A stretch of 64,000 nucleotides of DNA from Azolla caroliniana (taxonomy: Eukaryota > Plantae > Polypodiophyta). The position numbers and the translations under genes are program-made. The notes beneath the pieces were generated by a model. It ran no database searches, was not told the DNA's origin, and saw only the letters and a list, made by a program, of their open reading frames with translations. The stretch lies in assembly GCA_043228905.1 (NCBI GenBank), contig JBHGNT010000013.1:16306001-16370000 (forward strand). Reading direction: 5' to 3'. Of the stretch, positions 1 through 64,000 are shown piece by piece; the first letter of the stretch is position 1, and the number at the start of each line of letters is the position of its first letter.

Positions 1-577
1 CCAGCAAGATATAAAGAAACAGACACAATAAACTAGAACTAATGATTAGGACAGTTGAGAGGTCTGTTCAGATAACAAGAAATGTGGGATTTGATCAGGT
101 GATATGCTGGTTTAAGGAATTGCTTGCAAAGATTGATAATGTGCCTCATTTATGTGATATATTCATTTTTAAAATTCTTCCCAAACAAAAAAAGACTTAA
201 AAGAGATTAATGTGCTAAATTCAACGTTTTGGAAATGTAATAATACCTTTGTTTCAGCTAGATAAAAAACGTCTCTCTGACAATTAGTCTGAGTATTTTT
301 TGAGATCCAACTCATATTTACCAGGTGAAAATTAAAGCACAAATTTCCAAGTCTTCAAAATCAGTCCTACTCATACATGTGCCCTTTGAGAAGTCAGAAA
401 TTTGAAATAAAATCATCCTGTGTATCTATTCAAAACACTGCAACGTGTTGTGAAACTGCATTCTTATAAGTTGTAATGTTTGGCTTTTTAGAGTAGGATT
501 TGTAAGTCCAGCTATTTGCAATGAATCATGACAAGTTTTTTGTCTGTTGGTGTAGTGCTTTCTTTTGTTGATTAAAG

Positions 578-579
<2 letters not shown>

Positions 580-621
<42 letters not shown>
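580..621. repeat. (AT)n microsatellite, about 21 units, intronic
   Basis: Perfect TA run read directly. Confidence 0.95.
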
Positions 622-624
<3 letters not shown>

Positions 625-676
625 AAAGTTTTTATCTGTTCTGGAAGAATATTTCTTTGAAATGAGATTTGGGCAG

Positions 677-3600
677 GGGATTATGGCTGAAGAAACTTCA
701 ACAACGGCCCAGCGTCGTGCTGCTGCTGAAGGACTGGGCATCCTTGCTCGTCTAGGCAATGATGTTTTTGCAGCCCGTTTGGTATAACTTAAAACCAACA
801 CATATATTTCTATGCTGTTTGATATTTCTATAATATTCTTTTAAACTTGTGGTGCAGATGAAATCACTTCTTGCAGATGCAACTGGGGTGTCAGACATTG
901 GCATGAGGGGATCTGTGGCTTTTGCATTAGGATGTATACATAGGAGGTAGAAATAAGTTCCTGAGTTTATTTACTGTCATAGACTGATAGAAATTATGAA
1001 AGAACTTTGACATTGTGATGTACTCTAATTATGTACTTACGCAGCAAAATCTGTTTTTTTCAGCAAAGGAGGAATGACATTATCTGCATTAGTTCCTGCC
1101 ACTGTGCAAATTCTGTGCCTAATGTCCAGGGATCCTAAACCTTTGGTTCATATATGGTCATTGCATAGTCTTTGGCTGACAGTGGAGGCAGCTGGTCTCA
1201 CATATGTTCCCCATGTCCAGGTATTTAATCCAGGTGTCTTTTATATGAAATTGGTCAAAACTATGGGAAAAATGGATCGAAATTTGTAGAGGATCAACCT
1301 AGATATTTGAAATAAAGTTTTAAAACTGCTGCTAGGTGTATGTTGTCAACATCATATAGTCTCTAAAATTCAGATACTAAGTCTTGAAGATTAATCAATG
1401 CTATGACAAGAGTGATACTTGTTTATTAATGTGGGTCAAAGATCGTTTGTTTGTTAATATGGAGATAAGACACCTATTAATAAAGTACCTTAGATTGATA
1501 GGCCACCAATGCTGTAATACCTTCGGACAATGCATTTTTTGGAAGACAAACCATTTGCAGATTGTATCATGAGCTGTCAGTGAGCAGTGAGCTTCTTGCT
1601 GCCTGAGATTTCTGTTCTATATTATTGAGAAATACAAAGATTCAGGCAAAGCTTTTGTGTATTTAGTTTGTAGTTTCAGTTTCATTATTGTATCATTTTA
1701 CTAGTCATATTACAATGTGTGGAAGAATGCTGCGAAGAGGAATTTTGCAGTAAGAGTTGACTGCATATAGAATTCATGCACTTCTTGTAAAAACAGGAAA
1801 AAACCAGCCATATGAGTGGAATATGGACGTGAGTATTCTTCTTACCCATGAGTAATGTGGTTAACAAAAAACCTATAGGTGATGCAGTTTAAAGTTTCAC
1901 AAAATGTGGGCTGCTACAAAAAGGAATATAAATTTGAAATCACCTTAACAGGGAAGGTAAAGCATACATAAGATTTTGGGCAGTATGTAATCTCTTACGT
2001 TATTAGTCTGAAATGATAGGGAGAGTTTTATTTTTTATTTTTCAAGTGAAGGTAGTATATCTATTTATCCTGATCAGTGTAGTTTCTAAGATATGGATGC
2101 CATATTTGAGAGCTCACATGATTGCGGTGTGCCATATGCAGGCGACAATGTCTTTAGTAATGGAAATTTTACTCTCTGAGGAGCATGCTGGTCCTGAAGT
2201 ACGTCAATGTCTTGGGCGTTTGATAAATGCAATTATTGCAGTCATAGGCCCTGAGCTTTCTCCAGGGAGCTCATTTTTCTCTCGTTGCAAGGTTTGCTTT
2301 TCTATCTTGAATCAGCAAATATCCAGCGCCTGCATAAGCTCATAAAGAGTCAGATGGAATTGTCTTCATTGACTCTTCCTGAACTGGTGCCATAATGATT
2401 GAAGTGAAACACTTTCAATAGTTGAATATGTTATCCTTAGTAAAGCATTTAATTTGCTCATATTTATGTTTCTTATCAGTCAGTGATTGCTGAGATCAGC
2501 TTTGTGGAGGAGCCTGCGTCATTACTAGAGTATGCTCTAAAAACATGGGTATATTCCTGCAGTATTTTTAGGAGGTCTAATCAATACTTTTTCTGTGTGA
2601 TGTTTAGGTCGGTATTATTCAGCCAGCAATTGGTCTTGTTTGCACCTCAAGCAGTCTCCTTTCACATACATGTGCAGCGACTGACTCCAACACTTTGGTC
2701 CAAACAGGTGTTTGTAAGCTGAAGCAGCATGATTTCTTTGTATATATTCCAAGTTTGGATTTCATTTGTCACATGGCTTATTGTTTCTTGTACAGCCTTC
2801 CTTAAGGCAAGCTGCTGTTTGTACATTGCGGCATCTTGCTGAACGTGATCCTGTAAGACATTATTATCTTATGGTGTCATGTCTTGACTTTCATGCTTCT
2901 TAGCTCCTGCATAATCACCTTTAAAACAAAATGCAGGTTGCAATGATTGATGAACGGATTGAAGAGAAACTTTTTGCCATGCTCGATACTGAGACAGATC
3001 CAAGGTTTACCACATTTATCTATGCATTCAAGCTTAATAAGAGAGGTTTTTTATGCTTTGATGCATTATATTGGATTTATGTATCGTATTATGAATTTGC
3101 TGAACTAACTTTGATTTATGTATTTAGTATAATTCAGCTTGTACGCATGACTCTAGTTTGCTTATTAGAGGCAGCATGCCCATTGTATGTCTTCCGCTGG
3201 CTTCATCTTTGCCGAAATGTCGTGAGTTTCATATTATGTTTGAAACATTAATGTTAAATATCCATCTCATGGCATTTCTCATTATTTCTTCTCTTTTCTT
3301 GTAGGTTTTAGCAACCTCTTCGACAATCGCTGCTGGTAGCACAGCAAGGAACATAGATGCCAGTTCTCAATCTGTACTTTCTTCCAACAAAGATCGATCA
3401 TTTGGTGATGATGAAGAGGGAATGATCGAGAAATCTGATCAACAAAATTCTTCATTTACTTCCTCCAGTAGTGTTAAGATGCAGTTCAGGGAAGGAGATC
3501 AGCTACCTCGTTACAGTACTCGTTTATTTGCCGCAGAGTAAATGCCTCTGATTATTATTCTAGGTTATAGAAACCTAGGCTGAAAATGCAGGGTTCCTGA

Positions 3601-6600
3601 ATCACATAAATTTGGCCATATGTTTTTTAATGTCTGTTGTAAATCACATAATGACTTGATCGTAAATCATATCGCACTATTTTTTTATCTAAATCCTATG
3701 TCCTTATTTAAAAATAAAATCATCTGGAAATGACCGAAAAAGGTACCAAAATATCTTGCTGTCATGACTTTCTATCCTCATGTCAGTCATTTTTCTAAAT
3801 TGTACTTCAATATTTAACCAATAACCTGTGGAAGATACTTAGATTACTCATGTTGAAAGAATAATAACCTATGTACAGGTGCTTAGTTCGTCTGCCAACA
3901 GCTGTTGGCGAGGATCCACGACATTTCAACCTGGTACTTGCCAAGGATGATCTTTTTTCTAGATCTGCTTCTAACTCTGGAGCAGATTGGCTTGTAATTC
4001 AGCTAGGTCAGCTTGTTGCTCTGGCATACCAGGTGATGTCCATATAGCATCTCTCATCAATTCTTGACTGCATATTTTTAATCCACACTTTTGAACTTTA
4101 CAGATTTCTTACATGTATCTATGGACTTGGATTTTTACAACCCAAAAAGATATATACTTTCATACATGCACACACTCGATTTAGAGAATCATTGTCCAGT
4201 AAATTATGTAGCCATGTGGCAGTAGGTTGTCAAAAGGTCTCAAAATACTGACAGCAATCGTTACTATTGTTTACTGTCAATGATCAAACAGGTCTCAACA
4301 GGTGTGTTTGAAAGCTTGCGGGAAAAAGGTGTATCACTACTTGTGTTAATTCTTAAGAAGGTAATGCAGAACTGCATTAAGTAGAAGTAGTTGAAAAAAC
4401 AGCATATAAACCATGCTTGATTGATTGTTGATTTACATTTTATTTGTTCTCTTCATGTCTTGGTGTTTGACTTCTCACTAACTTTTCTATCACAGTATCA
4501 AAATAACTTTTCCAACGAGTCGATTAATTTGTACAAAACGACATTGAGGCTACCTATTAATTTAACAGCAGTCCCAGTCAGGCCTCTTTATGCTATCAGA
4601 TAAGAATAAAATCATCCGAAGGAGTTTGGTCTTCGAGTAGGTACAATCCTCTACAGATCGGCATAAAGCCACTCTGGTGGTCATATGGCGACTGCATGTT
4701 AGAAATTCAAACAGCCACATTTGCTCAAGAAAGAAAATCTCTTTTCCTGCTGATCTGATCTGTCAGTCTTTCTGTAATCAGTCATATTTGCCTCCAAGGT
4801 TAATCATCTTTGTCCCAAAATAATGAAATTGTCTCCAGTCTGACAATTATCTAGTATCCGGAGGTCCACAGGACCACATGTATCTCATCTCAAGATAGGG
4901 CAATAATCTCAGTCCAAATAAATACACATATAATCAAAATCCGCTACCTAACAAATCAGAATGTTAAATTATCTGATTCAAATGCAGTACCTATAAGGTA
5001 TTATATTATTCTGATCTCTAGCAATAATACAAATCACACATAACACGACACACGACATGATGAGGATATTGTGTACTACATTTTGGTTAATGCATGAATT
5101 GGGAAATCCTAGAAATTGTTGACAATATCTGCAGAACACATTACACATGATGAGGATATCTTGTACTATGTTTTCGCTAATGTATGAAATAATCCATCAT
5201 CATATGAATAGGTAAAAAACGAGAACAATTTTTCTATAATGTGACATTCTTCCTTTTTGCATACACCTGTTCATCGTTTTGTTAAGCATAAATCTTAGTT
5301 TCTCATATGTAGGCCCTGTGAGGTTAACCTATATGTTTAGGTTTCATAAAACATTACTTATGCAAGTATATTCGCCTGTATGACTTGCAGTTTGGTGAAA
5401 CGGGAGACCCTGATTTTAGTGGACACCTGATTTTAGAGCAATACCAGGTACAATGTTAGAGGCTTTTTAAATGTGTGAAATAATGATCTTTTTTTTATGG
5501 GCATTGACTTGTGTAAATTTTATCATCTTTCAGGCACAGTTCATTTCTGCAGTGCGCACTGCTTTGGATATTAATGCTGGACCTTCTTTACTGGATGCTG
5601 GGTTGCAGCTTTCTTCACGAGTATAAGTTTGATATTCTGCTGTGACATCATTACTTTGACTCTTAATATGTATGGCAAAGAAAATGACAATGAAAGCTAA
5701 AACTCAACCATATTTGCAGATTATCACAAGTGGCATATCAAATGCTGATCTTGGAGTGTTTAAACGTGTGCTGACACTTATGTCACATTTACTCATGAAC
5801 TTGGATGATTTGCAATTCCCTTCGTATGCGGAGTGGGTAGGTTGCAAGGTAAGAACTCCTAGAAAAATTTGACAATGATTAGGATGGCCATAATGACAAA
5901 GTTGAGACACCTGTGATGTTGGTTTCCATTTAATAGGTTCAAATCAGCTTATTGAGAGCATATGCTTCTGTGAAAAGCTATTCTTATACCTGCATAACAG
6001 AAGGTTCCAACAAATTCAAAGAAGGTATATCCTTATGGATGCTGTTGGTTGATGGCTGCGCCAGATTAAGAGAACTATGGATTGGCTTATTAAGGGATTT
6101 TGTTGTCCTTAAAACATTCAGGGCATCTCAGCTACAGGTGAGTGTCCATTCTCTCAAATTCTCTCCTCAATAACGATAAGAGTTTACTCAATTATGGATT
6201 TTTTGGTGGTTACAGACCCAATACAAGCCATTTCTAAGTGGGCTTTTGTTACCTGCTGCGGTTGTGATTGTTCAACCTTACCTTCTGGATGTGTGGCCCG
6301 TCATTCTTGAGGCTGTAACATTAAACATTCAAGAAGGAGATATCAGAGATCTGGCAGAACCGAATAGCATAGCAAAATTGAACGTAACAGTATCTTTATC
6401 AATGGATGATTTTCATCACCTCTGGGCCCTCTGCTTTTCTATACTATGCCAAGGGAATTCAGAAAATAGTAAATCCTTGAATTCCAATAGTTTCCATTCC
6501 ATTTCTTTGAAAACAAAGAATCATTCAATCACGTTGAAAGATGATTTTAGACTGGTAGCACTTCACGGAATCAAGTATCTTTTTGAGCAAGGTTTACAGC

Positions 6601-9600
6601 ATCCTAAGTTGCTGTCTGCTCAATTGATTGAAGAGCTATTGCAGGTAATGTTGCAACAGGGTATTAAATGCTAGACTTTTGTACTGCATGCTTAGTAATA
6701 TAAAGCTCTTGAATGTTGCCCAGACAGTGATGCAACTCAAATTCAAATCACCTTCATCAGCATGGCAGATTATCTTGTCCATTTTAAAGCAGGTTGAATG
6801 CAAGTTGTTCACAATTTAGAAAGGCGTGGTGTTTGTTATTAAATAAGTCGCATATTGTAGCTTACAGAACCATAATTGCAGATACTGATGAGGTCTCCAG
6901 ATGAATTCTTTGCAACTGAAGGTTGGTTAGTCGTTGCAACTGAATCATGCTTGTATCATACTCAACAAGTTTTAAGCAGGTTAGATTTCAAGATGGACTT
7001 TTTATTTCACATATCCATTCTTAAAACAGATGCCACCTGCTTGGATATAATATGCTGATAAGTTATGCTGTTTCTTAGTCCTCCTGTTTATTTGAGAAGG
7101 GAAGTCATTGGAAATTTCCACTTGTTCTTTTCTTAGTTCCACACTTCTATTCATTGTTTTTGCTAATACTGAACCTTCTCCAATCGAACTTCCCTTATTC
7201 AGGCAATGCATAAAAATCGACATTGCTAGTAACACTAGGATTTCCAGGATAATGGTACTATCCTTGCTCACCAAACGACGCAGATTGCGTAGAGGTGTGA
7301 CCAGGAGTTATTAGCCCGTGTGTTGAATAAAATAGGTGATATTAGGAATCTATATCAGCTGGCTTCCGAACCGGGAATGATTGACACGCCAAAATAGTCA
7401 TTATCTGAGTGAATATTGCCACTTGTTTAAATTTCTAATCTACAAGTTGAATGCAGAAGGCCGTTAGAACCTATCAGAAGAAGCTAATAAATTTAAAATT
7501 ATGACTCACTCCATAAGTGTACATAGTATATATTATAAAAACACTAACTTCCATTTGAGGAGTGCATCCTATTCAATTTTACCTTTATGAATTAATAAAG
7601 GAATTGCTTAAACTTAGATTTTTTTAAAATCATATGTGATGATATTGGATCATCATACTCAAACAGTGTTGCTTCTGGGGCTATTGTGAGTGGGCTGAAA
7701 GATGATTCTATCATTTTCATCTGTTTCGAAATCTTGGAGATACTTGCACAAAGGTCACCTGATGAGGTACATCTTGTGTTTCTTGCTAGAATCATTCCCA
7801 AGCCAATATTTATGATGTTATGAATCAGTGTATTCACAAAGTTTCTCTTGCAGAAACAAAAATTCTTATTCTCATCTCTAGTTTTATATTACAGAGGAAA
7901 ATCCAACTTGTACCTATCATGCTTTTCATGGGACTCGAGTTTATCAAATCTTCTTCTAGATTCTCATCTTCTGCTGTGAAGTTTGTATCAAAACTAACTA
8001 CTTTGGTTATTACATCCACAGGTATCGTGCTGGATGGTTTCATGATTTTCAAATAATCATGTGGTTTAGAGTGCGTTCTTGGCTTAGAAAGTTTTAGTCT
8101 TATGTGGTCATGTGTAATGGAAGCTTAAAAAAAAGTTTGAGATCGCTTGAGATCAACATATGCTTTTGATAAGTGTTTAATGTTGTGACTGACTTGAGCA
8201 GGTTTTTTGTGTTGTGATTTCGGGTTACTCTATGTAACATTGCATATAATGTAAATTTCCAGGAATGTGGAATTGATGATTTATAGGATTCAGTGTGCTA
8301 TCTAACTGCACGTTCTATTTGTGGGATTTTATATTAATGCAGCTATATTTACTAAATTTTGCAGTGGATCAAAAAGCTTCAATTTTGTATACCATCATCC
8401 AGAATATTTCAGAATCTTTTGATTTTCTGATGAAGTCCTGCAATGCAGAAGAAAATGGAGATAGAGAAAATTTCGAAGGAACTGTATCAAAAGTAGTTGT
8501 ATTTTTGGAACTTCTGCTTTCTATCACTCAAGTCATAATGAATGCAGCAAGAACCACATCAGATATAGTATCTTCTGAAAGTTCAACAAGACACTTGATT
8601 TTGGACCATTGTGTACGATGTTTTCGCTCTGCATTGATAGCTTCCCAAATTGAGGTTTGATCATCAATATGAGTAGTTTGCATATTTTCTTATACCAGCA
8701 CATCTATATCTGTATCAAAGAATGATATTGCAGATACAACTAGCTGCTCTTCAGACTTTGCGGAATGTTGTACAGTCCGCTATTACAGAAGAGAAACATG
8801 AGTCCAGTTATGAACTCTCTCTTTTGATGATGAAAGATCTTGGCAATCCAATAATTGGTGGTGTCTACACTCAATTGAAGGTACATTGTAGATCTCCTCC
8901 TGTTCAGTTCTTTGAGGGTGCAGAGTCTAACATTATGAATGTATTCCAGATTCCTTTGTCTACTAAAGTAGCAGCATCAATTGGTGAGAGATTAAAACTA
9001 CTTGTACTTCTGCATTCTTTAGTTGGAGGCAATGAAGCGCAAATAGAGGTTTTACATGTACTGTTACCAGCAGTCATTGCTGCAGCTTCAGCAAATATGG
9101 TTGAAGAGACTCAGGTATTTGAAACCTCTATGTCTTTTATTTCTTCCTATAAATGCCATATTTTCGAGTACTTCACTATTCAACTTTAATTGAGTAATGG
9201 AAGTGGAAACATCATATTTCAATGTAGAAATAATGAATGAACATGGACTAAAAGTACTTTTCTATTACGTTTTTGCATTAGATAACAGAGGGACTGAGAA
9301 CAGTAGCAATAAAGCTGGTGACACACCTGGCTTCACAAGCAGATTGCGCAGTACAATTAAAATCTGTGCTGTTAGAAATGCCAACTGAGTTACGCCAGAA
9401 ACTTCAAGTAATTACTTTTCTATGCTCATTGTCTTTGAGTGTTGCTTTATTTTGACAAGAGAGGGATGTTTACATTTGAAATAGGATATCCTGCGAGCAT
9501 CTTCAACTCAAAAGACAACATCTACCATTATAATACCTCCTGTGTTCCCAACCACCGCTCAAAAGTTGGTTATTCCCATTATCATCCCACCAGCAGTGAT

Positions 9601-10393
9601 GATAAGCACAGGATCACCCCAATTAACTCATAAGGAGTTTCCAAAATCTCCAGAAAAGATTGAGTCAAGCAATGATGACGATGATTGGGATGATTTTCAG
9701 TCATACCCTGTAGAGGATGATAACGAAACAATGCCAGATGACTCTCAAATGCAGTCTGATATCATTGATGAACCAACACATTTTGAAAATGAGACACATT
9801 TTAGAGAAAGAAATCCAATTGAGAGAGACAATGCTTTGTCAGAGGACATGCAACCAGTTTTGACAGAAAAAACCAGCGAGTTTGTGCATGCAGCATCAGA
9901 TAAAATTGAATCAGCCGAAGCTGAGAAATTAATCGAGAGTGGAGATGCTTCAGATGTTGAACATGTAAAAATAAGTCGTGAACTCGAACATCCTGCAGCA
10001 GATCAAACTGAATCAGTTAAAGCAGAAAATCTGACTGAAACTGCGCGTGCTTCAGAAGTTGATGCTGAAACAGTGAGTGATGCAGATGATGAGTATATCA
10101 TCCCTACTGATAATCTGAAGATGAGCAAAACCAGATTTGCGGATGAAGTGCGTAATAATGAGGAAAATGGAGAACATTTCCAGAAATCTGAAGAAATAGA
10201 ATTTGACTTCGAGCAACAAGCAAACAGTCCATCAGGTTCCTACATTCTTACTGATGCTGCTCCTGACACAATCCAAGAGGATTTTGGATTTTCTACAAGT
10301 GATCTTTCAGTAGATTACACTAAAACTGATGAGAAGCTGTTACAAGATTCTTTTTCTTTTGATGGAGATAGTGTTGAAAGGAAGACTTCTTAG
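677..10393 (+). CDS. SWEETIE: HEAT-repeat protein 5 / SWEETIE orthologue (AP-1 accessory factor); 5' exons lie outside the window
   Basis: GT-AG exons traced in frame: 677-781, 858-946, 1064-1220, 2142-2291, 2480-2529, 2608-2707, 2796-2852, 2937-3004, 3128-3221, 3305-3537, 3879-4032, 4292-4360, 5391-5447, 5534-5620, 5720-5848, 5937-6137, 6216-6644, 6724-6792, 6882-6979, 7203-~7294, 7618-7766, 7895-8021, 8364-8654, 8734-8880, 8950-9114, 9282-9407, 9485-10393 (TAG). Recognised peptides: QRRAAAEGLGILARLGNDVFAARL, ALGCIHRS.GGM.LS, LGRLINAIIAVIGPELSPGS.FFSRCK, DPDFSGHLILEQYQAQF.SA.R, PSYAEWVGCK. Acidic C-terminal tail with DDDDWDDFQS. Confidence 0.92.
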
Positions 10394-13300
10394 ATATATA
10401 GGGAATTTCATGTGATGAAAGGAATTTTGTGGATACAACTTCGATCTTGAGGTTCCAGAAGCAAGCAAGATGACTTAAAACATGCATTTCGTGGATTTGA
10501 AGAGATGAAAGGGAACAGTACAAAGTATAGAACAGAGGAAGGATTCGAGTTTTTCAAACTGATAATGGCCACTGAGCTACTATTTTTTGTATGTCTCAAA
10601 GAGCAAGTCAATGTTTAGCTTATTCATAAAGAAGAAGAAAGCAAATTTCAATGATCAATACCCACCTAAGAAAAGAAGTTATCGCCATTATTCTTGTATA
10701 CATTGTAAAACATCTGACACCAGGTTTTCACAGCTCTAATTCATTGATGGCAATGTCACAGCGTACAGGTCCAGGCCAATGGGTGCTGGATGTGATATTT
10801 AGACTTTAGGACCTTAGGATTGATGTTTTCAAGCATGTTCGCCAGCATTAACAGGTGATGGAATATTATTTTATATATAGGCCACTTCCTAGGTGGTTGA
10901 ATAAAATGCTTTGTTTTGTAGAGTACTCTCTTGGATGCACTTACATTGTTGACATAAATTCCCAGTTTTATTGTTAATACAAAAAAGGCAAACATATGCA
11001 AATATTTATATATGTGGAAGAGTTTAACATATTATCTCTGTAATAGTGGATGCATGCAAAGAAGCAACATCTTGCACACTACAAATACAAAACAATGTGA
11101 AGTCTATAATAAATATTGCATTGCCCAGATAAAGTTTTGGAACATGTTGGCGTTGGATGTGGATGATGTTAATGGTTAGGTATCATAGACAAAGAAAGGT
11201 TGGCTAGGAATGAAGTTTAAATGAGGTTTTCTTGATTGATAGTTATTGGATCCTTGATTTATCAATGGATAGGTATGACTTAATTTGTAAAAAAAATGAA
11301 GAGACCCTTGCAGAAAGGGTTGCTTATTAACTTTGTGAAAAATAAGACTCCTCACTATTTATGTTTCCCATGGATAACATAACTTTAATATGTGATATCC
11401 AATTAATGGTCTAGATCATTGTAATGAAAGCTTTAGTAAATATATCACATTTCCTTCATATCTACAAGGAGAACATGTATGTTTCTGGTAGAAATTTCAA
11501 TGTGTGCCTTGTCTTAAGACGGAAGGTCAATAGAGAGGTTATAAAATGAGAGAATTGATGTATGGAGTGCCAAGTGTAAATATAAATATGATGGTATAGC
11601 TATAAAACCTATGCATTCTGCCATTAAGGTTGTAGGTTTGGGTTTGTCGTTGCTTGTTATTGTAAGACCTCTTTATAATTACAATTTTACAATAATAGTT
11701 TGCTTTATAAGAACTCTTCACAATTACAATAATAGTTTACCATTTAATAAGAACTCTTTGCAATGTATAATAGCGAGGTTCTAAATAATGGCTCTATGAT
11801 ATATAAATGGATATTTGAGAGAAAGTGGTGGTATTTTCCTTTGAGAAGGCAATATTGAACAACAATAATCCAAAGTGATCAAGGTTCCTTAGAAGGAACA
11901 TCAATTCTGTTATACTTAGCCAATTGCAAAATTGCATGGATGTTGCCGTTTGTAGCATAAATCCGCAAACTTGCAAAAATGCATTTGTCAATGAAGAACA
12001 TGCCAAAACCATATAATTTGTATTGTATATATGTAACAAAAGCTAGTATTCTCTTTTCTTATCTTTACCTTTTATTTTTTTAAGACTCTAAAGACTTCCT
12101 TTCCTTTCCAAATATATTAGTTTTAGAGGTTTATTTTAGGGTTAACAATGATGTGCTAAATGAGCCATGTAATGTTTTAATAAAGTTCCTTTATAGTTGC
12201 AACATAGAAAATGTGCGCAACACGTCATCATTAAGTACCACATTAGCAGATTGTATTCCATAAATCATTGCTCAAGGTGAACATTCAAAATAAGAGATTA
12301 ATGAGAAATGATGAATCATGAAATAGAGAACTATTTTGTGTATCTCTTAGGTTGACACCAACTCAAACACACATTTCAATTTTCTACATCTAAGTCGATT
12401 GTATTGGTCTCATATGGTATGGAGTAGGTAGACTAAAAAGTATATAATTCAAAAAAACATTTGTTCAAGTGTTTGCATGGGTAGTTGATGAGCATCAACT
12501 ACTTTTCTATTTAATAATATGTTTTCTCATTTCCAATATATCACAACTAGACAACATGTTGCATTTTATAGGAAATGTGCAAGTATTGTGGACTTCTTTT
12601 ATGTGGCTTTAAAGGTTCCATATTGTGTATAGACTACTTACCTTAGTGATGACTAACTAGAATAGTATCAAACACTTTCAAAACATTAAATACGTTCTCA
12701 AGAAAAAATGGAATATATTTGTCTACTAAAACCTCTTTGTTTCATGCCATTCTATTTAGCCATCATTGTGCATCTCCTACATCTCTCTCTAGGCACTCCT
12801 TCAAGGCATGTGAAATGACAATCGTATGCACAAATTTTACTCTTGACAAGCAATCTTTCTCCACATTGGAGTTGAAATCATATAGTATCGAAACCAAGAA
12901 GTTTGAGCAATCAAACAATTGAAACTTGGGGGAAGGATGAGGAGACATCGATGGGAAATTTGAGCAATCAAACAAGTCAAAAGTTGTCTCTACCATGGGG
13001 ATGATCGTCGGTCATTCATCTTTGCCCTAGCCACAATCGTGGGCATAGAAAACTACCAAACATTATATCGCAGGATCAACAGGAAACTTTTAGGGGGGGG
13101 GGGGGGGGGTGCGAATCGTCATGACCGGATCTCAGTCTTGGATGCGAGAAAAGTCCCTCAATGTTTCTTCTTCTTCTTCTTCTTCTCTGTCATTGCAAAT
13201 AGGGGTTGGCGAATGTAGTCAGGCGAGAGTCAGTTAGCTCATTGCACGTAGGGGTGGGTGAATCTAGTGGCGAGAGTTGGTCACCGGGCACAATGTGGTC

Positions 13301-13868
13301 ACGGGAAACATTTTAAGAGTTGTTGAGTGATGAAGAGAGAGACATATGTACATATGTATGTATGTATGTATGGTATGGTATGTATGTATGTACACACACA
13401 TAAAGAAAGAAGAAGAAGAAGAAGCACCAAAACACCCCCAAGCCCTTCATCAAGGAAAACAATAGAATACATAGATGTATCATGTACATATGTATGCAAA
13501 AAACAAACCCACATCTGGCCAAGGAAGGAACAGAGCAACCCCCCCCTCCCCCACTTCTCTGAGGCTTATTCTGCTTCGCCAATCTCTATTTTGCTTTCGT
13601 TGAGCCTTGGTTCTGCTTTCCGGATCTGCATCTGAACCTCCCCTCCCCCGAGAGGTAGGGCATATCAGGGATCCTCTGTTTTCAGGTGCGTGTCTCCCAC
13701 CGTGGATTCGATCTTTGCTTGATCTCCATCTTTCTGCAGTATAAATCTTGCTCAAAGAAGAAGAAAGAATAAACCTTCTTTTTGCTTGTGGAGGAAAGAT
13801 ACTAGTTTTTGGGTCTCTACTAGATCTTGCCCTTTTCCCTAAGACTCTGTATAAAATCTGCAGCAGAG

Positions 13869-16800
13869 ATGTCTTCTGCATCGCGGAAGGGATCGGAACC
13901 GCCCAATCCAAGCATAAAACCCCAATATCATCCATCTCCAAGATTGTCAGTTCCCCCAAATGCTCGGCCGCCTCAGATCGGAGCCCCCACGGTATCTTCA
14001 AAAACAGATCAAAACCCATATTATACGAACCAGGGTTACAGACCCCCCCATACACATCAACCTAACACTATGGTCAGGCCACCTTCAGATTCTTCTTCTG
14101 CTTTTGTGGGTTCACTCACAACCATGCCCCCTGCACTGTCTAGGCCGCCTTTTTCATCCACCACAACTATGACTGGACAATTGAGCCAACCTTCTTCTAC
14201 ATACGGATCTTTCCCACCACCTCCGTCGAATCGTCCAGTTAGTATTCCAGGACCATTCTCCAAGATGCCAATACCTAGTCCAGGTTTCTCAACACCTATA
14301 CCTGGATCAATTCAGCTAAATGAACCACGACCAAACAATGCACTCATTTCAGGGCCAATTATGGCTGGGCAGGTGGTGGCTGCACCCACCAATCAGACAT
14401 TGTTCCAAGCTCAAACAGTAAATCCAAACTTTGCATCGGCACCCCCACCAATTGCTCCTCCAAGAGGGCCACCTAGCAATGCAGCGGTTAAAGGTCAAAT
14501 TGTGTCTGGACAGGTGCAAGCAGCAACGAATCAGATGCCATTGCCGACACCAATAGCGAATACAAATTATATTGTACCACCAACTGCTCCACCAAGGGGA
14601 CCACCTAGCTTCAGCTCGGGTCTAGCTAGTGCCCAACCTGTACCTCAGGCAGTGACATCTTACATGCCTACAATGACCCCGGCCCCCTCATTTGGATTAC
14701 AAGCATCTCAATTTCCACCATATGGAGGGCAGCCATCTATGCCAATAGATGGACAACCTAGCCAGGGCCCTCCTTTTCAGAGCCCCTATCAAGGTGCACA
14801 AAACCTAGCCGAGGAATTTCAGTCTCTGTCTATGACCATGACTGCTCCCGGTTCAATGGAATCCACTTTTGATCTGAACACCTTGCCACGGCCATCTGGT
14901 AGAGCAGAGCATCCCCCTGCCTCATTGACAACAAATTGCCATAGTAGGTACTTTCGGTTAACAAGTGGTTCATTGCCAAATTCTCAATCTGTATCTGCCA
15001 GATGGCATCTACCTCTTGGAGTAGTTGTACATCCACTAGCTGAGGCTCCTTTGAATGTAAGTAGTTGTTTTCTTGACTTTATGATGTTCAGAAACCTTCA
15101 TATCTTTGTTTACTCAGAGGTTTCTTTATTTACAGGAGGAAGTGCCTGTTGTAGACTTTGGTACTTCAGGCATTGTACGGTGCCGCCGTTGCAGAACATA
15201 CATCAATCCCTATGTTACTTTCACGGATAACGGAAGAAGATGGAGATGCAATATATGTAGTATGAATAATGAAGGCAAGCATTCTTAACTTACATATATG
15301 CTTCTTTTGTACAGAATTCTGGATTTTGATCTTGTTTGTGCTATGTATAAGCAGTTCCATCTGAGTACTACTGCCCACTTGATCAAAAAGGAAGGAGAAC
15401 AGATGCAGATGAGCGACCAGAGCTGTGTCAAGGAAGTGTTGAATTGATTGCCCCTGCGGAATACATGGTTCGGCCACCAATGCCACCTGTCTACTTCTTT
15501 CTTATTGATGTATCTGAATTGGCAATCAAAACTGGGATGCTTCAGGTATGACGAGGTTTGTGCTTGCATGATGTTTGTTTGATGGATGCAATGCTCTGAA
15601 AATAATTTGGTACAATGAAAACGGTGTAGGTTGCAGTGGATACAATAAAGTCTTGTTTAGATAAGCTTCCTGGGTACCCGAGAACTCAAATCGGCTTTTT
15701 AACATTTGATAGTGCCTTACATTTCTACAGCCTGAAGGTACTCTTAATACAAAGCTCAAAATTTCTACATGAATTCTAAGCTTATTTTAAAGTTTCAGCT
15801 GTGACCTCAAGTAGGATAACATGGACCTTGATCAATGTTTTGTGATTATGTGGCAGTCTTCATTGACACAACCTCAAATGATGGTTGTTGCGGATTTGGA
15901 AGATCCCTTTTTACCCATGCCTGATGATCTACTCGTTAACCTTTCGGAATCTCGTGCAGTAGTTGAATCGTTGCTAACCAGTCTTCCATCCATGTTTGCG
16001 GAGAATGCAAATGTAGAATCAGCAACTGGTCCAGCTCTTCGAGCAGTGTTTATGATAATGGTATGTGGTTTAATTTTTTTCTAATTACAAGCTGCAATGA
16101 TATCTCTGCTAAATTCTATTTTTGGGTAATATGCAGAGTCAACTAGGAGGCAAATTGTTCCTCTTTCAAAGTACTTTGCCTTCCCTTGGTATTGGCCGTC
16201 TAAAAATCAGGGGTGATGATCCAAGAATATATGGTTCTGACAAAGAAGCTTCTGTACGCAATTCTGAGAACCCATTTTACAAGCAAATGGCAGCTGATTT
16301 TTCCAAGTTCCAGATCAGTGTCAGCCTGTATGCATTTGCGAATAGTTACATCGATTTGGCATCATTAGGTTGATCCCAATGTTGGTCATTAAAAAAATAA
16401 ATATCTTTACACAATGTAGATTTATGATTTTGACTAATGCATAGTTTTTTCTATCAGGTACATTAGCAAAATATACTGCAGGACAGGTCTATTATTATCC
16501 CTTATTTCAGTCACATCTAATTGGCGAAAAATTTAGCTATGAGCTTGCAAGGGATCTTACAAGAGAGACAGCATGGGAAGCTGTCTTGAGGATTCGTTGT
16601 GGGAAAGGTTGAAATCATGGACTGGAAATTCAAGTTTTCTGTGTTCATTCACTATCAGTAGGGAGTCTCATAGTAAGATTGCAATTCCTGTTTGTACAGG
16701 TATGCGTTTCAACACTTATCATGGACATTTCCTACTCCGTAGTTCAGATTTGATGGCACTTCCTGCTGTTGATTGTGATAAAGCTTTCGCAATGCAAATG

Positions 16801-19800
16801 ATACTCGAAGAATCACTTTTGACCTCTCAAACTGCTTATTTGCAAGCTGCTTTACTGTATCCTTCTGCTGCAGGATTAATACTTTTCAGTATATAGAATC
16901 ATAGTTGTTAAGACTGGAAACATAAAAGATCTTGTACTTTTGTATGTATTTAACCTCTTCATAGATATACATCGTCAAATGGAGAAAGACGTATACGTAT
17001 ACATACATTAGCTGCCCCACTTACTTCAGATCTTAATGAAATGTACCGCAGTGCAGATACTGGAGCTATCATGATGCTATTGAGCAGGATAGGTAAGCAT
17101 GAATTTAAAAGATCTTATTAACAGACACATACCTTATTCTTCTGTTGTCGTGATTACACATTTTGCATCTTTTTATTGTCTTGGGTCAATTCCTGTCGTT
17201 CCCCCCAACCCAACTCCACCTAATCGATTACAAACCATTCGATTCTTTACTGTGTTCTACATGTTGTATGTATGGAGTCTCTCGTTACTCACTTTCTATC
17301 CATCTGTAATTAGGAGCAACCCTTTACTAATGACAAGGGTACATCTTTATGTTCTCTCTCTCTCTCTGAGTCACAGTGTGCACTGTGAACGACAACAGTT
17401 TCTGGTGAAAGTCTCTCTAATTCAAATTGCTTCATTGCAGCATTGGAAAAATCATTAACCATGAAGCTAGATGATGTTCGGCAGCAATTTGTGCAGTCAA
17501 AGCTTGTCCTAGCTCTACGGGAGTATCAAAATATCTTTGGAGTGCAGCATGCATTGACTGGGAGGCTTATTTATCCAGAATCTCTTAAGCTTTTGCCCTT
17601 ATATTGCTTATCACTATCAAAATGCCTTGCATTGCGTGGAGGCAATACTGGTGCCACATTAGATGAACGACTCTATGCCAGTTTGGAGATGATGGTTATG
17701 TCTGTGCCACGTCTTCTAAATTTTCTTTATCCAACCATGTTTCGACTTGATGAATGGCTTATTAAGGTACATGAGTCCACTACATCTATTTCTCTCAAAT
17801 CTGACTCAGAGTAGACTAATACCTAGATATTTATGTATTTTAACGCTGTTCTTGCAGGGTGGTGGTGATATCAAGTCCATAGAACCTCTGCCTCTCACAG
17901 TTGAAAGGTTGGATTCTCAGGGTGCTTTTATCGTGAATGATGGGGTAAAATTTATTGTGTGGTTTGGGAGTGTTCTGCCGACAGAATTTTTAGTGCAGTT
18001 ATTGGGCATGGAGGCTGTAAAGACAACAGATCTAAGCAAGGTATACACATATTGTTGACTGTTTCTATACTACAAATATTTCTATTCCCTGCTTTACTTC
18101 CTGAAATTGGCTTCAGTAAGAACAATACATCTTAGTATGATATATACTTGCTACCAGTTGTCTGAAATATACTTCCTGAAATTGGTGTCTGTAAGAACAA
18201 CACATCTTAGTACGATATATACTTCCTACCAGTTTTGCGAAATTGTACAATTCTATCCCCTTTTGGTTTTTTAAATAGAAATATTACAATAAAGCCCCAC
18301 AATATGCATTGATTTGATTATAATGGAATATCATGTTTCAGTCCCACATTTCATGATGATATTAGTACACATGATGATTGGCATAAACTTTAAATGCATA
18401 AACTTTGCTGCCATTGATTTGGTCTCAGAATCATTCACAATCTGTGGGATTCTAAGATGAGAATTGAACAACTATGTAAAGCTGAGATACATCAGTGAGA
18501 GTTGGTAGTGTGTTGAAGTTTTCAGGAAAAACACATGACTCTCAAAGAAACGTTAGGGTACCATATTCTAAACATTGTCTACTTACAAATTTCTGGAGGT
18601 CATTTGGTTGGTAGTGGGTTCTGTCGCTAGGTCAAAGCTTCTCAGGAAGGGGGGGATCAGGAGCTTCTTTGGGATGGCCCTGACACACCAACATAGGTGG
18701 TGAGCAGAGCAACGTTTCTTTGGGCCTGATTCCTGCCTTAGACAACTTTATTGTCATATTATATTTATACATTTGTCATCTTTTCCATCATTGGATACCC
18801 AAATTTCAAGCACCGGAAAACTTTGGAATTTAGAAAATCTGGATAGCTCACCAAAGGGAAGTCCACACTACAATCAAAGAGAAACTTTAGTGAAGTAGAT
18901 AATTTCCTTGCATTTGTTCTGTTTCTATAAGAAACTTGTGCCAAATATGTATTTAAAAAATGTCTATGCTGTAAATTCAGAGGCTGTTGCTATTAAACAT
19001 CATACATAGTTTGTGATGGCAAGAAATATAGAAATGATCTCTATCCAGACTTATATTACCACATATATACGTTGAATATGTTCAAATTTCATGCTCTTAA
19101 TAAACCTAATGTAACGGGTTATTTGGCTCTAAGCTCGATGTAACCGGCCCTGTTGTTTATTTGATGTGTTCCATATGTGGTCACAGCCCAGTTCTTTTGT
19201 TTAATAATATATATAGATGGTTCCTTAAAATTTCCATGTGACATAAGAGCAATCAATGTGGAATACCACCTTCACATTGGTAAAGAGCACACCAGATTTG
19301 AGCTCTGTCATGTGGAGATTGGAGATATATAACTTCACTTGCTGGATCAGGCATGACATCACTCCCCCAGAGACTAATACTTGTGCATCATGTGCCCTGT
19401 CTCGAAGATACGTTTGCAGTCAGGGATCCATTTAATCCTGCCGAATGGGGCATCTTTGTCACTTACTGATCAGTCATTCATGTACTCAATACCCTTGGGT
19501 TAGTTTCAATTGATTAGCTGAACATTAGTGTGTGGTTTCCTTCTCCCCTCTATAACCAATACAGAGTCATAGTATCTTCCAAAGTATGTGTGAACCTCCC
19601 TCAAGTATATTGTGTTGTTCTACTTTTGGTTCCATGTAGGTAGTTACAAATGTGGCTATCTCTCTGTCTCTGGGATGTGTATAATTATTAATTATATTAC
19701 GTATATAGAGAAGGCTGAACGCAAAAAAATAAGAAGTGAAAAGCTGCATGACAGTTCATCTTACATCCCACTGTTTATTCGTCCACTCTCCTATTGTCAT

Positions 19801-20197
19801 TAAGAAAAGGAAAGTCAAAATCATTTAGATAGATATTTCATGAAAGCTGTGAAAAAACTAAGTGCAGGGCTACTACATTTTCTCACTGTTTCTATATGAT
19901 GTATTTATATGAATCTATGATAAAGTATTTCTGCAAATTTCTGAGCAAGATATATTGTTGCAGGTGGTGGTTGTGGATCAGCATAATGGTTTATCAAAAA
20001 CATTTATGAACTTATTAAAATCTCTTAGGATCAGTGATCCTGCTGCTTATCAACAATGTATTTTGGTCAGACAAGGTGATCAACCAAGGGAAGGGTTTTT
20101 GGTGCTCTTCAACCTCGTCGAAGACCGCATTGCTGGATCCATTGGATATGCTGAGTGGATGGTCCAGATTTATAGGCAAGTTAAGCAAAAGGCTTGA
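13869..20197 (+). CDS. SEC24A: COPII coat cargo adaptor SEC24, SEC24A-like
   Basis: Exons 13869-15056, 15136-15274, 15355-15545, 15630-15737, 15857-16060, 16137-16368, 16458-16607, 16700-16856, 16965-17092, 17441-17767, 17858-18040, 19964-20197 (TGA). Pro-rich N-terminus, zinc finger [12 protein letters not shown]...WRCNIC, trunk motifs [19 protein letters not shown] and [10 protein letters not shown]-terminal NLVEDR. Probable 5' UTR intron from 13686 to a CAGCAG acceptor at 13861-13866. Confidence 0.95.
16857..16964 (+). other. U12-type (minor spliceosome) GT-AG intron in SEC24
   Basis: Donor GTATCCTTC. Branch-like TATTTAAC at 16947-16954, about 10 nt before the AG. Splicing restores [14 protein letters not shown]. 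Confidence 0.8.
18095..18243. repeat. Two-copy ~75-bp tandem duplication in the last SEC24 intron
   Basis: TACTTCCTGAAATTGG...GTAAGAACAA(T/C)ACATCTTAGTA(T/C)GATATATACTT begins at 18095 and again at 18170. Confidence 0.85.
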
Positions 20198-23100
20198 ATA
20201 AATTATTTTTGCTGCGGTAATATGCCTGAAAAAATAAAAATGTAAAGCAATGTTTCTTCTACATAAACTTGCTGTGCCCTTTATGCGTTGAAATCGGATT
20301 CTTGAGGAGGGACTTCGTTGTGTATAGTGAAGAGAGTTTCATACACCGCATAAATTTTGCTAATAGACATCCAACATTTGGGTATTAGTGAGACATTCAA
20401 AGTGGTGTTAGACGACAGCTAAGGGCACTTGCTAGTTGTATCCATAATCCATATTTATGGACAACACAGGAGGCCTGGTTTTCAAAAGCCTTATTTTCAT
20501 TTTATGAATGGATGAAATTATCCAAAAATCGTTGTTTACAATGCATCCAATCCCTGGCTTTGTAATAAGCATCTCCAGCCCTTGCCTACTTGCCAATTTA
20601 TCTATATTTGGGTTCTAGATATTTATGTATGGTTGGAAGATTTTGTAATCAGGTATTTTTACAGTCATATCATTAATGCATGACTTGTATGATCATCCAT
20701 ACGAATTTGAATGTATGGTTAATGATATTATGAATGCCCTTATGGTGGTATCACAAGAGATTTGTTTATGAAGATTGGTGAGCATTTTCCCATCAAAGTG
20801 GTTTCCATAACAATTCATTGAAAATAGCAAATTTGTTCACTTCTTCAGAAGAAAAGATTTGATGTCTACATCTATGTGGTTCTAAATGCATACATTCATA
20901 AAATTCTAAATGTGCGCATTGATAATTATTTTTGCGTTGCAGAGAATTCAAAATTTCCCACATTCCTCGAGGAGTAATTTCGTTTCATAACAGTGACCAA
21001 GATGTTCTTTACCATTCTCTTTAAACTAACATTTTCCATGATAAAAATTTTGATTCGACTTCAGGTTACATTAGCCATACATCCATCATATGCATGGTTA
21101 CCAATGAAACGTTCTTACTTGTAGCACTGACATTATGTGCGAGTGATGAGAGTATATTGTTTACGATTGATTACTAGGAATATTGCACATGATTGATTGA
21201 CAAGATATATATCATGGGCTATGTTGCCAAGATGCATCTGTGGATGAGAACATGAACATGGGGTTCCATGTGAGAATGATATGATCAAGAACAAGGAATG
21301 AGGAGTTGAGATGATTAACCAAATCAACTAAACACTTCATTATTCATCAACCTATTAAATTGTGAATTTTCTTTACACTTGATGTTTCTTAAACTTGCTT
21401 TCAACTCCACTTGAGACAAAAGATTCTACAAGATTTGAACCCCCTACGTACCCTCAACATTTGACTAAATCCTCTTTTAACTTGGCAGCATTGATTGATG
21501 GCCTGATAACATTGTGTGATTCCCATTTCACGACTAGTCTGTTATTTTTGTTTGTTACAATCAACTATTCTGTTCTCTAATTAAGGTGGTTGCTGTTAAT
21601 CATTGAGCCCCAGAAAGTAAATATTTTTTTGGCAACGTGCATGATTGAATTCTAGCTTTGAGTTTTACATGTATCAGAATTTGGGATGGTTTTTCATGCA
21701 TTCTTACCTATATGATCATCTTAAAAGTTTGTTATTTTGAAACACAGCTGACTGAATTAAAGTAGATGACATTGATTTGTCATTTATGATAATCCCTATT
21801 TCTAAACAGGTCGGTTCAGAATAGAGGAATGGATAGTTAGAATACAAAGGAGAAATCTGTGGAGTACATTTTACATATAAATAACTATAGCCCATATGCT
21901 TTTAACTTTATAAAGAGCTAACTAAGGAGATATCCTATGATGTTTTCTAAGTTGATGATGCCATAACCATGTATTGGGATCTAATGATGTAATTTTATTC
22001 CCAAATAGAATGATGACACATTTCGGGATTGGCACAACTGAGCTTTATTCTGTATCTAACTTAATTGTTATCTTTTTTGGGTACATTTCTCGATAGGCTC
22101 AACCAAGTTTACCATGGCTTTCTATCTTCTCGTGTGTATCTAACATAATTATCAGTCTTCGTATTTTTAAAGGCTCTTTTCGTGCGACAATTATAATTCC
22201 ATTCTTATGGTTTCTTATCATGGGCAATATAGCTGATATATATCTTGGATTATTATGAGAATTATATATTTCAAATTCAATTATCCATTTTCAAATCCAA
22301 GCGTCTCTACAGATTGATTTCCTTGTCTACCTAAATATAGAGAATTTAAATTTACCTTATTCATACTTTACAGGTTAAGATATTCTTCTTTTGAATTTAC
22401 ATCAGAAGTTAAGGCAAAAGCTGATAGTATTGAGTAAACACTGCATGGAGTTATTGAGGCAACCCCTGCATATGTAGAATCCTTTCACACTACATTGGAG
22501 AAAATTGCATCACATTTTGAGCACTTCATGACTAGAAAATCATCTCGTATCTCTATCATTTAATACCCAACTCCGAAGTAGCAAACCATAAGAAGAGGAA
22601 ATTATATCACTTTTTTAGCACATGTGGTTAGAATGTTTGTGTTCTAATGCCAGTACATTTAAACAACACATGTCGGTAGCAAAATTGTTAAGAGTATATA
22701 AAGTAAAAACAAGGTAAATAGATTGGATAGAAGAACCTGTTCCACCCGACCACCCCCAAGCACCATGGCTATTTGATTGTTCTAGTGCTCTATGTTGATT
22801 GTAAATGAGAATTAATGTATCTATATTTCCAAGAGGCCAAGTGAGTTGGATGTTAAAAGTACTCGCTAGGCAATGTTCATGATTGTAATTCCCTCATTTA
22901 AACATGTAGTTATGTACGAGCTCCATTACGAACGTAATGATGCAAGCCCATTTAATTTCTCTAATGTCTCATTGTTTTCCCATGAAAATCTCCAGCCATT
23001 TACTTGTATGCTTGAAATTGCAGTTATAATCAGTCTGCAAGTGTAAATCTGGTCATGTAAGGGGGCAAACTGGGCCTTTTTATCAGCACTTCTGTTTATG

Positions 23101-23287
23101 CATGATGAAGCATAAAACTGTGATGTTATGCTATTACAAGAATTTGTGGTCTATTATAGCATGAAACTACTCCTAAATATCATATTAGATGCACATCTTG
23201 CACATTAATTTTAGGGTTAGGTATCACTGAGTTAGTTAAGTTAATACTTTCCAGAATTGATAAAATAGGAATTGGAATTGAATCTTC

Positions 23288-23412
23288 AAAGAACTCGGCA
23301 AAATGGCCCGTAACTTTGGGAGAAGGGATGCCTTCTCACAGTGGCCAGGCCCAGGCGAGCGTTTACCAATACCAAAGGCCTCTGCAAAGTTGTACGCCCA
23401 TGTATGGAGGCT
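23288..23412 (+). pseudogene. rrn23: Decayed fragment of plastid-type 23S rRNA (NUPT)
   Basis: GAACTCGGCAAAAT.GCCCGTAACTT.GGGAGAAGGG.TGCC..CTCACA-GTG.CCAGGCCCAGGCGA..GTTTACCAA...GCAAAGT.GTA...CCATGTATGG.GGCT matches my recollection of chloroplast 23S domain IV, with many substitutions. Confidence 0.85.
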
Positions 23413-23713
23413 CAGGGTTTTGGGGACTCTTTAGAATAATGTTGGACATGGTTTAACTTCAGAGAAGCATTACCACTGACATTATTTTCAACATTTCTCT
23501 TGACACAAGCAAATTCTATATAATAAAATGTGTTGGATGACACATACAGTTTGGGCTCTATATGGAGCTATGACAAGCCAAAATATAAAAAGATCTAGCT
23601 AACATATCTATACAAATCTTTATGAAATAACCAGACTGCCACAAATACTGCTTGGTGGATATACAATATTTGATTTTCTATATCTCCATCTTTGCATCGT
23701 ACACTTCCATCAA

Positions 23714-25693
23714 TCATTTGAAGCTTATCCAAGAGAAAGAATGATAAAACTTCCGTATCACAAGTGCTGCTAATGCTACAACCAAGCCAATGGCTAGCAA
23801 CGTTAGAAAATGATCATCCGATGCTTGTGGCCTCGTACTAGATCTCACTTGAGCAGGGACTACCACAGGCCTTGGTTCTATAGAAGAAGAAACAATTGAT
23901 CCCCCAGCTTGGGCAACCGGTGCATTTTCATCATCATTAGCTGTCTCTACAGGCACAATTGGTTCACTTGTATTTCCACTATGTGTTGGAATAGGTTTTC
24001 CTATATCCACAGAATCTGCAATCTTCCTCAATTCTCCCTCATTTGTTTTGGGGCCAGCATCCTTAACAGATTCAACAGGTTCTTGCACAGCCTGAATCCG
24101 TTTTATCATCTCTAAGTGTATCTAGTATAATCAGAGAGGATAAAAAAAGTATGTTGTTAGAGAAGGATAATCATATTCTAATGTAGCTTCTACAGAAGAG
24201 AATCTGTCAAAACCTCATCAATCACTTTCTGCCGTTCTGCATTCCCATATTTCGGGGCCGCTTCAACTGACTTTAAAGCCAGGGCCTTCCTCTCTTCCTT
24301 CGTGAACTCCAAGGAACCAATAGCGCCATTGCCCTTAGTGGGCATGAAGGCAATCAAAGCCACCAATGCAGTCCTCACTGTCTTTGAAACAAAATAGTAA
24401 ATGGCTTTTGACTTCATAAGCACATTACAACAATATATTAAAAAAAATTTCAAGAACATACCACTCCATGATGGTTGCCAGTGCTCTGGATGGTATTGAG
24501 AAATGCTTAAGCATATCTTCGTTTGTGTCTCAAACCTCCCATTTGGCTGTTAAAGCAATGGAACCAACATAAACAATAATATAGGCCCTAGGCTAGCAAT
24601 GGACAAATCAGTATATATGATTATACGAAGACTGAGGTCGATTCGTTTTTTTTACAGTTAAAAGCATGAATGCCGGAGGTTTGAAAGGGTATTCAGGTGG
24701 AAGTTGAATGCGGCCATGATAGATTCCTCCTTCAAACTCCGAATCTCGAGGTCCTCGAATGGCAAACTGCCATTCAAAAATATTGTCCTGCATTCAGGTT
24801 CCACATCATGTATCAGTTTATGCTTACACTGAGAAATCATATAAGTTGCATATAGCGGTGTTCACATAAATCCCATTAACAGGGACGTAGAATTGAGATT
24901 TCCTTGAACTCATCTCACTACAGAATTATGTTTCACCTGCAACACATTTGATCTATGAAATCCAAAAATCCATATAATGTCAGATTGCAGTTTACTTCAA
25001 CTCATCTCACTACGAGACTATGTATCACTTGCAAAAAGCTTGATCTTTGAAGCCCAAAAACCAGTGGAATGTGAAATATAGATTTCCTTCCTTAAATAAT
25101 CTCATTAGGAAACTGTGTTTCACCCCCAAAAGGTTTTATCTTTGAAGTCCAAAAGCCAGTGGAATGCGAATTTACATTTCCTTCTTCCAACCCATCTCAC
25201 TGTGATACTACGCTTCACACTGAAACGTTCAGTATTGGAAATCTAACAATCAATGGCAAGCACGATTTGGAGATCTTTCTCTGACTCATCTCAGCATGAG
25301 ACAGCCAATCAATTAATATCCATACGTATCATCAAAATCATGTCACTTTCCAAAGAAAACGGGAATAATCGAATCGCGTCACATCAGAATTACATTTGTA
25401 ACAACGCAACAATTTATAATACAAGCATAAAATGTATGCAAGTCTTAGCCAAAAGCAAAGCCTAATCGACGTCATAAAAAACCCAACCAGACTAGCCAAA
25501 ATCTATAACCCTAAACCGAATCTAGAGCCAAAAAGAACAGTACAGAGAAAAATCACAGGGACGAATGAAATAAGTTAAGTACCTCCAGAGGGAGGCTCAT
25601 GTAGTCATCGCTAGGGTTGCTCTGCATCTCTTTCACTTCCTGCAGGATCCTCTTGACAGCAGGGTTGTTGAGGTTGAATTTGGGGGCAGACAT
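23714..25693 (-). CDS. UBC32: Tail-anchored ERAD ubiquitin-conjugating enzyme E2 (UBC32/UBE2J1 type)
   Basis: Exons 25693-25583, 24787-24656, 24546-24462, 24377-24214, 24121-23714 (TGA). Motifs NPAVKRILQEVKEMQ, DNIFEWQFAIRGP, YHGRIQLPPEYPFKPP, catalytic region TKICLSISQYHPEHWQPSWSVRTAL, and C-terminal TM LTLLAIGLVVALAALVI. Confidence 0.95.
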
Positions 25694-25939
25694 GGTTTTG
25701 GGAGGATCCAATCCTGAGAGGAAAAAGAGGGGCGCAGAGGGAGGGAGAGCGCGATTGGCGATGCAGAGAATCGAAGGGCGATCTGCGAACCCTAATGTCA
25801 CAGAGAAGTCGGACGTGAGACAGAGACAGACACAGAGAGAGGTCCAGATTTCACTACAACAGGACAGGGGTCTCTCTCTCTTCTCTCTCTTCTCTCTCTC
25901 TGTGTAATGGGTATGGGTGGGTCTCATGGAGTTGTCCAT

Positions 25940-25961
25940 TGGGCTTTCAGTCCTTTGGGCT
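25940..25961. promoter_or_regulatory. Pair of site II-like (TGGGCY) elements upstream of UBC32
   Basis: TGGGCT at 25940-25945 and 25956-25961, just upstream of the GA/CT-rich putative 5' UTR. Motif match only. Confidence 0.35.
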
Positions 25962-26325
25962 TCTTGGCCATATGAAACCATGAATGTGCCATTGCCATTG
26001 CATGAAATGCTAGCTTTAAGAAAAAGAACCCCTTTATAAAATAGGGTTACAAATGTACATAGCAATTACACATACAGTAACGGTAACGTATGTAGTAGTG
26101 ATACATTGAATGATAAGAAGATAACCATTGAGCTTCAAATGGCGCAAAAGTTGGGGAGTCGATTGAGTTTTCCAGTGAAGCTGCAAGACGAGTGGGCCGA
26201 CGAGACCGCAACTACCTCCGACGCCTACGATGCCTCAAATCCGAGTAGTGTTCTCGTGCCACTTCGTCTGAGTCCCTTCGAACAACCAATTCTCAGCGCC
26301 CTTACACCTCGGTGGATTGAACGAC

Positions 26326-26676
26326 TAGGGATCGGCAACGGTTCGGTTTAGGCTTAGCCGGTTTGGCCTGATCCAAGCCAAACCAGCTAAGCCTAAACCG
26401 TTTACGGGATCTCAAACTTGAGCCGAACCGAGCCGAGCCGGTTCACAAACCGGTTTAGCCTGAACCGGTTTGGTAAACGGCTTGTAAACCGGTTTCCAAA
26501 CCGGCTTGGAAACTGGTTTAGAAACCTCCCTCCCTCTCTCTCTCAAATGATCCACTATATACTATATACTATACATTGTACAAGCTCTCCCTCCCACTCT
26601 CTCTCACGTCTGTGGTCTCGACTCTCTCCCTCTCTCCCCTCTATGTAGTTCCTCTCTCTCTCTCTCCCCTCTGTGT

Positions 26677-26709
<33 letters not shown>

Positions 26710-28898
26710 ATCTCTGTAGTCTCTCTCTCTCTCGCAGTAATGGAGGCAGAGCTTAGCGAGTATATGGAGACCTTAAATCTTCGTGCACCTGAACAGGCTG
26801 GCTTTAGACGAGCCTTTTCCACTATTGACCATATCTTCACACTTAGATGCTTAATTGACCAGACTAAGGCTCGCAAGAAGAAACTATATTGTTGTTTTGT
26901 GGACTTCTGCAAAGCCTTTGACACGGTCCCTAGAGAGTGGTTGTTGGATAGGCTTAAGAGCTTGAGGATACCAGATGACATGGTTTGGGCCATCTACGCA
27001 CTATATGAACAAGTGTCCGGGTGTGTTCGATGCCCAGGCGGCATATTCGATAGTTTCACTAGCACTATTGGTGTAAAACAAGGTTGCCCCTTATCTCCGA
27101 CTCTTTTTGGGATCTACATTGATGAGATCACAGATTTTATTGCTCGTAAGGGAGGCAATGGAGTAGTCCTTGGGGATACGCAGGTGCGTATCTTGCTCTA
27201 TGCAGATGACAAAGTTTTGCTCTCTGAATCCGAACACGACCTACAAAGGCACCTTAATGCCTTAGATGACTTTTGCACACAACGAGGATTGGTAGTGAAT
27301 CTAGGGAAAACTAAAGTCCTTATCTTCCACACGTTGGCCCAAGTTAGAGCTAAGTGTCACCTAACTATCTCCCATAGCCCAGTTGAGGTGGCTAGATCAT
27401 ATGTCTATCTCGGAGTCACTTTCAATGCCCGCTCAGGTAAATTTTCGATGACACAAGCAGCGAAGGATAGACTTACAAGAGGACATGCATCCCTCTCACT
27501 CCTCGAGAGACATTAATAACCTCCCCCCCCTTAAGTACGACCACACGACTGATAACACTTTAATCTCTCATGAGGACCGTAATAAAGTAATACGCCAAGA
27601 AATATGGCAAATTTATACTCGGTATAAATGGATCACCCCACTAGAGCCACTCCCATCTAAAATGGCGTACAATAAGGAACACTTTATGCACTTCTCTGAG
27701 TTAGGTTTTATCACGCGCCCAAAATATCTAGATGTATTCTTACCACATGCACTAAGGGTTGCCATTGGTCAACTTAGAATATCATCTCACCAACTTGAGA
27801 TTGAGAATGGACATACTAATGGAGTCCCTAGGGAGGAAAGGATATGTAGGTTATGCCACATAGAGATAGAGGATGAGTACCATTTTACATGCAAATGCCC
27901 CACCTATGCCGAGATAAGGGCAAAATACCAAGACATACTTGGTTCCTCTCCCACCCTCCCTAAACTATTAGATACACTAGATATAAAGAAATTAGGTAGA
28001 TACATCTTAGAATTGAAACAACACAGAGAGAATAAATTACAAAACGTGGATAATAATGTTGCTAATGTTTACCAACATATAATAAATGAAGTTTTTCAGG
28101 AACAGGGGGAGACAATGAATGTTGACACACCTGCACCACTCGGACTTTTCCTTGATGAAGCAGAAAATCAAAGAAGAACCAAACGCCCTCGGATGTCGGG
28201 TTTCAAAGCAACTTGACAAGATGTAGAAGCAATAAAGAAAATAAGGGAACGTGAACTACACCGCCTAGAAGCCATGGCTAGGGCACTCTATGCATCAGGA
28301 CCATGGGTCACACCCACACCAAAAACTTTTGACCTCCCACTTCTTTTTGAGAGACTTGGGTGGAAATGAGATTAGGCTTAGTGCAAAGTTTTGTACAATA
28401 CTAGAACTTTCTTAGCTTAAGCTATTTTCTTTTATTTTAGTTTTGATGATTGGATAAACACTCATTTTTGTTGTAACCCAATCGTCTCATGGGCCAAATT
28501 TGGCCTTAGAAGACGTTAATATATCTTTCTTTCTTTCTTTCTTTCTCTCTCTCTCTCCTTATATGTTGTCTCCCTCCCTCTCCCTCTCTCTCCATGTCTG
28601 TGTAGTTCTCCCTCCCTCCCTCTCTCCCTCCCATCGTCTGTTTAGTCTCCCTCACTCTCTCTCTCTCTCTCTCTCTTTCCCCTTGTCTGTTGTCTCTTCC
28701 CCTCTCTCTAAAGTTTATAAATGGCTTAAACAGTTTAGCCGGCTTGAGCCGGTTTGGCGAGGCTCAAGCCGAGCCGAGCCGAGCTCAAACCGTTAAGGCA
28801 AGTTCAAGCCTAAACCGAGCCGAGCCGAGCCGCCAAGCTGTTTTCGAGCCGGCTAAGCCAAACGGTTTAGGCTTGAGCCGAGCCGTTGCCGATCCCTA
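26326..28898. mobile_element. Non-autonomous hAT-type DNA transposon with a nested LINE
   Basis: TIRs TAGGGATCGGCAACGG (26326) and CCGTTGCCGATCCCTA (28898). 8-bp TSD TGAACGAC / CGAACGAC, differing by one CpG transition. Subterminal GAGCC and AAACCGG repeats, CT-rich core. Confidence 0.9.
26734..28543 (+). mobile_element. 5'-truncated non-L1 LINE (RTE-X/L2-like) inserted in a (TC)n tract; RT plus C-terminal CCHC domain, decayed
   Basis: ORF 26740-27516 has QAGFRR, FVDF.KAFD, GVKQGCPLSPTLF, LLYADD and YLGV. ORF 27485-28216 has LRISSHQLEIE.G...RICRLC...EDEYHFTCKCPTY and continues past an in-frame TGA to ~28369. 3' palindrome GGCCAAATTTGGCC, (TTTC)n tail, and flanking (TC)7 at 26720-26733 and 28544-28557. 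Confidence 0.88.
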
Positions 28899-31800
28899 CG
28901 AACGACCGACGAGTAAGTTTGCCCAACCCCACCGTTCAATCCACCGATGTGTAACGGCGCTGAGAATTGGTCTCAATGTACACTTGATTCTCAGCGCCCT
29001 TACACATCAGTGGATCGAACGACCGACGAGTGAGTTCGCCCAACCCCCCCGTTCAATCCACCGATGTGTAAGGGTGTTGAGAATTGGTCTCAATGTACGC
29101 TTGAGAAAAAGACGAACAATAATCCTAAAAGCTCGCAAAGAAGAAAACCTTGACCTCTCAAATGAAATCCTAAAGTTTGAAGAAGAAGAAGATTAAAAGA
29201 AAAAACTCATAAGACCTAAAGTTCTAAGAAGAAGAGAAAAAAACCCCTAATGGTACGTGCCAAGACACAAAATAGGCGGCCCCCTAACGGTGTACTCTCT
29301 AAAGACAAAATGAGCGAGCTCCTAATGGTACACTCCTGAACCAAAATGAGCAACCCGAAGTAAGCCATGTTGTCCTCTTTTTATAGAGAAAAAGAGGCGC
29401 TTAATTTCAACATTAAATGTGCTTATTCCCTATCTTTGTTCGGAAAAGAAAAAGGAATAAATAGTCCTTAATCAGAATTGTGCTAATATAGAATCAAAAT
29501 CTATACCCATAGTACAAAATCTATGGCTCTCCCTTTTTCCACTTCTATCTTTGGCCATCCACATCACAACAATGTGTCATGTCGTATCGTATCGTGTCCC
29601 AACTTGTATATCTTTGCATCACCATACTTTCACCCACATAAAATTTTCATATTTACATATATTTCAATGGATGTGAATGGACCCTCTCTTTTCTGCTTCC
29701 TACCTTTGGCCACGCCACATCACGACAATGTGTTGTGTCGTATCGTATCGTATCATATTGTACCGTATCATGTCCCAATTTGCATGTCTTCGCACCGCCA
29801 TACTTCCACCCCCCATATACACTGCGTTGTCCACATTCCTATCGTCATTAAACAAACCCTTGAAGATCCCAAGGTTGCTCATGTATCGGATAACACCCTA
29901 AATATGTTGAACGATGTGCACATTCTACCTTCATCTCGATGTGAAACGAATCTACATTTTGCAAAACTAATCGTTATACGTGACTATAGCCCTGTATTAT
30001 TGCCCTCAAGTATCTAAATTTGCATGCATTCCTCTTTTGAATTATAAATTAGTCAATCGTTGGGGAATACTTATTTATTCTTATTTATCACATGTCTACC
30101 CTACGAGGTTGCACTCGAGGAAGGATGTATCCTCACATGCTTTATTTACAAACATGTCAATGTTTGGAAAGTATTTGTGATGTTCGGATTCGACGTCAAC
30201 ATTTGCCAATATGGACTTGTGTCTTGCATTCGACAATATCAATGGGGATAAGCCCATTAATTGGAGGATAAAAATGTCTTCCTTTCGGACCTCACTAAGC
30301 AACAATATTACATGTATCCTTTCTTTTTGTTATTGTGTACAATTTGATGTTTGGATGTTATTTGTTATATTGAATCTTGTTAACAATGGCAAGCATCAAG
30401 CCTGTAAGATGAATTTAGATAAGCACTTTAACATAGGCATTTTGGTTCATTTCAAAATATAAACATGAAAATTAGGGATTCATGTTGCTGTTGGATTGGC
30501 CCAAGCAAGAAGCATCTTGAATTTAGTCAAATCAATTGGACAAGCCCTAAATTAGGGCAACTCTTGCCCTTTGGTAATGACACAATCACTCATTTACCCA
30601 TTAAGACATATTATTCCTAATTTGTTTATACAAAATAGGTTCATACATAAAAATGTCAACAAAATAATGGGGGGAGGAGGAAAAATAAGAAGCTTCGCTC
30701 AACGTTTTAAGAGAACAAATTATTAAGGACAACCCCGACTTAAATATGGGGTTTTGTAAGCTCGTATTCAAATATAGGAAGGTTCATTGAAGGAAACGTT
30801 AACATAAATAAGATTGGAAAAGGATCTATCTTATTCATGTTAAATCCTAAAATAAGAAGAGTTTATATTCATCCCTTGAACGACCAACCCATAGAAAATT
30901 CAGATGTAGAAAACACTTCAATTCGTACATAGAACTCATTGGGTTGCCATGTATGTACTTTCAAGCGATCCATATTTGTTAGTTCATCATAATTATGATA
31001 TTTGTACCCCAATTGTACTACATTTGTACTACTACATTTGATATTGGTTGCACTTCGTTGATGGCTAATTGGTAGCAAACTAGCTATGACTTTTCATTAT
31101 TGATGCAATGTTGACGATTCGTAAAATTGTCTTTAATTTATACGAAAGTGGTTTTCTTCAACTAATGATTGTTGTATACCATATGGTTGTGCATACTTAT
31201 GGATCGATGACCAATCCATTGTTTGAATGTCATGATTCACACGAAAGATAAAATTTCAAACCTTTAGGATTCTCAGCATTTACACATAAATCGAGATTAT
31301 TCTAAAAATTCAACATACTCACAAGAAATATATCTAAAAGACCTTTTTCTAAGGGAAATTGATGCCGCCCAAGGGTAAGGAGATTGGCCAACATCAACAA
31401 TCTTCTCCAACCAAGAGTCACACCAAAATGAAAATATTGCACTTGTGCCCGTTAGTTGACCACGGCTTTTTTCTCTCTAGTGACCTCTCATGGATTCTTT
31501 GGTTTCTTTCCTTCACTCAAAGCATCCGTGACATCAAAGAAAGGTGGTACCATGGCAAGCATGGAGAATATTGACTTTAGAAGAAATTATATACGAATGG
31601 TAGTACCATAATGTACACCTAAAATTGAATTGGTCGGTGTGTAAGGAAACATGCCAAGATAGGCAATGCGAGTACAAACTTGAAAAGAAATCATATATGA
31701 ATGATAGTACTATAAAGCGTGGCGGCCAAGTACTAGTGTGACCTTGTCCATGAGGACACAAACAAATTGAAACTCGTAGTAACTTGATGTGAGCTCATCC

Positions 31801-32274
31801 TCTAGATCATATTGTGTTAGAATTTGGTGGAATTCGAGCCTTGAGACTTCTTTGAAGATATTTTAAAGATTTCTTTAAGGGTTACAATTAGAACTTTCGT
31901 AGAAGAAGTATAGCCTTGTGACATCCCGATTCAAGTTTTTCCCCAAAGTTTTTTGCAAGCCTTGTGTCATATCTAATCGAGGTGACGACACATTGACAAT
32001 TAGTGAGAGTAATAAAGGTGTAAAATTGGAAGAAATGATAGAACTAAATTGCATTGAATGCCTGTTTGCTAGTGTCAAACACACATAAATCTTATTATAT
32101 GCGCAAAAGAACAGCTTAGGTGCATTAAATGTTGCATAGGATTGATCCGTTGTAACTTGTTAACCGTATTTGAGGAAAAGGTTAAGAAATTTTGAGAGTA
32201 GAGGTATGAGGATATTAATTTTACATCGTATTGTGTTTCTTCATATGATTATTGTTATTTGAGAGAAAAGGCTA

Positions 32275-32412
32275 AAACAAAGTCCTTGTTGCATGTGCCA
32301 ACGACATAGGTAGTTAAGGTGTAAATAATTGATTTAGTAACAATGGTTGCCTTCTTGTTAATATTACGAGAAGTACCATTGGTCGTTGGCACATGCAACA
32401 ACGACTTTGTTT
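32275..32412. repeat. 31-bp inverted repeat with a 76-nt spacer
   Basis: AAACAAAGTCCTTGTTGCATGTGCCAACGAC (32275-32305) vs the reverse complement of 32382-32412: 30/31 identical. Confidence 0.85.
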
Positions 32413-33852
32413 CCTCCACTATACAAATAGTTTTGAGTTGAACTTTCTTTGATGTTTGATTTTTTATGAGTGCAAGAAATGAGATGAGTAAACTTACACT
32501 AAGCCGCATTCAAACAACATTAAGTCTGAACGTCCTAACGTATCGTGGCTATAAACGCATTGACCATGTGGTTATAAATGTATTGACTGTATAATAACGA
32601 AAGCATTGACATATAATAATTTGCCATATTTGGATATCATTATAATTATACTTTATGTGAAAATGATAGGTTGTGATTCTACAATATGGCATTATCACAT
32701 AGAAAGACTATTGTAGCTAAAATGTAGACATATAGCTATGCCTATTTGGATATCAATAATATAAGGATGCTTTTATGTGTAAAATTATGCTTTGTTCATC
32801 CACAATATGGAAATATGAGACAGAATAACTTATACACAAACAAATGCTTAGCACATTTACATTGCAAGTAGTATATGTGCACTTGAACATGTGATGCTAT
32901 AGTAGAATTTACCCAACCCATGCAAAACCTTGTAATCCAAAATGTCATTGAAACAAGTAATGTTGGAACCATGTAACAATACCTAAAGCTCTACAGCGTG
33001 ACTGAAACGTTCCATCTAAAAAGAGGCTCGTTGAACATGATTAAACAGGGGCACATTTCAAGAGTAGACTATACAAGAGACCAAAGAAGCTCAGGTCCCC
33101 GAAACACGCGATCGATGGGGTCTAGTGCATCGCGAAGCAAGAAAAGCGGCATTATGAAAGGTAGTAAAAAAGGTTGGGGGAGTGGAAAGGTCAAATGTAC
33201 ACACATAGACATTGACGACGGAGGCAACACAAAATAATGGCATGGTGCATGATAGGAGGTGGGTGGCGCAAAGTAATAGCAAAGTATGAAGGGTCACATT
33301 CAATATACATATACATATAATACACACATGTGTGTGTGACAAGAAGTGTGTGTGAATGTGTTATATTGGGTCAACTAACCAACTAACAAAACTACCATAG
33401 GCATGTGCATATACCACCCCCCCCTCAATCCCCAACATTGGAGCAAGCAAAAGGTTTTGAGACATTTTTACATACAAAAACAAAGCGAGGCATACAAAAG
33501 GATCTAGGCTTCTAGCTATTCATAGAAGAGAGGTTCTCTATAAACATTATATATACCTATCAATCTCTCCTCCTCCTTGATACATAATATATTGTGTGTG
33601 TATATAGAGAGAGACAGCTAGAGAAGGAGAGAGGTATAGATACATACACATGCACACACACATATATATATATGATATATCTATACACACACACACACAT
33701 ATATTGAAGAGACAAGCCATAGATTACCCCTACACATACCAATAATTAGTTATACCCAAACCTAGTAGCAATCTAATCAATTTAATACCATCATTTTGAT
33801 CCTTTGTTTTTTTTTACACACCATTTGATCCTTGTTTTTGTTTACCCATCCC

Positions 33853-36800
33853 ATGCCTCCACCAAATCCACCTCCACCTCCACCTCCACCTCCTGCCTCC
33901 GCCGGACTTAGTAGTAGCTCCGCTAGATTCGGAGCCGGCCCCCATGACTTGTCGGCCACCGCCGACTCGTGGCGGAGCTGCTTCTCGGAGCAGGACTCCA
34001 TCCACCCGAACCATTGCCTCAACCATAGCTACGCGATTTCGCCGCTGAGCGCGAGCGGACGATTCGATTACGGCACACGGCCGGCCGGCCATAATGTGGG
34101 CGCGCGCGTTCATTTCGACCAAACTGTCGGCATTGATGGCCACCCGAAGGGTCGGTTTCGGCGAGTCAATGAAGGAGATGGAGGTGGTGCCCCGCAATCC
34201 TCCTCCTCTTCCTCGGTCGGCTTAATTCGAGGTAGAGATGAGAATCAAGAGGAGGAGGAGGAATTAGAGCAGTATGTGGAGGTGACATTGGACGTGCACG
34301 ATGACTCAATCCGCGTGCGAGGCGTTTCGGATCCCTTTAACCTTTACGCGAGTGGTGGTGGCAATACGGCCGGACACCGCCGGCCACCGCCCCTCGTGGT
34401 GGTGGACGAGCGCCCCGAATCCACGCTCTTGGCCATCGACTCGGAGAAATCGTCCGCGACACCCGTGTCGTGCCGTGGCGGAAAATTGGTGTCGCCCGGC
34501 CAGGGCTCGGCTTCGTTGCGGCGTAACGCGTCCGCTCGCATCAAGGCCTACTCCCAGGATCTCAGGAATGAGCTAAGAAGGCTGAGCTCCACCTTCAGCA
34601 ATTCTAGCATAACTTCCCGCCATCATCACCTTCATAGCGGAAACCCGCATGACCTTGCGCCCGATGATGATAACGTCCGCTTGGGTGAGGCCAGTTGTCG
34701 TGACGAGGAGAACGAGGACTCGGAGTCGAGAATAGGAGGAGGTGGCAATGTGGACCGTGTGCGCACGCGCACGCGGCCGGCCAAGCTCGACCGGACGAAA
34801 TCGGCGGCCCAACAAGCTCTCCGCCGCTTGCGTTTCATAACCGAAGCCACCGGAACGGGCACGAGCCCCGATTCCGAGTCATTGTGGGCAACCGTTGAGG
34901 CCCGATTCTCAGAGCTCGCGTCACCTGAAGTCGAAGCAGGCGGCCATAGTGTGAAGATCCTTTCGCGCTCGGATTTTGGCGCTTGCATAGGTACCCAGGA
35001 TTATATATATATATATATATGTATGCATAGTGCGAACCCAAACCCAAAAGCCAAAGCTTGATTTATGCTCTTGATGAGCCACTTCACATTGTGGTATTAA
35101 GTTATGGTGTTTTTTATGAGTTTATGATTTAAGGCTGTGCTAAATTCTTTAGGTATGAAGGAGTCCAAGGAATTCGCAGGCGAGCTGTTTGATGCGCTGG
35201 CCCGCAAGAGAGGCCGCCACGAGAAGGTGCTGGGCATTACGGTGCAAGAGCTTCGCGACTACTGGATCGAGCTCACCGACCAAAGCTTCGACAATCGGCT
35301 CCAGCTCTTCTTCGGAATGTGAGTACATAATAATAGTACATAATAATCTGTCTATGTCTATATATCATGAAATTGATCTCAAAATTAAGTAATTACAATA
35401 AGATTCATGATCTGGGCGGGAAATTTTGAACAATTTATATTGATCAATTCATCGGATGAATTACATAACGATTTAGGGTGGATCGAAATGCTGACGGCCG
35501 CATCACCAAGGCCGAAGTTGTGGAGGTAATGACAGATTTTTCATATATACTATGGTCACAAATTACAATATATATCAGCTATTCATTAATGTATAGTTTT
35601 TTGTTTGCTTGCTTGTTAATTGCAGCTCATCAAGTTGAGTGCTTCTGCCAATAGGCTGTCTAAGCTGAAAGAGCAAGCAGAAGAGTATGCAACACTAATC
35701 ATGGAAGAGCTCGATCCCGACAATCTCGGATATATCGAGGTTATAATCGACAATCATCATGACATTATTATACACAAGTTTTTTATTTAAGAAAACAAAA
35801 TCCATCAATTATATTATTGCACATTGTTAATCAAAGTTAAATATTATGATGCCATTTGTGATTAGTTTAATGGATATCATCAATTCATGATAATAAGCTC
35901 TTATCTCTTTCTATCTCTTTCTATACACATACACACTACAGCTATGGCAACTAGAGTCATTGTTCCTACAAGGCCCAACTGGCTACAACATGAACCATTA
36001 CTACTACAGCCAGAACTTGAACTACAGCCAAGCATTGAGCCAGGGTCTCGTGTCCCCACGGCCACGCGGCTGCTTATTCACGGCCAGGCGGTACAGCTGC
36101 CGGGCCCGCATGTACATGCTCGAGAACTGGAAGCGCGTGTGGGTGCTGGCCCTTTGGGTTTCCGTGATGGCCGCCCTTTTCTCATGGAAGTTCGTCCAAT
36201 ACAAGCGGCGAGCGGTTTTCGAGGTGATGGGCTATTGCGTAAGCACCGCCAAAGGGGCGGCCGAGACGTTGAAGCTCAACATGGCCCTCATCTTGCTCCC
36301 CGTGTGCCGTAACACCATCACGTGGCTCCGCAACACGAAGCTCGGCACTGTGGTACCGTTCGACGACAACCTCAACTTCCACAAGGCAAGCAAGCTCTCC
36401 ATGAAGCATGTAGAACATAATTCTTGTTGGGGAGAGGGGACACAATTTTCCATTAATCTTTTTATCGTAATTAGCTTACCCTAATGATAATGTAGGGGTT
36501 AAACCCATGACCTCCCTATCTCCATTGGGCAACCTTACCAACTAAGCTACATCAATTTGAGACACATTAGTACATTGAATTGAGACTCATGAATTATGTT
36601 AGGGAAAGGGGACATATAATGTAGGGGTTAAACCCATGACCTCCCTATCTCCATTGGGCAACCTTACCAACTAAGCTACATCAATTTGAGACACATCAGT
36701 ACATTGAATTGAGACTCATGAATTATGTTAGGGAAAGGGGACACAAATCTCCCTCTTTCTTTTTTTATGGTAATTAGCTTTACCCTATTGGTAATCCTAT

Positions 36801-39800
36801 GACCTTGACCTTACAACTTAGCTACATCCATCTAGCCTCTCTCTCTCTCTCTCTAGTTTTGGACAATAAAATCCAATACCTTGATTCATAAATGGCCCTC
36901 TAGAAAATGTTCAATTTAACATATCATCCATAACCCCCTTGTCTAATCGAAACTAAAGTAAACTGAACTAGAAATGTCTCGACATTTACACATACAGACG
37001 ATCGCGGTCGGCATTGCGGTCGGTGTCCTCGTGCATGCAGGCGTCCACCTCGGGTGCGATTTCCCAAGAATCCTAATCGCCCCCGACGAGAAGTTCCAAA
37101 GAATTCAAGATGATTTCCATTACAGGAGGCCGACCTATACCTACTTCATGTGTAGTGCGGAAGGTGTCACGGGGATCATCATGGTTGTGTTGATGTGCGT
37201 CGCTTTCACATTGGCCACACGATGGTTCCGACGTAGCTTAGTCAAGCTACCGAAGCCATTCCAACGTCTCTCGGGGTTCAATGCCTTTTGGTTCTCCCAT
37301 CACTTGTTCATTATAGTCTACATTTGCCTCATTATACATGGATGTCTCCTCTTCTTCGCACATGATTGGCACCAGAAAACGGTAAAACCATATCCCATTA
37401 GACCACACATATAGATTTTGTACATGTAAGCTAGAATTCTTATTTATTGCATCGTGTTGTTGTTAGACATTCAAGTGTGGGCCCTAGTGTACAGGGATTT
37501 TCAAGAAACCTTAGCAAAAAGGAAGCTAGAAATTCTTATTTTTCACTAAGAAATTTTATTACATCGTTTTTGGGCTCTACTAATAGGGAGGACATGGCTG
37601 AATAAAATTCATGCATGGAAATATGTTGTACCCTCAATCACCTCCCAAGGAACGTTTTCTGATAAATGTTTGCACTTCTTGAACGTTCAGACTTGGATGT
37701 ACCTTTGCATTCCTCTATTGGTCTACATTGGGGAACGACTATTGCGTTTGTTTAGGGCCGGTTTCCAAGGGGTGAAAATATTGAAGGTAAAAATGTTGTC
37801 TAATTTCCTACTATAAATTTATGAGACATATTCATGTCATAAAGTGTTTTACAATCTTAGGCAATTCAAATGCTACGCATATGAGGTACATGGATATGTC
37901 ACAATCTGATGGTTACCAAACATTGCATTAATGTGTTAATGTAGGTGGCAGTCTATCCTGGCAATGTCCTGACTCTACATATGACTAAACCCCAAGGCTT
38001 CAAATATAAGAGTGGCCAATACATTTTCCTCAAATGTCCAGACATCTCTCCATTTGAATGGTAAGGCTTGGTTTCTTTGGATATTGTATGGCCACTACAC
38101 TTCATTGTTCCTATTACTTAAGATGCCCAATGTTGTGACTAGTATAAGTATCTCCATTTCCATAATTCTTTCATGTAGGCATCCATTCTCAATTACATCT
38201 GCCCCTGTTGATGCCTATGTAAGTGTGCACATTCGCACATTGGGAGATTGGACACAAGAACTAAAGAGGATTTTCTCAGAGGTGAATATATTAATATATG
38301 ATGTCAACTTAATATGGGTCATATTTATTTTCTAGAAGACATTGATAGTGATTTTAATGTATGTCAAACATTGTGGTAAACTCATACACATGACGTGTCA
38401 TATGCAGGTTTGTGAACCACCAATGGGAGGAAAGAGTGGTCTCTTAAGGAGGGATTGTTTCAATGGACCCCTTGGGGAACAAAATTCAATGCCTCGCATC
38501 TTACTCGATGGTCCTTATGGTGCTCCTGCACAAGACTACAAGAAGTTTGATATCTTATTGTTGGTTGGTCTTGGCATAGGTGCCACTCCATTCATTAGCA
38601 TTCTCAAAGACATGCTAAATAACTTCAAGATACATGAACAATCAGTAAGTGTACTATGAACTCGAGGGCAGTGACTAAAGTACATTGAAATAATTTGTGT
38701 TTGCAAAAATATTATGGCGAAAGCTAATATAAAAGAAGGGAAAAGACTTTCGTGACTGTGTGACCCCCTTTTTTTCCAAAAATATGTGACCCCTTTTGTT
38801 TTATTATTGTATCATGTAGGATTAATCTGACACATACATTCTTTTGACGGTCTAATGTTCTTTATATAAGTAGAGTCACTCTTAGTGACCACACTTGCAT
38901 CGTGATGAATAGTAAAGTTGAAGGAATAGGGATCATGCAATCATGATTGTTGATATCTACATATTCTTCAAGGTCTATTAGAGATATGCATTCTTTTAAC
39001 TAACACTATATCATCCTCATGTTCTTTTTACCATTCATGAATCTTAGTAGCCACATTGTCACTGAGAGCAATAATAAAGTGGAATGCATAAATGATCATC
39101 CACAAGCTTGATGCTAATATCATATTTGCATAGGTTAATACTTAGAGGTATACATTCTTTTAATGAAAGGTATTAAAATGCTCATGTTTTTTTTATCATG
39201 AAATACTCTTACCACCCACAATATCCCCATTGTGAGATTCAATAGTAATGTTGAAGGTAATAACAAGTAATCAAGTAAGAAGAAAGTAAAAAATAAATTC
39301 AATAGTAAGAAATTCAATGGTCCATATCTATAGTATAGTCTCAATTGTTGTCATGATCAAATCATTATCTCTATGTGAACATTCCACAAAGTAGTTATAC
39401 AATTAGATTGGCAAGTATCCTAGTTGGAGTCTATGGCTATTTCTTTCCATTTAAATAGGAATTCTTAGGAGTTGGGTTTTCTCAAATGTTGGTAGCGTTT
39501 ACATGATATTTACGTCAAGATCCTAATATCACGCTCAGAGCACCTCAAGAAACCACCTAAGAATTGGGTCTTTATGTTTCTTTTTTTGTTGGAACATCTA
39601 GTTTTCCACATGAGATGCGATCAATATATAACATCCTATTTTTGTGGGACGGTAGGAGTCGAGTAGTGGATCAACATCATCAACAAACAAAAAAGACTCG
39701 AACTCGTGGTGCAATGGTGGTGACGCTAGCGCGGGCCCTCGTGCGTACTTTTATTGGGTGACAAGAGAACAAGGTTCATTTGAGTGGTTCAAAGGCATTA

Positions 39801-40940
39801 TGAATGAGGTTGCCGAGTGCGATCAACAGGTACTCATAAGATCATTGAATCCAAATATTATATATAGAGTTATTCAAATCACAATTAAAACTATAAATTA
39901 GAGTCACAAATATGGTTTGTGGAATTAATTATAATATTCTCTCATATTAACATGGTATAATGAACATGAAATAATAATGATCAAACACATGGGTCATCTA
40001 ATGGAATATAGGGTGTGATTGAGCTACACAATTATCTAACAAGTGTGTATGAGGAAGGCGATGCTCGATCAGCACTCATTACAATGTTGCAGACACTCAA
40101 TCAAGCCAAGAATGGAGTAGATATTCTATCAGGCACTAGGGTGAGTGCGTTAATGCCTAATCACAATGATGGCAAAGTAACACGTGCTAATATTATTACA
40201 TCCACATGACTTTGTAAATGACTTACTAAAAACTTTAAAGCTAATAAGTATTAGCACCATGTGGTGATGATATGATTACCCACACTAAGAAACTCATCGA
40301 GCTTTGTGGACACATTTTTTATAAGAACAAAGCGAGAATAATTTATGATAATGGAATGAAAAACCAAAATAATGTTGTAGGTGAGAACCCACTTGGGGAG
40401 ACCAAATTGGAGAAAAGTATTTTCAAAGATGGCATCCAACTATAAAGGACATCGGATTGGTATGTATGAATATATATATATATATATACTCTTGAATTCA
40501 TTGAGCACATTCTGCTTTTCCACCTTTGTCATCATTATGGTAAAAAAAAACAAAAACAAGTGTGAACAAAAAGAAAAAAAAGAAGAAAACCCAAGTAATC
40601 ATTTCCGCCATATCACGAGCTACCCTTCACACATAAAGACTATCCATGTCAATGACATCTAGCATTTCATTGGCATCCCTTGGTTTAAAGTTTTAATGGA
40701 GCGCAATATCACTCGTTTTTGCTAGTTGTCCGATGTGTGGGATGTAGGGGTTGAATGTTTAAGCTTTCCGGTCTTTGGGGTTTAGGCCTTGACTAATTCA
40801 CAATGTTATTTTTAATAGGTGTATTCTACTGTGGAGCACCCATGCTTGCGAATGACTTACGATCCCTTGCTCGTGAGTACAATGAGAAATATTCTACCAC
40901 CTATGGGACCCACTTTGAATTTCACAAGGAGAACTTTTGA
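33853..40940 (+). CDS. RBOH: Respiratory burst oxidase homologue (plasma-membrane NADPH oxidase), 14 exons
   Basis: Exons 33853-34990, 35153-35318, 35477-35526, 35626-35739, 35942-36385, 36998-37381, 37691-37786, 37945-38060, 38179-38281, 38408-38644, 39656-39829, 40012-40140, 40381-40459, 40819-40940 (TGA). Motifs [25 protein letters not shown]-hands [12 protein letters not shown] and [88 protein letters not shown]. Confidence 0.96.
36487..36743 (-). repeat. 129-bp tandem duplication in RBOH intron 5, each copy with a tRNA-derived SINE-like head
   Basis: Units start at 36487 and 36616 and are nearly identical. The minus strand reads GATGTAGCTTAGTTGGTAAGG...GAGGTCATGGGTTTAACCCCTACA (A-box plus degenerate B-box). 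Confidence 0.75.
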
Positions 40941-41429
40941 ATTTACCCATTACCGCTAGTCATCCAATACCCACTAATTAAAAATGTAAAATACAAAATT
41001 TGATATAAGTTTCTTCTATACACAAAGGAATTACATTGTTGTAATTCCACTATTCATTATTCACCACATTCGAGCCTAATAATCAAGTTGTTTTTGTGAG
41101 ACTCCATAAGATATTGAAAGAGGAATGTACTATTCGGAAAATAAATCCTCTTATGCTCATGAGAAAAATACTTCAACGAATCAAATGATTCTATTCTCAT
41201 TTACTCATAAATTCATACAAGGTGTCATATGTTTTCTTTTTGCATGCAATACTATCTCAAATATTTTAATTTGTTTTCCTAAAATACTTTGACACAAGTT
41301 TTGCAACCTTGATGAATTCCATTGGTTGCATCATCCTTTCTAAAACCAAACTAAAGCGACAAAAGTTGCCTTAAGCAAGAAACCTTATCTTATTCTTTCA
41401 AAGAGGGCCTCAACTACAAACAAGTGCTA

Positions 41430-41742
41430 AAAGTACACATACTGATTTTGGATTGCTAATATAAAAAACTTTCCGGAAGCTTTGGAGCTACATTTCTATC
41501 TTTCGATTGACAGATTGCACGATAATCTGGAAGTTTTCTCCCTGTTTAGTTAGTTGTTTTCCTCTACTTTGGATGTATATAGGTTCGTTTCCTCAACTCA
41601 ATTAAATGAAGGATCCATGGCTAGCCATGTCATACACAAGACGGGCTCGGGAAGGATAGTCGTTTCCTTTCCATCTATTTTGTATGTTCTAGTTGATATG
41701 CTTTTGTAAATAATGGAAGGATATTTTGTTTTGAAAAAAAAA
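41430..41742 (+). mobile_element. Short retroposed poly(A)-tailed fragment, probably an L1 3' end
   Basis: Poly(A) at ~41734-41744. Flanking 18-bp direct repeat AACTACAAACAAGTGCTA (41412-41429) / AACTACTAATAAGTGCTA (41743-41760), 16/18 identical. Confidence 0.7.
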
Positions 41743-42239
41743 AACTACTAATAAGTGCTAGATGAAAGGGCTTAATCTTTGGCATTTTGTGTCATTGAAA
41801 ACTTTCAAATATTTTCCACACCAAGGAAGGCGACAATGTAATTTTGCGATTCATCATATATCACATGATTAATGTCGCATTTGCTTTTTTGACATTGGTT
41901 TAGTGGTCGATTGAGACCTTTTCTACAATCATTTGACCATATAAATACTTATATCTTACAACACCACTATTGATGAAAAACAATTACTTGAGTCTTGGAT
42001 ATTTCAGTAATTCCTTACATGCACAATAACCTTATGGCTCCAAATTACAGTAGCATTGATTTTATGTTTACTCATTTATTTGGAGACAGACAATTGGCAA
42101 TTGGAGCTGCAACATGGGTTTGCTTTTGTCAATCACCAAGTCCTCATGTCTAAATTGGTTTGTTTTAGATAATGCATCTATGTTCAAACTTCACACAAGT
42201 ACAATTTGTTAACACAAACTTCATAGTAAATACCCATAA

Positions 42240-45200
42240 CATGCACCATGGATACTAAATGGACTGATGATATACGGAAAATATGGTCTAATATCAAATG
42301 GAGGTACCTTGACCCTGCTCATAGGCTGGCTGGTAAACTTGAGGCATGTGCAGGTTATTTTCAACATAAAGCGATTGAAATTAGAAAAGAGATAAGGGAG
42401 AAAATGCAGAGATTGCAATGGTCACTCGCTTCTATGTAACGACTAAGAGAATTATACCCACATAATGTATGGATTGAGGCTCGACTAGAGGAGGCCAAAA
42501 GCAAACTAGAGATGTACCAAAAACTTAGGAGTACTTATGCCTATTGAAGTAAGGCAGCAAGCTGGATGAGGGTAGGAGATCGGGTTACTAAAGGATTTTT
42601 TGAAGCTGTTAAATGCAAAGGATCCGGGATTCAACCTTCATGCTTGAAAAAGATAGATGGCACAATGACCACACATGCAAAGAGGAAATGCTTGAAATAG
42701 CCACAAGCTATTATACTCAACTACTAAGTGTATGCAATGAGGAACTGATTGATCAGGTTGCCTTCAGAAATATAATAAATAGGATACCAAGGAAAGTTAC
42801 AACTCAGATGATGGACCAACTAAATACTCCTATAGCTATGCATGAATTGTGGGATGTTATTGGGGATATGAACAAACAAAGTTGTGCAGGAATTGATGGA
42901 CTTCCTATATACTTTTACATCCAATATTGGGATCTAATTAAGGATGACATGCTGGCAAGGATGCAATACATTATGGTAGAAGGATTAATGCCCACAACAG
43001 TGTGTAGAGGCATGATTTATTTAATACCCAAGGTTGGTAAAGACCTAACAACCCTTGATAATTGGTGACCATTGACGATTCTCACCAATGCATATAAGAT
43101 AATGGCCAAAGTCATAAGTAAGAGATTGAAAATGGTTCTTGGGGACATTATTCATACAACGCAAACTGGCTTCTTGGAAAACCGGAGCATTGTTGACAAT
43201 GTGATAACATTCTGGGAAATTTACTTAGCATGGGCGGAGGAGCAAGAAGTGGACCTAGCAGTAATGCTACTCGACTTCGAAAAAGCTTATGACAGGATTT
43301 CATGGGATTTCCTAGAAGTAGTGATGGCAGCCCTAGGCTTTGAACAACAATGGATCCTTGGAATGAGTGCCTTTTATAGAGGTGCATCCAGCCAGGTGTT
43401 AATGGCTGGAAGTATGGGGAAGAGCTTTAAGATGCTATGTTCAGTATGCCAAGGATGCCCATTGGCCCCTTACTTATACATCATTGCAACAGAAGCTTTG
43501 TATTATCAAATTGCTGATAGATCTTGGCAAATACAAGGCCTTACCTTGCCCAATGATGAAGGTATGGTGCTTGATACGACATATGCTGATGACACAATGA
43601 CCTATGTCAAAGGTGATGCACACAACTTGGGCAGATTGCAAAATGCAATTGATGAGTTTTGTAGGGGATCGGATGCTAAAATAAATTGGTATAAATCTGT
43701 GGGCATTTGGATCAGTAATAAGCCCATGTTAAATTGGGTCCCCGATCCCAATTTTAGATGGTTGAGGAAAGGAGAAGCTACTAGATACTTGGGCTTCAAA
43801 ATTGGTATGGACATCGATCGAGCAGAACATTACAATCTACTAGTGGACAAAATAAAAGCGAAATTAATATGGTGGAATGCAAGAAAACTATCCTTTGCAG
43901 GCAAGATTGTGATTGCAAATAACATTCTAATGGCCACTATTTGGCATACTGCTGCATGCTGGATAATTGTGCCCAAGTCGATGAAATTGATAAAAAGGAT
44001 TATCAGAAATTTCTTATGGGGGGGGGGGGGGTGGCGGGGCACGGAGGAAAAACAGACATGTGCAAAGGTTGTTTGGACCACGCTTATAAAAAGGAAAAGT
44101 GAAGGGTGGGTGGGATTGATAGATCTCGTGGTGCAAACGAAGGCCTTGCTAAGCAAACTAGTGGTCATGAGCCTACAACCTCCTGAGGCACCTTGGAAAG
44201 TTCTATGGCGACATAGATGGAAGATGTGGTTGCCGAGACTAGGTGGACGCTGGCAAGCAACCCATTTTGGGGCTTTATGCCAGAAATGAGACCCAAATAT
44301 TGGGGAAGTATGCAAAGTCGTTGTGCTATTGGAATTATGAAAGCATGGCAAGAAATCAGAAAGGGGATCACATGTAGGTGGAGAAATGATGCATATGCGT
44401 GGATGTACATGCCAATTGTATGGAACCCATTGATTAGAGATATGGATGGGCTGATGATAGGCCAAAAAGCAGGTTTCAAATGGGCTGAGTTAATCAATGC
44501 CCAAGGGAATGCATTAGTGGAGTGGGAGAGGTTTTTGTCCAATGAGGTGGGCACTCAAAAGGCTAGACTATGGAGAATATGCAGGGGTAAAGGCATGCTT
44601 AAGAGAATTACAGATGCCATTGCATGCTACAGGAATACCGTGGACGAGGAAGAAGTACCAACCTCTGAAATTGCGTGGACAGAACTTATAGATGCCGAGA
44701 ACTGTTTAATTGGCATTAAGGGAATGAAAGTAGAATCAAATGAGGTATTCTACTACAAACTAGAGCATGAAATGGTAAGAGTTGAGCAACCGGCCTTTCA
44801 AATAGAAAGGCTGATTAGGCTAATTGCAAAAAATGGCAAGAATATGATTATTGACCCTAAACCAACGGAGATCACACCGGCGACAGTGTGCTGGCCTATA
44901 CAAGGGCATTTGAATTAGTATCATGGGACCCAATGATGTATTGTTGGAGAACTCAAGGATGAACTGATGGGGAAAAGCTGGTTCAATTTTTCAGGTATAA
45001 CACGAAGATTGGGAGGCAAATTATTCTAGAACAAGAACACGACAAGATTGCAGCAAGGAAATTTTGGATACAGGAGGGCATTAGTGAAATGAGACTATAT
45101 AAATTCTGGAAAATGATATGGCATGACAGATATGACCGCAAGATAATGACGTGTTTATGGCTTATTGCACATAGAACCTTGCCGGTAGGGAAGTGGGGTA

Positions 45201-45453
45201 AAGGCCCCAATGTAGACCCTAGATGCATTGCTTGTGGACAGATAGAAAGCATTTCCCATTGTCTATGGGAATGTCGTGAGGTAGTGGCTGTATGGGGAAG
45301 GGCACTACGTTTGCTTTGCCATGCCTCTAGTTCATTCACCCTCAACTGGGGACATGCTTGTTGGATTTGTCTTGAGGATGATGTGGAGAAATACGATGGC
45401 ACATGCGATACTAAGTACAGAGGGGAGAATGGCATTGTGCGGCTGATCCCTAA
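42240..45453 (+). mobile_element. L1-clade LINE ORF2 remnant, 5'-truncated, with stops and frameshifts; interrupted at its 3' side by LTR element A
   Basis: GIDGLP..FY..YW, LIPK, TQTGF, LLDFEKAYDRISW, QGCPLAPYLY, YADD, RYLG, LSFAGK, RNFLWG, and zf-RVT-like LWLIAHRTLP...CIACGQIESISHCLWEC. Confidence 0.92.
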
Positions 45454-45922
45454 TGTTACCGATTGGGAACACGGTCTACAGTCAGACCTTCGACCTAGAC
45501 CTCAAAGTGACTGCGTTGCAACGAATGGTACCGTCGTACCGTAATATTTAATGGGATACCTCCCGTATCCTAGAAGCATATAAGGGAGACGACTACAACC
45601 GAACTCCTTAGACCGGGCATTAGTAACCGCACCGTCACTCACATCTACGCTCTTACGATTACGCTACGCTACCAAGAATCACAGACACACAGTAGATTAA
45701 CTACAGATACACACAGGGATCAAAGAAGATAGAACTCTATTAAGATACGCTTTCTGCATTCAAAATTACACGCTACCTCTATCAAAGGATTTCTGCCCTT
45801 TATATACACAAGGTCTTTTAGCTGTTCATGCTTCCTGCGTGAATCGTTTACATGCGTTACGTTTTTACTATATTCTATATTTCCGCGCTCCTGTCCGTTG
45901 GTTACTATTCTGACGGACAACA
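45454..45922 (-). repeat. Putative 3' LTR of element A
   Basis: Starts with TGTTAC exactly where L1 similarity ends and closes with ...CAACA. A purine-rich AGGTGGGCCAGG lies adjacent on the minus strand. The partner LTR is not in the window. Confidence 0.6.
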
Positions 45923-45969
45923 CCTGGCCCACCTGTGGGACAATGCCATGGCACGTCGGACCCACCCCT

Positions 45970-48632
45970 TTAATCTTCCTCCAAAATGGCCCTGATGTTT
46001 GGTTCTGCTCCGGTGTCTGGGTCCGGGGACGACGTAGTGTTCGTAGGCGCGTCGTTGTGTGGTTCCACTACTTGCTCGGTAGGGCTTCCCATGGTGTCGC
46101 TGGCTTCTTGTGTGGGCGGTTCGGGCTCTACTGGCTCATCTTGTGCTATTGTGGTTGGTTCAGCCGTCAGCGGGCTCATGGTAGGTCGAGGTTCTGTCTC
46201 GTTCGTAACTTCCTCCGTGGTGTCGGCCGTAGTTGTACGCTCCGGTGAATGGGGCTGGGGTTCCTCTTGGTCGGCGGTTTCGCTTTCTAGTATCGCAGGG
46301 GGCTTCGCTTGCCGTTTCGTGTTGTCCACCGTAGCGGTTATTTCTGGTGACATGGGCTGAGGTTCCTCTTGTTCGGCAGTATCCGGAATTGGTATCGCGA
46401 TGGATTCCTCGTTTGTTCGCGTGCTGCCGACTTGCATGATCTGGTGAAACAGGTCCTCCTGACTTTCGCCAAAATCGTCTAGTAGCTGCGCGAGTTACTT
46501 AGAGTGTTGGTCCGCTAGTGTGCGATAGTCTTGCGCTAGGTCCTCGCGTATTGCCGCAATGCTTTCCTCATTGAGTTTGTAGAACCCTCGGCCGTCTTTC
46601 CTTCGGTTCTCCCAGTCTGTCCGGTATGTATGCAATTCCGCCGCTTGTGCGGCCCATGCCATCCAGCCTTTGTCTAGCGCCGCTTTTAATTTCGTTGTAA
46701 ACCTCTCCCGATTTATTTGAAGAAGTATGCGCACGTTGTCGGTTATTGCTTGGCAACGGTTGCATGCTTCTTCTACGGTTTTCTTGAGGTTTTCGATTTC
46801 TTGTTTACTTACCGCTGCCGCTTCCTCATAAGTGCTCCTCATTCTTGCCCATAGTTGAGATTCCTTCAAATGTAATTCTTCCAGCTTTCCCATTTCATTG
46901 TTCAGAAAGATTTCAAACTGATGCCTCCTCTCTTGTTCCCCTACCAGCTGCTCGTCGAACCATGCTTTCTTCTTGTCTAATAACGCCCGGAGTCCCATAA
47001 TCGCCGCTTCCGATTTTTTCGCTTCCTCCCGTAGTTTGGCGTTTTCTTCTTTCGTGCGGGTGTGATGTGCTGCCTCCGCTACTGGAATTATGAAAGCATG
47101 GCAAGAAATAAAAAAGGGGATCACATGTAGGTGAGCTGAGGACTGGCGAAGTTCGGAGCGGAGACGGTCAATCTCCGATTCCGCCAGTTGCATGGCCCGT
47201 TTTGCTTTCGAGGCAATGGCGGTCTGGGGGTCAATTTCTTCTCTCAGGGCCTCGGTGGCGTTGGCTGTTGGTTGAGCTGCCTGTGGCACCATAGTCGCGT
47301 TATGTTCCAACTCCGCGGTGCATGTGTTGGCCTTTTGTAGCTCGGCTTGGGTCAGTTTAACAATCTTCCAGACATTTTTATTTTTAATTGCCATATCCTT
47401 GGCGTCCATACTGACCTTCACCAATTCCCTATGAACTTCAACAAGGGCCACATTTAATGGGGGTAGTTCCATCCCCATTCAGCGTATACCGACATTCTGC
47501 TATCTGCCGACTCTGGCTAACTGCTCCTCATCATCGCTTTCCGCCGTTTGTGTTAGCGCACGCTCAATCATTTGGCGCTCTGCGTGCTCCTCAGCCATTC
47601 GTTGTGAGACTTTTATTTGTTGTGTTGCCAAAAATTCCATGAGTTCAAAAGTGGTTCCGAACTGTAATAGTGCATCAGACTCATGGGCTGTGTCCGGAAT
47701 GTTCGGATACACCAGGACCTCACTTTCCGCCGCAAATATGCCTTTCCCTCGCTGTGACTGGGCCATAATGATCAGCCGTGGTTCCTGGATTATTTCGAAG
47801 GTGGTGTTGGGCTCCGTAGCTACGGAGCTGTCGACCACGGTCGTCATCTCTGTGGCTGCGAGTGTGTCTTTAACTAACCTGCGCCCATCTTTCGTGTCCA
47901 GCCTCCACCGTTTCGGCCTCGGGCTTCCTTGACTTGGCTCGGCTTCTGGCTCCTGCGTAGCTTCCTCGCTGCGCTCCGCCCGTTCTTTCTGTGTTGTTCG
48001 CGTGTTTGTTTGGATTGATTGGGGTTCATCTTCCCACTCTGTGGTGGCCAACTCCGCTAACCTTTGCTTCGCGGATCGTGGCGGTGGCGTGGGTCTGCTG
48101 GGCTGCGGTGCCAACAATCCTCAGGGTGGGAATAGTATCATCAGATACTGTTGTATGATAGGCCTTAGCTTTTTGCCTCCTTGATACACGTGCAGGCCTT
48201 CCCGTAATGCTGGTCCCGTAATGACCCCCCAATCGACCGTGCGCACTTCAAAGGTATCAATGATGATACTTGCCTTCTGCTTGGGCATCCCATATGCATT
48301 TACATGTACGCATCCGATCTCCAACAAGAACTTGGCTATTTCGCGAAAAAAGGGGTTGGGATTTCCTTCGTTCTGTATGCCTTGGCGGACGCCGAGTATG
48401 GCCCGAAATATCTCTGCAAAGTTTCCGCAGGAGGAATTTTGAAATGCCTTTCTCCTATTGATGACAGGTCAAGCTTTTTCCAGATGGATGTGTTGGTGAC
48501 CGTGTCGATATTGAGCTTCCTAGCGATGTCCAGTGTGTCAGGGTGGGGAGATGCCTCGGCGACTTTGATGTATCCATCAAAGCGTTTCTCCATGAGCCAT
48601 TGACGCAAGGCGGCAGAAATAGGTATTGGCAT
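45970..48632 (-). pseudogene. Extra sense ORF of element A between pol and the 3' LTR (globular N-terminus, coiled coil, PEST-rich tail), broken by stops
   Basis: Collinear ORF pieces 48336-48632, 48121-48327, 47500-48117, 46495-47478 and 45970-46437. Extra ORFs at this position are known in Athila/Tat elements. Confidence 0.7.
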
Positions 48633-51600
48633 AGTTGGATGGTTAGGCTCGTGGCTGATGGGTGAGGACGGCTGGCTATGGCGAACTTGAGCTTTGTGAT
48701 AGGCTGGAGAAGAGGGTGAGGGAGGGGAGCCATGAGAGCGATGAGAGTTAGAAGGTTGGTTTCTGTACTGTGCAAAAAACCTTCTATTTCCTTCTTTTTG
48801 TGACCCAGGGTTCCTTGGTCGGTGAGCCATCGTGGTGCCGTGTGTTCTTGGTCTAGAAGTCTGTGCATGCCTTAAGTCCTTTTAATAGCGTCACTATCGT
48901 CTCTTTTTCTTTTTTTTCGTAACAGTTACATACACTATTCTTTTTACACTATAGTACAAATGGAGCCCCATACTTACTCCGTGGATTTCCCAGCTTTGTC
49001 CTGTCCGGCGAGGAACGGGTTAGGTGGCGTAGGTCCTAGATAAGGTTTAAGGCGAAACCCATTCACTTTTTGCTGTAACACTTCTCCGGCCAACGTGCCA
49101 AGTTGAAACGTACCCTGTTCCGCTCCCACTATCTAGTACGGGCCTTTGCAGGGGAATCTTAATTTTCCTGGCATATGCCCCATGCGTGTTTGGAAAACTA
49201 ATACCGCTTTCCCAACCGTAAAATCTTTTTCCCGTGCATGCCGGTGTCGGTCCACGAATGCTTTACGCCGCCTCTATTCTTGCTCCAATATGGCCATACT
49301 GCGTAACCGTGTTTCGCCTAGCTCCAACAGTTGTTGTAGCCGTATTTGCTCAGATTTGCCCTCTGGTAGCCGGGCTCGTACTTGAATTCACAGACTGGGT
49401 ACTTGGAATTCGACTGGCATCACGACCTCTAGCCCAAATGCTAGCATGAAAGGCATTGATTGTATGTTGTTCTTATAGCTGGTACGATATGCCCATAACG
49501 CGCTGTGCAATTTGGTATCCCAATCCGTTCTGTTCTCATTGACTATCTTTTTGAGGATAGTTTGTAGGGTTTTGTTTGTGGATTCTGCCAAGCCATTTGC
49601 CTGTGGGTAATACGACATACTTTTTTTGTGAACCATAGCGTAATGTTGGGTCAGTTCACTGATGACCATATTCAGAAAGTGACTCCCTTGGTCACTACTG
49701 AGCTCGATAGGGCAACCGAAGCGACACCAGATGTGTTCGTAAAGGAATTTCGTCGTGATTGCCGTGGTATTCTTACGTAGTGGTTTCGCTTCTACCCACT
49801 TGGTACAGTAATCCGTGGCCACCAGGATATACTTATTGCCTGTTCGAGCGGCCGCTGGGGTAAAGGGTCCCACAAAATCTAGCCCCCACTTTTGGAAAGG
49901 ATCTAGTGGCAACACTGGTTGGTGTGGCATTCTCGCAACTTCCGTGGGTTGGCCCAGTCGTTGACATAAATCGCACTATCTACAATATTCATACACATCC
50001 TTTTGCGTAGTCGGCCACCAAAATCCCGCTTGCTAGATTTTTTGGGCCGTAACATCGCCCGCGTAATGTCCTCTCGCCGTACCATAGTGGGCTTCCCGTA
50101 AAACCGTGGCCTTCTCATCTTGCCGTATTCCGCGCCTCTAGATGCTGTCACTGCCTTTGTGGTATAGGATGTCTTCTACTAAGCAGAAATTTCGACTCCG
50201 TACGACCAACCGTTTTTTCTCGTTCACCCGTAATTGGGGTGGCGGTAACCCCGTGGTCAGGAAGTAGGTCATTTCCATCAGCCACCGATCCGGAAAGGTC
50301 TTTTCCATTCGTTCTGCTAGAGTTTCTACATGCAGAATGTCCGCATTCGGAAAGTCGTTGTCATCCTTTTGCGCCGTTTCTCCATTATCTAGTCTGCTCA
50401 AGAAATCTGCCACCACGTGTTGCGTACCCGGTCGGTGCTGAATTACAATGTCGAATTCTTGGAGCAACAACATCCATCTAGCCAATTTCCTCGTTAGCGC
50501 TTGTTTCTCTACCAAATATAGCAATGTTGAATGATCCACGTGAAACGTGAATTTCCACCCTTGCAGATAATGCCGAAACTTATTGATGATGTATATCATA
50601 CCCAACGCTTCATGTTCAGTTGTGGAATAGTTACGCTCAACCGTTGATAGTTTCCGACTAGCGTAGTACACTGGTCGGTACCAATTCGGCTCTGTGAGCT
50701 GCATTAGCGCACTACCTATATCTATGTCCGAGGCATCCATGAACACGTGGAATGGTTTTGCCCAGACTGGTGGCTGTACGACGGGTGCCTGCGTTAGCAT
50801 TATCTTTAGCGCATCATACGCCTTCTCTTCCGTTGCTGTCCATTTGAAAGGAGTACGATGAACGACGACATGTAATGGTGTGGCGAAGTCCGCTAAATAG
50901 TGTACCATCCGACTGTGCCATCGTATTTGTCCCAGAAACCGGCTGAGTGCTTTCACATTTGTCGGTGTGGTCGCGTGAGCAATCGTGGAGATTTTGTTCG
51001 GATCGACCACTATCCCTTCCTTGTTGACTATGTGGCCGAGTAGAGCCCTGCTGGTAACGCCGAACGCGCATTTGGCGGGATTTAGGCTTAAGCACGCGGT
51101 TCGACAACGCTCCAGGCAAAGCTGTAGATGCGAAAAATGGTCGGCTGTTGTCCCATATACCGCAAAATCATCTAAAAAGACATGCATGAAGGCTGGTATA
51201 TATTCCCCAAAAATCTCCGTGACTGTCTGTTGAAATGTAGCCGGCGCCGTCTTTAGCCCGAACATCATGACGATTGCGACATAGACGCCCTAGTCCGTGA
51301 CAAACGCCGTCTTCTCTTGGTTGTCGGGGTGCATGCGTACTTGATTGTACCCACTGAAGCCATCTAAAAAGCTGTACATGTCATGCCCTGTGACGGCGTC
51401 CAAGACGCTATAAGTGAACGGTAAAGGGAATGCGTCAGTAATGGTTACGACGTTCAATTTCCGGTAGTTCACGTATTTTTCCATTTTTCTTTGGGACGAC
51501 TACTATCGGGCTTAACCATGTACCTTGTTTGATTGGTCGAATGAATCTGGCCTTAAGCAGTTTGTCAGTTTCTTCTTTTACGCGAGCCGCGTAGTTTGGG

Positions 51601-53036
51601 TTCATGCGGTATCGACGCTGTTGGATTGGTTTTGCATCGGTCGCTAAATTGATCTTATGTTGATAGAACTTCGGATCCAACCCCTTCATGTCCTCGTGGG
51701 ACCAGGCGAACACATATTTATACTTCTTGAGTAGTGCTATCATCGCGTCTCTCTGATCCGGCAGTAATTCTTTTGCGATGGAGAGGAATCGGGGTTCTGA
51801 CGCCGTACCCACGTTTACTTCTTCTAGGCTGAGGATGTGACTCGTCATGAAATTTCCATTTCCCTCTCGAACGCTGCCCTTGCTCTACTTAGTTCTAATA
51901 TTGACTCCGAGTCTGGTTCGTAAGCCTCGTTGTGGAGCGTAGCGGGCGTGGCGTATTCTGTTGCGGCTTCTATGATGTCGATTTCGAATAGTGGAATGAT
52001 CCGGGGGTGCTCGTCTAAGTATACTTCTAATTCCATATCATCCACCCCAGCCAACATATTTATATCTTCCGCGTATAACGGTGTGATGCCCTTGGGTTGT
52101 GCCGCCATTTCCTCTGTTGGTACACGAACCTTGGTGCGTTCGCGTCGAAAGTTGATGCACTTATGTTGCTAGCTCTGTTTGATATTCACTGAACGAAGCC
52201 ACGGTCTGCCCAGCAACATAGGATACGCTCCTGGGGTGTCGAGGGCGAGGACCACCGCTGAGACGTCGAAGCGATGTCCTCCAACGATAATGCCTAACTT
52301 GCGTATTAAGCCTAAACGCCGTACGGAGCGGGTATCCGCCATGCGAAGCCAAAATGGGCAAGCTTCTCATTCTGAAACTCCCAATTGTTCGCATGTCTTC
52401 GCGCTGTCGTGCCCTTCGGCTCCAGATCGTTGCGTGAGTCGGGTGGGAACCGCCGAGGTTTTTGACTAGGAGGAAGAGGAATACAACTTAAGGCTAGTTA
52501 TGAATAGTGGAAAGAGAAGTAAGATAGCAATCTCGTGACTCCCACGAGTTTAGTGTAATTAAAACCATATTTAGATTATAAGAGCAATTAGATGGCAAAA
52601 TTCGTGAATCCCACGAATATATTAGATTGATCAATCCTTGTATATTAATCAACAACCATATACATATTTCTCTCCTCCTTATATAAAGATGGAAGAGGCT
52701 AAGCATGGCTTCATGCTTTTTCACCTAAAGTGTCCATGCACACTAAATGTGCATGTGATGCTTTGTCATTTCCTAAATATAGGGCTCATGCACGCTAGAT
52801 GTGCATGAGTCACTTTTAATGTCACGTGTAAATAAAATATTCACACTCTAAAGAATACATGATTTTTACCTTTTAATAAAGGTATGTGTAAATAAAGGTC
52901 TTATACATATTAAATCTATATTTATAACACTAAAGATAAGTTATTACAATGGTAAAGTTGGGGTTTATCTATGTGGAGGTGCATGGTTCAAATCTTGCCC
53001 TATGCACGTGATAAATTCTTTTGATATTTTATTTAT

Positions 53037-56000
53037 CTATTTATATGTATCTAAAATCGGATATATTATTTTATGGTTTTCCACGTAGTGTGTGGAATAC
53101 ACTACGACACTCGCCCCCTCCGAACCCGCACATCCTCCGGTATGTGCCAAAGTTCTCGATTCCCCATATCCGTCTTCACCCAAAGCTTCCTCCGATTCTC
53201 CCCTTATGTCGACTATGAGTTGTAATTCACTTTCTTCGCTTCTCGCATCACCGTGGTCTTCGTCCGATTGCTCCTCGTTGTCGGCCTTGGCTTGGATCAC
53301 ATAGGGTTTGTCGTCGGTCTGCTTCTTGAAAATCTTCACCCGCTTCCCGGCTATAGGCACTCGTAGTATTGTTCCATCCAACTCGGACAGTCGGTACGTT
53401 CCGTTGTCGAAGACTTTCCGAACCTCGTATGGCCCGAACCACCTTTTCGCGAATTTCCGCATCGTTGTATGTTGATGGTCCAAACTACTGTCATAGACGA
53501 TCACCCAGTCTCCTTCTTCAATCCTCCTCGGTCGTAGTCGGTGCTTTGTGTCGAACCGGCTTTTGTTCCTTAAACGTGCTTCTTGTTGTCGGCGTATTAC
53601 TTCCGCTATGTCTGCCGGTCTCCCCTCTAGTTGTCGTATCCGGACCGCTAGTAGTTCTTCCCGGCTCATCTATTCCTTCCACGGTAGCACTGTCCATGTT
53701 GCGATTGCGGTTTCCGTCGGCATTACCGGTGCTTGTCCGGTCATGAGTTCTGCCGGCATGTAACCGGTTATGGAGCTATGCGTCGTCCGATCCGCCCATA
53801 GTGCATACGGAAGCATCTGCGGCCAGTCCTTCACCTTTCCATCGCATGCCTTTGCAAGTGCTTTCACGATCGGACTATGTCCTCGTTCGATTTTCCCGTT
53901 GGCCTCCGGATTGTATGCCGTTGTTAGCGATAACCGAACTCCGTGTTTGGCAAAGAATCCCCTAGCTTTGTCCGAGTCGACTTCTCCCCGGTCCGCAATC
54001 ACTTGTCTTACGCACCCGTACCTACAAAATACTTCCTCCAAAAGAAATTGGCATACCGCGGAACACGTTTTCCTCTGAAGCGCTCGACCTTCTACTTGAT
54101 TCGTGAGATCTTCCCGAGCTAATACCAAGTATTTCTTTTGTCCGATCCCGGTCGGCATGGCCACTATGTCAACCATCCACTTGAAGTTGATTGTTGGTGA
54201 GAATGTCGGATGTAACTCATCTCGATGTCGAACCCCGGAGTAGACTTGACATTTCTCGCAGCTTTCCGTGAACTCCGCGACATCTTTGTACATTTTCTTC
54301 CACCAATATTTTTGCTTGATCTTCACAAATGTTGCCCATGTTCCTCGGTGTCCAGCCCAATCGGATTCGTGAAACTCGGACATTATCCGGTCTTGTTGCT
54401 CTTTTGTCCCGGCTACTCGAAGTGGTATACCATCCGGTCTTTTCGGCGCCCTCCATATTAATCCGTTTTCCAAGAAGAACTTTTGGACTTGCCTCTTCTT
54501 CCTTCGGATCTCGGCTCTTCTTCCTTTATCGTTTGTTGAATCCTCGGCCTCTTGTAACATCTTTCCGATCATCAAGCTTTCTCCCTCGTATTCTTCTTCC
54601 CGGAATTCTCGGATTACGTTTACTCGGCATATGTGCTCCGACGCGAAGTAGTCTTCGGAAACTTCTTCATTATCCGATTCGGTTATGTCGTCTCCGAACC
54701 GAGCCCTTGATAACATATCCGCTACCGCGTTGTCCTTCCCCGAGATGTGTCGAACCTCCGGATTAAGCGACTTGACATATGCAACCCACCTTAGCATAGC
54801 TACATCCGGTATCGTACAACACCGCATCATCCCCAGTATCGGAAGACAATCCGTCTCGATCACCACTTCGGCTCCGATCAAATAATCCCGATCCGATTTT
54901 ATCGCCGACACGACTCCCCATAGTTCTCTTTTGACTTGTGCATATCCACGTTGCCTTTCGTTGAGAACCTTTGCTCTGAATCGGATCGGATACCGCGAAC
55001 CATCCGAGTCGGCTTGATTGATGACCCACCCGATACCGGTTGGACTTGTATCAACCGTTACTATGATCGGTCGGTCATAGCTCGGCTTCTTAAGTGCTTC
55101 CGCCCTCCGAAGTGTCTTCTTCAATTTCTTCATGGCTTTGGTGTGTTCCGGTTTCCATTCGAATTTCTTACCTTTCCGCAACAAGTGGTAGAGCGGGTCC
55201 GCTATATGTGCATAGTGCGGAATCCATATGTGATAGAATGCACATGCACCGAGAAACCTTCGGACTTCGGATGTTGACTCGCATACTTCCTCCATAGCTT
55301 GAATCGCATCGATCTTTGTTGGTGATGGTCTTCGGCCGTAGGGCCCACATAGATGTCCGACCACCAATATTTCTTCTTGCCCGAATGCCGATTTCTCCCC
55401 AGAAAGTGTTAGGTGCACATCTTCTAGCTTTCGCAACACTTTCTCGCAATCATGAATATGGTCGACCACGAACTTTCGGCATCCCCGATCATCCATAGTC
55501 TCATCTTTTTCTTCTACCGCGCATCCTTTCATCGGAATGTCATCGAGGAACGACATCATTATCTCCGGAATGCAGTCTCGAAGCACCTTGTTCATCGCGT
55601 TCATCATATGAGCAACCGAGTTTGTCGCTCCTTGTGGTAGAGTGCACATTCGGACTAATCCTATCAGTGTTCGCATGGTTGTGATGTCTCGGCTCTCCAC
55701 GGCTAGTTGGAATTGGTCATGCCCCGAGTATAGGTCTCCGATGGAGTATATCGCACGACCGGCAAAAGCTTCCGCAAATTCGTCCACTATCGGACCGACT
55801 CCCGAGTTCCGGATTGTGACCTTATTCACCGGTTGCAAGTCTTGGATAAATCGGAGTGACCCATTCTTCTTCGGAACCGTAAACCATCGATTTGAGTACG
55901 GAGCAGTTGATGGCTCTAGAATCCCCATCGCCACCTTCTCCTTGAGCAAGTCAATGACTTTCGGAATATGCGCTCGTGGCACCGGAATCGGCTTCAAGTT

Positions 56001-56702
56001 CCACGGTACATGGTCAATCGTGAAGATCACCATCGGCTCCACTATTCTCGGATCGACGCACCCTATCTCCCTTGATGTAAATGCAAACGCTTTGCCGTGT
56101 TGCTCCAACATCTCGCGAAACCGTTCTTCTTCTTTTTGTAATAGGAACCCACCTCCACCGATCCGAAGTTTCTTCCGGGTCTCATCCGTAAAGGCATGTC
56201 CGATATCCATGGTCTTCCGAAGTGTCGGATCTCCCGAGACTTCTTTCCTCTTTTGTTCGTTATCGGCGGGTAGTGGTCCCGCGGCCGGTTTCACCTTCTT
56301 CTCCACGGTCTTGTATTTCGTACTTACCATTGCTTCTTCTTTGCGGAGCGTATCCGGCTCCATTTTCGCAATGATCTCGTACATCTCGACCGATTCCACT
56401 GGGACTACCCGGTTCCCTTGGCTTTTATCTTCCGCAAGCTCTTCAAGTCGTTGTAGCGTGCTCTCATAGAACACCTCTTCGACTATCCCCACGATTTCTT
56501 CATCTTCTTTTATTATTGATGCCGACCGCAACTTATCCTCCACTTTTCGGTATCCTTTCTTCAATCCTCCGGTTACGGTCATGTACGTAGATGCCACATC
56601 CGGACCGATTCGTACATGTTTTGCTCCGAGATTTTTCTTCCTGTGTGGGGTATTAGGGCTTCTCGGACTATCACTTCCCCACTCCGCAACAGTCCGCTTT
56701 AA
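53037..56702 (-). pseudogene. Element B pol (RT, RNase H, integrase); one in-frame TAG at 53670-53672
   Basis: WFTVPKKNGSLRFIQDLQ, DLYSG, LPQGATNS, FLDD, VDTSPTGIG, H...GHRG...CEKCQ, WMVDIV, ADRGE, YNPEANGKIERGH, WFGPY. The frame is open upstream to the slippery site at 56702. Confidence 0.88.
53110..53121 (-). other. Polypurine tract of element B
   Basis: GGAGGGGGCGAG immediately precedes the 3' LTR on the minus strand. Confidence 0.85.
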
Positions 56703-58741
56703 AAATCCATTCTCACTTGGGACAAGAGTTCCCTCTTGTTCCTTTCGTGATTTGCCGGCACCGTTAGGAATTGGACGGATTTCCCACCGTTTTGGCTCCG
56801 AATTCGCGCAAAAGCCGCACCGCTATCGAGCACCTTCGTCTCCATCCGTGATGCCATGATAAAGGGTTGGCCGAGGATGACGGAATGTGAAACCTCATCT
56901 TGCACGAAGAAATTTTGGTCGATCTCGACATCCCCGATCTTCACCGTCACATCCGGACAAGCCGCAAATAGATCTTCCGTTGCTTTTGTGGCCGCCCGAA
57001 TCTTCCATCCATGGTTGGTGTTAATAGGCCACTTCCCCTTCCGGTAGAACTCCTTGGACATCAAGTTGATCTCCGATCCGTGATCAATCAATGCTAGCAC
57101 AGGTTCTTTGATGTTGCCGATTCGGACCGGAGTCTCCGTAGTCGCGCATGCCCAATGTGGCCTTGTATAGTGGGAGTTCGGAATTTCGTCCTCCACTTCG
57201 GTGTCGTTCATTAAAACGGTGTTCGCATTCACCCTTGGAGCATTTTCCTCCGTACTTTGTCTTTTTCATTTCACGAGATCCACGAGAAGATCGTGGAACT
57301 CCTTCTTTGCTATTCCGAGTAGCTCCTGAAGCGAGAAATCTACCCGGCTATCCAAGATTCTTTCCTCGAACACTCTTTTCAAGTCGGTTTGTTGTTCTAT
57401 GTCCGAGGCGAGCTTGAATGCCGGAGTCGCCTTTTCTTTTCCCTTACCTCCGGAGTTCCAGCTTTCCGGTATCTTCGATGGCCCGACTACATCCTCCGTG
57501 CGTTGTCGTTTCTCGTCCACATACACCTTATGCAATTGACACAGGGCGTATACGCTATTCTTGTCGACAGGGCACTCCCATCCCGTAGCTTCCCGGACGC
57601 CTTCCGCGGTGCTTCGGATCTCGTTGGAGTCGGTTTTCTCGGTGTTTTCGAGAACTTCCGACCAAAAAGACGTCTTTGCTCTCGATGACTCCCCGACACA
57701 TATTCCCGCGGTTGTTGCATAGTTGCTTCTTGCCGCCAATTCCTCCTCGAGCACCTTCTTCATGCCGCCTTTCCGGAAGTTCGGTCGGAGTGGCTTCCGA
57801 GAGTCCATCGAATGAATCCGGTTTCCCTCGTAGTAGATGAGATCCCGCCGTAGCGCCTCCTTATGCTCGTCGCAATCCTTCCGATCGTGTTCGGCGCTAT
57901 CGCACCATATGCACCGTCGGTCCGTATACTTGGAGCTTGTGGGGCGGTCATCCGACTTCTTCACCATCGCGATCTTCAGATTCTCCATCTCCTTCAATAG
58001 TTGCTCCACCGTAGATGCATCAATCCCCTTCTCGGTTGTAGTCTCTCGAGCCCTCAGTTGATGGTCTTCCAATCCGGTTCTCGGTTTCGGAATCGGTTCC
58101 GAAACCCTCTTTTCCTCGTCGGCAAGCCATTGCCCCCTCTTCGTGTATCGCGCGACGATATCCCACACGCTTTCCCATGTTTCGGTGAGGCAGCTCTCCG
58201 TGGTCGTGTCCTCCAAGAGCACTCCGAGATCTTTCCGGTCCCGGACGTCCACGGCTCGCAAGAACATGATCACCTTGTCTGGTACGAGGATAGCTTGATC
58301 TCTCGCGAACAACCTCCCGAACCGGCTTTCGAATGCCGAAAACACATCAACGACCTTCAATCCCTTGTCCGGCGTCTCCACCCAATCTTCGAATCCCCTT
58401 CGCGTCGCCTTGGAGGAATCCTCGATGGCGAACGTCCTCTTTAGCTCTTCTTCAAATGCCTCCCATGTCGGATTTTGTTGTCGTAGCCCATGGATGCTTG
58501 CTTGAAGCCCGTCGGTCGCCACCCGGTTGAAGGACGTCACTTGCAGTCCTTCCGATATTCCGCACCGTAGCATCTCCGCCTTGTAGTCCCGAAGATACCG
58601 CGACACGTCTTTCCCGTTGAATTGCCCGTTTCGTTGCACGAGCCGCTCCACTGATGCCGCTATCTCCGACATCGCGCGTTGTTCTTGTAGCATGCGCTCG
58701 AACATCATCATCATGTTGCTAGCCTCCGGTTGATTTTCCAT
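56699..58741 (-). pseudogene. Element B gag-protease ORF; one in-frame TGA at 57266-57268 (likely CGA>TGA)
   Basis: Gag with zinc knuckle CIWCDSAEHDRKDC. The aspartic protease (LIDHGSEINLM...ILGQPF) is in the same frame after the TGA and ends at TAA 56699. Confidence 0.85.
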
Positions 58742-58758
58742 CTCCTTGCCACCCGGTG

Positions 58759-58776
58759 TTCACGTCGGGTTCACCA
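58759..58776 (-). other. Primer-binding site of element B, complementary to tRNA-Trp
   Basis: The plus strand reads TTCACGTCGGGTTCACCA, matching the 3' 18 nt of plant cytosolic tRNA-Trp(CCA) as I recall it. It lies 4 nt from the 5' LTR. Confidence 0.85.
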
Positions 58777-59627
58777 ACTGTGTCGTGCCCTTCGGCTCCG
58801 GATCGTTGCGTGAGTCGGGTGGGAACCGCCGAGGTTTTTGACTAGGAGGAAGAGGAATACAACTTAAGGCTAGTTATGAATAGTGGAAAGAGAAGTAAGA
58901 TAGCAATCTCGTGACTCCCACGAGTTTAGTGTAATTAAAACCATATTTAGATTATAAGAGCAATTAGATGGCAAAATTCGTGAATCCCACGAATATATTA
59001 GATTGATCAATCCTTGTATATTAATCAACAACCATATACATATTTCTCTCCTCCTTATATAAAGATGGAAGAGGCTAAGCATGGCTTCATGCTTTTTCAC
59101 CTAAAGTGTCCATGCACACTAAATGTGCATGTGATGCTTTGTCATTTCCTAAATATAGGGCTCATGCACGCTAGATGTGCATGAGTCACTTTTAATGTCA
59201 CGTGTAAATAAAATATTCACACTCTAAAGAATACATGATTTTTACCTTTTAATAAAGGTATGTGTAAATAAAGGTCTTATACATATTAAATCTATATTTA
59301 TAACACTAAAGATAAGTTATTACAATGGTAAAGTTGGGGTTTATCTACGTGGAGGTGCATGGTTCAAATCTTGCCCTATGCACGTGATAAATTCTTTTGA
59401 TATTTTATTTATCTATTTATATGTATCTAAAATCGGATATATTATTTTATGGTTTTCCACGTAGTGTGTGGAATACACTACGACAACGCTAATTACATTG
59501 ACGCCACAGCCGCCGTTGATTATGCATCCTGTGATTTCTTGACCGTGTAATATCAACTTAATAGCCGGATTGTGGTGATCCACCACTGATGGTCCGGCGC
59601 TGATGTCCATAAAATTGGCGGAGACGC

Positions 59628-60263
59628 TGTCGTGAAGTTTCGCGTTCGCGTGTAGGAAGAGGCGGGACCACGGGGGTCTCGGAACAAAGAGAGAGTGAGA
59701 GAGAGAGTTGCAGATACACAGAAGAGAAATTAAGAGCAAGAAAACAGGAATCCGATTACTTACAACTCGAACAGTTACAATCGGCAACCTAGTAATGGAC
59801 CTGACACGGGGTCCTACTCACGCACACAAACAATAGCCACCCGACTCGAAGGAAACAAAAAGGAGTGAGAGAGAGAGACTCTGCTGGAAGCACACGGGCT
59901 GTCCATGAAGTAGAGGCAGCGAACGACGATCGGAAGAGAGAGAGAGCTCGACCCTCGGTTCTACAACAACACTCCCTCTTCACCAACGCGCGATCCCCTC
60001 TTTCTTCCTTCTCTCCCTCCTTAAATAGTTCGCCCCAAAAAAGGGGGGTGCCCCTTTCTCTCTAGTCAAACCACTTTATTCCCTGTCCCTTTCGACAGAG
60101 ATACACACAATCCCCCCTAATAAATGTATACTACCTAGTATTTACATCACCCGATCAAATTATGAATCATGTGCAAAACATCAATTCACGCGTCCACCCA
60201 TGTAAGAGCTGGTTCATGCGCCTTTTTCTCCGATTCCACCTATGGCCGATTTTCTTCACGACA
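59628..60263 (-). mobile_element. Solo LTR (636 bp) inserted in element A
   Basis: Termini TGTCGTGAAG...CTTCACGACA form a perfect 10-bp inverted repeat. Perfect 4-bp TSD ACGC at 59624-59627 and 60264-60267. Removal restores the host frame RPGVGVSANFMD. Orientation is inferred from the TATA-like block. Confidence 0.9.
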
Positions 60264-60477
60264 ACGCCTACCCCCGGTCTGCCCGTTATGCAGTCCTCTA
60301 CGGCCTGGTGGAACCGTGGGACTAGTTGAAGTAGCTTCTCCATGGTCAATGTTATCTCGCAACCTGCCAATGCTTGCCATAAGGGATCCACAGATATTAC
60401 ATCTGCCACCGAAGGCTCCACATTGTTCGTAGACTCCTTCCACATTCGTTTCGTTGTCACAAAGTTTCGCGCACATG

Positions 60478-63400
60478 TGTTACTTGGGCGGGACCACAAC
60501 GGTCTTGGACTAGGGAGTACTCAAGGGATAGAAAAGACCCGAGGTTTGCTTTACGACAATACTACTTCTTGACCCCTTCTCGAGCAAGATCTCGTTGCCC
60601 TTTGTTTTGTGAGGCCAGTGGCTCTCTTTGATCACGACTCGTCGACCTTTCAAGATCACCGCACAAACCAAGTGATCAAACGGGTACAAGCAAGATGAGC
60701 ACGCAAGATGAACGCACAAGGGGACGATAACACAAACACGAATGCCTGTACGTCTTTATGAGGAGGAGAGGTGCATAGGCACGCCCGAACGCTCCCTCGT
60801 CACAAGACGTCGACTGTATGAGGAAGACACAAAACACATGCACAAATGCTCGTACGCCTTTATGAGGAGATGCGGGCACGCCCGAAACACTCCCTCGTCA
60901 CGAGATGGCCGAACGTACAAGGAAGACACAAACACACGCACAAAATGCTCGTACGCCTTTATGAGGAGAGGTGCATGGGCAAGCCCAAAACGGTCCCTCG
61001 TCACGAGACGGCCGAACGTACGAGGAAGACACAAACACACTCACAAAATGCTTGTACGCCTTTATGAGGAGGAGAGGTGCATGGGCACGCCCGAAACGAT
61101 CCCTCGTCACGAGACGGCCGAACGTACAAGGAAGACACAAACACATGCACAAATGCTCGTATGTCTTTATGAGGAGGAGAGGTGCATGGGCACGCCCGAA
61201 TGGTCCCTTGTCACAAGACGGCCGAACGTACAAGGAAGACACAAACACACACACAAATGCTCCTACGTCTTTATGAGGAGGAGAGGTGCATGGGCACGCC
61301 CGAAACGCTCCCTCGTCACAAGACGGCCGAACGTACAAGGAAGACATGAACAAAGAAAGAAGGAGAGAAAGAAACACGAATGATATTGACCAAAGAGACA
61401 AATACGTGTTCGATTCCAACGCAAGAGGACCCTTTATAAAATAGGATTTGATTAGAATGGCAACTTATAGTTAACCACAAGCTCAATCAAAACATAAATA
61501 CTAAATGCCCTTAAAGACAAGAGCAAATCCGAACACGACGAAGATGAACACACGAGCATCACCGAAATGCCAATCCCAACGAACCACGACCACCCGAATG
61601 GCGAGCACACGGGCTCCCAACGACGAACGGGGCGGAGCAACGTCGAACCAATGAAGCCTTGGCTCACGAGCACTTCGAGTGCCGACGCGAAGAAGATGAG
61701 CACGTGGTGATTGGGGGATGAAGGGGTATGATATGAATAGAAGTGGTGAATAAGAAGATGAAGAGCTCTGAAAGAAAAATAGCGATAGTCTCCTCCTCCC
61801 ATAACGTCCTCCTAAATGAGCCCCCTCGACCTCCTTTTATAGGAACAAAAGAAAGGGGGGTTGCCAATTTTGTCTTCAATGAAAAAGGAATAAAATTCCT
61901 TAAATAACGCTACACTATAAGACTAGACTTGAACCTTGCACCTCTAGGTAGTAGTCAATGTGACTATCCACTAACCCACTAACTCTCTCTTATGTAATAT
62001 ATAATTCTATCTCTATAAATTCTTAGCCTGTCTCTCCACTACATTTTATCTCTCTTCTCTCTTACTTTTTGCACGGGCTTCTATGCATCCTTTCCAGCCT
62101 TTCTTTTCCCTTTTATTTTGCATATGCACAACTAATCACTTTTGTGTGCACACACATTGCACATGCACATTTTTTATCCCCCCCTTTCGCCTATTTTCCC
62201 ACTCTTGAGCACGCCACATCACGACATCCACCCCCACCAAACCACACATCCTCCGGTATGTGCCAAGAATGGCGGGCTGAGGGTGGTCAATAATTCATTT
62301 CCTCCTCCTCATTGACCCTGTGGCTTGTTGTTTGTTCGCCTTTATCTTCGTCAAGGTCATCGAGGTTTGGCTCCCTGTCGTGTCGCTTTTCGAAGATTTT
62401 GACCTGTCATGTGGTTATTGGTACTGCTAGCTTAGTCCCATCGAGTTCAGCGAGATGGTAGGGAGCATTATGGTTTGCACTCATTACCACGTACGGCCCG
62501 AACCATCGCTTTGCGAATTTCTGCATTGAGCTATGTTGATTGTCGATACTACTATCATATACAATCACCTAGTCTCCTTCTTCGATCTTCTGAGGGCGTA
62601 GTCGGTCTGTCTTGTCGAATCGGGCTTTGTTACTTAGCCTAGCCGCTTCTAACCTATCCTTTTCCAACTCCAAGTCTTCGGGTCTTCTCTCAAGTTGCCT
62701 TATCCTTGTGGCTAGAAGCTCTTCTCGACTCATCTCGTTTTCCCACGACATCGCTACCCATGAAGCGATCGTGTGTTCAATGGGCATCACCGGCTTTTGT
62801 CCGTACATGAGTTCAGCTGGCATGAAACCTGTAACTGAGCTATGAGTTGTTTTGTTGGCCCACAAGGCATAAGGTAGTAACCGAGGCCAATTCCCGACTC
62901 GCCCATCACAAGCCCTAACAATGGCTTTTACGATAGGCTCGTGTCCGCATTCTATCTTTCCATTAGCTTCCGAGTTATAAGCGGCCGTGAGAGAGAGCTT
63001 CACTCCAAGTCGGTCAAAGAGCTTTGTAGCTTTGTGAGCGTTCAGCTCTCCTCTGTCGGCCACTATCTTTCTCACACATCCGTACTGGCAGATGATATCC
63101 TCAAGTAAGAATTTACACACCCCTGCCGTCGTTTTGTTTGCTAAGGCTCACCCTTCTACTTGGTTTGTTAGGTCTTCTCTTGCTAGCACCAAATATTTCA
63201 TTTGGCCCACTCCCATCAGCATCGAAACCAAATCCACCATCCATTTGAAGTGTATGATGAGTGGGTAGGTCGGGTGCAACTCGTCCCTATGGCGTACTTC
63301 TCCTTTAACTTCTCAAATGTTGCCCACGTTCCTCTATGGCCCGCCCAAGGACTCTCGTGGAGCTCAGACACCAATGTTGTTTGGTCTTCTTCCTTTATGA

Positions 63401-64000
63401 CCACTCGTTGTGGTGTCCCCATCCTTCTCTTCGGGTGCCTCCAGAGGAATCCCCCTCGTAGGAAGTACTTGTACGCTTTCTTTCAGACTCTCTGTGCTTC
63501 CTGCTTCGACCATGAACTATCCACCGTCATTGAGCTTAAGAACTTGCCAATGTGTAGCCACTCCCCTTTGTATTCACTTTCGTTGAAGGCGTGGAGTACT
63601 TGCACATCTTGATCATCTATAGATGCTTGGGCCATCTTAAAGAAGTCAAGAGCGACATCCTCATCTTCAAACACCATGTCGCTTTCGCCCTTGAATCTTG
63701 CCTTGGATAGCATATCTGCCATGGCATTGTTCTTCCCTGAAATGTGGTGAATCTCTGGGTTCATGGATTTGATGTAAGCAATCCACCTTAGCATAGCTAG
63801 GTCAGGTGTTGCACATCCTGAAACCATCCCTAGGATTGGAAGGCAATACGTCTCTATTACCACCTCTGACCCGATTAGGTAATCTTTATCCGCCTTTACT
63901 GCGGACACAATACCCCAAAGCTCATGTTTTACTTGGGCATATCCTCGTTGTCGCTTGCTTAAGACCTTGGCTCCAAACCGGATGGCGTAGCGTGTACCAT
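60478..64000 (-). mobile_element. Element C: Ty3/gypsy relative of B; ~1.75-kb 3' LTR plus decayed IN/RNase H, continuing past the window end
   Basis: LTR ~60478-62226 (left edge approximate) and PPT GGTGGGGGTGGA at 62227-62238. Peptides HESPWAGHRGTWATF, VADRGEL, EANGKIE.GH, LPYALWA and LPILGM...LRWIAY parallel element B, with frameshifts and deletions. Confidence 0.88.
60727..61346. repeat. Minisatellite of about 6 units of 99-106 bp inside the element C LTR
   Basis: GAAGAC anchors at 60823, 60922, 61025, 61131, 61235 and 61340. The whole unit is conserved. Confidence 0.92.

Follow-up and report, generated by a model that had tools for sequence, protein, structure and literature searches.

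The protease/reverse transcriptase boundary of a Ty3/gypsy retrotransposon in Azolla caroliniana carries what is very probably a programmed -1 ribosomal frameshifting cassette, a reading to which we assign a probability of about 0.92 from the element's sequence and that of its relatives. This element, here called element B, occupies the minus strand at 52405-59485 (7081 bp) of the window, the 64,000-nucleotide stretch of DNA that was analyzed (contig JBHGNT010000013.1, positions 16,306,001 to 16,370,000). Most ribosomes would terminate at the stop codon of the gag-protease (gag-PR) frame and release Gag-PR, while a minority would pause on an H-type pseudoknot, where the Asp tRNA would move one base back from GAU to GGA and the Phe tRNA from UUU to UUU, and translation would run on to produce Gag-PR-RT-RH-INT. 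Gag-PR would be abundant and Gag-PR-Pol rare, as proposed in a preliminary description of this DNA; the protease would be made one-to-one with Gag, and rationing would be limited to RT and integrase. With less confidence, we suggest that a derived sub-lineage uses the same pseudoknot with a 1-nt shorter spacer and the site AG_GUU_UUU to slip two bases. The features of element B and of a neighboring element are:

58781..59485, minus strand: 5' LTR, 705 nt, TG...CA, 99.7% identical to the 3' LTR
58759..58776, minus strand: primer binding site, complementary to the 3' end of tRNA-Trp
56699..58741, minus strand: gag-protease open reading frame, C-terminus Met-Asp-Phe-stop (Pfam DUF4100, weak, and Asp_protease_2)
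56861..57130, minus strand: aspartic protease domain, active-site motif DHG (Pfam E 6e-4, below the curated cut-off)
56702..56708, minus strand: slippery heptamer G_GAU_UUU, in frame with gag-PR (sequence and conservation)
56699..56701, minus strand: gag-PR stop codon, directly 3' of the heptamer (sequence)
56686..56696, minus strand: stem 1, 5' strand, conserved core 56695-56688
56677..56682, minus strand: stem 2, 5' strand, within the stem 1 loop (pairing and partner test)
56664..56674, minus strand: stem 1, 3' strand, conserved core 56672-56665
56645..56650, minus strand: stem 2, 3' strand, 13 nt past stem 1 (pairing and partner test)
53037..56822, minus strand: pol frame (-1) with linker, RT, RNase H and integrase (open reading frame and Pfam)
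about 55877-55353, 55157-54780 and 54404-53907, minus strand: RT, RNase H and integrase, the last with an additional C-terminal part (Pfam)
53110..53127, minus strand: purine-rich tract, likely the polypurine tract, just before the 3' LTR
52405..53109, minus strand: 3' LTR, 705 nt
62329-64000, minus strand: decayed element of a second family, pol 50-65% identical, same cassette

The two 705-nt LTRs of element B differ at two positions, and the element is flanked by GCGT (5') and GCGC (3'), which make up a 4-bp target duplication of the NCGN type, mismatched at one position. Perfect 4-bp NCGN duplications flank three of eight fetched copies of the element B family (two lack an LTR pair and three are ambiguous) and four of ten copies of a third family described below. 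Fourteen primer binding site bases combined with the T-loop motif gave 63 genome matches, and all four loci examined are tRNA-Trp(CCA) genes, none of them taken from the clusters at C8:17796787-17823370 (spacing about 1.2 kb), C16:4989496-5105656 and C5:10105609-10112200, where matches to the tRNA-Trp 3' pattern probably represent tandem tRNA-Trp gene arrays. The tRNA-Trp primer binding site, the NCGN duplication and the domain order GAG-PROT-RT-RH-INT are hallmarks by which element B would be classed as a Phygy-type Ty3/gypsy element. A Pfam scan (E 0.01) detected neither an extra RNase H nor a chromodomain. All of these traits are shared with Phygy in REXdb, where the ORF organization of this lineage is given as "not determined" (PMC6317226). 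The element B family (about 7.05 kb) is shorter than the range of 7656-9968 bp listed there, and the third family measures about 7.9 kb. The closest named proteins are models from Physcomitrium patens.

This copy of element B contains an in-frame TGA between gag and PR (57268-57266), found in two of 30 family loci including this one, and an in-frame TAG in integrase (53672-53670). Because of these two stops the copy is defective, and the argument therefore rests on the family. The stop of the pol frame lies about 24 codons inside the 3' LTR (53037-53140; compare 59416-59517, minus strand). The protease triad, D-H-G at 57085-57077 (minus strand), is invariant in 18 of 18 aligned homologs, while the usual aspartic protease triad is D-T/S-G. 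Such a triad might lower protease activity, as expected if protease is made one-to-one with Gag.

The neighboring element led to the second family, whose protease is about 60% identical to that of element B. The same family and cassette are present at L031:2329-6392, and in nine of 30 second-family copies TTA replaces the stop codon after the heptamer. The window also contains a more distant RT-RNase H-integrase element at 49400-51457 (minus strand), 25% identical to element B pol, and a repeat of about 104 nt in six degenerate copies at 60684-61302.

The preliminary description placed pol exactly in frame -1 with respect to gag-PR, open from 56702. The offset holds, while the frame already opens at 56822, giving a 121-nt overlap ahead of the gag-PR stop. 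Pol has the -1 offset in 28 of the 30 best genomic copies of the element B family and in 28 of 30 of the second family, a total of 56 of 60 copies in a sample of top matches from each search that leans to the query. The refuting condition named earlier, PR and RT in one frame in most copies, does not hold in this sample. Among 80 metagenome loci, most of them from one series of assemblies, 18 lack RT, and the other 62 have pol in the -1 frame (59) or the +1 frame (three), with none in frame. Of the three +1 loci, L073 has decayed and gained indels later on, and the other two, L119 and L128, are taken up below. In seven loci of three families pol opens just 10 nt ahead of the stop, which leaves no other place to shift and thereby pins the site. 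Two other candidates in the 121-nt overlap of the element B family, G_GCU_UUU and C_CAA_AAC, are ruled out by these families. Downstream, most representatives have no stop in the pol frame for several hundred codons starting at the heptamer, and the 110 pol codons that follow the site show a dN/dS of 0.25-0.42 (three pairs).

The sequence ATG GAT TTT TAA at 56710-56699 (minus strand) contains the heptamer at 56708-56702, exactly where it was first reported. When GAC, TTC and any first base were permitted, the site was found in 73 of 80 metagenome loci (GGATTTT in 62, GGATTTC in four, GGGTTTT in two, GGTTTTT in two and other forms in three); the remaining seven are broken or chimeric. Clustering at 88% gave 35 family representatives, with L077 dropped as truncated. 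The first G is kept in all 35 (background 0.28), the Asp codon is GAT in 29 of 29 (background 0.60) and the Phe codon is TTT in 32 of 35 (background 0.49), counts that are not independent draws because the families are related. The codon ahead of the site takes 12 forms, every one ending in G, showing that the constraint acts on the nucleotide. Conservation of the heptamer, proposed earlier as a check by family alignment, was thus found at silent and variable positions alike. L204, a locus outside the alignment and 53% identical, has the same heptamer, stop codon, -1 frame and hairpin spacing. G_GAU_UUU does not match the strict X_XXY_YYZ form; it is a functional -1 site tested in wheat-germ extract, at which only the A-site tRNA re-pairs fully (PMC4737148).

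The 11-bp stem 1 with three G-U pairs described earlier is present in element B; across families only its inner 8 bp are conserved and the outer three pairs are family-specific. In the 35-row alignment the core is paired in 269 of 280 cells, while the outer pairs fail in 14-22 of 35 rows, and slid controls reach 24-45% pairing against 83%. The stem 1 hairpin is the minimum free energy fold (-15.3 kcal/mol), with a z-score of -4.97 in 42 nt and only -1.02 in 72 nt. The predicted pseudoknot has a stacking score of -32.5, the best of its geometry in the 5671-nt interior, the next independent site scoring -23.3. In element B the spacer measures 5 nt to the 11-bp stem and 6 nt to the conserved core, within the range of 5-9 nt given for -1 frameshifting (PMC7618472). 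Mutual information (MI-APC) without an assumed structure ranked two stem 1 pairs as the best of 1176 column pairs. On a protein tree, nine stem 1 co-changes were counted against a mean of 3.25 over re-pairings, with 38 of 40320 re-pairings as high; the first tree omitted 10 of the 35 representatives.

The pairing of GUGGGG (56682-56677) with CCCCAC (56650-56645) is likewise present as previously described. All 35 families have a stem 2 complement of 4-8 bp located 10-15 nt past stem 1, and changes on both sides were seen in L120 (GCGAGA/UCUCGC), L119 (UGAGGG/CCCUCA), L132 (ACAGGG/CCCUGU) and L139 (GCAGGGA/UCCUUGC). Own partners scored better than permuted ones both in the 35 families (-12.7 versus -10.7, 0/20000) and in 18 deep lineages (-12.5 versus -10.0, 0/100000), in tests that chose the best helix per family, corrected for kinship only partly and are less strict than the stem 1 test. 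The own downstream segment is the best partner in only six of 35 families, because many families share a G-run and a C-run. Stem 2 is weak in the second family of this genome (5 bp including one G-U), in L129 and in L125. Covariation was thus found for both stems, for stem 2 by the weaker test, and together with the conserved heptamer it is what programmed frameshifting predicts.

One alternative is that splicing excises the junction, so that Gag-PR runs in frame into RT. Ogre elements have an intron at the same boundary (PMC6317226), and PR is joined to RT in gene models from Physcomitrium, Adiantum and Riccia in the databases. However, these joins differ from one model to another, the pol frame is open from the heptamer on, and the linker is under coding constraint. 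The upstream GTs that are kept best (in 34, 34 and 30 of 35) belong to PR codons for Val and are followed by unconstrained bases at +3 to +6, GTRA near the site is missing in 24 of 35, and the conservation of the heptamer would be left unexplained. We therefore regard splicing as very unlikely. Over the junction, the depth of polyA reads taken from another organism, most of them no more than 90-95% alike, is about 0-1x. In three of three stranded polyA runs from one study, reads from a related element in another organism cover gag (57200-58800) at about 6-18x in sense orientation and the region from about 57200 on at 0-3x, a drop that could reflect either a truncated copy or a gag-only transcript.

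Of 120 homologous proteins in the databases, 93 terminate no more than 40 residues past PR. The C-terminus is D/G-F-stop in 48 of them, D/G-F plus five residues in 35 and V-F-x-stop in two, 85 in all; entries named Physcomitrium, Riccia and Adiantum are among the proteins with such endings. In a more distant set, the same endings occur in 26 of 64 representatives with the PR end covered, down to 36% identity. A further 24 of the 120 homologs continue past PR, many of them gene models whose joins disagree. PR and RT share one chain in four Riccia models 1465-1920 residues long, which, going by the protein entries, we take to be joins made by gene predictors.

About equally improbable is separate synthesis of Pol, through internal initiation or through re-initiation past the gag-PR stop, with the conserved structure serving that process or packaging. 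An Rfam scan of the junction gave as its sole match IRES_Tobamo just downstream, at 17.4 bits, below the threshold of 50 (E 2.6, chance level), and the families with pol in the +1/-2 frame have an in-frame ATG two or five codons upstream of the site. Yet the overlap contains no pol-frame ATG in any of the 33 -1 families, the first one downstream lies 2-110 codons after the site, and separate synthesis would not explain the fixed distance from heptamer to stem. Least probable of all is polymerase slippage that adds or drops a base in some transcripts: most families do have 4-6 T at the site, but the run is short, GGATTTC variants with three T (four of 73 loci) retain the cassette, and a covarying pseudoknot at ribosome distance would not be needed.

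Programmed -1 frameshifting, the favored reading for the element B family, does not fit two loci, L119 and L128, where gag-PR and pol are both long and open, pol lies in the +1 (equivalently -2) frame and the -1 frame closes after two and seven codons. The site in this third family is AG_GUU_UUU, and the conserved stem begins 1 nt nearer than in the -1 families. The junctions and loci are:

L119:2836-2900 and L128:2498-2560: third-family junctions
L142-L181 and L190-L199: third-family loci of the genome studied here

In this genome, pol is in the +1/-2 frame in 35 of 37 distinct third-family places (40 loci less three duplicate places), so the offset is no assembly error. L119 and L128 form one branch among the -1 families (support 100/100; 100/99). 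We infer that this branch is derived, since the trees are midpoint-rooted only. L129 (G_GUU_UUC, pol in -1) was considered as a step toward this group and rejected, as it does not group with L119 and L128 in the tree. Four of ten fetched third-family copies have both open reading frames uninterrupted and LTRs 99.8-100% identical, and by these signs the family is recently active. Pol dN/dS between L119 and L128 is 0.09-0.25, indicating that Pol is used.

AG_GUU_UUU is the -2/-1 site of PRRSV (PMC7618472), and a spacer shorter by 1-2 nt favors -2 shifting (PMC3458567). The change from GAU to GUU would let the A-site tRNA-Phe re-pair two bases back. A -2 shift in the third family is, in our judgment, reasonably probable, and the family is likely a natural switch from -1 to -2. 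Unlike PRRSV nsp2TF, where the identical site has no downstream RNA structure and needs proteins, the third family keeps the inherited pseudoknot with a shorter spacer.

A +1 shift, for example of tRNA-Phe from UUU to UUG or UUU, is a less likely but serious alternative for this family. Pol is formally in the +1 frame, both split-frame plant element types of a 2003 survey had pol in +1 as summarized in PMC5009743, and six T in L128 and in some third-family copies would permit re-pairing from UUU to UUU. Most copies, however, have UUU_GAC, where re-pairing on UUG would be poor, while the GAU-to-GUU change is what A-site -2 re-pairing requires, the site is identical to that of PRRSV (PMC7618472) and the spacer is shortened in the way that -2 shifting favors (PMC3458567). 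Re-initiation at the in-frame ATG two or five codons upstream of the site is another rival in this family, yet 11 of 33 -1 families likewise have a +1-frame ATG no more than six codons upstream, which is useless to them. A protein of the liverwort Calypogeia fissa (P0246), with a protease 40% identical, ends in V-F-Y-stop like the family with the likely -2 shift; judged from this protein end, it could belong to a second or older -2 group.

The heptamer of Rous sarcoma virus (RSV) is A_AAU_UUA, and element B differs from alpharetroviruses in having G_GAU_UUU and in being a plant retrotransposon without env. The alpharetroviruses RSV and MAV likewise have protease in frame and equimolar with Gag (PMC3185560) and a -1 shift into pol (PMC5009743), and the specific activity of their protease is low (PMC3185560). 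This shared layout is most likely convergent. The beta- and deltaretroviruses MMTV and HTLV-1 also have a pro-pol frameshift, with an additional gag/pro shift, whereas gag and PR of element B form one open reading frame. RNA2 of pea enation mosaic virus, an umbravirus, shares the heptamer, an important stop close by, about 5 nt of spacer and the use of plant ribosomes (PMC4737148), yet its stimulator is a long hairpin with long-distance pairing in place of the compact H-type pseudoknot predicted for element B. In the Tat clade, PROT and RT are split by an intron (Ogre) or a single stop codon (Retand) (PMC6317226), in contrast to the overlapping frames of Phygy-type elements. The REXdb table gives no gypsy lineage with a PROT/RT overlap, its overlaps being only GAG/PROT (PMC6317226).

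Judging from the homologs, the lineage with this cassette spans mosses, liverworts and ferns. A pattern search gave 87 matches in viral contigs, none of them a relative, and 66 in genome contigs with one relative, L204. The latter is a Phygy-type retrotransposon on a contig of a cyanobacterial metagenome-assembled genome, and this contig is probably eukaryotic contamination.

The mechanism of -1 frameshifting is itself well known; what is new here is a lineage-wide cassette at the PR/RT boundary. We found no description of it in the literature, in a search whose scope excluded most subscription journals, Repbase and the per-element supplements of REXdb. The passages on plant LTR elements in one review name only +1-frame ones, citing the 2003 survey (Gao et al. 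2003, PMC1370496, via PMC5009743). In the portions of the two further papers that were covered, the word "frameshift" is absent from PMC7466625 on P. patens elements and PMC11963269 mentions frameshifts merely as a filter.

Taken more broadly, we lean toward the view that all Phygy-type elements of seed-free plants ration RT and integrase by one ancient pseudoknot cassette, and that one sub-lineage switched from -1 to -2 by way of GUU in place of GAU and a spacer shortened by 1 nt. If true, an active mobile element would possess a natural -2 frameshift driven by RNA structure that has converged on the arterivirus motif, and the mRNA-tension model would be borne out in nature. For a whole lineage, the present analysis supplies a defined -1 cassette, backed by covariation and placed at the unusual boundary between protease and RT, and non-chromovirus lineages appear to reach the split between Gag-PR and Pol in three ways: by frameshift, stop codon or intron. 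A matched natural pair that shares one pseudoknot, one cassette -1 and the other likely -2, makes it testable whether spacer length sets the direction of slippage in nature. For these elements themselves, the cassette would explain the introns invented by gene predictors and may serve as a rule to tell intact from broken copies.
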